DNA of 57,575 bases from Girardia tigrina. Lineage: Eukaryota. Positions 1 through 57,575 of this stretch are shown one piece after another; the first letter of the stretch is position 1; every line of letters begins with the position of its first letter. The stretch lies in the NCBI GenBank assembly GCA_001938485.1, contig MQRK01223361.1, positions 39,948 to 97,522 of the forward strand, read 5' to 3'. The notes under the pieces were generated by a model. It saw only the letters and a program-made list of their open reading frames with translations, searched no databases and was not told the DNA's origin. Made by a program: the position numbers and the translations under genes.

Positions 1-138
1 AGGTATGTTTTTTGTTCACGAATCTATTTCATAGTTCGATTTCATAGAAATTTGCATTTAAAAAGTCTGCTACAACGCTGATTATCTAAAAATAAACCAG
101 ACAATGAAAGGTGCACAGGTACTTTCTGAACGCACTGT
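1..138. mobile_element. End of a Tc1-like element
   Basis: Terminates in ...ctttctgaacgcactg-TA, a CAGTG-type TIR. Confidence 0.5.
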
Positions 139-851
139 ATAAAGTGCACCGATATTTCTAAACAAGTTCGTAGAAATAAATCAATACCTCATTTTCAAGA
201 AGACAGTTGATTATTTATTGCCATAAAGAACATTGGATATATAGACGCATAAAACATTAAGGCAGTTTGAATTATTGAAAGAATATTATTTGTATAAAAT
301 CGATTTTAGTCGTTTCTGATACTAAACAATAAATAGGTTGCTACATTCTAGACAATAAAACAATTATTACAAAAGTTTGGCAGTAAACAATCAAATGAGA
401 ATAGAATTTAATGAATAGATATTATCAAATTATAATCAAAAGTGCATTTTTTCCAATTATACAAAGTAATAGTCTAATTTTATTATTTTCCCCAATAGAA
501 AGTCGCAAGATATATAGAAGGGCGAAGAAACTAAACAGTTTTACTTTCTCAGTCCATTTAAGGGTTTCCTTTCGTAAAGAAAAAAATGAATAACAACATA
601 AAGTTCATCTGGAAATGACTCCTACAATCATTTGTTTGTCTTTGTTAATCAGTACGGCACTTAGTGTAAATACCACACGAGTCAAGACAGTGTTTCGAAT
701 AAATTAAATTGATAATAGTTATTGCAATGTCATGAAATAATTTAAGTTTTGATCAAGGAATACAAATACAACAACCACAATAGCACATCTTGTATAATTG
801 ATAGAGAGAAGGACAACTATTGATACATTATTGAGCTTGAATGTATTTTAA

Positions 852-1072
852 CCCTTTCCTGTCTGAATAAAGAATTAAATTGGCATCCTTAAATCACTTT
901 TGCAACTTTGAAATGATAAAAACAAAATGGCGTTTGATAAAACATGTGTAAGAATAATTTGTATATTCGTCTATTGATCAGAAATAAAAATATTATTTGT
1001 ATTTTGCCATAGATGCCTATAAAATATTAAAATGAAACATGATTCCATATGACATCAATAGCCAGGAAAGGG
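852..1072. mobile_element. piggyBac-type MITE
   Basis: TTAA-CCCTTTCCTG ... CAGGAAAGGG-TTAA. Confidence 0.8.
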
Positions 1073-1993
1073 TTAATTATATTGTAATATAGTTTTTGTC
1101 ATTTTCATAAAAAAGCGTTGGAGTCATTTCAATTTCTGCATGACTGTATACTCAAGAAATATTTACCATTCAAAATACAAAACCTTTATGATGGTGAAAT
1201 GAAAAACTAAATCCAAATTATGTTTTCATCATCCCTTCGATAAAGTCTGATGCAACTAGATTCATCTGAAGAGACAATAAAACTTAAAAAATCACCGATG
1301 CTTTGTTGTCCATCTAGAATTTCGATTAGAACTATAGAATCATAATTATTTGTTTAGACTAGCAACAATTACGGAGGTAACTTTATTAAGATTGAACCTC
1401 TCTGGATCTTTTCGACATTTATGTTAAACAATTAGTTATGTGAACTGAATAAAAATTATTAATTTGCAAACATTTCTTCATTAATCGCCGACTGAATAAT
1501 CTTGTAAATGCAGTCATAATTATTAAAAAATAGTAATTTCAGAGTTCACAATCTATGAAATCAGTCATGCGATAAATTCAATACCTAATTTTATAGCGTA
1601 CAAATATTTGTAACTGTAATGAATAGGTCCTATTAGAAATATTTGTTGTTTATGTCTTATGTTGTTTGTATTTACATATTTTTAGAATGATTTCTGTTAG
1701 TTCTGGTGATAGATTGCTATTTCAAATACATGAAGAAGTGCCACGTTGATCCATGGTAATACCTTACCACGTAAAGGATCTGTCTCGTTAAGGCGACTGT
1801 GTTGTCTCAAACGGAAGCGAATATCATAGTATTACTATTTTGAGATATTTCATATTGAAAATATAATTATATTATTTCAAACGATTTAATTTTACCTATG
1901 ACCCATATCACTTTTTATGGGTTCTAAACTTTAATAGTTATATATAAAGGGGAAATAAATAATGGTTTTCCAATCGTTACGCTATCAAAAATA

Positions 1994-3126
1994 CAGGGTG
2001 CGGCAGCTATTTGAGAACAAAATGACATAAAGTTCAAAAAATGAATATACAACAGAAAAATAACATTTATTACAATTTAAAATTTTACATATATTAACAC
2101 GTANNNNNNNNNNNNNNNNNNNNNNNNNNNNNNNNNNNNNNNNNNNNNNNNNNNNNNNNNNNNNNNNNNNNNNNNNNNNNNNNNNNNNNNNNNNNNNNNN
2201 NNNNNNNNNNNNNNNNNNNNNNNNNNNNNNNNNNNNNNNNNNNNNNNNNNNNNNNNNNNNNNNNNNNNNNNNNNNNNNNNNNNNNNNNNNNNNNNNNNNN
2301 NNNNNNNNNNNNNNNNNNNNNNNNNNNNNNNNNNNNNNNNNNNNNNNNNNNNNNNNNNNNNNNNNNNNNNNNNNNNNNNNNNNNNNNNNNNNNNNNNNNN
2401 NNNNNNNNNNNNNNNNNNNNNNNNNNNNNNNNNNNNNNNNNNNNNNNNNNNNNNNNNNNNNNNNNNNNNNNNNNNNNNNNNNNNNNNNNNNNNNNNNNNN
2501 NNNNNNNNNNNNNNNNNNNNNNNNNNNNNNNNNNNNNNNNNNNNNNNNNNNNNNNNNNNNNNNNNNNNNNNNNNNNNNNNNNNNNNNNNNNNNNNNNNNN
2601 NNNNNNNNNNNNNNNNNNNNNNNNNNNNNNNNNNNNNNNNNNNNNNNNNNNNNNNNNNNNNNNNNNNNNNNNNNNNNNNNNNNNNNNNNNNNNNNNNNNN
2701 NNNNNNNNNNNNNNNNNNNNNNNNNNNNNNNNNNNNNNNNNNNNNNNNNNNNNNNNNNNNNNNNNNNNNNNNNNNNNNNNNNNNNNNNNNNNNNNNNNNN
2801 NNNNNNNNNNNNNNNNNNNNNNNNNNNNNNNNNNNNNNNNNNNNNNNNNNNNNNNNNNNNNNNNNNNNNNNNNNNNNNNNNNNNNNNNNNNNNNNNNNNN
2901 NNNNNNNNNNNNNNNNNNNNNNNNNNNNNNNNNNNNNNNNNNNNNNNNNNNNNNNNNNNNNNNNNNNNNNNNNNNNNNNNNNNNNNNNNNNNNNNNNATG
3001 CCTTTTCATTTCATTCGTAAGAGTAGCTTCTGCCATGTCTACCAGCAAAAATAAAATTATGTAATTATAACACACAAAAAGATATGGTGTCAATATTACG
3101 TGTTCTCAAATAGCTGTCGCACCCTG
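1994..3126 (-). mobile_element. Tc1/mariner superfamily element, mostly in an N gap
   Basis: TA-flanked TIRs CAGGGTGCG(G/A)CAGCTATTTGAGAACA; ORF start MAEATLTNEMKRH runs into the gap. Confidence 0.85.
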
Positions 3127-3233
3127 TAAATGTACTGTATTGTAACTATATACTAAATATTGTCTCAATGTAAACAGGTTTAATGATTGACATTTTAGTA
3201 ATATATAGGTAAACAAATTTAATTAAAAATTAC

Positions 3234-3303
3234 CAATGAATATAAGGCTTAATAAATTGAACCATTGACCTATGTATGTCAACATCCAGAAGAAGATAAA
3301 TGC
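3234..3303 (-). CDS. RTN: Reticulon 70-nt exon, second hydrophobic segment
   Basis: ttag|AFIFFWMLTYIGQWFNLLSLIFI|gtaatt resembles FAVLMWVFTYVGALFNGLTLLIL. Remaining 3' exons were not found and probably lie left of the window. Confidence 0.9.
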
Positions 3304-4129
3304 CTAAATAGAGACAATTTATAAAATCATACATTACTAAAATAAATTATTTGTAAAAACCGATATATATGGACAAAATGTAGAAGTATTAAATTAGAGA
3401 TTAGTGCAATGATGAACACAATGATTAATTGTTCACGATACAAATCGGATGAAGTATTTATAGAATACGACATGGATGACGAACAAATAACAAAATGAGC
3501 TAAATGCTAAAGTGTAATCGGTATGCCACGGTGACTAAATAATGACGCTTCGTATAAAATGATGGAATCCCAATTATTACTGCATGAAATATGAATGTAT
3601 CTCGAATTCCATTTTACAACTAGACATAATTATGCGAATGGTTGAAAGCAACGATAAAAAATGATTTTTGGTTAACCTCTGTAAGATTAAATAATTTTAA
3701 TCAATCAAAATGTATTAATTAACTGTTTAGAAAGAATATAAAAATATAGATACTGGGGTATAAATTTCCAATAGTTATTCGATGCCGTAAAAACTATTAT
3801 GAACAGCATCTAATGCATCAAGAATTAACTTCTTATAAGATGCATTATTCAAAAGATCATGGAATTGCGTAAGACAAGACTTATAAACTAGAATCATAAA
3901 ATACTAACTAGTTTTTTGAAAAAGAATTCTGTGTAATTGTACATACGTAAAGCGCCAATTAAAAACCCGGAATGAAGATCTAATAATATTTCAATTTGAT
4001 TGACTTTTTGTAATATATTTATTGAGTATTTTAAGTACTTGAAATACAATTTGTTTTAGTGCAGCATCTGCATGTGGTCTAATTTTTGCGGACATTGAAA
4101 TGTTCGTCATAGTCATCTATTCTCCTATG

Positions 4130-5030
4130 GAATTTCGTAGTGTAATAAAGTTTCTTGTCTTGAGGAATTTGTCGGCGAAGGAAATTATTGAGAAGTTGAG
4201 GAATAAATAACATGAAGAAAGCCCATCCAAAATTACTATTTATGACTAGATTGCATAATTTAAACATGGTAGACAATGTTTATGGTGAGAAAAGTATTGG
4301 AAATTGGCGAAAACATTAAAGGAAAATTTTAGAATATTTTGACAGAAAACTTGACAGACGCATCACAACAAGAATGCTCTGCGACAGTTTGGATTCCTTA
4401 ATAAAATCTATGGGTCTGAGAAAACTTTCTTCACGGTTCGTTACACGCTTCCTAACAAGAGATATATGTGAAAATAGGCCCAGTTTGTGCTAGGCCAATC
4501 TCATGACATTCGGAGCCAGTTGGATATATGTTTCTGCAAAATATCGTGACAGTTGACGAAACCCCACTCTATATATCTACCATATATCTAAGGAGCGGGG
4601 ATTCCAAAATGAAGAGAAAATAAAGAAGCTACAAGTATCAAGTTGCCACAGAAAATTTCTCATATTAACGATTTTTTGGAATTTTCATGGCGTGGTTGCA
4701 ATAAATTTTACTGAAAAAGTTGTGAAAATTAACTCATGTTACTATGTCCCCCAAGTCCAGAAAGCCAAGAACTCCAGCGAAAATCCAACAGATGCAATCT
4801 TTGTTTTCTCCAGGATAATGCCCCAATAAACAAAAGTACATTTTCTACAAGCGAAATCTCTTGTGTTTCCTCCATCTCAAGAAACACGTATGAATTAGAT
4901 ATTTGACCTTAGAAGCAGAATTAAAAGTGGTGCAAGAATTTACTGCAAGAACCTACCAATTTTTACGAAAATGCCTTTTTGGAGCTGGAAAAAGTGTCCC
5001 TTAAAAACTATTCAAGTGTCATGTTCTTTC
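4130..5030 (+). mobile_element. Decayed mariner transposase
   Basis: Remnants SRFVTRFLT (WVPR-like), NIVTVDETP, IFW..HGV, FLQDNAP. Confidence 0.75.
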
Positions 5031-5899
5031 TACTTCATTCCAGATATTTAATGGGCGCACTATGTATTTCATACATACATTTTTTGAAAGCTAAACTTTT
5101 TAACAAGTTTCAAAACTCAAATATTGAATGACCAACAGAAACCATTAACAATAATTTTTTAGAAACTCTTGGTGAAGACACGAAGTCGATCTTTCCAAAA
5201 TAAATAAGGACACTAATTTTATATTATAAAATATAAAACTTATTTGATTAATGATTTACAACTTGATGATCGATTTTGAAGAAATATGTTTCAAGATAAA
5301 TTAAACGAAATTATCCACACTGATGATAGATCTCGTTTTTGACGAAGGAAAGATGGATCAGAAAAGTTCATGTCCCTGTGACGTCTCCGACAGACAATGA
5401 ATAGATCGATATTCGTATCTCGCTATATGGTGCATATGGAGAAGAACTAATCCTTCCAGGAGGACTCATTCGATTCTGTGACTCAAAACACACAGTACTC
5501 TTGGTAAATAAACTCTTGGTTTTAAAAAGCGATTTTTCGATTGAAGTTCTGTTTTATTTTATGTTGACTTTTGCGATTTACATCATTTTCCCAATGACTG
5601 ACTATAAATTATAGTTTTTGTATACGTTTTAATTTATCGATTATTAAATTTGGATGAATGAAAACAAACTGAAATGAAAAATATTAAAGCTATTTAAACG
5701 CATAAAAAGTTGTTATTTTGAATTGAAAATTGTTTCGGCAAAATAAAAATTACGTGACCGTCGGATTTTAAAATTATTGTTGAATTGCAAGAACGACTGA
5801 CGAAATGAAATCTCAAATTTTTCGGTTATGAAAATCAAATTAATCCTTCAAATGGAAATTCGTTAAAAAAGGTGTAAGTGATTCTTTGATAATCATTGG

Positions 5900-6602
5900 T
5901 ATCGTTGGTCTCGAGATATTTAATCGATGCAAGACAAATTAAACTGATTAATTTATACTAATGAGTTGAATATTGATGCAGAAAAAAGACTCTTAGTGAT
6001 TTCTGGTATTCGAAAATTGATACGATTGTGGAATAAATCTGTGAAATATGTCATCATTGATTCCGTTTTGACAAATCTTGAGCAAAACGATTGTTTTTCC
6101 AACATTATATCCGAACTGAAGAAAATTCTTATCGTCACTGTTTATCATTTAAATGTGCCGAATAATGATTTGAAATTTGCGGATATTGAAGAATCACGAA
6201 TGATCAGAAATTTTACAAAACATCAGCCAGTTATAATTCAAGTTTGTGTGCAGCTCGTCGCTACGGAGTCATAAACTTCGCTAGGGACCCCACCAACTGT
6301 GAGATTATACGTTACATTTAACAGAGGCAGAGAAATATCCCACCGATAACTAAGAGCCACGATCCCGCAATCGGGGTCGCACTGGCTCTGAAAGTATTTG
6401 TGGCACAAAATAGTGCTGATTTTTCTGTTTGGTGCTTTTTAAATGAATATTTGCCTCGTCAGAAAATCAACAATTTGCAAGATCTCCGTCAAGAATTGTT
6501 TAAGGCCCGGGCTAATTCTGATTCGGTTATTTAACAAAAAATTGTTCTTATATATCGTTAGAAAACTCTGGTAATAACAATACAAACTTATCGGCCACCC
6601 TG
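5900..6602 (+). mobile_element. Decayed Tc1/mariner-like element
   Basis: Ends in ...cggccaccctg-TA TIR with transposase-like remnants. Left boundary uncertain. Confidence 0.5.
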
Positions 6603-7090
6603 TATATAAGATAACCAATGATAAATACTGCTTGGTAAGTGTTTAATATTAATTTTAATAGAGTTACGGGTTTTACTTTCATATAATGACAATGTCGCAT
6701 TGGATTAAAAGATGTCCATATTATATGCAATCGATTTAATAATTATGGAAGGAGACTAACTCCAATGAAAACTATCTCAAAATCGGCTTGGCGTAGACAT
6801 AGAAATATTCCATAGATAACCGAAATCCAAATAAAATTTTATGACCAAGTGTTGTTCAAGTGGCATTCAACTGTGGTTGATAAAAAATAATCATTACTTG
6901 TACAATTGAGCTGTTATGTAATAAAGAATATTGATTTACGAAGTAAAATTAAGAGCAACTGATAAAATTCAATTATATTTTCATGTTTGTCAACAGTGTT
7001 TCTTCAATGAATATTAAATCTATGTAAAGGAATTGAAAATTATTTTAATATAGAATTAAATTTATTTAATGAAAATAACAAATTACTCAC

Positions 7091-7220
7091 TTTAAGATTC
7101 TTACTAATCGACACGACGTACGTCAGAGACTTGAACTCGTTATACAGATACTCGACCCAACTGAGCGCGCTGTCGACGCAAACTTGAATGTCGTCACCGG
7201 TGATGCTGATGCCGCAATTG
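7091..7220 (-). CDS. RTN: Reticulon RHD loop exon (Nogo-66 equivalent)
   Basis: cag|C AAT...; NCGISITGDDIQVCVDSALSWVEYLYNEFKSLTYVVSISKNLK|gtgagt resembles ISEELVQKYSNSALGHVNCTIKELRRLFLVDDLVDSLK. Phase 2 to 0. Confidence 0.88.
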
Positions 7221-9345
7221 CTGATTTATTGTCGTCATTATTTTTATTTTTTTTATTATTCAGTGATACTATTAATTAGACACACACTGATCAGTTTAGA
7301 CACACACCAGCATGCCGTCAATATTTTCATGAGATACACAATTTATTGCAAAATATTTATGTGAATAATTTTAATAAAATTAAATCGCCAAAAATTTTCA
7401 ATTATAATAAATAATTAAAAATCAAACGAATATTTTTAATTAGACAATAAATGTCTGATTCCATATACTGTAATTACGTTCGGAGAGCAATTGAATTTTC
7501 TACCAGAAGGAAAATATTATATGTTCGAATCAAATAGATTTTAACTACTTTCAAATTTAATGATTACTGTCTAAAAACCGTTTAAATTACTTAATATTTA
7601 TTATTTCTTGATAAAGTATAATTAAACCATTTATTATCATGCATGTTACATTTCTTTCTGAATAAAAATAAATCCCGATCTGAACTTCTTCTAAAAATCC
7701 ACTTTGGGAATGCCAAAACATTATTCTGAGGCGCAATGAACAGGAGAATCATTGTAATTATTTAGATCTGGCATCGGGATATCATCGAGGAGATCATTGG
7801 TCAAAACACGTTGCGCACGGGCAAATTATATTGGTATATTTGTGTGTGTATAGATAGAGTGAAAGATAACAATTTTCGTTTTAAAATGATTATGTGATCA
7901 ATAGAAACTTTAATTTAACAAATTAAGTTTCTTTACTACCGGATGTATCGGTGTGTATCTTACGCAAGAGATAATTATACAAGATAGTCGATGTACTTAC
8001 AGTATTGCATGGTTTAATGTAACTACGTCTAATACTATTTTATAAAAATATGAGAAAAGTGAATCCATTTATATTATGACCCCTTAACCTAGAACTGAGA
8101 TAAATTCAAGTTAAAAGCCTTGATTTAAATGGTTTTAATTATTATTTTAAAGAATAAGTTATTCCACAGCCTTGATTAATCCATAAACCAAGTTTTATTA
8201 GCTTATGAATTATATTTAGTGCTGGCAATCATGGGATCTCGGATAATATCTCGAACCCGAAATCCCAGTCTTTCGGGATTTTCGAAAAATTTGTTTCCAC
8301 ACAGTTAAATTCGATTCGAAAGCTATGGCTTATAAAACTTAATTATGAATTTATTATTAATTTTTACACTTTATTCGACACTACTTTAGGTGAATAAAGA
8401 CAATTTTTATAAATTAGTTTTTTAAAACTTTTATAATAAAAGTTATAATTTATAGCTTTAAAAAAATTGATCACTTTTTAAATTTAAATTTTCTTTTTTT
8501 GGCAAAAAAATCCCTTAATTAATCAGTTATAATTGATTTATAACAATTTGTGAAAACTTTAACTTATAAACTATTAAAGTTAAAAATAAAGTTTTTGACT
8601 GTACAATACAAGTCTGAAAGCTGAAATTGAAAATAAGGTCGATCCAGTGTGGAAAGAAACAAGTAATGAAGATAAAGACTTAGAGGATGAATCAACTGAT
8701 TCCTTCTAAATAGATAAGCAATATGTTGGCCATTTTACGTCGTTCTCTGAATAAAAATAGAAGAAGTCATTGTGAAAACGTTCAGTCGGTCTCCTAAATA
8801 AAATGATAAATATTTGAATAATGTAATTTAGTAGTTTTAGGTCAAATTTTTTAAATTACCACTTTGTTAAACGCTGAAAATACGTAAATTTTACTTTGCA
8901 CTATTTTACATCTATTTTCACTGTGACAGTATTCTATCATTTTATAATAACTACGTGAAAATATTTTCATTAACAATTAAATAAGAAATATTTTGATAGC
9001 GCAGAATCAAATATATGTGCTATAAAAATATTTTATTAATTTATAAATAAACAAATATTTTGTGTATTCGTTATATTATAATTCTACATGATAATCATTA
9101 GAGTGAATCTACTAGAGAATGGAACAGGTAAAACAATAGAGATAACACAAACATACGACTCATTTTTAAGATTACTTCTCATACTGAAACATACCTCTAA
9201 TTTACCCTGGATGTCTTAATAATTCCATTAAATAGCTGATTTTTATGGTAAAAATAGACTAGGAAATATTAAAGATTTTATGTTTATTCAACAAAATATT
9301 TGAGATTTTAAACAGCTAAATTTAAATTAGACTAAGCATAATTAA

Positions 9346-9570
9346 CCCTTAAACCGCAACATACCTAGGCGTTAATGCAATCTAAACGCCAAATTATTTT
9401 TTATTATTTCGTTAGAAAAACTCATCACTATGAAATCAAACGAGAAATTTTGCCTCTGAAGCTATTTTAGTAATGCTTGTTGCAGTATAGATGGTACCGT
9501 CAATAATCGGTTCCGGTGTCTAATAAAAAGTACCGGGAACCGTTTATTGCCGGTTCCGACTGTTTAAGGG
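9346..9570. mobile_element. piggyBac-type MITE
   Basis: TTAA-CCCTTAAAC ... GTTTAAGGG-TTAG. Confidence 0.7.
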
Positions 9571-12129
9571 TTAGGTAGTATATCAATACAGATAACGTTT
9601 TAATGGTCTGGATCTTATCAGAATTAATTATGAAATTCATAACAGTGACGAGCTTGTCAATTAAAATAAAATGTCTTTCATGATTGTAAGAGAAAAATAG
9701 AGTGAGAGGGTTGAATAAAAAAAATGAAGGCAAATAAGGATTGCAAGTATTGTAGCAATACAAAGTTCCAATCTTGAATTGATAAGCTACTAGTATAAAT
9801 CAGAGCATAATAAAACAAGTAAGAAAAATCAAATACTGCTTTTGCAATAGTTTCAGTTTGTTGCACAAGATTGCTGTAGTATTTTCTGTTAAGGAAAACA
9901 TTAGACTTCGCAAAAACTGTGAAAATCATGTTACTTATATCCCAAAAATCTCAAGCATGAAAACTTTTTTTATGTTACTTAAACTGGTCTCATCTCGTAC
10001 TTCTCATCAACACCATATCATCAACACGTATATCAGCAGTAAGTAGACATTAACACTTTTATAATGCCACTTAATACCAGTTATGTGTCCAAAGTACCTT
10101 TACAGACATTTAGATGTATTATGTGATTTTTTCATTGTAATTCTTGTTTCATTTTTAATTATTTACTACAGCTTTTCACTGATTTGACAGGACCTTCCAA
10201 ACTTTGTAAGATTTACAACATTTGTTCGTCCAGTTTTAAATTCAATGAGCCACTGGTGTATTGAAACCAACGAAAAACTTTCGTCATCATAATTATGATA
10301 CTGTTACATTGGAATGTTATTTAAACTTTTCCTTCTGAGATACAAAAAGTAAGTTACACTTCATTTTCAAAGTAACTTAATAAGCTAATAAAGATGAGAA
10401 AGACTCGCTAATTATTGGGCCCATCATATAAAAAGTAAAACCATCATATTATAGAGACTGTTGTTAATTTAACATCAAAAATCGATATTCGACATTTGAT
10501 TACAGTAATTGTGACATTGTAAGTTACACTGATTAAAGAGTAAAGAAAATCTAAGTGTATAATACTCGTTGCGAGCACGGAATTTCTCATTGCGACAGAA
10601 ACAAATTATACTTCACTTTTCCCAGTGACTCTTTGTTAAATTATTATCTTGCTAAATTCGTTATACAATTTCATTTGGAATTTTATTTCAAAAATAAATA
10701 ACTGTATCAAAATAAAAAATAAAGATAAATATTTCAATTTCGAGTAATATATTGCAACTATGTTTATGGTTTCTTGGTTAATGTAATCTGTTCGAGTGAA
10801 TTCAATCCAGCGTAGAAGTGTTTCTGTTAAAATAACATTTAACAAACTGCTTAAAAACATTTCAGATTCTTACAAGTCTTGTTGGCTTCTTAAATTTTAG
10901 AAAATAAATATGAAATTAAAAAGTTTTGAGAAATTAAACGGCACGTAGAATCAACTGAACAAAATTATTTTCAGTTTTAATGATCGTTATATATTATTAG
11001 TGTTAGGAATATTTATAGGGTATTCCTATGCAGGATCCACTGTAGATAAGCAGTCCAGCACACTTCCATATAGTGTCCTGGGAAACTGGAATGGACGAAT
11101 ATCGGTCTATTGGCGAAAATGCCTGAAAGCTAAGCAATTGCTTATATGTTTATCGTAGTACCAGTTGGCTTGCAATCCAGTTAATAGATTTAGCTTGAAA
11201 TGAGTGTATTGATTGTAAGACTGAGTAGTGATACTCGTCATTGTATAAACCTATAAAGAACGATGAAAGCATGGTCGATAATGCGATAAGGTGTTTACTG
11301 AAACAATTGTTGAAAACATTATTAGCGTGCCAAACCTAAAAAGCCTCGAAATTAATGCGCCAATGAATGGTAGAATCGCTATGGCATTCTGAAGAAACAC
11401 ATCTATTTTTAAGAATCAAGACATCATTGAAAGGTTGAAGTGTATATTTCCAGGTGATACGGAGAAGAATAGATCAAGACATACAATGGCCATTTGATTC
11501 TGTGAGAGAAGATTGAATTAAAAGAAAGTATAGATGAAATAGCTCGACCTCGAAATGATGAGGGATTTAAAGACCTGCATAAAAGTTCGAATCATGAAAG
11601 AATAAATGAAACATAGAAACAAAATTTCGCCTATCCGAAAATAATGACACCACGTGTTTCTAATATCGCTTGCACTGTATTGTTGTGTTTTATAAATTAT
11701 AAAGCATTAAATTTGTAGACATAACCACAATAAATTCAAGTAGTTATAATTTGACAATGACTTGACATTTTTGACTCAGTTTTTTGTTCGATTGCTACAT
11801 ATAATTGGCTATTGAACACATCAATAAAAATACAATAAAATTACTGATGACTTGTTTTAATAACCAGTATTTTAAAAACTGGTAAAGGAATTTTTCGAAA
11901 TATTATGAAGTACGAATTCCTACGTGGAACCTCAACATCAGAAACCATGTAAAACATTAATAGTGTATTCAGATACAATGCTAGTACACAGCAGCCAGAA
12001 TTTTAAAGTGTTGTGAATTTATGTCTCCTTTACAATGCCTTTTATGTCATGCAATCTTACCTAGGCATTCATTACGACTATGTTCCTGGATTGTAAAGGA
12101 GGCATAAATTCACAAAACTTTTTGGGCCT

Positions 12130-13040
12130 CATTTTTTTCGAATGGTATTGAGCCTAAGGCTCTTTAGAGGGTGGATGCGTAACAACCGCGAAATGGGCAC
12201 TGGAAGCTTTTTTTTGCCTTTATGTCAGACATTTGGTAGTCTGTGCATTTCTTTAATGGCCTCTTCATTCTGGTTCCTCGGCATACTAAAACGTTTTATC
12301 CGACAACTGAGTATGGATTGGTTGTTTTGAGGATTGGCTTCTGTCGGTTCTTCCAAGTTGTCTTGTGTATTGGTTGATTGTTTATTTGACGTAGCTCGTT
12401 TGATGAATTGTACTCCTCCAATATGATGTCGTCCTAAATGTCTGTTGAGCTCTTTGATTTCAGCAAACGATTTGAAGCATTGATCCATTGCGGTCGAAAT
12501 CTTGGCATGAGAAGTCTTATCATTTCTCTGTTGTCACCATATTGGTTCACTTGTCGCATTCGGAGAATCTTTTCAATTTTCGGATCCAGTTACTAGATCT
12601 TCAATCTGTACTATTCTACGAAAATCGTCAAAGTCAAACTGATCTCCAAATAACCAATTCAGGTCCCCTTTGAGGCATTATGTCAGGTGTTGCCTCTTCC
12701 TTCCACTTACCTTCTTTCCACCAATTAACTCACACTGATTGAACTGCTTTACATTCTCTGGACATTCACCCAGTTCTAGTTTGATATGATAGATGAATCT
12801 TCTCTTTGCTAAGATGTTCATTGAATGCGATAATCCAACATTTAATAGTTCCATTCTGATCTCGGTTTTATGCACTCTCAGTGCTCTTCTAGTACATAGA
12901 TTGTGGAACTATTGGATGTGATCTACATTTGTTCTCCAGTTTTCTCTGCTGTAGTAAACCACCTGGAACACTCAACTAGCAATGATGTTCCTTTTGTTCC
13001 GGAGAGACAATTTTTATTATTCTTTAACACTGGTTTTAGA
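12130..13040 (-). mobile_element. 5'-truncated LINE of the same family, 3' end with zinc-finger remnant
   Basis: Reverse complement of 12900-13030 matches 49215-49370 (aaattgtctctccggaa...gtggtttactacagc). Encodes GGKKVSGRKRQ and FAEIKELNRHLGRHH. Confidence 0.8.
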
Positions 13041-13197
13041 ATTCTCAGCTTTGTTATACACTCAATTTAAGAATTATTGGGAGATATCTCAATCTATTCA
13101 GATCTTAATGTTCAAAAGGCACTCGATTAATTCCATGTAATAGATTAAACAATCATCTATTTCACAAATATTAGAAGTCAAAATAGCTAAAAATCAG

Positions 13198-13238
13198 TGA
13201 TCTGAAGATAACGGTAAAACCGTCGAAATATATTATCA
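13198..13238 (+). ncRNA. Minimal hammerhead ribozyme motif at the end of a Penelope-like relic
   Basis: tgat-CTGAAGA-t-a-ACGGT-aa-ACCGT-c-GAAA-TATAT-t-atca: core boxes, stem II, palindromic stem III, stem I tgat/atca. Confidence 0.7.
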
Positions 13239-13410
13239 AAAAAAGATTTTGAAATGGTGGTTCTTTTGTTTTTTTGTAAATAGCCATTATTTTGAAAATT
13301 TATTTACAATTAATTTATAAATCTTTTGTTTTTTATTTAATTTATATAATTATTTATTAACATATTTTTAAATAAAATCAGCAATAAGAATGTCAACGAT
13401 TGTCACTCAC

Positions 13411-13434
13411 GATAAAATCGTCGATTTGAATCGT
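13411..13434 (-). CDS. RTN: Reticulon 24-nt microexon (K)RFKSTIL(S)
   Basis: Pyrimidine tract ctctctctcgttccttgtccatag, then 24 nt, then gtgagt. Phase 2 to 2, and it supplies the RHD 'HPF' equivalent region. Confidence 0.7.
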
Positions 13435-13559
13435 CTATGGACAAGGAACGAGAGAGAGAGCGGAATTTATAAATAAATATAACAATATATAATTTAAATT
13501 CCGAAAGAAAACTAATCGTCATTTGTAATAAAAGAAAAAACAAGTTAATCTAAAATTAC

Positions 13560-13903
13560 TTTTCTCCGTGTTTCTTCATCAAATTGAATTTCACCGCGAT
13601 CTTATAAACGAAACTACTGACGAGCAACATCAATCCGGAATAGGCGAACAGCGTAATAATCGAATAATCACACATCAATCCCAACTCGACAATCATCACA
13701 GTAATCAACACAACAGCCGACAAAATCGGATCGGTCCAACAAAACAACCCTCGACACTTTCGACAAATATCACTGTCAGATTTCTGGCCAAATTCTCGAC
13801 TCTCGTGATGAGAAACGGGTTCAATCGGTTCCGAATCCTCCAAATTTGATTCTATCGTTTTGTGTTCGATCTCTTGTTTCTTCTCAGTCTCAATCGATTT
13901 CAT
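13560..13903 (-). CDS. RTN: Reticulon exon with first hydrophobic hairpin of the reticulon homology domain (RHD)
   Basis: GLFCWTDPILSAVVLITVMIVELGLMCDYSIITLFAYSGLMLLVSSFVYKI aligns with RHD DLLYWRD..SGVVF..L..FSIVSV.AY. Acceptor tatag|ATG, donor AA|gtaatt (phase 2). Confidence 0.9.
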
Positions 13904-15427
13904 CTATATAAATCATCTATCAAGTGCTTCATTCATTAAAAAATTTAATTCAAGTTATTCATTTTTTCCAGCTTTAAGACCAGCAACAATAAACTGATAT
14001 CAATTAGATTTTTGAAAACAGCTAGTTAAATAAAAAAACTATAATGTTTTAATAAGAAAAGTCTGTGTAGTATTACTTTTCGGGTCTCATAATTAGTATT
14101 ATTCTCAAACATATCCAAAAAGATGTTGGAAAATAAATTGCATTATTAATTAGTTATCATTGAAATATTAAAATCACTCTTACATGCAACACGGAACTAT
14201 CGAGTCGATAGTTTCCATAAAATTTGATTTCGATAATTTTTGAATTTTACATTTTAATATCAAATTTCTTAAATAATCTACAAATTTCCTTCATCGACAA
14301 ACAAATCCTAAAATAAGGCTCAGTCATGAAAATCTGTTTTTTATAATTTTCTTAATTTTATCTTCACAAATTACTTTCCTACAAATTATATTTAAAAAAA
14401 GCAAACTATAAATGACACATTTTTTCAAAAAAAATCTAAAAAAGATGGCGAGAATTTTTTGGGGTTTTCTGGTTTATTTCTATTAATTTTGAATTGCAGT
14501 TTTGAAATTAATCTTATTCCTACAACAACAATCACTGTTGTTGATTTTATCTTCACAAATTATTCTCTCAAAAATTATACTTACAAAAACCAAAAAAATA
14601 AATCACAATTTTTTTACCTATTTCTCCACTAAATTAACCAAATTTAGGGATGCAGAATTAATTTCACATTGGAACTTTGAGGAATGGCTGATTTATTGTA
14701 GTAATTCAGTAATATAGTAACAAAAATAGTAATTTTTATGCAGTTAGGAAGAAACTGGTTGAATTGTAATAAATCTTTTTCATCTTTGTTTTAAATAAAA
14801 CAAAGTTAAATTACATAATAAATTTTTAAAAATTATTAAAAATAATTCAGCGATTCATATATAATTAATTATTAACGAAATTAGTGCTAAAACAAAATTG
14901 GTAATTATTAGAGAAATTAATTCCAAAACGAAATCAATTCTGCTTTCCGAAATTTAGGTGTTTTTATTGGTTATCGGTCCAGTCAATTTAAGCGAAAACA
15001 ATACTATTGATTGTCATGGAGATGATCCAAATTGTGAATGTAATAAATATTCTACCAAATGTATGAGTTCTCTTAACAGAGAATAACTTATGAAGATAAA
15101 ATTAAGGAAAAAATTATTTTTCCTGGAATGCTGATAATTTTTTCTATATTGTCATAATTTTATTTTTGCAGGGGCCCGAACAGAACTATACCCAATTTTT
15201 AAATTTTAAAAAATCCACTCAAAATATTTTAAAAATCACAAAATCGTAATGGAAAATGTGTTTATTGTGTAATCACTGACCCGTACGGAACTATATCATT
15301 CAAAGAGTGACATAATCGCAAAAAATCGCGAAATTTGGCATTCGTTATTCGCGAAAAAGAGTGGCCCTAATTATTAGTAATTAAAATTAAAAACAAACAA
15401 ATATCGGCATCCAAGAATAATAAAATA

Positions 15428-16998
15428 CCGTATTACTTCGATTTAACGCCGCGACGTTTATTTCAAATACTGAATCGAAGGCGGCAGTTATTGGAGAAAT
15501 TAAAAAAACTTTATTCAAAAAAATAATAACTTGTTTAAAAATACCTGACGTCTTCCTGACGGTGGTCGTAACGTTAATGAAGAAATGGAAATTAAAATAC
15601 GACAGTGGATTTTAATGAACGATTTAAAAATAATAATTTTAATTTCCAATGTGCAATCATATTTCTCATCAATATAATTTTTTATGAAGATTTTGTTTTT
15701 TCTGACATTTTTTGGATTGTTGTCCCTTTAACAATTTTTAGGTTTTCCCAATCAACAATGCAGTTTGTAAATTTTGCAAAGGTCTTAATGATTTACATTC
15801 AACTGTCCAGCTACCTCTTTACTTTTCATTTCCCATTAACAAAATAGTTTCATTTAAAATTAAAATCAAAAGCTTTTGATCTAAATAATAAATCCCAATC
15901 TCTAATAAAAGTAAAATAATATCATGCCAAAAAAATTTTTGGTGTACAAGCTTTTATAATTTGTCATATGTTTGCGGTTCTGTATCTATTTCACCCACTT
16001 CCCACATTCTTTTGACTGAATTATCAAAGCCTAGTAGACGAAAACCCGCTTTCTATTTGCATTTAGATGTAGCAAATTTCAAAGCCTACTACTGAGGAAA
16101 ACATAAGAACGACACTATAATTACTTTTTGCGGCCAAACTAAAGGCGGTAGATGAGCAGTGACAGTGAAAAAGTGTATTGTCACCTAGAATACATCAGTC
16201 CTGAAAGTTTCATGTCGCTAGGTGAACGGGAAGTGGGTGAATTTTCGATCGCAAGATTTGATGCATCCAGACAAACAAATGAAACGTAATAAAAGCTTGT
16301 AAAAATACACGACAACATCTTCCTGGCAGTGGTCGTAAAGTTAATAATGAAGAAATGGAAATTAAAATAATACAGTGGATTTTAGATGAGCGCTCACTCT
16401 ATCATCGAGTTACACGCAAATCTATATGCAGCAAGGCATGGGGTAACTTTGCCTTTCATCAGACACTCTTGGTATTCATTCATGGAACAAGCCGTTCAAA
16501 GACAAGTATCGTGAATTTTATGAAAATTGGTTACAAGATTAAAGTCGACCAGCTAGTTGTACACCTGCAGGAAATCCTCGTGCCCCCAGCAAGACTGACA
16601 TGGTAAAATGGATAAAGGAAGCGTGTCACAGGAAATAATTATCAAGTCTTTCGAAGTGTGTGGCATCAAATCTTCCGATCCTGACGTCATCAGTTGTACT
16701 AGAAAAGGCGAAATTGCAGAATCAGCTCGAGATGAACTCATATACCCAGTGCAAGAAACTATACCATACATGGGCGAAGATGATGATGGGAATGATGAAA
16801 TTGATGACGTGGATGAGATAGAAATACGAGTGATGTAATACTTTTTAATTAATAAAATTATACTGGTGCTTGAAACACAATCTTACTTTTAGATATATTA
16901 TATTATAAATTACGATTGATTGTATAATTGTATTCTTTGATGCGGCGTTTATTATTAAATATCGCATAAGGATGCGGCGTTAAATCGAAGTAATACGG
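15428..16998 (+). mobile_element. pogo/Tigger-like element, defective
   Basis: TA-flanked TIRs CCGTATTACTTCGATTTAACGCCGC. CENP-B HTH remnant (MEIKIIQWILDER) and DDE_1 C-terminus VSQEIIIKSFEVCGI. Confidence 0.88.
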
Positions 16999-17203
16999 TA
17001 ATGTAGTGTTCACTAAATATTATCAGCAGCAGCAACCAATTAAGAGTTTTTCCAAGTGATATTTAACTTAATTTTTTGATTTTTAATTATTAAAAATGCC
17101 TTAATTGGATTTGCGACCCCTGAAATTTTTGAGCTGAGAAAAATCCAGACTTACATAAAAAATTTAAAAATTGATTTTTAATCATTGAAAACTGTTTTTT
17201 ATA

Positions 17204-17442
17204 TTGGGTTGGCCAAAAAGTCATTTCGTTTTTTACTAAAATATTTATTATCAAAAAATGACATGGATGCACAATTATTTTTACACGATATACTGTCCAT
17301 TATTTTCAATTACTTTCTTCCACCTTTCCGGTAGCTTCATTATTCCTGATTCATAAAAACCTTTGCCTTTGTCAGCAAAAAAGCCGTCTAGGAACGAACG
17401 AAATTTGTACTTAAAAACGCAATGACTTTTTGGGCAACCCAA
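17204..17442 (-). mobile_element. Internally deleted mariner (MITE-like)
   Basis: TA-flanked TIRs TTGGGTTG(G/C)CCAAAAAGTCATT; internal FYESGIMKLPERWKKVIENNGQYI. Confidence 0.92.
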
Positions 17443-17755
17443 TAGATTAATTTTGTGTTGTTTTAAAAATTGAGGCTTTATATGCGAAATTTAAGCAGAA
17501 AATAAATTTAGTGATTGCAGTCGAATTTTTTTCAATTATTATTTATTGAACGATTCCTTTTTTCGTCGTCATCGGTAGTCGGGACGCAGAATTTCTTGGC
17601 GTTGCAGATTACTCATTTTTTTAATCCTCGAGCGTTTTAATTTGGCGAAAGATCCGATACGTGAATTAAATTATCGATTGAATTTTTTCAAATATCAATT
17701 TTCGTTTATTTTGACGTTGATTGATTCAAAGTTAACTATCGACATTGATATTCCT

Positions 17756-18156
17756 ATGGGTAATGAATTGAATTCAAAAACCATGAAAATTGTTATACTC
17801 CTAACGAAACCGAAAACGGAACGGTTTGTGAATCGTTCAAATCGAAATTGAAATTATCGATTAATAAAAATTTGTTAATACAACTGCTCGATATCAAGGG
17901 CAGACAGAACAATCGGAGTCTGTGGGACACACGTTTGAGCGAGGCGGACGCGTTAATTTACGTGATCGATATCGGTGACACTGGTCACTTTAGGTAACAT
18001 ATAATTAGTGTCCAAACTTAACGTACCATCAGAAGTGATTTATACGATCAACTTGAAAGTGAACCCGATATTTTTGATGGCAGTATATTAATTGACCCAA
18101 AAGTGCACAACGAAAATAGCACGAAGATATTTTTGAAGTGGGTAAAATCGTGTTAA
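17756..18156 (+). pseudogene. Nested antisense Arf/Arl-like small GTPase sequence in the reticulon intron
   Basis: QLLDIKGRQNNRSLWDTRLSEADALIYVIDIGD resembles Arf WDVGGQDKIRPLWRHYF.NT.GLIFVVDS.D. MGN... start in another frame, possible 39-nt intron at 17994-18032, no P-loop. Confidence 0.6.
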
Positions 18157-18309
18157 TTTATCTGTCCGTATTTCTACATTTTCAACCCGATTAAATTTCC
18201 ATTCAGTAATAAATCAATTAATATTCTTTGCGGGAATAAGTTAATAATAAAACGAGACTCACCACACTCCATCTGATTCCAAATTTATAAAAACCGTATA
18301 AAAAAATTT

Positions 18310-20516
18310 GGTACTTTCACTTTATCTCGTCCCCTAAAATTTTTGATACACCTGTTTCCGATTAGATATGCCATGTAGGTATTTTATTAGATTCCTGGAT
18401 AAAAATATATGTAAATTAATCGGAAAAAAAGTAATCAACCAATGGAAATAGATCTGATCGTCATTCTAATGGATCTTAAGTTATGAGAAATGTGTAGGTT
18501 ATATAGAAGGGGTAGAAAAAAATCGAAGAAACATCATCCCACATTCACAAGACACACACAACTTCAATACACACGCGGATACATACATAATTTAGAAGCA
18601 TTTGTAAGAACCGTAAGCATTTATATATGACAATTGATACATTAAAAAATGAATTAATAATCATAAATTAATAAGTAATAATAAATTAATTAATCAATAT
18701 TCATATTAACACAAATTAATTCATAAATAATCACAAATTAATTAATAAATAATCACAAATTAATTAATAAATAATCACAAATTAATTAATAAATAATCGC
18801 AAATTAATTAAAAAATAATCGCAAATTAATTAATAAATAATCACAAATTAATTCATAAATAATCACAAATTAATTCATAAATAATCACAAATTAATTAAT
18901 AAATAATCACAAATTAATTAAAAAATAATCGCAAATTAATTAATAAATAATCACAAATTAATTCATAAATAATCACAAATTAATTCATAAATAATCACAA
19001 ATTAATTCATAAATAATCACAAATTAATTCATAATTAATCACAAATTAATTAAAAAATAATCGCAAATTAATTAATAAATAATCAAAAATTAATTAAAAA
19101 ATAATCGCAAATTAATTAATAAATAATCACAAATTAATTAAAAAATAATCGCAAATTAATTAATAGATAATCACAAATTAATTCATAAATAATCACAAAT
19201 TATTTCATAAATAATCACAAATTAATTCATAAATAATCACAAATTAATTCATAAATAATCACAAATTAATTCATAAATAATCACANNNNNNNNNNNNNNN
19301 NNNNNNNNNNNNNNNNNNNNNNNNNNNNNNNNNNNATTAATTCATAAATAATCACAAATTAATTAATAAATAATCACAAATTAATTAATAAATAATCACA
19401 AATTAATTAATAAATAATCACAAATTAATTCATAAATAATCACAAATTAATTAAAAAAATAATCGCAAATTAATTAATAAATATTCATAAATTAATTAAC
19501 AAAAAATTACTTTACTAAGCGTCATGAAAGTCATTAAATCATATGAAGGAACGAATGTTATACTGCCCCCCATATAATATGTAATCTGTATAGATTATAT
19601 AATTTCGTTTAGAATTAGAGGAATAACTGGTGGAAGGGATGAATAAAATTGTTAATTAATTAATAAAAAATGAAATAATTAATTATTAATTGATTGAAAT
19701 TCAATCAAATCAAATTTAATTAAATCAATGAAATCAAATTTAATAATTTATTTGTTAAATAAATTATTTAATAAAATAAATAACAAATTAAATAATTTAT
19801 TCATTTAATAATTAATTTATTCTTTACTTAATTTACTTTTTATTCATTTATGTAATAATTGATTTATTGATTCACTAATTTATTTATTCAATGAATTAAA
19901 TTAATTAATTAAAATAAATTAAATTAATTATTATTAATTTATTAATTAAATAAATAATTAATCTTAAAGAATAAATTAATTATTAAATTAAATTAATAAA
20001 AAATAAATAATTAATTAAAATTTATTTAATTTTAATTTATTTATTCAATGAATTAAATTAATTAAAATAAATTTAATTAATTATTATTAATTTATTAAAT
20101 AAAGTAATTAAATAAATAATTAATCTTAAAGAATATATAAATCTTCATAGATTACATTATATGTGGGGGGCAGTATAACAGTCGTACCCGTGGAAGAGTT
20201 GGGCACAGGACAGAATACACCCGTTGATTGGAACGCCCATATGTGTGAAGCAGTTGCCGAACAATTGACTCGACGCCCGCAACAGAAGATTGGTTGCCAA
20301 GACATGATCGTGGAAATTGATGAGAGCATGTATACCAAGCGCAAGAACAATGCGGGTCGTATTTTGCCTCAACAATGGATTTCTGGGGGGTTGTGCCGTG
20401 ACACATGTGAATGCTTCTTTGTCCAGGTTCCAGATCCGAGCGCAAAAACATTGATGATCGAGATCAAGAAGCATTGTTATCAAAAATTTTAGGTGTCGAG
20501 ATAAAGTGAAAGTACC
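18310..20516 (+). mobile_element. Merlin (IS1016/IS1595-like) DNA transposon, defective
   Basis: TIRs GGTACTTTCACTTTATCTCG..., 8-bp TSD aaaaattt/aaagattt, transposase fragment VDW...KIG...IVEIDES..KRK.NAGR....WI.GG. Confidence 0.92.
18710..19495. repeat. 22-bp tandem minisatellite (AAATTAATTMATAAATAATCRC)n inside the Merlin element
   Basis: Directly visible array of roughly 30 units spanning an N gap. Confidence 0.95.
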
Positions 20517-20766
20517 AAAGATTTATAAAAATCAAAAAATATCGATTAAAATTAATCGAAACAGATCGAAAAAATCGCGTGATCGATTAGTTAACTGTGT
20601 CAAATATACAATTATTATGAGAATAATTTGTGGAGATAATCAATTAAGGGAAAATATTTAATTTTTATCGATTTTTTAGGGTTTTAAAATCGAAAAAAAT
20701 TATTTAAAAATTATAATAAATTTATTTCAAAAGAATTATACGAAGATGTTCAATCACACGACTCAC

Positions 20767-21582
20767 CTCGACCGGTACCGAGTCCTCGAAATTCGCTTCC
20801 ATCGTTTCTCGATCGATCTCTAGTGCTTGCTTCACAATCTCAATCGATTCCATCGGGTCATAAGTCTCGCGCTCCTCCACTCGTATCATCGATTCTTCCG
20901 CTTGTCCCGCATTACTCGCCTCGATAATTCCCTCCAAATCGAACGCCATCTTGCCCGAGTCTTGTTCTGGCTCTTGTTCTTCCTGCTCCATCTGTGTCTC
21001 CACTAACAACGCGATCGATTCATCTCTCCCTTCATTCTCATTGTTTTCATTGTTATTATCGATCACCAACTCGTCCGACAGAAACGTGTCGTCTTCTACG
21101 TCGATCTGATTCCCCGATGATTGATTGACATCGTCCTGCTTCACGTATTCGAATCCGTCGTCCGACAAACTCTTGTCCGATTTCTTGTCGCCGGCTTCGA
21201 TCGATAAATCGATATTCGATTCTTCCAATTGATTCTCGATCGCTTCTTTCACAATCGGATCGATGATGTTCTGCACGAATTCGCTGATTTCCGATTCCGA
21301 TACGCCATTATCGGTTTTCTCGCGATTTTCGTCTTCTTCTTCTGGCGGCTCATTTAAAATCAATAATTCTTCGTGCGGATTGGAAATCGATTGATCCGGA
21401 GTGTTTTCTGACAAATTCGTACTACTTCGTGCCGTTTCATCGATAATTATTTCGTCTGTCGATGGCGATTGTCGTTCTTCTTCTGGTGGATCTTCTAATG
21501 TCAATAAATCGTTGGGTTTATTCAACAAATCATGTTGTAGGAGACTGTTGAATTCCAATTCGTCTGGTACGATATCGTTCAT
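20767..21582 (-). CDS. RTN: Reticulon gene, large acidic N-terminal exon
   Basis: Long D/E-rich ORF (MNDIVPDE...SVPVE) ending at a consensus GAG|GTGAGT donor, phase 0, which matches the phase-0 acceptor at 13903. The start ATG is inferred. Confidence 0.7.
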
Positions 21583-22993
21583 ATTTTCGTAATGATTTTT
21601 GTCACACACAAACAAAATAGAAAAAGAAATATACAAAAATCAGAAATATTTTTTGTACAAGTTTGAAAATTGTGATTAATAAATCTGTTTAATCATATTA
21701 TTGAAATTGGAGTTGATGCGTTTAAACAATAAACGATTGTAATAATTTATTTTGTGGATAAACATGTTTGTAAAAAAATGTGGTTGATAATTTGTAATTA
21801 TTTTCAATTTGGTTTTTGTAAATTTTATTCTTGAAGGAGAATAATTGATGGTGATATTTTTTAATATTGAGAGAACTTTACATTTATTACAATTATTTTT
21901 ATGATAATCCGTATTAGTGCTTTCACTAATATTCAACGACCAAAGTTTAATAATAAAATCTGAACTAACTGGACCTTAGATATTTGTTTTAAAAAATTTA
22001 CAAATGTTATTGGTTAAAATTAAAATTAATAAAATCATTTAAAATTTATAGTTGTAATAAATGAAAAATAAATTTAAATAAATTAGTTTTAGATACTAAT
22101 ATTTAAAATATTAAATACAATTTGAGTAGGAGAGATGCAATCCCGAATCAATACAAAATGTAAAAATTGTTTAACGAAGTTTTTTTGTTGAGTGTTTATT
22201 GTGTTTTTTATTTAAGATTGATAAAAACTGTGATTTTAGTTTGTAAAAATATATTTATTAACTACAAATAATTACAATCAAAAGTAAAAGTTTAACGTTT
22301 TATTTGGCCCCTGGCCGATTTTATATTTGAACTCTGAGAGTCTTTAGCGACAACTCGGGTCGATTAAAATTTTAAAGGTTTAGGTCACACTTTACAGCGT
22401 GAATATAAAAATATAGTATTTAATAATTTAATATTTTTAATTAATTACTTTTTAACAATTTTTCTTAAATCTTGCACTATTTCAGTGTTTGATAAATTGA
22501 TTCCACTCGCATTCTTTCGGTATGAATTTAAAATGACTCTGAGAGCACTCTGATTCTTGCTCACTTAAATACAATTTCGAGCAGGTAATTTATGACACGT
22601 TCTTAGACGTTTCGTCTTTCAAAATAGATAATTCTTGACTTCTGTCTTTCAAAATAATCTCTTGTTCTCTTAACTCTTTTCGAACTTTTAAACTTTTGCA
22701 CTTTTCAACTTAATTAATAATGACCTTTTATACAGGTCTTTTATCAATTAATTAATTTTATTTTTTAATTTTAATTTATTATTTACTCTTTCCTTATAAA
22801 TATCTTTCCTTCTTCTTTTATTTATTTAATCCCTTATTTATTTATATAAAAAAATATAATTTTATATTTATTATCATAAATATTTCATCTATGAAAAATA
22901 TAAATATTTGTCAATATTTATTAATTTAAACAACAAATACATATAAATTATAAAATTTGAGATATTCCCTCAACATTTTCAATATCCCATTTA

Positions 22994-23450
22994 TCAGCCA
23001 TGAATATTGAATATTTTTAAAAGTTCCATTAGCTGATTGTCACTTGTAGTATTGTACAATTCTCTTATTCTTTTTATTCTATCTTCATCAGAATGTCTAT
23101 CTCTAATAGCCAATAAATAATATTTGAAAATATTTGAAGCTTTTTTCTTCAGTTTCATTCCAAATTTATCCAAAAAATCTATACCAGCAATCATTTCTGG
23201 ATCTATTTCTTCGACAACATAAAATTCTATTGTTTTATTTACCCTTTCTATCACCTTATTATATTACCTTTAATTGTACAGTTCCATAGTTTACAAATTC
23301 TGAGTCATTCTCACAGTGAATACGCTTCCTTGTTTCTCTAATCTGAATATTTTTCATACCTTTGATTAAATCCGCTTTAATGACATTCACTGGGGCTCTT
23401 GTATCTAAAAGGCACTGAACATTTTTATCTTTATTACAATTGTGTACCAC
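22994..23450 (-). mobile_element. Gypsy protease relic
   Basis: VQCLLDTRAPVNVI...MIAGIDFLDKFG, an aspartic protease pattern with frame breaks. Confidence 0.7.
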
Positions 23451-23614
23451 AACATTTTACAAATAACATAACGAAAATACTCATTGTAAAATATTTATTT
23501 TTTTCGTGTTAAAAAATTTTACTTGCTTTCAATATAAAAAAAAGTTAATTTTCGTGTAAAAATTATTCAATAATGAAAAAAAACGATATTGTTTTAATGA
23601 TTTAAATAATTAAA

Positions 23615-26600
23615 TAAAACAGGCGAAAAGTTCATTTTCAAAACACTGTTTAATTGATAATATTTAAACAAAATATTTATCCAAAAAGTAAATATTAAAT
23701 ATTTCAAATAATTAAAATATCTAATATCCAACACTCCCACAAGATTCGTCCACAGAAGAATCTGAATCCACAATGTAATCATTTAGATAAGGCGGTCTTC
23801 GTCTTTCTCTACTAGGCCTACAGTTCAATGATTGTTTCTCATGTGTTTGATTGTCTGGTAGTGATGCAGTTTCCTCCATATTCATATAGTATGACTTGCA
23901 ATTTTCAAACAAGTCAGGCTGTCTAGGTCGAATGTCTGCGACATGTCTTGGACCACAAAATCCGTTGCAATTTACTAGATATTTCCTTTGATCTATTCTT
24001 TTCACGACAACACCCCTGGTCCATTGCTGTGTACATGGTGTACTGTTTTCCGGTTTTACCCACACTAATTGATTTTCAACATAATCTGGATTTCCACAGA
24101 ACGGCTNCTTTTCACTTCTTCCAATTATATCTAACCCTATGGGCAAATAGCTATATAGCACCGAGCTTGGTGTTTCTTTTCCTTCAGATGGCGTGTTATT
24201 ATACCACCATAAGGCTTCCAAAATGCTGATATTTGATCTGGACGCAATTCTTATTATTCCGTTGTGGTTGGGTCGATTGATGGCACGATACATGACTCGA
24301 ACGTTCCATTTTTCCATTAGTTTGTTGAATTCTACCGAATGAAATGCGGTATAATTATCGATAATTAGTTCCTTGGGAGATCAGCGTTCACAGAACAAAC
24401 TTGAGAATTCTGAGACAATTAACTTGATGTCTTCAGCCTTAATTAATTTCCATATCGCAAAGCGAGAAGGACCACAATCGATTACACTTAAAAATTTTTG
24501 TTGATTGTACTTTGTAACATCCGCAGCAAGTCTTGTCCAGTTTTCGTTGACGCTCAGCCTACCGGTTTTCCATTTTACGGCTGCCGGATCGATGGATTGA
24601 CATTCTTGACATCTTGAAATCAGGTCCTCGATATCCGCGTTTGACACACATATTCCTTGCTTCGCACATAAATATCGCATTCTGTTTGCACCTAAATGAC
24701 ACTTATCATGAAGTTGCTGCAGCTTGAGTAGATCGTCCGTAACCGATAAAAAACAATTGCTTCTTTTTAATTGTTTTGTCAACTCATCTGCCTTGTTAGC
24801 TTCGCTATTAACAAACTCGATCTCATACTCCTGACACAGCTCCTTGATCATCGACAGTCTTCGTTTTATTAAAAGCTCAGATGAAGCCTTGGTATTTAAT
24901 TTTTCGCGATCTGAGATTGTTGTGGTTACCCACGAAACTACTGACTTATTATCCGATTTTACTATCACGCTCCTTAAACCCCATTTGACACATAAGTTTA
25001 AACCCTTTACAACTGCTTCTAGTTCTGCTACATTAATATGTCTAGAATCATCAGTTTTTCTCAACCATGATGCGTCCTCGATTATGTTCCCTTTGACTTC
25101 TAAAGCAGCACCAATGGCTATTGAACTTGCGTCGCACCATATAATACCTTCCCTGCAGTCATCAATAGCCCATAAACCTCTACATGGATCACTCTCCCTC
25201 ACTGTCTTTAAAACCCATTTAATCTTCTCGAATAATTCCTCGTCTATGTTTTCATCCCAAATTCTCTTACTAAGTCGTTTAAGATATGAACATGACGGAC
25301 GTAGCAAATTAGCTAACGGATGCATTCCTACTAATTGTCCACATAACAAATATAACTCGCGACGTGAAATTGATTCCACATACAGCTCATCCCTTACCTG
25401 ATTGTCCCTCTTCCATATCACTACATGTTGGTCCTTAAAGACTTTTATTCCTAAAACTCGAACTTCGTTGGCTTGTGATAGATTTTCAGGTTTTTCTAAC
25501 ATTTGAGACCGAAGTTATTGAACACTTTTTCTACTTCTTCAACAGAAATGAAACTTTCATTTACATAAATATCATCAATATAAGAGTCACTATTTTCACG
25601 CATCTTGGTGTCAGAGTTCAGAATCCACCTGACGATTTCGGTCATTATAGTTGGTGCAATGTTTAAACCAAAACCCATCCCAGTTAAAGCATATTTCTTG
25701 TTATTAATGATACCAGATTGGTAACGCCACATGTCCTTATGAACATGAATCTGCATGTACGCCTCTGACAAATCAAGCATTGAAAAAGTCGAACCCCTAC
25801 GTCGCCAATCGCGGAGCTTTTCTAAACATATGTCTGCAGAACCACTATAAACGTCCACGTAATTGTTTAATTTTCTAAAATCAAAAATGGGTCCTATCTT
25901 GGAATTATTAGCCTGTTATATTCCAAATATCGGTATGGATCCTATCGATTTACCCATTTCTTCCTTATTGTACTCGATTAGATAACCCTTTTCTACCCAA
26001 CCGTCTAAAATTTTCAACGTTGCAACATCTTTTAATTTGTTGTCCTTAAAAACTAACTGACGATTCGGAAGATAACTCGGAGCCTCACTTTTCAAATTCC
26101 ATTTAATCGCCCAATGTTCCCTAAACTCAATTTCAAAATTATGCTTTTTTATACTAACAAGAGGCGCATCCGATGCAGTACAACTCAAGCTACTATCTAT
26201 CCCTTTAATTTCCTCTTCAGCGAACTCAATAACACCCTTATTAATTTTCACGCCGCCCAATTTACTTATGACATCCATACCTATTAAGATCCCTAAACCA
26301 TGCGGCAAATGTTCTATGACCGAACATTCCACCCTAATGATCCTGCCATTTATATTCAGCCGCAATTCACCCGAACCCACTCTAACACCTATCCCAATCG
26401 CCAAAACCATACTTTCTCCGTCAGAAAACAACATACAATCACTAACTAACCCTTTTAAAACAACCGTTTTCGAACAACCAGAATCAATCAACGCTATGGC
26501 TGACCTGTCATTTACGGTTACGATCATCGTCGGCAACGCCGTCAACTGTGAAGGGAGAGAGCCGGCGCCTACAAACTCCCCTGTTCGTTTCCCGACGACA

Positions 26601-27442
26601 ATATTTTGCGACATGACCCGGTTTCTGACATTTGTAGCATATTGTTTGTCTGTTTAATTGCCACTGAGAACTCTTATCATGATTACTTTCCTTCAATTTA
26701 GTGTCTCTCTCACGATGAACATGCAGTCCTTTCTGAAGATTTGCTCTGGGTTTATCGAGTTCGTCCTGACCTCCGGAACTCCCTGTTTCTTTGATGTTGT
26801 TTCCGTGTTGTATTGCTGCCATTGAACCCTGTAATAAACCCTTTTTAATCCCCAAATACCTGTGACTATACTCGATCATTTCGGTCAGGGGTTGGTCGCC
26901 GGCCCGTTCCAAATCCAACTGCAACTCGAAAGGCAATCCAGCCATGAAGGCAGCCTTTGTTAGATCGTCGACCTTCGTTGTTAACATCTTCCCCTGAGAT
27001 GCATATTCATCGATAGTCTCGCCATCGTGATACTGTAAGTTTATTAATTGACTGTAAGCAGAACGTCTAGTCAGGCCGAACGAATTGTTTAATATCTTGA
27101 AGAACCGATCGCAGCTGCTTTGCGTCTTCTCGTCCGATTCCATGTAGATGTTCAGTGCAACACCCGATAGTAAAAAAGGGAGATACAGGACTGGATCAGT
27201 AATCTTCTGGATTTTCATGATCATTTCAAATTTCTTCTGCCAAATCTCGAAACTGATGCTTCCATCGAATTTCTCTAAAAACTCCAAAACGATTTTCATA
27301 TCATTCATTATGCCCGGATAGCTTGTAACACGCGAAAAGTTTATTTTCAAAACACTGTTTAATTGATAATATTTAAACAAAATATTTATCAAAAAAGTAA
27401 ATATTAAATACTCCAAATAATTAAAATATCTAATATCCAACA
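23615..27442 (-). mobile_element. Full-length but decayed Ty3/Gypsy-like LTR retrotransposon with 119-bp LTRs
   Basis: Direct repeats 27324-27442 and 23615-23733 (5' copy TG...CA). Gag with CYKCQKPGHVAKYC, protease LIDSGC, RT YIDD, RNase H WCDASS..HINVAELEAV, integrase HHCC and LAADVT. Contains frameshifts and stops; no clear TSD. Confidence 0.95.
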
Positions 27443-27984
27443 ACTTTTCAAAAAAATGTTTTTTTGACTTAATTACTTTTAAAGTAAAATTCGTTCGTTC
27501 TGATTTCACATTAAACCGAAAGATTTTCTGAAATAATTTTCACAAACAAAAAATTCAAATCCACGAGAATCATTAACCGGTGTTTCTTCAATACATCTTT
27601 TGTGAATTTGAGAAATGCATTCACCAATTCGATTCGACTGTGTTCTGATTCAACGATTCCGTTCTTCTGTCAACGGATGGAAACGCTAGTCGTTATATAA
27701 TCCACATGAAACGAAATGCGGAGAAAATCATCTCTGCGGATATTTGGCCCGCTTTAGTCGGGACCTCCGCAAATCCCCCACGAGCGGAACGGTTGACCCG
27801 GCGACCAGTCAAACGGAATTTTATGTCGGCAATATTTAGTGCCGTCCTTTCATTTTTTTATAATTTATGTCAAACTTTGCTATTTTTAATATATCTGTTG
27901 TAATATTTCTTTTCTTTTTCAATGTCCATGTTTTCACATTTTTCATTATTTTCTTTATTCAACCTATCTAATTCACACATTTCT

Positions 27985-29700
27985 AGAGGAATATTTTCAT
28001 ACATACAATCAAACATACATCTGCATTGACTTTCTAATGAAGCACACTGATCACCTCTCCCTGTGATCGTGCATCCTCGTTTCCCTGATCATCTCTGAAT
28101 TTTTTGTAACAAATTTTTTAAAAGTTATTTACTTTATTTAAATTATTATTAAAATTTGAAACGATTTAATAATTTAAAGTTTTTAAATATCTTTTGCTGT
28201 AATTTAAAATGCAATTATGCTCGAATAACAATTCATCGTGAACATCCAAAGTATCAATTTTCCATCTGGGTTGGAGAAACACATTTCCAAATACTAAACT
28301 CCACATACAAAATTCAACATACTAAATTTAAAATATTCCTCATATCCCCCTCGATTTAAATGGCTTTAGCCATTCCACATTTCTGATCAATATTCTACCA
28401 TCATCTAATTGTATCTCGTAACTTCTTTCATTTCGTTGGTTCTTTATTGTGGCTGGGCCCATATATCGATCATCATCCTTCGTTAACGTTTCTTTCTTAA
28501 TAAGCACTTTATCTCCAATTCGGAATACTCGTTTCGTTTGTGTCGTGCATTTATTAATTTCCTTCTCGACATGTCTTTTTCCCCGGTGTCTCTCAACAAT
28601 CCCATTGGTATTGTGGTGGTAAGGACTGGAATATACTATCTCAGCTTTAAATATATTTGCTGTTTCTTTAAAAATGGCTGATTCGAAGGTTTTTCCTATA
28701 TCGACATGGATTTCTCTTAGTGGTCCGTATTTCTAAATCAATTTGTCTAGTAATACCTTTCGCACGGTTTTCTCGTCTTAATGAGCTACTGCCTTCACAC
28801 TGATGTATCTGCTAAATTGATCGATTATTGCTAGTATGTATTGAGATCCATTAATATTTCTTTTAAAAAGTCCGCAGAAATCCATATATATATATATATA
28901 TATATATNNNNNNNNNNNNNNNNNNNNNNNNNNNNNNNNNNNNNNNNNNNNNNNNNNNNNNNNNNNNNNNNNNNNNNNNNNNNNNNNNNNNNNNNNNNNN
29001 NNNNNNNNNNNNNNNNNNNNNNNNNNNNNNNNNNNNNNNNNNNNNNNNNNNNNNNNNNNNNNNNNNNNNNNNNNNNNNNNNNNNNNNNNNNNNNNNNNNN
29101 NNNNNNNNNNNNNNNNNNNNNNNNNNNNNCCCCTGAATAAATTTCCAAAAAAAACTTTTAAATAATAAATTTCAGACCGGAATAAAAATTATATATTTAA
29201 CAAAAATTATCTATAACTTAAAACGGAAAGCCGCTGCGAAAGGGTTAATATGTCTCTCTTTTGTTTTTGTTGTTAGGATCTTTCTTTTCTGAGAATTCAT
29301 ACAACTTTGCACAATTTTCTTTACCGTTTTTCTCATATCTTCCATATCGAAATCATCCTTCAAATAATTATAAACTTTCTTGCTACCAGCGTGACACAGC
29401 ACCTTGTGTATTTCTTCCACGAAATAAGTCATTTTTCCTTTCGGAATCCAGTATTTGTTATCCATTGTCGTTACTATATCATCTTTCAGTAACCATTTCT
29501 TTGTTTTCCCAGTTCTGATATCTGATCTAATCTGTTTTATCTCGTCATTATCTTTCTGCCATTTGAATCCTTTGAATTCATCGTCTAACGCTAGGATTCT
29601 TGTTTTAATTTTACCCTTTTTAGCTTTCTCTATAATTTTTTTCTATAAATCAGTGATGAATTTGTGTGGGTTGATTTGTGATTGTTTTAAATCATTGGGA
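27985..29700 (-). mobile_element. Gypsy integrase relic with PPT and 3' LTR, interrupted by a gap and a piggyBac end
   Basis: EIHKVLCHAG integrase zinc finger, YMGP (GPY/F-like) region, PPT GAGGGGGAT, then an LTR bounded by GAGGAATATTTT inverted ends (about 27985-28341). Confidence 0.75.
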
Positions 29701-29788
29701 TATTAGTTGCACAATCATGATCTAAAGGTCAACAATATTACTACCAAAATTATTACTATGTTCTACCTTCCCGCTTTCAACTAATTAA

Positions 29789-29976
29789 CCATAGAAAGAT
29801 AATCATATGACTAAGTCCTAAAAAGATAACCATACACTTTAAAGGCGCATGCTTATTGGAACTGTTGTATTTTATGCTAACTGAAAAGGAAAGCTAAATT
29901 TCACGCACCGATTAAAAAGAGACAACGATATGTTTACGACGCGGGCGCCTCCGAGACGTAGGTTATCTATCTAGGG
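29789..29976. mobile_element. piggyBac MITE with T. ni piggyBac-like ends
   Basis: TTAA-CCATAGAAAGATAATCATAT... and ...TATCTATCTAGGG-TTAA. Confidence 0.85.
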
Positions 29977-30539
29977 TTAAATTCTTTCAATTGCTTCATC
30001 TACAACACACTTAAATGTAAAACAAACAGTTAGTTAAATTGTGATCATCTATCGTTATCATTACTGTTATGAATATATTATGCACATTAAAAGAAAGTCC
30101 GCCAAATATCGTAATCAAGAATTGGATATGATGAGTTGTACCTTCATGCTTTTAACTAATTCGGTTCTTTCAATCCCTTCGTCGCTTCGAATGTCGAAAC
30201 CAAGAACTGTATATGAAATCCGACAAAAATATTTATTTTACAATAAATAATTATTTAAACGTCCTACGTCGATTCTCAAATTACCAAGTATTATTCCTAT
30301 TTGATAAATGGATTTCTTTCATAGTCAAATCAAAAAAGTAAATGCTCTGAAAAATATATTTAACAAAATAAATATTATTATGTTTATCATGTGACATTAA
30401 ATATTCATTAATGAAATAATAAACTATTCGACCAGAAAGAAAGTGTATCAAATGAATAAAAATTATTTGTAAAATTACTAAAGACATATGCAAATCAAAG
30501 TTTAGAATTTAGATTTTGAAGGTTCTTTGGAAAACATGA

Positions 30540-30594
30540 TTACTCAGAACCGATACCATTTGTCAGAGTCAACTTGCACAAATCTTCCATCAAT
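30540..30594 (-). CDS. MTMR9: Candidate MTMR9 terminal exon (LMEDLCKLTLTNGIGSE*)
   Basis: Strong acceptor (ctccttttttgttcag). Phase 2 matches the donor at 34157 and would extend the C-terminal coiled coil. Confidence 0.45.
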
Positions 30595-30772
30595 CTGAAC
30601 AAAAAAGGAGATAATAACAGGACATGTAAGAATCTTTAGTACACGATTTTTTATTCATAAAACAATAACAAATATACAGCGTCATTAAAATATTTATAAT
30701 TAATTAAACGATGATCGAATGCTTGTTGTTCGGTAGAAGATATTTCAGTTCGAAGGTGAGCATGTTGTAAAT

Positions 30773-31763
30773 CAGTGATAGTCAACCTGGTCCATACCGA
30801 TATAGAAAGAGTTTTCCTCTTAGTTCAAACTAGTTCTCAGAGAAAGATGGCATAGTCAAGATATAAAGTTACAGCAAGAAAAAGAAGACAACAACCAAAA
30901 GAAATTTTGAAATCAGAGTTGAAGTACTAGTCAAGGTGGAAACGGGGATAAAGAGTAAAGATAAATATGAAGGACCGTTTAAAGTGATAGAGAAAACACA
31001 TGACAGAAGGTATAAACTAATAAATGAAGATGGAAGAATTTTAGATCGAAACGTGGAAAAATTAAGAAAATTCTTAAAGAAGGGGGATATGAGGGGTTAA
31101 TTTAAATTTAAGTTTCGCCAAAATAGTTTATTATTTTTTTAATTTAAAAATTTAAAAGAAATAAGTTAAAAAATTTAAAAGCAGAGTAAAAATATGAAAA
31201 AAATACTTATTTAAAATATACTTACAGTAATAACAATTGATATATTTTAATAAAAGTTATGAAATAAGTTTAAATAAATTTTAAAATGAATAATTAACGG
31301 ATTAATATTTTAAGAAATTTTTTTTTAATAAAAGAATTTATTGTAAATTTAAATTAATTAGTTTTTATGATAAAGTTTCATAAAAATGTTTGAATTATTT
31401 TAAAATTTAAATTTCGTAAACAAATGTAAAATTATTTTAAGGTTTTAATTTCGTAAAATTTCGTAAAAATGTAAAATAATTTAAAGTTTAAATTTCGTAA
31501 ATTTTCAAAATTTAATCGAAAAAAAGTAATGAATTAATTTTGGGCGAAATAATTGAATTAACAAGAAATTTATTTAAATATGTGAATTGTTGATATTAAT
31601 AAATTTTGTGGTGTTAAATTAAGACTTCGGAATTTGATAATAATGAAAGTGGCATAAACGCTACTTACAATCAATACTGTAGAACAGGTGGGCGGTAAGA
31701 ATATTTTACGACCAATAGAAGTGCACATATGAACGGTAGGTATGAAAAGATTAACTACCCCTG
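30773..31763. mobile_element. hAT-like MITE containing a Gypsy 3' fragment
   Basis: CAGTGATAGTCAACCT ... AGATTAACTACCCCTG with 8-bp TSD ttgtaaat/ttataaat. Inside: YEGPFKVIEK (GPY/F), PPT AAGAAGGGGGAT and an LTR start. Confidence 0.78.
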
Positions 31764-32368
31764 TTATAAATCATGCTACATTAATTTGAAAGTAACCAAA
31801 AAACGACAGTAGAATTGATACCAGCTACAAGATTGAAGAGCATTGTGTATTGAAAACTTTAGGGCATTTGTTGTCATCTGCTCCTTAAAAACTAAACTCA
31901 TATCATCATCGATTCGATCTATCTATTGATATAAAAAAGTAAGTTAGATTTAGTAACATATTCTCCATTATTTACTGTTTTGTAACATTATTATATGTGA
32001 ATTTTAAATATTCGAGTTTGCATAGAAGAGGAAACAATACTTCAAATTCAATATTTTGAAATGTATGTTTAGACCGCCTACTGAACAAATACTTGCTTCC
32101 ATAGACGAATGAGGTAAATTTTTGTTTTAGAACTTACAAACTTTGCCCAACAAATTCCTTTTGCCTTGAACAATTAATTAAAGTTAACATACCAAACAAC
32201 ACACAATAAACACCATTCAAAAATATTCATCACACATCTAAATAAGTTAAAATTCGAAATAACTTCCTTTGCGATGTTTATTTACTGGCTCAGAATTTAA
32301 ATGATGCGCTCAGTTTCAACATTTAACGATTCCAACTTGCCTAATCATTTTATTAACGTTAGACATTT

Positions 32369-32520
32369 CTGTGAGGAATATTTTTAATTGTTTGAATGTG
32401 TGAATGTATTGATGTTGTATGTTGATTTGAGTATGCTGAACTTTGAATGGTGATTCTCCCACCCAGATGGAAATTGGTATTTTTTATTTAAATTTAAAGT
32501 GATTGACTATTCGAACATAA
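32369..32520 (+). repeat. Solo-LTR-like fragment (family also at about 45910-46012 and 46600-46685 on the minus strand)
   Basis: Shares the GAGGAATATTT...GT-rich...CCCAGATGGAAA layout with the PPT-adjacent LTR at 28341-28215. Confidence 0.65.
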
Positions 32521-33009
32521 TTAAAATAATAATTTGATAAGTTTATATTTTTAAAATTAACAATTAAAATCAAATTTAATATTTAAAAAATAAAAGTATT
32601 TAACTGGATACAAAATAAATTAATGAAATTTAAATATTTTAATTAAAAGATATGTCTATAGGTTTAAAAGATTTTACAGAATATTTTTTATAATTTATTT
32701 GTGCCTGGGAAATTTTGTTTTTTACAATTTTATAAAATATTTTTATTTATTTTGAGTTTTTATAATGAAATGGTTAAAATTATTCATTTTAATGAAAAAT
32801 ATTTTTAGAAATTGAAAAATAATATATTTTAGAAAGATTTTGAAAAATTATAAAAATAATCAGTAGTAAAAAGGCGGAAATAAAACCAATTAGCACGATG
32901 ACAAACTGTAAACGATCTTCCAAGAGTTGTGATGATTCTAAATGTGATATTAATAAATGTTCTCATAATAATTTGAGTACAATAGACGGAACAGTGAACG
33001 TGAGGTAAA

Positions 33010-33750
33010 AAGAAGTTAGGAAATAGAAAAGTCAGCGGCCGTAAAGTATCAGCAGTTGATAAAATGCGTATCACCCGCGATATGCTCTGGTTATTTGGCG
33101 ACCAAGAAGACATGGTTGAATACCAGGAATGCTTGAATGAGAGAGGAATTCTCGACACTGACAAGGAATTCAAACAACTGATCAAAGGAACTGTGTCTGA
33201 AAAACTTGCAGAAGTGATTGAACAGGAGAAAGATGCTCCAGTCGCCTATCAAAAGAGTACAATGCATTTATCCCTCTTACTTCAAAGCTTTTACAAAATA
33301 GAAAGAATTAAAAATACACATTAAAAACGTGCATATGGTCACGACGCCGCAGTATCAGAATGTTGACAAACCTTTCCAATGTTCCATGGAAAATCGTCAC
33401 ATGACATATAAAACGGATGGATGGTTAAAACAACATTTATTGATCGATCACCGAACCCAAGGAAGTATCAGTGGTACTAGTGCTTCACAAAATAACGTAG
33501 ATGAGAGATGTACAGAATCTTCGAACTCGATCGCGATGCATGATGTGTCAGTGCCTCTCGACGTACCGTGGAGACGGACTCAGGAATGATTCCAATGGTG
33601 GTTCGCGGCTTTCGGTTAAGTAATACAAATGATGTGGGGATATTTCGGCGTCCCTTTACTCATTGCACGAAGTGTTTACACAGCCAAAGCTCTACAGAAT
33701 CACGGTACGACTGGTCCTTTCTTACTAGGAAACCGAAGCGTGTCTATGCA
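33010..33750 (+). mobile_element. 3' fragment of a related LINE with C2H2-like finger
   Basis: GNRKVSGRK..RITRDM parallels GGKKVSGRK..LKGDL in the 12 kb copy; also KPFQCSMENRHMTYKTDGWLKQHLLIDH. Confidence 0.6.
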
Positions 33751-33877
33751 CTGAAAGCTCATCAATTGTCAATACTCTTAACACATATTATTATTCTGTT
33801 TTTATTCCTACAATTTATAACTAGAAGTCAGATAAAAACATCAAAGAACTTAAAATGTTTCTCTATAAAATTATTAA

Positions 33878-34086
33878 CACTAGGTTTACTGGATGCGTCA
33901 TTTTGACGCATTTCGATTTTTTTTAGTAAAATTACAGAAAACCTTCTCATTTTTATTTTATCTCTTGTGCTGACTTTTATCAGTTTTTTTTTCTATAAAT
34001 GTATATCTCATATTTTCATTTTTTACTTATTGTGTATAATTATATTGCTTATATTATATATATAAAAAATTTCCGTAAACCTAGTG
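33878..34086. mobile_element. piggyBac-type MITE
   Basis: TTAA-CACTAGGTTTAC ... GTAAACCTAGTG-TTAA; subterminal TGCGTCATTTTGACGCA palindrome. Confidence 0.88.
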
Positions 34087-34153
34087 TTAAAAGTACCTTA
34101 AACAAGACATATACGCTAAAATTGTAAATAATATAATAAAACATAATGCATTA

Positions 34154-34385
34154 TTACTTGCGCAATTTAAAATTTAAGTTTTTTGAGTTCTTAAATTTTA
34201 AAATTGTTTCTTTTTGAATTTGTCTTTTAATTTCCAGGTTTGGTAGGGGTTGACCAAAATAAAGCTCTTGCCAAATATCGATATATTGTGGCAGTACAGG
34301 AGGCCAACAAACAAAATCCTTTCTGTTTGGATTATATAGTTCATTTAAAAATTGATTAATTTGTTCGTTTTGATTAATATAAGAC
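34154..34385 (-). CDS. MTMR9: MTMR9-like last or penultimate exon
   Basis: Follows a 49-nt intron. SYINQNEQINQFLNELYNPN...WPPVLPQYIDIWQELYF...KLRK*. The TAA overlaps a possible gtaata donor. Confidence 0.88.
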
Positions 34386-34434
34386 CTAAATCACAAAATG
34401 TTTAGTTTATCAAATTTTTATTGGGATGATTAAC

Positions 34435-34504
34435 CAGAGACTGGTCGTCTCATTTGGGATATTGCACTCTTCACGGTGTTGTGCATTATTCCCTAAGAAT
34501 GTAC
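34435..34504 (-). CDS. MTMR9: MTMR9-like exon
   Basis: GTFLGNNAQHREECNIPNETTSLW. Confidence 0.92.
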
Positions 34505-34663
34505 CTGAAATATGAAATGAAAAAAATAAAGTAGCCTTTCATAAAGATAAAAAAATAATAAAAATACAATTAAAATTATCATTTAATAAAATTAATCTTA
34601 AAATAATTCCTTGTACTTCAATACTTTTATATAATGTATTTCCTAAAACCAAATATTTAATTA

Positions 34664-34695
34664 CTGATGATGATCAATTAGGACCGAAACATGTA
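34664..34695 (+). ncRNA. Degenerate minimal hammerhead motif
   Basis: CTGATGA-tgatc-aatta-ggacc-GAAAC-ATGT-A. Stem II is imperfect and stem I is unclear. Confidence 0.55.
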
Positions 34696-35569
34696 AAACG
34701 ATAGTTTTTAAATATTTATTATAGTGGAGATAATAATAACATTAATGTTCACCAAATTTTTATGTCACGGATGTCAAAATTCGTACATTGGAGAAATACA
34801 CTGTCTTCTCCGTAATCATTTTAGTGAGCACACACAACCAAGCAGGTGCAGTACGGTATGCGAACATTTGAAATCGTGTTAAAATAGAAAATCAGATGAT
34901 GTACAAGATGAATTCTTAATTCTGATTTCGAATTTTGATACGCACTTTGAAGAGCAGTTTTGTGAGTCATTATTGATCAAACATCACAATCCTATCATAA
35001 AGGTTCAAAAGAGAAATAGTAAATATGTCATAATGTTAAATATTTGATTGTGATAAATTAATTATGTTTAAATTTGAATATTTAACGAGATATATTTTTA
35101 CTTATTAATTTTTTATAAAAATGATTCATCCAATTATCAAATATGTTTCTTTATTTATTATAATAGTGAGAAATTTTAATTTTACCAAAATTATTTATAT
35201 ATCATTTTTTAATATATTTATATAAAAATTGATATAGAAATATAAAACTTTTACGTAAAAATATTTATATGTCGGTTTTTGATTTTATTTATTAATTTTA
35301 CATTAATATTGGTAGTTACGTTTATCTTATCTTCTGTATTTGAATTAGAAGTCAAGATTGTCAAAATGTTAATTAATGATATCACATATAAATTTAAACA
35401 AATTTTCGTATTCTTTTCTTTAAATACTTTCATAATTAGTTGTTGAGTTTCTATTTTAAAATGATATTTATTTAGCCAATTTCATTTATTTAGTTTAACC
35501 TTTTTCTTTATTTAAAAATTCTATAATTATTTTAAATTAATAATTTAAAATGTGTTTATATTTCTTTTA

Positions 35570-37190
35570 TGTGGAATTTATTTAAACATTTATTTAATGT
35601 TTTCGGTTATTGAATAATTCATCTTTAGTGTTTTTTTTAAATATATTATAGAGAAATTTAGAGAGAAATATAGAGAAATTTCCAGCGAATGACCAGTACG
35701 ACGATCAGATCTCTGCCGAGAATTGAAATCTATTAGTATATGCTTCTGACGATGAAGATGTTTAATTTGATGGATTTCAATAAATTTCTGAGATTTTGAA
35801 TTTTGTTACTTTCTGTAGTGGAAATAACAGAAAAGTTGTTTAAATAATCAGAATTTGGAGAACAGTTTGAAACTGTTGTGATATAAATAAATTTTCTATA
35901 TTCTCATTCACAAGCTATCGCGACTTTTATAATGAAGACTCTGAAAATCGCGCCAGCGTATGACGGGCGCAGTGATTTTTCAATTTGGATCGACCGATAC
36001 CGCGAGTGCGTGGATACGCTCAAGGAGAAAAAGCTGGTGGTGCTACCACTGGCACTGACGGGTGAGGCGTCAGTCGTATTCCGTGGATTCAGTGTCGTGA
36101 CGCGGCAAGATTTTGAGAAGAGCACAGCCGCACTTACAGAAGCGTTCGCATCAAGCCCTATGCTATCATGGGTGACTTTTGACTCTAGACGGCTTGCTCC
36201 CGGTGAGGGCGTAGATGTTTTCATGGTCGATTTGAAGCGGTCAGCGGCTGTCATCTGTGGTAACGGAGACAACTGGGAGGCTTTTGTGGCTCAGGCGTTC
36301 ATAAATGGGCTGCCCGAGGAAGCCATGAGAAGTGTGGAGGCCGAAGCGCTGGGCAAAACGTTGGATGTGGAAAACTTGGTTCGGTTGGCTCGAGTGCATG
36401 TCAAGGCAAGATGTGATGAGACAGCGGCAGCTTCACGGTCGTTGGATCGGACACCACCGTTCCCGTCACCCGATACAGGAGGACCAAGATGTTACTGCTG
36501 TGGAGGAAGCGGGCATTTGGCGCGAAATGTGCGACCGGGAGGCGGAGCGTTCAGAATACAACCGATCGAACCGCGAACCGAGATAATGGACGGGAAAGCA
36601 GATGCTTCAGCTGTGGTCGGGTGGGCCACATTACAAGGATGTGCTCGCAGCGCAAAACGTACCGAGCGGGTCTCTATTATTGCGCGGGTGGGGAGCCTGG
36701 TTGCGGTGACGCGCGACTTGTATTCGTTCCGGTGAACGTGTGTGGAAGGTCTGTAAGGGCAATGGTCGATATGGGATGTTCGACGTCAATCGTAGCCAGG
36801 ACGTTGGTCCCGTCGGTAAAGTCCCGAGTTGAAGAAGTTGTTCGGATGATGGACGGGTAGGCGGCGGGCGTGCAATTCAGAGCGAATCTGTCGATTGTGT
36901 GCAGCGGCAAGCGGATCGAATTCCGTGTTCTAGTGGTACCAGAAGTTGTCGGGTTGAGGACGGGGGTACTTCTCTGCATTAACGCGATCAACCAACTTGG
37001 GGGTGTGTGGGTGCTAGACAGAGGCGGCACCCCAAAGTTTGGACGGATAGAACATCAGGCAGCGGTGGGCAGAGCGAAGCAACCGGTACACATGCGGATT
37101 GACGATTCTGATTTTATAGCCGAGTTTGACGGTCGCTCATGGACGGCATTATGGCAGTCGAAGAGCGGTAAGGAGCCACCACTTGGGGGA
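35570..37190 (+). mobile_element. 5' portion (LTR, gag, protease) of a related LTR retrotransposon
   Basis: Probable LTR TGTGGAAT...ATTCACA at 35570-35912. Gag YDGRSDFSIW..LPLALTGEA, two zinc knuckles, protease MVDMGC. 3' truncated and much more GC-rich than its flanks. Confidence 0.9.
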
Positions 37191-37549
37191 GCATATTGTT
37201 TAAGTATTCTAAAAAGATTGTAAATATTAAATAAATTCTACTCGTTGATATTATGAATCCTGAAGTGAAACCTGGAGATTTAACTGGCGACCACACTGGT
37301 ATTGAAGTTTCATAAACTAGAACTGCCATCAATCTTTAAGGAAACCCTCGAGAAGAAAATGAAGGAGTGCAATGGAGTGGAATCTGAAGAAGGTCAAATA
37401 TGGTATAGAGACATATGCCAATGCTCAGAATTTTTTGGGTTAACATTCTCGGAAATGTGTAACTATTTGTTGATAGACGAAGCGAAAATTTATTTTTGGT
37501 ATTTAAAAATGTTTAGTGTAAAAAATTTTGCATAGAATAAATATGTATT

Positions 37550-38000
37550 TTTTACCACGTTTTCTTAGCTTGGTTTCTTGTCTGTCTGTCTGCCTGGAAC
37601 AAATCTTGCGATTGATTTTTCGACCACTTTCAGTCATCCAATTGAGCTGAAATTTTTTATACAGGCTTGCTTCCGATGACAATACAAAATTTTAAAACAT
37701 TTACTTTACGGATGTACGGAAAAAAATAATAAATTGAATAAATATTGTGAAAATCAAGTGATAATTAAGTGTAGAAGTATTAAAATTAGGTTTAAAAATT
37801 ATTTTGAAATAAAACTTGCTTTTATTAAAATAAAACTTTGTTATTTTGGTTTTATTATCATTTCTGTTATTCGAAATCAATCGAAAGATTTGAATTCCTA
37901 AATGACAACTAAAAATAGTTAAATAATATTATTAATAAAAAAAATTTTTATAAAAACAACCACGTTTTTCAAGCATTACCAACGCACTAAAAAGAGGAAA
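37550..38000. mobile_element. DINE-1/Helentron-like non-autonomous repeat (related inverted copy at about 15945-16305)
   Basis: T-rich start, (TGTC)n, aaatcttgcgat...gctgaaattt core shared with 16200-16280 in reverse. Confidence 0.5.
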
Positions 38001-38040
38001 ATAATTTTTTTCTAGACATGTGCGAAATTTTATACCTAAC

Positions 38041-38157
38041 TGTTAAGAGAACTCACACATTTGTCAGAACATTTATTATACTCACAATTTTTATCATCTT
38101 TATGATGATCAACAGTAAGGCTTTCACTAGATTCCATCAATCAATTTTTCAATATCT
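38041..38157 (+). repeat. Dispersed repeat starting TGTTAAGAGAACTCACACATTTG (copies at 45548-45660 + and 14990-15078 -), probably LTR-derived
   Basis: Three alignable copies of about 100 bp sharing one boundary. Confidence 0.65.
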
Positions 38158-40562
38158 NNNNNNNNNNNNNNNNNNNNNNNNNNNNNNNNNNNNNNNNNNN
38201 NNNNNNNNNNNNNNNNNNNNNNNNNNNNNNNNNNNNNNNNNNNNNNNNNNNNNNNNNNNNNNNNNNNNNNNNNNNNNNNNNNNNNNNNNNNNNNNNNNNN
38301 NNNNNNNNNNNNNNNNNNNNNNNNNNNNNNNNNNNNNNNNNNNNNNNNNNNNNNNNNNNNNNNNNNNNNNNNNNNNNNNNNNNNNNNNNNNNNNNNNNNN
38401 NNNNNNNNNNNNNNNNNNNNNNNNNNNNNNNNNNNNNNNNNNNNNNNNNNNNNNNNNNNNNNNNNNNNNNNNNNNNNNNNNNNNNNNNNNNNNNNNNNNN
38501 NNNNNNNNNNNNNNNNNNNNNNNNNNNNNNNNNNNNNNNNNNNNNNNNNNNNNNNNNNNNNNNNNNNNNNNNNNNNNNNNNNNNNNNNNNNNNNNNNNNN
38601 NNNNNNNNNNNNGTATAAAATTTCGCACATGTCTAGAAAAAAAATTATTTTCCTCTTTTTAGTGCATTGGTAATGCTTGAAAAACGTGGTTGTTTTTATA
38701 AAAAAAATTTTTTTATTAATAATATTATTAAATTTCTAAATAATAAAAATTGTTTTTCTTTAATATTTTAGAAAAATATTTTTTTTAATAAAAAAATATT
38801 AGTATTTTTGTCATAAGTATTTAGTGTTGTAAGTTTTTATTATCCAATCGGAATTTGGACAGATATTCTGTGTTTGATACAGAACCTCATTTAATTTTGG
38901 ATGTTTAAAATTTGTTCTTTAATGTTCTATCTATTTCATGATGTTCTGTTAAGAATGAAGCGTCGTGAGATATATAATTAAATGAGAAATTATCATGTAA
39001 AATTGAATTGTTTTAAAATATTTTATTTAAAAATATATTTTTTTGAAATATTGTTGCCGAATAGACAGTATAATACAGTATAATTTTTATATGTATTTAC
39101 GACTTTTTTACATAATTATGCAAATAATATCTAATTAAAAAACTGAATTTCGTGAAATAATTTTTTTTGTTGTACTCTATCTCTAGATTTAAATATTAAA
39201 AATTAAAAAAGAAAAATTGGAGAAGTTCTATTGAAAGTAAAGTAGTATTTATATACAATTAAAAACAATTAAAATAACCTAAAATTAAAATAACATAATA
39301 AAAAAAATAATAACATAAAAAATTAATAACATAAAATTAATATAACCTAATTAAAATTAAAACCTAATATATAATCTGAGAAGACTCCAGAATTGCTAAA
39401 TCAAGAGAAATTAAAAAAGAGAATTTTTCATAAAGTGATAATTTTTGTTGATATATTCTATGTTATTCATTGATTATGCGCATGTTATTTCAAAAGCCTT
39501 TTTACGTTGAGTGATAACCGAATGATTCTAAATGCAAAACTGAAATAATCGAAACAAAAAAATTTGATTGAAATAATGTGTAAGTTAATTGAAGAGGGCC
39601 TTATATAAGACAGGATAACGATCCCCATAACAGTGGTGATTATAGGTGTGAGATATTATAAAATTAAATTTAAATTAAATAAATAAAATAAATACATAAT
39701 AAACAAATTTAGAATATTTCTAAATTTGTATTATATAACTATTAAGGGGTCGAGAGCAGAGTTAACCTTTGACTCTCCTCTTATTCGGTATATAACTGAT
39801 GTATGTGTGTTTGTGATTTAGTTTATTAAATATATTTTAGTGCAGATCTTTTGTCTTCTAACAATGGGTAAACTGTAGACTGATATTTTCATTTTTTACA
39901 TTACATTCTCTCACTTTACACAGAAAATATTTTCACGTTTGCTACTTTGTTTTTCAGATGTTTTTTTTCAAATATACTTTGGAATTAGTAAAAAAATATT
40001 ATTTTACTTTTGATAAATTGAAATTTTCCAGAATAATTTTAGATCTATTTAAAGGACAAAACAATCGTCTCCATCAAACATAAAAATCATTGACAACTTT
40101 AGAAAAAGTTGATAGCCATTTCAAAATGAAACGAAAATATTAAAAAAAAATTGTAAGTAAATTTTATTTTTATTTAAAGATTAATAAAAAAGAAAATTAA
40201 GAAATTCAAATTGTATTTCTATGATTAACATTGTGGCCCTGACCGAAGTTCTTCTTCTCTAAACACAACCTTAAGACATACTCTCATTCAAACATCCTTG
40301 AGTAATGAAAGACAACAACGAAATAAATTTTATTTTGAATATTTTTGATAATTAAAAAAACAAAAGGTTCGAACATTTTACCGTTCCAAATGAACACGAG
40401 GTCAAATAATAATAAGGTTACTAAAACTATGATGATAATTAGAAGTTTGTCAATTTTGATAAATTAATAACTAAAATAAAATATTTTTCGCCTCATTTTA
40501 TTCAAAAAATATAAATAAATTGGTAATAGCAACTTCTCATGAATACAAAAATAAGAACTAAC

Positions 40563-40647
40563 CGAACTCTGAAAAATAGGAATGATGTGCGATGGATCTG
40601 AGAAAGGTTTCGTTGAATTCAAAAGAAGTCGGATTAAACTGCATAAT
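40563..40647 (-). CDS. MTMR9: MTMR9-like exon
   Basis: IMQFNPTSFEFNETFLRSIAHHSYFSEF(G). Confidence 0.92.
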
Positions 40648-41381
40648 CTACAAATTACATTTAATAAGTAAATTTTATATAAATGAACTTCGATTATTTA
40701 CACATGAAGACGGATTTGGTATATTTAGTTCGTGGTTTAAGATTGAATTATCGTTTATGAAGAAATACGAAGAAAGTGTAAGAAATATGTTCATCTTCTC
40801 ATTTTAATGGAATATCTCAATAACTAATTTTTTATTTAATCAATTCTCATCATTTAATGAGTCACTTATTTATATCAAGCAGTTAATAACAAATTTGGAC
40901 TTACAAAACCGAAATCCTCTAATATTATACATTTAAAGTGAATATGGATTTCTGGGGTTAATTAGGTATAACTATCACTTACAACAACCTTTCCTCTACT
41001 TAATTATCAGTACTTCTATCCTCACAGTAGTTAATCCTTCTTTCTGAAGTTCTTTATGACTGGATCTTATTTAGCTGTGACTTACCAACAAGTTAAGACA
41101 AATTGAAATGTAGCAGTTCATAATACAAATGAAAATAACATAAATATTTTACAAAAAATGTTTTTTAATCATCTCAATCGAGAGATTATTTATAACTTGC
41201 AAAATTATTTGTTCAAATCGTTAAATAACACCTAGTGCAAAATAGTCATTATTATTACATTCAATTACATTCGCACATTGAATTATGATAATATGGAAAA
41301 TTAATGTGAAATCTAATCACCACAACAATTTCCCCCTTCAAAAAGCTGCTTTGGCATTTAACTATCTAAAGAGCAACCCGA

Positions 41382-42330
41382 TTGGCCTCCAATAAATAAT
41401 TATAAAAAATAACGAAACAACGAGTAAACTCATTATGATCATCTGATTGAGTAGTAAATTATATTTAAAAATTATCAAATATTATATTGAAAAATAATAA
41501 AAAATATATTTAAAAATTATAAAATATTAAAAAAATTTTACATTTTTTTAAAAATTAAAATAAGTTATTAAATATTATTTAAAAAATAACAGAATTAAAT
41601 ATTGTACAAAAATGAGTGCCCAAAACACGTTTAAAGTTAATTTTTTGTATTAATCTAAATTCTTAAACAGTTGGGGACCCATCAACAAATACACCTAAAA
41701 TATTAGATGAAATAAATTATTATAAAAAATAAATGAAATGATTACTTTTAAAAAAATCAAAAATATAAAAAAATTTATTTAATTTTTCAATTTTTTTAAA
41801 TTTTATTTTTGTAATTTAAATTTTTTTATTTAATCATTATACTATTAGGTTGTTCGATATGAAACGAATACTATTAATTGCAATTGTAAGTAGTCGATAA
41901 ATAATAATTATTAATATTTTTATTAATATGTATAGGTAGATATTATATAGTTTTTAGTAAATATTTTATAATTTTTAAAAAATTCTTAAATTTAGTTTCG
42001 AAAAATTCCTTTATTTTAATTTTTAAATATATTTTTAATAATTTATTTTAATTTAAATCTAGAAAATTATTTTGAATTTTTAAATATTTTTATATTTTTT
42101 CGATTAATAATTAGTAATTTGAAAATATAATTTACGACTCGATCAGATGATCGTAATGGGGTTTCTTGTTGTTTCGTTATTGAATTTTGAACGAATTTCG
42201 GAAATCCGAAATAAAACCGACAGATTTAAATCGTCAATTGAAAATATTTAACCGATTAAAAATTGAGCGTGCCTGAATATTATTTATACGAAATGATTAA
42301 ATTTTGATTTATTTATTTATTGGAGGCCAA
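41382..42330. mobile_element. Foldback-like element with long imperfect inverted repeats
   Basis: ttggcctccaataaataa / ttatttattggaggccaa, plus 41408-41475 inverted at 42115-42182. Confidence 0.65.
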
Positions 42331-42935
42331 ACGTCATGTACCGAACTATTTAAATTAGCGAAACAATTGTTAGAAAATTTTCTACAAAATGTTTTTCAAA
42401 ATGTTAATTTTTAATAAGTCAATATTTAAAAACAATAATTTTTTGAGTTCTCTTTTTTAAAAGAATCACGATTTTGCTATGGGGTTCACGTCAGGGCTTT
42501 GCGGGAGCCATTTTAGAACTGTCCATTCTTGTTTATCCGTTCTTTAACCTTACGTTTCTGGCAAAAAAACCACATCATCCTTCAAAACACAAAACCTGTT
42601 AGCCTCACTAAACAATTCGGCCATTTAAGAAGTTGCTTGTGTCAGTAAAGCACTTTACGTTTCAGCATTACATATATCTCATTGTCTGTTAAATGAAATA
42701 CGACCAATACTAAAGAATTACTGAAGATTTGAACATTAAAATCAGGCTAGGAATCTGATAATTCATGTTTATGATCGACTTTGAACGGATTTTTTATTTG
42801 TATTCATTTTATATTTAAGCAGATAGATTTTGTCATTAGATTATTAGACCACTATATTTTTATTTTTAAGTTAAACAATTAATAAAAAAATTGAGTGCAT
42901 TGATAAAATAAAATAATTAACTAGTGAAAGATTAC

Positions 42936-43092
42936 CTGCCAAACACAATCAAGGAATAGTAAGAACACGGGACTCTCTACCTCACTGTTGGTATTACCAT
43001 TTGTAACCTTGCTCGATAGTGTCTGACGTCTACACCGATCATAGAATGGATGTCCAGCTTGTATCCATTCTCGATCTACAAGAGCCTCAAAC
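42936..43092 (-). CDS. MTMR9: MTMR9-like exon
   Basis: FEALVDREWIQAGHPFYDRC...ESPVFLLFLDCVWQ with canonical splice sites. Confidence 0.95.
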
Positions 43093-43439
43093 CTAATAAA
43101 AAAGTCATAACTTTTCTCAGTAAAACATGTGACGAATTGATTTTAATATATTTCGTATAATTTTAGTCTCTGGATCGTTCTTGAACCCTTGTCAAAGATT
43201 TCGAAAAATAAAAACATTATAAAAAATTTTAGTAATAGACAAAAATTACAATGACTTATATTAACAATAATAAAATAATAAATAATAAAAATAATAATAA
43301 ATATACATCATATACATAATAATAAAGCACATCAAACTCTTGGTCAATTGAAGTTTGAGATCTATGGAATAAACATGCAGTTCATTAGCTTCTTTAATAA
43401 AACGTTCATTGAAAACGCATTTACTGTAACAAAAAAGTA

Positions 43440-44320
43440 GCGAGGTGTAAATTTAGACGAGGATATACGATATGAGATGAATAAAGTTTTCTGCAAAAAA
43501 ATATTGTGAGATCGAAGCTAAAAGGCCGACGAATGTATGAAGAAGATCGAACTACTATGTGGTGGAGAGTAAGCACAATTTCAGAAAGGGGTAGCGTGTA
43601 ACAATGAATAATGTACAATTAAAGAAGAATTTGTGGTGTTTGTGGAGAGATACCTATAATTATCCAGTTATAACTATTTAGCCTTTATAAAAAGGAACTG
43701 AAGTCGTTATCAGTGACACTTTTCAGCTACTAAAGAAGACTCTGAAGATGTTTGTATGTTCTAAAAAGCGACACTTTCAGCAATATATTTTGTGATGCGA
43801 TTAGAATAGCGATTGACCGTTTTTATAGAAATCTAAAGGAATATTGTAGAAGATGAATATTGGATGAAACGTGAGATTGAAGACATACATATAAATGATT
43901 TTGAATGCGGTTCTGGGGACAGTAAACCTTTCTTTAAAATAGAGAATGTAGGGATTAGAGATTGAAAATGGTTTTTTCATATGTATTTGGATGGATAAGT
44001 ATTGTTTTAGAGTCAAAATGATAAAAATGACCGAAACAAGTGAATTGCTAGACAGGAGACAAGGCGATTATAATGTGAATTGGAAATCCACTTAGGTACC
44101 ATGAGATGTGTTGACGAGAGTAAGTAACTCATGTATGACCAGATGTTAGAGAAGTCGTAATGATGCTGATCGAAAAGAAGTTTACGAAATTGGAAATTCA
44201 TTTGAAGCAATTAAAACATCATATTGGAAGTGAATGAAGCTACGACATTTTAATTCGACCAGGATTTTATGTTAAAAAGGGATACAATATTGCGATAAAT
44301 ATCGATCGATAGACTCATTA
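43440..44320 (+). mobile_element. Heavily decayed Gypsy RT-like relic
   Basis: Purine-rich pol-like sequence with degenerate RT motifs and no intact ORF. Confidence 0.35.
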
Positions 44321-44617
44321 TGCTAGGTCGTTTTATCATACTCAAACTTAAAAGATTTTAAATTTACATTCAAAAATATCATTCAAACGACATTTAGTAG
44401 ATATCTCTTGTATATGATATCATCATTATTTGGACTCTCAGATCTGTTATTAATAATTAGAAAGATAGGAATGTTTTATTAATTCTGATGAGTCAATTTT
44501 TGAATAATTTCCAATATGATAAAGTATACTTTTATTAAGCATGTCTTAAAAGTTTTCCATATGTGAGTTACTTATGAATCAATTACTTTACGTATAACTT
44601 TTATTTTGAAAATTACG

Positions 44618-44665
<48 letters not shown>

Positions 44666-44874
44666 GCTTAAGAATTTACATTGGTGCATGTTTTATATTT
44701 ATATTTAGAATATTCGAAACACATAAATCACAAAATTCCAATTAATAACAGCTATACAATATATATTTCACATTAACTAAATCAATAGATATTATCATGC
44801 AATATTAAAAATTTAAATTTTTATTATAAATTCATTTAAAAAAAATATTTGTATAAAATATAATCTATAACATT

Positions 44875-44939
44875 ATTCAACACAAAAAATGAATTTTTAT
44901 GCATTAAACCACTGTTATTTGATGGTTATACTAAGTAGA

Positions 44940-44976
<37 letters not shown>

Positions 44977-45380
44977 TGATTTTGATTGTAATTTATAACA
45001 AAATCATGGCTTCGAGCAGAAGATTCTGTAAAAATAACCCAACGTTTTCTGCTATATCTACGGTGAATATATCATGACTGCCAACAAGAATAAAGCTACC
45101 AGTTTCATGAAACGCGCTTAACAAGATTACTTTGGGATTAAACTTGGTGACGAAGATAAAGCTTGGGCACTGCACGTGGTATGCAAGACGTGCTCAGAGT
45201 ATCTTCGTCATTGGACGAAGGGCACAAGGACTTCTATTAAGTTTGGAATTCACACAGTTATTAATTATTAATCAAGAATCAGATTTAGTTTTCAAAAAAA
45301 TTAAAAATCATAACATGCATCTTATATAGGATCTTATATCTAGTAATAGCATTTTTGCACGTAAAAATATCCAGATCAAT
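44875..45380 (+). mobile_element. Chapaev3-like (CMC) transposon fragment
   Basis: MASSRRFCKNNP.(F)CYI.GEY...YFGIKLGDEDKAWALHVVCKTC zinc-binding N-terminus, frameshifted. Confidence 0.8.
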
Positions 45381-46744
45381 GATTACAATAAAAATGACCA
45401 TCATTAAATGAACAGTAGAGTAAATAAAACATAAAAATTAATTCTTCCTGTGACAACCATGGTTGCTAATGAGTTAATTGAAAAAAAGTAAATTTCTGCC
45501 TTTAAAAAAGTAATGTTAGTTGGTTTACTGAATTAATTTCAATAAAGTTAAGAGAACTCACACATTTGATAGAACATTTATAACATTCACAATTTTGATC
45601 ATCTTTATGACAATCAATAATATTGCTCGCACTTAAATGCATCACTCAATTTTTTAATATTTCTAATTATAATCTGAACTAACTTGAAGAAAATTATTTT
45701 ATTTAAAATATTTAATTTAAATTTTATTAGCTAAAATAAAAATACTTCTTATAATCATTTTTAAACATTAATTTGATTATAATTATTTAAAAATTTACAA
45801 AAATAAAATCAATAAAATTATTTAAAATTTAAAATAATAAAAATTAAAAATTTGAATATTAAATCTAAATTTAAATAAATTAGTTTCAGATTATAAGAAT
45901 TAAAATATTAATCATCCATCTGATTAGGAGTGGCACAATCCCAAATCAACACACAACATTTAAACATGCAAACACTATACAAAAACATCAAACATTCAAA
46001 TATTCCTCACAAACAAAAACATTAATTTCAACAAATGAACTTGAAATTTTTCAAACCCTAACCCATAACAATAACCCTAAACCTAACCCTTTGTTGAAAT
46101 TAATTCTGCATCTCATGTAAGTCTGATGTAAAATTAGAAAAGAAAAATGAATAAAGATCTTCGAATATTAATATCAAGATCCAGATTTCAGGGAAAGTGA
46201 TACTGCTCAGATTCAAATAATTTATAAAGAATGAATTATTTAAAGTTGACAATAGAAAATTTTTTATATTTAATAATTATTGAGAACATTAATGTTTCTG
46301 GTATTTCATTACTATTACAACTTGAATTGTCCTCGGGATAATCATTACCAAGTATGCATCATTTTAGATTGATACGTTAAGAATGTCTTTCCAAACACTG
46401 ACTATTTGAACAATATCCACAATATAATTTTTTAATTAAATATTCCATATATAAAATGTTATCATTATTTTGAAATTAAGATTATATTAAAAATTCCATT
46501 CTCATTTTGAAATGATTTTTAATTCAGTAACTTAAGATTTACAATTTGATCAATATGGTCAAAGTAGTCCATACATCAAAAACACTCAAAATAACTATTT
46601 TCTATCTGGGTAAAAGAGACAATCCCGAAATAACATATCGAATACAACTTACAATAAACACCATTAGAAAATATTCCTCCCATAACTAAAATAAATTAGT
46701 TATTTTGATAATCAATATGTAATACATGATAAATACAAAATTAC

Positions 46745-46973
46745 CCTTGAATTGTCCTAGCATCGGAATGAAGGATCACTTGAACGAGAGATGTAACAAC
46801 CAACTCAAAATCGAAACCGGTGTCACCAACCACAATATAATTGCCTGAGTTAGACATAATATTATGAGCCACAAATCTACTAATAATAAGCATCTGTCGA
46901 ACTCTATCCAACCATTGACTACTTTCCAATTTACCCAAATAACGATCCATATTTGTTGATGTGTCGTGACAAG
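46745..46973 (-). CDS. MTMR9: MTMR9-like exon with degenerate catalytic loop
   Basis: ACHDTSTNMDRYLGKLESSQWL...IVVGDTGFDFELVVTSLVQVILHSDARTIQG. Lacks the Cys and Arg of HCSDGWDR, as MTMR9 does. Confidence 0.92.
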
Positions 46974-47023
46974 CTGGAAATATACTCTCAAAATATTTTT
47001 AATTTCTATAAAACCAATTTCAC

Positions 47024-47116
47024 CTTCAATAAATTTCTGAAAACTGGCTTGCAGTGCATCAATTTTTTCCAAATAAAACACGCCATGTTTCAGAATGCGA
47101 CCCTCCAGAGGAATAT
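47024..47116 (-). CDS. MTMR9: MTMR9-like exon
   Basis: 93 nt, phase 1 to 1: IPLEGRILKHGVFYLEKIDALQASFQKFIE, similar to LQESLIKLVE. Confidence 0.75.
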
Positions 47117-47474
47117 CTAATGAATAATGTGTTGAATTTTATACAAAAAATATTTGAATACCATTGTTAAGTTAGTATTATTATATTGGATTTGGAAATA
47201 AAATAGCACAGTTATTTTAATTGTTGGAGAAGGTACATGATAAAGTCTTTGAACTCGTATATAAATAACATTAATAAATTAATGAAACTTAATGAAGAAA
47301 ATTTATACATAGATAAATAATTTCAAATTTGTTTCATTTTGTGTGAGCTTTTATTAAATTATCTGTTGCGGTTTTTTCGAAAAATGTTCTAGCCAGTCGA
47401 ATTTAGGTGTGATAATTGTTTTCTGTCTGTGAGTATGACTGAGAAGAATGAGATCGTGCGCCAGCTGTAAGAAA

Positions 47475-47709
47475 CTGATCTAGGACATAAATCCCCTGGA
47501 CATAAACCCCCTATGACAAAACCCCCCACAGAAAATCGATTAATTTGAATATTTTTTTTATATTTCTCTATGTACTGTGCATCGCCATCAGTAAATGGAC
47601 ACATAAACTTAATCTAACCCTAAACTAGCTCTAACCGACAAGGGGGTTTTTGTCCAAGGGGGTTTATGTCCGGGGGATTTTTGTCCAGAGGGTTTATGTC
47701 CTGTTACCG
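47475..47709. mobile_element. MITE with tandem subterminal GGACATAAACCCCC repeats
   Basis: Three units on the left and about four inverted units on the right, with an internal CTAACCCTAA motif. Confidence 0.85.
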
Positions 47710-48431
47710 TAATAAACATATAAGGAAGTTAAACACCACATACAACTGGATTATGTAGTTATCTTCTAACATGAGCAGTATGTTTGATGAAGAAAGTAGA
47801 CGATCGCAATAAATTGCAAAGGGAAATTTAGAGATTTGAATATTTTTTGTGAAATATTTGTTATTTTCATTTGTATTATGCACTGCTATATGTAAATTTG
47901 TCTTAACTTGTTGGTAAGTCACAGCTAAATAAGATCCAGTCATAAAAAATGAATGAATTCAAACTTCAATGAATGGAGCTTTTAAATTAAATGACTAGGT
48001 CGTAGGTGCAAGTTGTAGGTGCGCTGGAGTAGTATCAAACTTGCGGTCAATAGGGCTGGGTACCACTGCGAAAAATAAAATTAGAAAAGTATGCCACCAG
48101 ACAATATGTTACAAGATTTCGGATCTTCATGAATGGTAAAAAAAGCGAGTTATATAGAAAGTAATATGGTATACCGCAATATGCTATTTAAATTTATAGT
48201 GCAATAATGATATTAGAATAATGTTGGATCATTAGATTTCCCCCTGGTTTAGTGGAATCACTTGACAGGGTGATATTTGATACAGATACAGTTAATACCG
48301 ATATAGTTAATATCGACAATCAATCCTGGTGACATTTATACCAGCTCAAGCTAATCCATGTAGCAACACAAGGTTTGCAAACATCTGTGGTATTTCAAAA
48401 TTGCGATCGATAGGTGCTGATGACAATATGT

Positions 48432-49475
48432 TGTTTTCCTACTTGATGTAGGAGGAAAGATCATGGCCCGAATCATTGCAGATAGATTACTGCCACATCT
48501 CGAAAGGATACTGGACGACTGGCAATTTGGTTTCAGACCAAACAGAAGCACAGCGCACGCGATTGGTATCTTACGAAAGATACAAGAAGAGGCCAGATAC
48601 CGGAACATAAACGTATTTGCTATTTTTATCGACCTTGAAAAGGCATTTGACAGTGTACTCAGGAAAGTTCTCTGGGATTGCCTTCAAGGAATTGGAATAC
48701 AAAATTGGATGCTAAGTATCATCATGAAATTTCATGAAGGTTTCACGGGAAGTATTGGAAAGGATAAACTCAGTATGGACAAAGGAGTCCGTCAGGGTTG
48801 CGTATTGGGTCCTCTACTATTCAACCTTGTCTTTGATCATGCAATTAAGACCGCGATCAAAGAAGGACTATCAGGTGGTGTGAAACTAAAATACAATGGG
48901 GAAGATCTGATCGTGAATAGACTTGCTTATGCAGACGACCTGTGCTTTATGGACGAAGACTATGGAAATATCGAACGGAATCTCACGTGTCTCAACACTG
49001 TTTTCTTGAATATGGGGCTCAAAATCAACATTGGGAAAACAAAGAATGAATGTCAATGGAGCGAAGTACATTGCGGCAAGAGACGAGCTGAATGTCGGAA
49101 TAGAATGGGTGGACGAATTCTGCTACCTGGGTTCGATAATTGAAAGTGGAGGAAGCTCAGGTACGGACATCAAAGCCAGAATTCAGAAAGGAGCAGCGAA
49201 ATTACGGACGATCAGACCAGCGTTGAAGAACAACAAATTGTCTCTCCGGAATAAGAAGAACATAATTAGCAGCTGTGTATTCCCGGTGGTTTACTACAGC
49301 TGTGAAAATTGGAGGACAAAGGAAGTGCACGTGAAAAAGCTGAAAGCATTTCACAATCTATGTACTCGGTGAACTTTGGGGATTTCGAAAGCCGAAAGGA
49401 TCAGGATGGATGAGATATCAATTGGACTGCAAAGCCCAATGGATATCATCGAACGGAGAAGAATCGCTTATAGCT
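48432..49475 (+). mobile_element. RTE-like LINE reverse transcriptase fragment
   Basis: QFGFRPNRST, FIDLEKAFDSV, GVRQGCVLGPLLF, LAYADD, FCYLGS, YSCENW; one frameshift. Confidence 0.93.
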
Positions 49476-50304
49476 AAATGAGCTTGAAAAATACTTTGTT
49501 GCTTCATGAATATGCTCCGAATTTCTCTGTCACGACTGTGTATTCCTTCGTCATTAGGATAAAGTCTCTTGGATTAATTATGGTCGAATATAATAGAAAT
49601 ACTTATTTGTTGTAAAATAATGTTAAAATAGAAGATTTATTTTAACCATTTAATATTTTTTTTATTGCGGTCATCTTAATCTATTGAACATTAGGTTCAT
49701 ATATTTGTTTTTGTCAACGATTCTTCGCTTATTTTTCATAAATGCATTATTCATACAATCATGATCGTTATTTCAACAATCCTTAGTTTCGCTATTACTA
49801 TTTAACTTCGCTTTAGATGTTTTATATCAAATCTCTGATGATTTACACAATTGAATTTTTACTATTCTTTGATGTTATGTGACTTTTAAATGGAAAGCAT
49901 CAATCAATATATCTGAGTAAGAGTCACCATTTGATAACAACAGACAACATTCAACAAACAGAAAAAAAATTATTAACAGCAATCTCTCTCAGTTTCAACT
50001 CATTTCTTAACCCTGAACCGATACAGTACATTTTCTGGCGTAAGTACTACTGTTGTTATAGAATACTGCTAAATAATAGTTTATAATTTAATTTATTAAT
50101 GCAAAGAACGGGGCTTGATGAAAAGATACTTAAATTGAAAATCTCAAAGATATACTATTCTAAGAAAGCACACCACTTGACATTCCGATATGACATGACA
50201 TACCACGTTTAACAGTTGCTGGTTAAATCCTTCCAAATACTTCAAAAACGGTTATTATACCATGATATGAACAATAATCTACTGTATTTTTTCACTATTT
50301 AGAA

Positions 50305-50374
50305 CAGAGGGGGCCAACTGAAATGATCTTACGGGACACATTGCAAAACTATCATAACTCCGCGGGTCGCATTT

Positions 50375-50424
<50 letters not shown>

Positions 50425-50474
50425 NNNNNNNNNNNNNNNNNNNNNNNNNNNNNNNNNNNNNNNNNNNNNNNNNN

Positions 50475-50508
<34 letters not shown>

Positions 50509-51072
50509 TATAAGATTTTAACCAACTATAGATATTTTTTGGAGAAAATGAAACATAATGAGTTATTATTATTGTGTTTAATAATATTCCTACACATTAA
50601 CATTGATTAACATAATATAATAATAATAATAAATGTACATGGTAAAAAATATATAAATATAAATAAAATAAATAAATGCAGTCATTAAACATTTATTTTA
50701 CTAGTGCGATATTTGTTTCTCAATTCTTCTACTTAGCTCTTGCAAATTGATTTCTAATTTGGTATTTGCACACCGTATTTATACTTGAATGTTAGTGTAT
50801 GTTATGTTTGATCGTGTTTTGTGTGTAGTCATCTTCATTTTCGAACGATTCGCAGGTGTAAGTTGAACCAAAAGCGCTAAAAACTTTTTGTGCCAGATTT
50901 CTCAAAGTCGAAAATTTCTCTTTTGTGGCGTATGTATTACATTAATTTATTTTTGATTCTGACGTTTCAAAAATGTGTTTTAAGTCAATATTGCATTGTA
51001 AGTCAACCATATATTTTGTAAAAGTGTGATGGATCTCACGGGCCACATGTGGCCCGCGGGTTGACCAAGCTG
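50305..51072 (-). mobile_element. hAT (Buster/Charlie-like) deletion derivative
   Basis: CAG...CTG ends, GCGGGCC-type subterminal motifs, TSD atttagaa/atctagaa, dimerisation domain remnant VFSAFGSTYTCES. Confidence 0.85.
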
Positions 51073-52036
51073 ATCTAGAATGATATTGTATTGTTGTATC
51101 ATAATTTTTAATTTACTATGGTATTGTAATTTCTTCTTGCTGTAACTATCCTCAAAACCAGTTTCGATTGTAATCAATGGTCGCCTGTAAAACACGACCT
51201 TGCAAAAAAGCTTAAAATAAATTGTTCTCAAGGTGAAAATTCTGACTTGATAATTAAAAGATTTTTTTTAAATGATGATTAATTCACCATACTAATTGAC
51301 TCCTTTAATTACCTCACTTTTATGAGGATTTAATTAATTTTCTTTTTTGCTGAAAAAGTTTAAAAAATTTAAAAACGTAAAAAATTAAAATTTAAAAACA
51401 TAATTTTTAAAATTTCGTAACAATATTTTAAATTAAATTTTGAAATCAATTTTCGAAATATAAATGAAATAAATTATAATTTAAAAAGTATATAATTTTT
51501 GAAAATAATAATTTTGAGCTATATATAATTTCTTAATATTTAAATTGATTTTAAATTTAAAAGTTTTTAATGTTTTTTTTTAATTTTAAAAGTAAATATA
51601 ATTTTAGAATAAATACGATTAATTTAAAAATCGAATTAAATGTATTTAAATTTTTTTAATTAATCAGGATTTAGAAAAATTAAAAAATTTTATAAAAAAT
51701 AAATATCATCGAATTGACTTTTAAAAGGAAGATGAAAACTTTTAAAATTGGTTTTCAAAAAATTATTTAATTGTGCAATTCATATCTAATAATATTGAAA
51801 TGGTTAACAACTTTTATATAAAAACAAAGAACGCCGCACGTATTGATAAAAGTAATATTAATAAATAGTTAATTATTTGTAAATTAGGAAAAATTAAAAT
51901 TAAATCTGAGATGGATGAGTTAAATATCGGCTTTGAAAGTTTCTGTTTTAATTAAAAAATCGTAGATATAATTTCTTATTTATTGATTCGAATCAAGTGT
52001 TTAATTTTTAAATTTTAATTTTTTTATTATCTTTAC

Positions 52037-52213
52037 AAACCATAACCCTAACCCTTACCCTAAACCTAACCCTACCCTAACTTTAGCCCTAACCATAACC
52101 CTAACTCTAAACATAACCCTTAACATAAACCCTAACCCCTTAACTTAAACTTAACCCTAGCCCTTAAACCTAACCATAAAGCTAACTCTTAACTTAAACC
52201 CTTTCCCTAACCC
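52037..52213. repeat. Degenerate interstitial (CCCTAA)n telomere-like repeat
   Basis: Array of ccctaa/cctaaa/ccataa variants. Confidence 0.85.
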
Positions 52214-52318
52214 GTAAAACGATTTTTGCCACAAAAAATTTAAATTAATTTAACTATCTACTGACAATTGTAAGTAAATAATATGAGCGTTACGCAGATG
52301 AAACATTGGGTTTTTATA

Positions 52319-55300
52319 TGTGGTGATGTCATTCCTCACCACATTCAATAATATTGAACTTCAGTGATGTCACATATCATCACATCAAAGTACAGAGTTC
52401 AAATTCCGGTGATTTCATATGTCATGACGTCACCGGAATATGCAATTGCAAGATCAATTTCAATTGCATCAACTGACCCCACGGTATATTATATAATATA
52501 ATATTGCCTTAATATAAAAGAGGATTTTCAAGTTTCATTGGTTAGCAAACCCCAATCAATATTTTTTTATAATAAATTTTATTATCTAGTTTGCGTTCTT
52601 TACAATGGTGTCAGAATTCGCCGAAGATTCAGTCAACTCAATCCTACCTCAACCTCAGGCATTCTATGTTGATGATGACGGTACGCCCCTTTCTTGGTTC
52701 ACCATCTACGAATTTCACCAACATTGATTTCTTAATCGACTCCGGTTCGTACCTTTCTATTATTCCCCCGAGAATGGCACCAACATGCTCTCCGAAAACC
52801 CCTCTCCGTGCCGCCAACGGTTCGCCAATCCAGACCTATCGAACCATCTCACTTCAATTAAGGCTCTCCAGATTTCAACAAGATATTCAGTGGACCTTCA
52901 CCATTGCCGACACAGTCCATCCACTTCTTGGAGCCGATTTCTTAAGCAGTTATGGTTTTTTGGTCTCATAAAATTATTGAAGCTAATTCGTTTTCCAAAA
53001 TTTCGATCCCTTCCACTTCTTTATCGTCAATAATATCGAGTTGTTCAAAGACGGCCGCTATACAATCATTCATCAAAGATTCTGCTCCCAACTGTTTGTC
53101 CCGCGATCCGGCTTTCTTTTCAGTTCATCCGGTGGTTCACCGCATAATCACCAAGCCATGTCATCCAGTCAGGCACAAGCAACGCGAACTTCCAGTTAAA
53201 TCCAGATCGGCAGTTCAAGAAGAATTTCGACAGTTAGAGAAAGACGGTATCATCCGTTGTTCTTCTTCGCCATGGGCCTCAGCTCTTCATGTTGTCGAAA
53301 AACCGGACAAATCATTCGTCCATGTGGAGATTGTCGAGCGTTAAATTCCCTCACAATACACGATTCATATCCCATACCGTTAATCACTGACATTGTTCAT
53401 CGACTCACTGGTTCAAAAGTATTTTCAAAAATTGATTTGAAGAAAGCTTTTCCCCAGATCCCCGTCGCGAATGAGGACATAGAGAAAACTACAATAATCA
53501 CCCCATTTGGCTTATTTGAATTTCTTCGAATGCCTTTTGGTCTCAGAAATGCAGCTCAATCATTCCAGCGCTACATTGATACGGTTACAGCTGACCTCGA
53601 TGATATTTTCGTTTATTTGGACGACATTCTCATTGCATCAAATAACAAAGATCAACATTTTCAGACTTTTCGTTCGCTTTTCACTATATTGCATGAAAAC
53701 AATCTCCAAATTAATACTAAAAATGTATTTTTTCAGACTTCAGTGAAGTTTCTTGGATTCTAAATCAACTCCTACGGCATCGCTCCTATCCCAGATCGGA
53801 TAAAAGCAATCTCGGAACTCGCATTGCCAGTCACAGTATCCCAACTCAGGAGTTTTATCGGCATGGTAAAGTTCTATCATCGATTCTTACCACATGTTCC
53901 TGAAATTCTTGCACCACTGGTTTCTTTTTCATCGGGACCTAAGACTGTCAAACTCAATTGGACTGAAGATTTAACTTCCCGATTTTCCGAAATTCAGAAA
54001 CAAATTCTCGATTGTCCGCCTCTTATGTTCTATGACCCATTATTACAGTTACAGTTAACATGTGACGCATCCGATATTGCAAATGGAGCTGCATTGCGTC
54101 AAAAGAGGGGACAGATCCTTGAACCTATTGAATTCTTCTCTCGAAAACTTTCAGACACTGAAACCCGATATTCAGCATTCGATCGAGAACCTTTAGCAAT
54201 TCATGACGATGTTTCACATTTTTCACATTTTCTTTCAGGCCGCCAATTCGAGATATTAACCGATCACAAGCCACTGGTGCATCTTATCCAATTGAAAAAC
54301 CCGTCACCTCGACAACATCAAAAGATTTTATATTTATCACAATTTGATTTTTCAGTTTCACATCTTCCCGGCAAGCAAAATGTTGTTGCTGATTTTTTAT
54401 TTAGAAATCCAGTTTCAGCAATATCACTTCTCCCAGATTCAGCTCTCGAGTTGCTTCAGTCTGAAAATCTTTCTAAGGAAGAGCTGGCCGATTTCCCAAA
54501 TCATTATACCGACACTGATGGTATAACTTATGATTCCGTGGATCTCGGTGTCTGAATAATCATCGTTCATACCGGTTTACGCAGGCGCATCTTCAAAGCA
54601 TTCCAAAAATTGCACCATCCGGGTCGAAAAGCAACATTCAAGCTTATTCATACTCGTTTTGTCTGGCAAAACATCACACGTGATATCAAGACATAGTACC
54701 AAGGATGTACCGATTGCCAAAAACAGAAAGTATCGTGGCATATTAAACCATCAGTGATCAGATTTCCAACAGGCAATCGTTTTGAGATTGTACATCTAGA
54801 CATTGTCGGTCCACTCCCTCCTTCAAATGCTCTTATATTTTAACAATGATCGATCGGAAAACAAGATGGCCTGAAGCAGTTCCAATCTCCTCAATTTCTG
54901 CTGAAAATGTTGCTAGACATTTTGTCAACACTTGGATTGCTCGGTACGGTGTACCTTTTCAAGTTATCACGGATCAAGGTCGGCAATTCGAAAGCAATTT
55001 ATTTCAAGCTCTTGCAAAACGTCTTGGATTCAAACACGACCATACGACTTCGTATAACCCACAATCGAACGGTCTTATCGAGCGTTTCTATCGAACCTTA
55101 ATGACTTCCCTACGTTGTTTAGGTACCACTTCAAACTGGCATGATTCTCTTCCACTCGTGTTATTAGGTTGGCGAAATACTTTTCATTCATCTACAGGAA
55201 CTTCTCCTAGTGTTATGTTATTCGGAGCTGGAACAGCTTTCCCTGATGAGATTTTTAGAGAAACGATTGATACTGATCTCGAAGCTTTACATGCCGCCAG

Positions 55301-55869
55301 AAAATACTTCATGTCCTCTGATACAAACCCATCTTTTGGCAACTCTGCCCAGAAATTAACTGCCAAGTTCAGTGCTCTCAGTCAAGTATGTCTGGATCCG
55401 TGAAAGAGATACTCATCATATGAAGCCTCGTTATACTAGACCATTTCAAGTTATTTTTATTAAAGGTAATGTTTCAAAAATTAAAAATCAGGATACCGAA
55501 AAAACCATCAATCTCGAGTGTCTGAAGCCAGCATTCGGTTTTCCCCAAGACGAGAACCAACCCGAACTCCGTTCTTCTCCAAGGAGGCTATGTGGTGATG
55601 TCATTCCTCACTACATTCAATAATATTGAACTTTAGTGATGTCACATATTATCACATCACTAAAGTTCAAATTCCTGTGACTTCAAATGTCATGACGTCA
55701 CCGGAATATACAATTGCAAGGTCAATTTCAATTGCATCAACTGACTCCGCGGTATATTATATATTATTGCCTTAATATAAAAGAGGAGGATTTTCAAGTT
55801 TCATTAGTTAGCAAACCCCGATCAATATTTTATATAATAAATTTTGTTATTTAGTTTGCGTTCTTTACA
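52319..55869 (+). mobile_element. Gypsy (CsRn1/Kabuki-like) LTR element with gag almost entirely deleted
   Basis: LTRs 52319-52604 and 55591-55869, PBS TGGTGTCAGAA (tRNA-Leu 3' end), protease FLIDSGS, RT YLDD, RNase H TCDAS/TDHKPL, integrase TDQGRQF/NGLIERF, PPT aaggagg. Frameshifted. Confidence 0.95.
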
Positions 55870-55970
55870 AAATATATAATTTACATTGCATTTTTTTCAA
55901 TTTTAGAGAAAACAGAAGATTATTATATAAATATGTGAAAAATATATATCGATGTTAATTAAAATATTAC

Positions 55971-56097
55971 TTTTGATTAATGATTTGGAACGAATATCTA
56001 CAAAGTTATAGGAAGCACTTAGCAGTTTGACGATTGGGTCGCTGCTGGCTAACTTATCGAGATTTGGATTATACTGGCTGCACCGCAGGAGATTTGA
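55971..56097 (-). CDS. MTMR9: MTMR9-like exon
   Basis: Follows a 47-nt intron. SNLLRCSQYNPN...YNFVDIRSKSLIK matches the RSSQP and IDTR motifs. Confidence 0.8.
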
Positions 56098-56144
56098 CTG
56101 ATGACCAAATATTATTTGAGAAGTTTGTCTTCAAAATACCATAC

Positions 56145-56273
56145 CTGGCTCGGTCTGTACCAGAACGCCAAAACCGGGAATCGACTATTGACATGAAACC
56201 TGGCTGATTCTTTTATATTTTCATCGGTAGTATTAATTGGCAAAATAACGTTCTTATCATAACTCGGACATTC
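56145..56273 (-). CDS. MTMR9: MTMR9-like exon
   Basis: ECPSYDKNVILPINTTDENIKESARFHVNSRFPVLAFWYRPSQ matches myotubularin CPSYP..VP...RFPVLSYY. AG/GT boundaries, 129 nt. Confidence 0.88.
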
Positions 56274-56488
56274 CTGTAAAGTTTATAAATTATTTAATAA
56301 TGTCAAAATAAAATTATTTGTTAAATTTTGAGAAACTTAGTATATCCAAATAATTCATAACATTAAGATGATAACAAACAAGATAAAACTACCAGTATGC
56401 ATTTAAAACTTCAATTAAAACAAGTATGTAATAAAAAAAGACGAAAGTTAATCGTCAAAAGCGACAGTGAATTAATATTTTGATTTAC

Positions 56489-56553
56489 TTCTGGGAATCT
56501 CTCGTTTGCTTTTTGCTTCAATGAAAACGGGTAATGATATACAATCTGTTTGT
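56489..56553 (-). CDS. MTMR9: Probable upstream MTMR9 exon
   Basis: tatag|..KQIVYHYPFSLKQKANERFPE resembles the 'LMYPFFY' linker after PH-GRAM. Boundaries uncertain. Confidence 0.4.
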
Positions 56554-56569
56554 CTATACAACCAACATA

Positions 56570-57115
56570 AACAAAAACGAATTTATCAAGAGTTAAGAGA
56601 AGAAGTAAGACAACGAGAATCGGCTATCATTAGGGCCACAATCCGTAACTGAACGAAGCCTATGGAAGGTGAAAGGATCACTAGGGACGATACGGCAAGG
56701 AATGTGGCATGCGCATGCTGCATATAACCGTGTTCTACTGTCAGAGCTGTAAGAAAAACCAATTTTGGGAGACCAAGATCAACCAGGTGTATAAGCAATC
56801 AAGAATACACACTAGTCGTATATCATGGACCTGGAGTTAGATATCCCGTTGAAGGTGCGCGATAAGCTCCTCTGGGTGACGCAGAGCTTATCGGAGGCGC
56901 CAGTTTATTTAGAGTATAACCATCAGATCATTGAGAGAAAAATGGGACTCTGTATGGACACATCGAGTCTCTACTATAACTTCTGTGCCACAGGAGAGTG
57001 ACCGTTATGTATCATCAGATTTTTCGCGTCATATGTGGTCTTCTTGTGACATGATTTTTATTGTTACTTTTGATTGTTGCTGTGATTGAGTATAATAATA
57101 AAATAAAAATAAATA
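56570..57115 (+). mobile_element. Possible non-LTR retrotransposon 3' end
   Basis: GC-richer block with Cys-rich broken frames (KECG...VFYCQSC...FW) ending in an A-rich tail. Confidence 0.35.
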
Positions 57116-57467
57116 TTTTTATTGTAATATAAAGGTACTGAAATCCGGGGTATTCCTAACGTATTTTGGGCGCCATAGGGAAGATGTTAAAAGGGTGCAC
57201 AACAATCCATTGAAAGGAGACAAACAATCTGTAACCGTGGTTTAACCATTAATTGTTTGAGGTTCTTAAACACATTAATTGGATTTTCAATACATTTATT
57301 GATATCACAATTTGAATTGCCCCTAAGACAATTCTTCCCAAAACTTTTGTAACTAGTCATCCTTCTTGATTGATAAATTTATTCTATTTCTATACGTCTT
57401 ATTATTCAAACAAATTTAAATTACAAAATAATTTTAATTATTTAAAAAAATATTATTTTGGATATAC

Positions 57468-57545
57468 AGTCAACCCTCATTAATCCGAAAAATTAAAAAT
57501 CGAATTCCTTTCGGATTGTGAAATAATTCGGATAATGAGGGAATA
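57468..57545. mobile_element. pogo/Tigger-type MITE terminus
   Basis: TA-CAGTCAACCCTCATTAATCCG with ttcggat subterminal repeats. Confidence 0.6.
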
Positions 57546-57575
57546 TAAAATCAATATTATTATTAAATAAATGAT

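Follow-up and report, generated by a model that had tools for sequence, protein, structure and literature searches.

A primer-binding site for the 5' end of host tRNA in a lineage of animal LTR retrotransposons, and its likely use in priming from a short tRNA fragment

The stretch of Girardia tigrina DNA analysed here (57,575 nucleotides of contig MQRK01223361.1, positions 39,948 to 97,522; hereafter the window) carries on its minus strand a 3.8 kb LTR retrotransposon with LTRs of 119 bp and TG..CA termini (Table 1). The features that define an LTR retrotransposon are recognisable in the element and its sister copies, namely two TG..CA LTRs, target site duplication (TSD), primer-binding site (PBS), polypurine tract (PPT), gag and the pol order protease, reverse transcriptase (RT), RNase H, then integrase (PR-RT-RH-IN). 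The pol gene of the window copy is decayed, with in-frame stops and a frameshift, and no TSD was found at its 3' LTR. The LTRs of the sister copies are also 119 bp long and their 3' LTRs terminate in the same ...TTACA, followed by a 5-bp TSD, which is perfect in 6 of 20 long sister loci, the other 14 being gapped, truncated or mismatched. Since the sister 3' LTRs share this end and are followed by the TSD, the LTR boundary is real and no spacer separates it from the PBS.

Table 1. Features of the retrotransposon, in coordinates of the window
Feature	Position	Strand	Remarks
5' LTR	27324..27442	-	119 bp, TGT...ACA; same termini in sister copies with flanking 5-bp TSDs
PBS	27312..27323	-	exact complement of tRNA-Lys(UUU) nt 1-12; spacer to LTR 0 nt
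gag	26508..27308	-	266 aa, one CCHC zinc knuckle; ATG at 27308, 3 nt (ATA) past the PBS
pol	23724..26653	-	protease, RT, DUF7047 thumb region, RNase H (Pfam RVT_3 type), integrase
PPT	23734..23740	-	short, GGGAG end, adjoins the 3' LTR
3' LTR	23618..23733	-	111/116 (95.7%) identical to the 5' LTR, without the last 3 nt

The first approximately 45 nt of the LTR (window 27400-27440) are predicted by folding to form a long AU-rich hairpin. Older retroelement remains surround the element on the minus strand (28300-28880 and 23100-23450), comprising an integrase end, a PPT-like tract and an LTR-like start on one side and, on the other side, part of a protease. Near 32370-32500 the opposite strand carries a related LTR-like stretch, and an AT-rich tandem array with a unit of 22 bp occupies 18540-19400. 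In addition to that, the window holds an ordinary Gypsy element (52310-55880, plus strand) with RVT_1, RT_RNaseH and rve domains, two LTRs and a TGG PBS near 52605.

The 5' LTR junction is organised as the original prediction had it: the minus strand reads ...TTACA and the 12-mer (27323-27312), after which come ATA and, at 27308, the gag ATG, and there is no TGG. The 12-mer had been recognised as matching nt 1-12 of tRNA-Lys(UUU), and four host tRNA-Lys(UUU) genes do begin with its exact complement; a different start of the host tRNA, which had been named as a possible objection, is thereby removed. From nt 13 onward these four tRNAs are unpaired with the element, and the longest match of the junction to the incomplete set of host tRNAs is 12 nt, counted from tRNA position 1. 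The register is constant, with tRNA U12 opposite the first base past the LTR and pairing ending at mature nt 1. Pairing does not extend into pre-tRNA leaders, for which T would be needed at the next position; the Lys-family representatives have A or G there, and one further family has T. For the 12-bp duplex of PBS and tRNA, -25.5 kcal/mol is predicted. The complement of the 12-mer occurs in the whole window a single time, at 27312.

At the genome level the 12-mer has 2,443 matches vs. 11 for the reversed control, and 2,144 copies are preceded by ACA vs. none for the control, so the match is not due to chance. Among the first 30 loci with the 12-mer, 27 have it after ACA, two inside an RT frame and one after an altered LTR end. 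The 27 ACA-preceded loci span several families whose LTRs are unrelated, as are their gag starts. The two loci within the RT frame (L023 and L026; codons S-Y-P-G) belong to a related family of the same clade, and the 12-mer is probably a coincidence there.

A family-level conservation profile selected by the 12-mers is circular, and the genome was searched with a foreign Gag to avoid selection on the PBS. Of the 150 loci that this search listed, 98 were examined; 97 of these were aligned and, after the removal of 15 duplicates, 82 distinct copies were obtained. As many as 77 of them differ from one or the other of two 12-mers at no more than two positions (37 at none), and TGG follows the LTR in none of the 82. 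When the site was left unconstrained in the window's own family, 647 junctions were recovered; among the 100 listed, 67 have the exact 12-mer, 33 are decayed (a tally made by eye) and none has TGG. The LTR end followed by NNTGG has seven matches, probably flanks of 3' or solo LTRs. Near relatives spanning the junction are also found in contigs from four sequencing runs of four studies. Other copies and families thus retain the 12-mer and lack TGG, and the original prediction survives the suspicion that elsewhere in the clade the site would be either canonical or unconserved. The PBS is a real, clade-wide feature.

The second 12-mer recovered by the Gag search is preceded by ACA in 824 genome copies, vs. 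none for the control. Host sequences beginning with its complement go on as a tRNA D-arm for approximately 30 nt before breaking off. The D-arm of these sequences matches published tRNA-Phe(GAA) primers and probes (PMC10505166, PMC7038984), on which basis the second 12-mer is provisionally assigned to tRNA-Phe. This link is weakened because the assembly yielded 5' halves but no complete tRNA-Phe gene of the host. A small host family (L246-L249 and L589-L596) has a common upstream flank and contains only the first approximately 30 nt of a tRNA-Phe-like gene.

Outside the host genome, protein searches revealed three further elements in bacterial assemblies. One of them (L183, on a eukaryote-like contig) has two LTRs, and its 5' LTR is followed by a 12-mer exactly complementary to nt 1-12 of tRNA-Phe(GAA) from human and Drosophila. 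In another (L185), for which the LTR boundary was inferred, ACA is followed by a third Phe-like variant of the 12-mer and then by a decayed gag; a loose pattern, at background level in the three contaminated bacterial assemblies, had pointed to this locus. The third protein match (L184) lacks the junction. All three are animal-type retrotransposons, L183 lying with tRNA-Ser genes and microsatellites, and their presence in bacterial assemblies is likely to reflect host contamination. The L183-type 12-mer had 59 matches in the window's own genome, fewer than the control, and none of 30 loci contained a tRNA. A metagenomic element, L131, displays the PPT, the LTR, the Lys(UUU)-type 12-mer and gag; it was selected on the motif, as one of 120 metagenome matches to a 15-mer, the other 119 of which had no clade protein and resemble chance matches. 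L131, L183 and L184, the external elements that have an RNase H match, share 35-38% protein identity with the element of the window, L183 having about 35%, and a purine tract with a GAG end is found in L131 and L183 as well. In the viral collection no relatives were detected by alignment or by single protein, with 0 of 58 near the Phe-type motif; the tRNAs of this collection that start with Phe-type motifs are Thr genes and are uninformative.

A Gag tree was built from 27 of 38 candidate loci and 13 database proteins, excluding the window's family, the alignment of which was short. The Lys label changes at least three times on well-supported branches, which indicates repeated switching of the primer tRNA with the register fixed. 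L131 was grouped with two host families of the Phe type (support 100/100). The PBS types occurring in this one register are those for tRNA-Lys(UUU), tRNA-Phe and tRNA-Lys(CUU).

The last of these types is evident from variants. Within the first 12 nt, tRNA-Lys(CUU) differs from tRNA-Lys(UUU) only at nt 7, and T>G at PBS position 6 makes the site complementary to the host tRNA-Lys(CUU). This very change accounts for 19 of 37 position-6 variants (among the 100 of 103 matches listed) and occurs in five families, including that of the window, while equivalent transversions at three control positions amount to 12 of 87. The excess is significant by Fisher's test (p = 2.5e-5 raw, 1.7e-5 after de-duplication and, most conservatively, 0.033 for the two largest families only). 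In the Phe type the equivalent change is seen in 0 of 10 cases, and none of the host tRNAs compared matches such a change. Copying of the primer during plus-strand synthesis would be expected to produce an excess of this kind, as would selection of the change through priming by the second tRNA. Some of the Lys(CUU) copies form clusters within two families, and these may go back to shared descent rather than to independent events.

Classification of the element is less straightforward. The pol order PR-RT-RH-IN is that of Ty3/Gypsy (Metaviridae), and the look-alikes of the whole protein in the Atlas are Gypsy polyproteins. At the domain level, Pfam RT_RNaseH is found in 0 of 31 relatives, DUF7047 in 31 and RVT_3 in 30, and the similarity to the Gypsy RNase H within the window is weak (probability 13.8%). 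In the PDB, retroviral integrase and RT match best, with Ty3 behind them. The RT-RNase H part (window 24384-25514) has as its top Atlas matches unnamed clusters with a few Euglenozoa records, which is a lead only. The clade, with an RT-RNase H part atypical for Gypsy, may be an undescribed lineage. Its relatives are widespread and number 525 proteins at E<=1e-10, and the names include a porcelain crab and an argonaut, a comparison confined to the protein level.

Two described groups were considered and rejected. Troyka elements are likewise compact LTR elements of aquatic animals with the order PR-RT-RH-IN and no tether domain, but their ends are CG..CG, their TSDs span 3 bp and their knuckle is of the form CX2CX8-10HX4C, whereas the present element has TG..CA ends, 5-bp TSDs and CX2CX4HX4C (PMC12440569); the Troyka paper does not mention a PBS (PMC12440569). 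Saci2/lennie membership would imply 4-bp TSDs and a PBS for a tRNA 3' end, neither of which was found, as judged by termini, TSD and PBS and from partial descriptions of these elements. The literature on other elements reports an unexplained hairpin in fungal GalEa (PMC5445492) and no clear PBS in bivalve TRIMs (PMC6934838). The texts of PMC6238403 and PMC2774666 contain no PBS terms.

The primers of LTR elements listed in the relevant sections of surveys are the whole tRNA, the tRNA cut in the anticodon and the self-primer (Neumann et al. PMC6317226; Kojima PMC10886601). None of the three describes the present site. Canonical systems, i.e., retroviruses, most Ty3/Gypsy elements, lennie/Saci2 and errantiviruses, also use a host tRNA as primer, place the PBS by the 5' LTR and recopy it from the primer. 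The primer of HIV is likewise tRNA-Lys(UUU). These systems, however, use the opposite end of the tRNA and have TGG, while here no PBS examined begins with TGG or pairs with the CCA end, and a cut is needed; the TGG Gypsy element of the same window provides an internal contrast. In lennie the PBS for the 3' end of tRNA-Leu lies 4 nt from the LTR and TSDs are 4 bp (PMC4558846). The half-tRNA systems (copia, Ty5, Osser, Bryco, Bianca, fungal Copia and Helenus) resemble the present element in having a 3'-truncated host tRNA as primer, a PBS without TGG and primer switching, but in the survey sections cited their cut is in the anticodon arm, where the PBS pairs, and they are reported in Copia-order elements only (PMC6317226, PMC10886601). 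The present element has the order PR-RT-RH-IN and a PBS pairing with nt 1-12, which points to a cut in the D-stem; in the incomplete host tRNA set no pairing with the anticodon arm came near the 12-nt match at position 1, and the anticodon-side segment reaches only -4.6 kcal/mol. As the half-tRNA primers of the copia/Ty5 type are also 5' fragments, the novelty would consist of the register and the D-stem cut, not of the use of a fragment. In self-priming Tf1/Sushi, Tj1 and Tcn1, too, a short PBS pairs with an RNA 5' end and the primer is freed by cleavage, which in Tf1 is reportedly performed on an RNA duplex by RNase H (title of a work cited in PMC4600332). The partner there is the element's own transcript, whereas here it is a host tRNA in trans and the LTR has no self-complement.

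Taken as a whole, the lineage has a PBS for nt 1-12 of mature host tRNA and is likely to start its minus-strand DNA on a short piece of the tRNA 5' end, a reading drawn from sequence patterns and held with this confidence whether the element or a host nuclease makes the cut. The starting point is observed: the PBS adjoins the terminal CA of the LTR, matches tRNA nt 1-12 exactly and sets U12 opposite the first post-LTR base. The element RNA would then invade the acceptor stem and the 5' strand of the D-stem of tRNA-Lys or tRNA-Phe, probably aided by the Gag zinc knuckle. The least certain step would follow, in which the tRNA is cut where the duplex ends, past nt 12 (or possibly 10 or 11), yielding a 3'-OH directed into U5. 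We infer this cut and priming by the 5' piece because a primer needs a 3'-OH at the LTR end and U12 occupies that spot. By analogy with Tf1 the element's RNase H is slightly favoured as the cutter; otherwise a host nuclease producing 5' tRNA fragments may be responsible, though this is rather less probable. Finally, in plus-strand synthesis the primer would be copied as far as its 5' end, with run-off at nt 1; the PBS would thereby be restored at exactly 12 nt and carry the sequence of whichever tRNA had primed, in line with the genomic variants. Plus-strand strong-stop DNA would need no modified-base stop, as its terminus would be set by this run-off, which would also explain the fixed PBS length. 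Across all 31 relatives the four acidic catalytic positions of RNase H are either invariant or occupied by acidic residues, and cutting of an RNA:RNA duplex by the clade enzyme is putative, by analogy. To our knowledge RNase H cleavage of an RNA duplex is known only for Tf1. It counts against the mechanism that, in a tRNA that is folded and modified, the acceptor stem and D-stem are costly to open, and no LTR-PBS-LTR junction with retained primer was found in the genome, the one junction present being without a PBS.

The cutting step is where the most serious competitor enters. A host nuclease might make the 5' tRNA piece in advance, the element merely capturing the fragment; 5' tRNA fragments are common in animals, RNase H would not have to cut an RNA duplex, and all the sequence data presented here are accommodated equally well. 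We nevertheless regard this as fairly unlikely. For host 5' tRNA fragments the usual terminus lies in the D-loop, at 14-18 nt or beyond, whereas in the Lys and Phe types alike the pairing stops at U12, within the D-stem. Moreover, nt 8-12 are common to many host tRNAs, yet the elements examined use few, those beginning with GCC. It is improbable that the 12-mer instead serves as an anchor for a whole tRNA, with a role in packaging, in dimerisation or in controlling the translation of gag, in the manner of the extra boxes of Ty1 and Ty3, with the tRNA 3' end or something else as primer. A bound tRNA could gate translation in most families, where the PBS lies a few nt from the gag start codon, and one of 10 families shows extra pairing with the T-arm (z -4.4); but nine of the 10 share no extra pairing, and nt 1-12 are the one segment whose pairing exceeds that of shuffles throughout the 10. 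Nor does TGG follow the LTR in any copy examined, the element holds no complement of at least 8 nt to the tRNA-Lys 3' end, and an anchor would need neither the zero distance to the LTR nor recopying from tRNA-Lys(CUU).

Self-priming of the Tf1 type, in which the 5' end of the element's transcript would be the primer, perhaps through an added leader and with the tRNA match being incidental, would have identical geometry: in Tf1/Tj1 a short site pairs with the 5' terminus and adjoins the LTR (PMC4600332). The absence of a self-primer from the LTR had been part of the original prediction, and it holds in all 31 representatives, in which complementarity to the PBS is at most 7 nt both in the 5' LTR and within up to 500 nt upstream. 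Three distinct 12-mers, each matching a tRNA start, are also at odds with such self-priming, which we consider very improbable. There is, finally, the unlikely case that the feature is already known but obscurely reported, in Repbase entries or subscription papers, or is a non-functional relic. Conservation across hosts and families with unrelated LTRs excludes a relic, and the primer sections of the surveys list three primer types only (PMC6317226, PMC10886601).

No report of a PBS for tRNA nt 1-12 was found in the literature searched, the scope of which did not include most subscription journals and Repbase, and an earlier description is judged unlikely. Judging from the sequences, priming from the 5' tRNA fragment may be a novel form of cleaved-tRNA priming, one that resembles Tf1 but acts in trans. 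More specifically, and with slightly less than even confidence, we suggest a fourth priming mode, in which the RNase H of an unnamed animal LTR lineage with relatives in decapods, cephalopods and many metagenomes would cut nt 1-12 off a PBS-annealed host tRNA, as Tf1 does on its own transcript, yielding defined ultra-short tRNA fragments. Standard PBS finders would overlook such sites because the pipelines test tRNA 3' ends only (PMC4558846, PMC6317226).

If this is true, a fourth primer type of LTR elements would stand beside the whole tRNA, the half tRNA and the self-primer, the types named in the survey section cited (PMC6317226), one genome alone holding thousands of copies and relatives being spread across animals. 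Such a type would form a mechanistic bridge between tRNA priming and Tf1 self-priming and point to an RNase H with guide-dependent cutting of RNA duplexes. A simple diagnostic would become available for a lineage now recorded as 'no PBS found'. For the host, 5' tRNA fragments would be replication primers of retrotransposons and possibly also their inhibitors, mirroring the 3' fragments.
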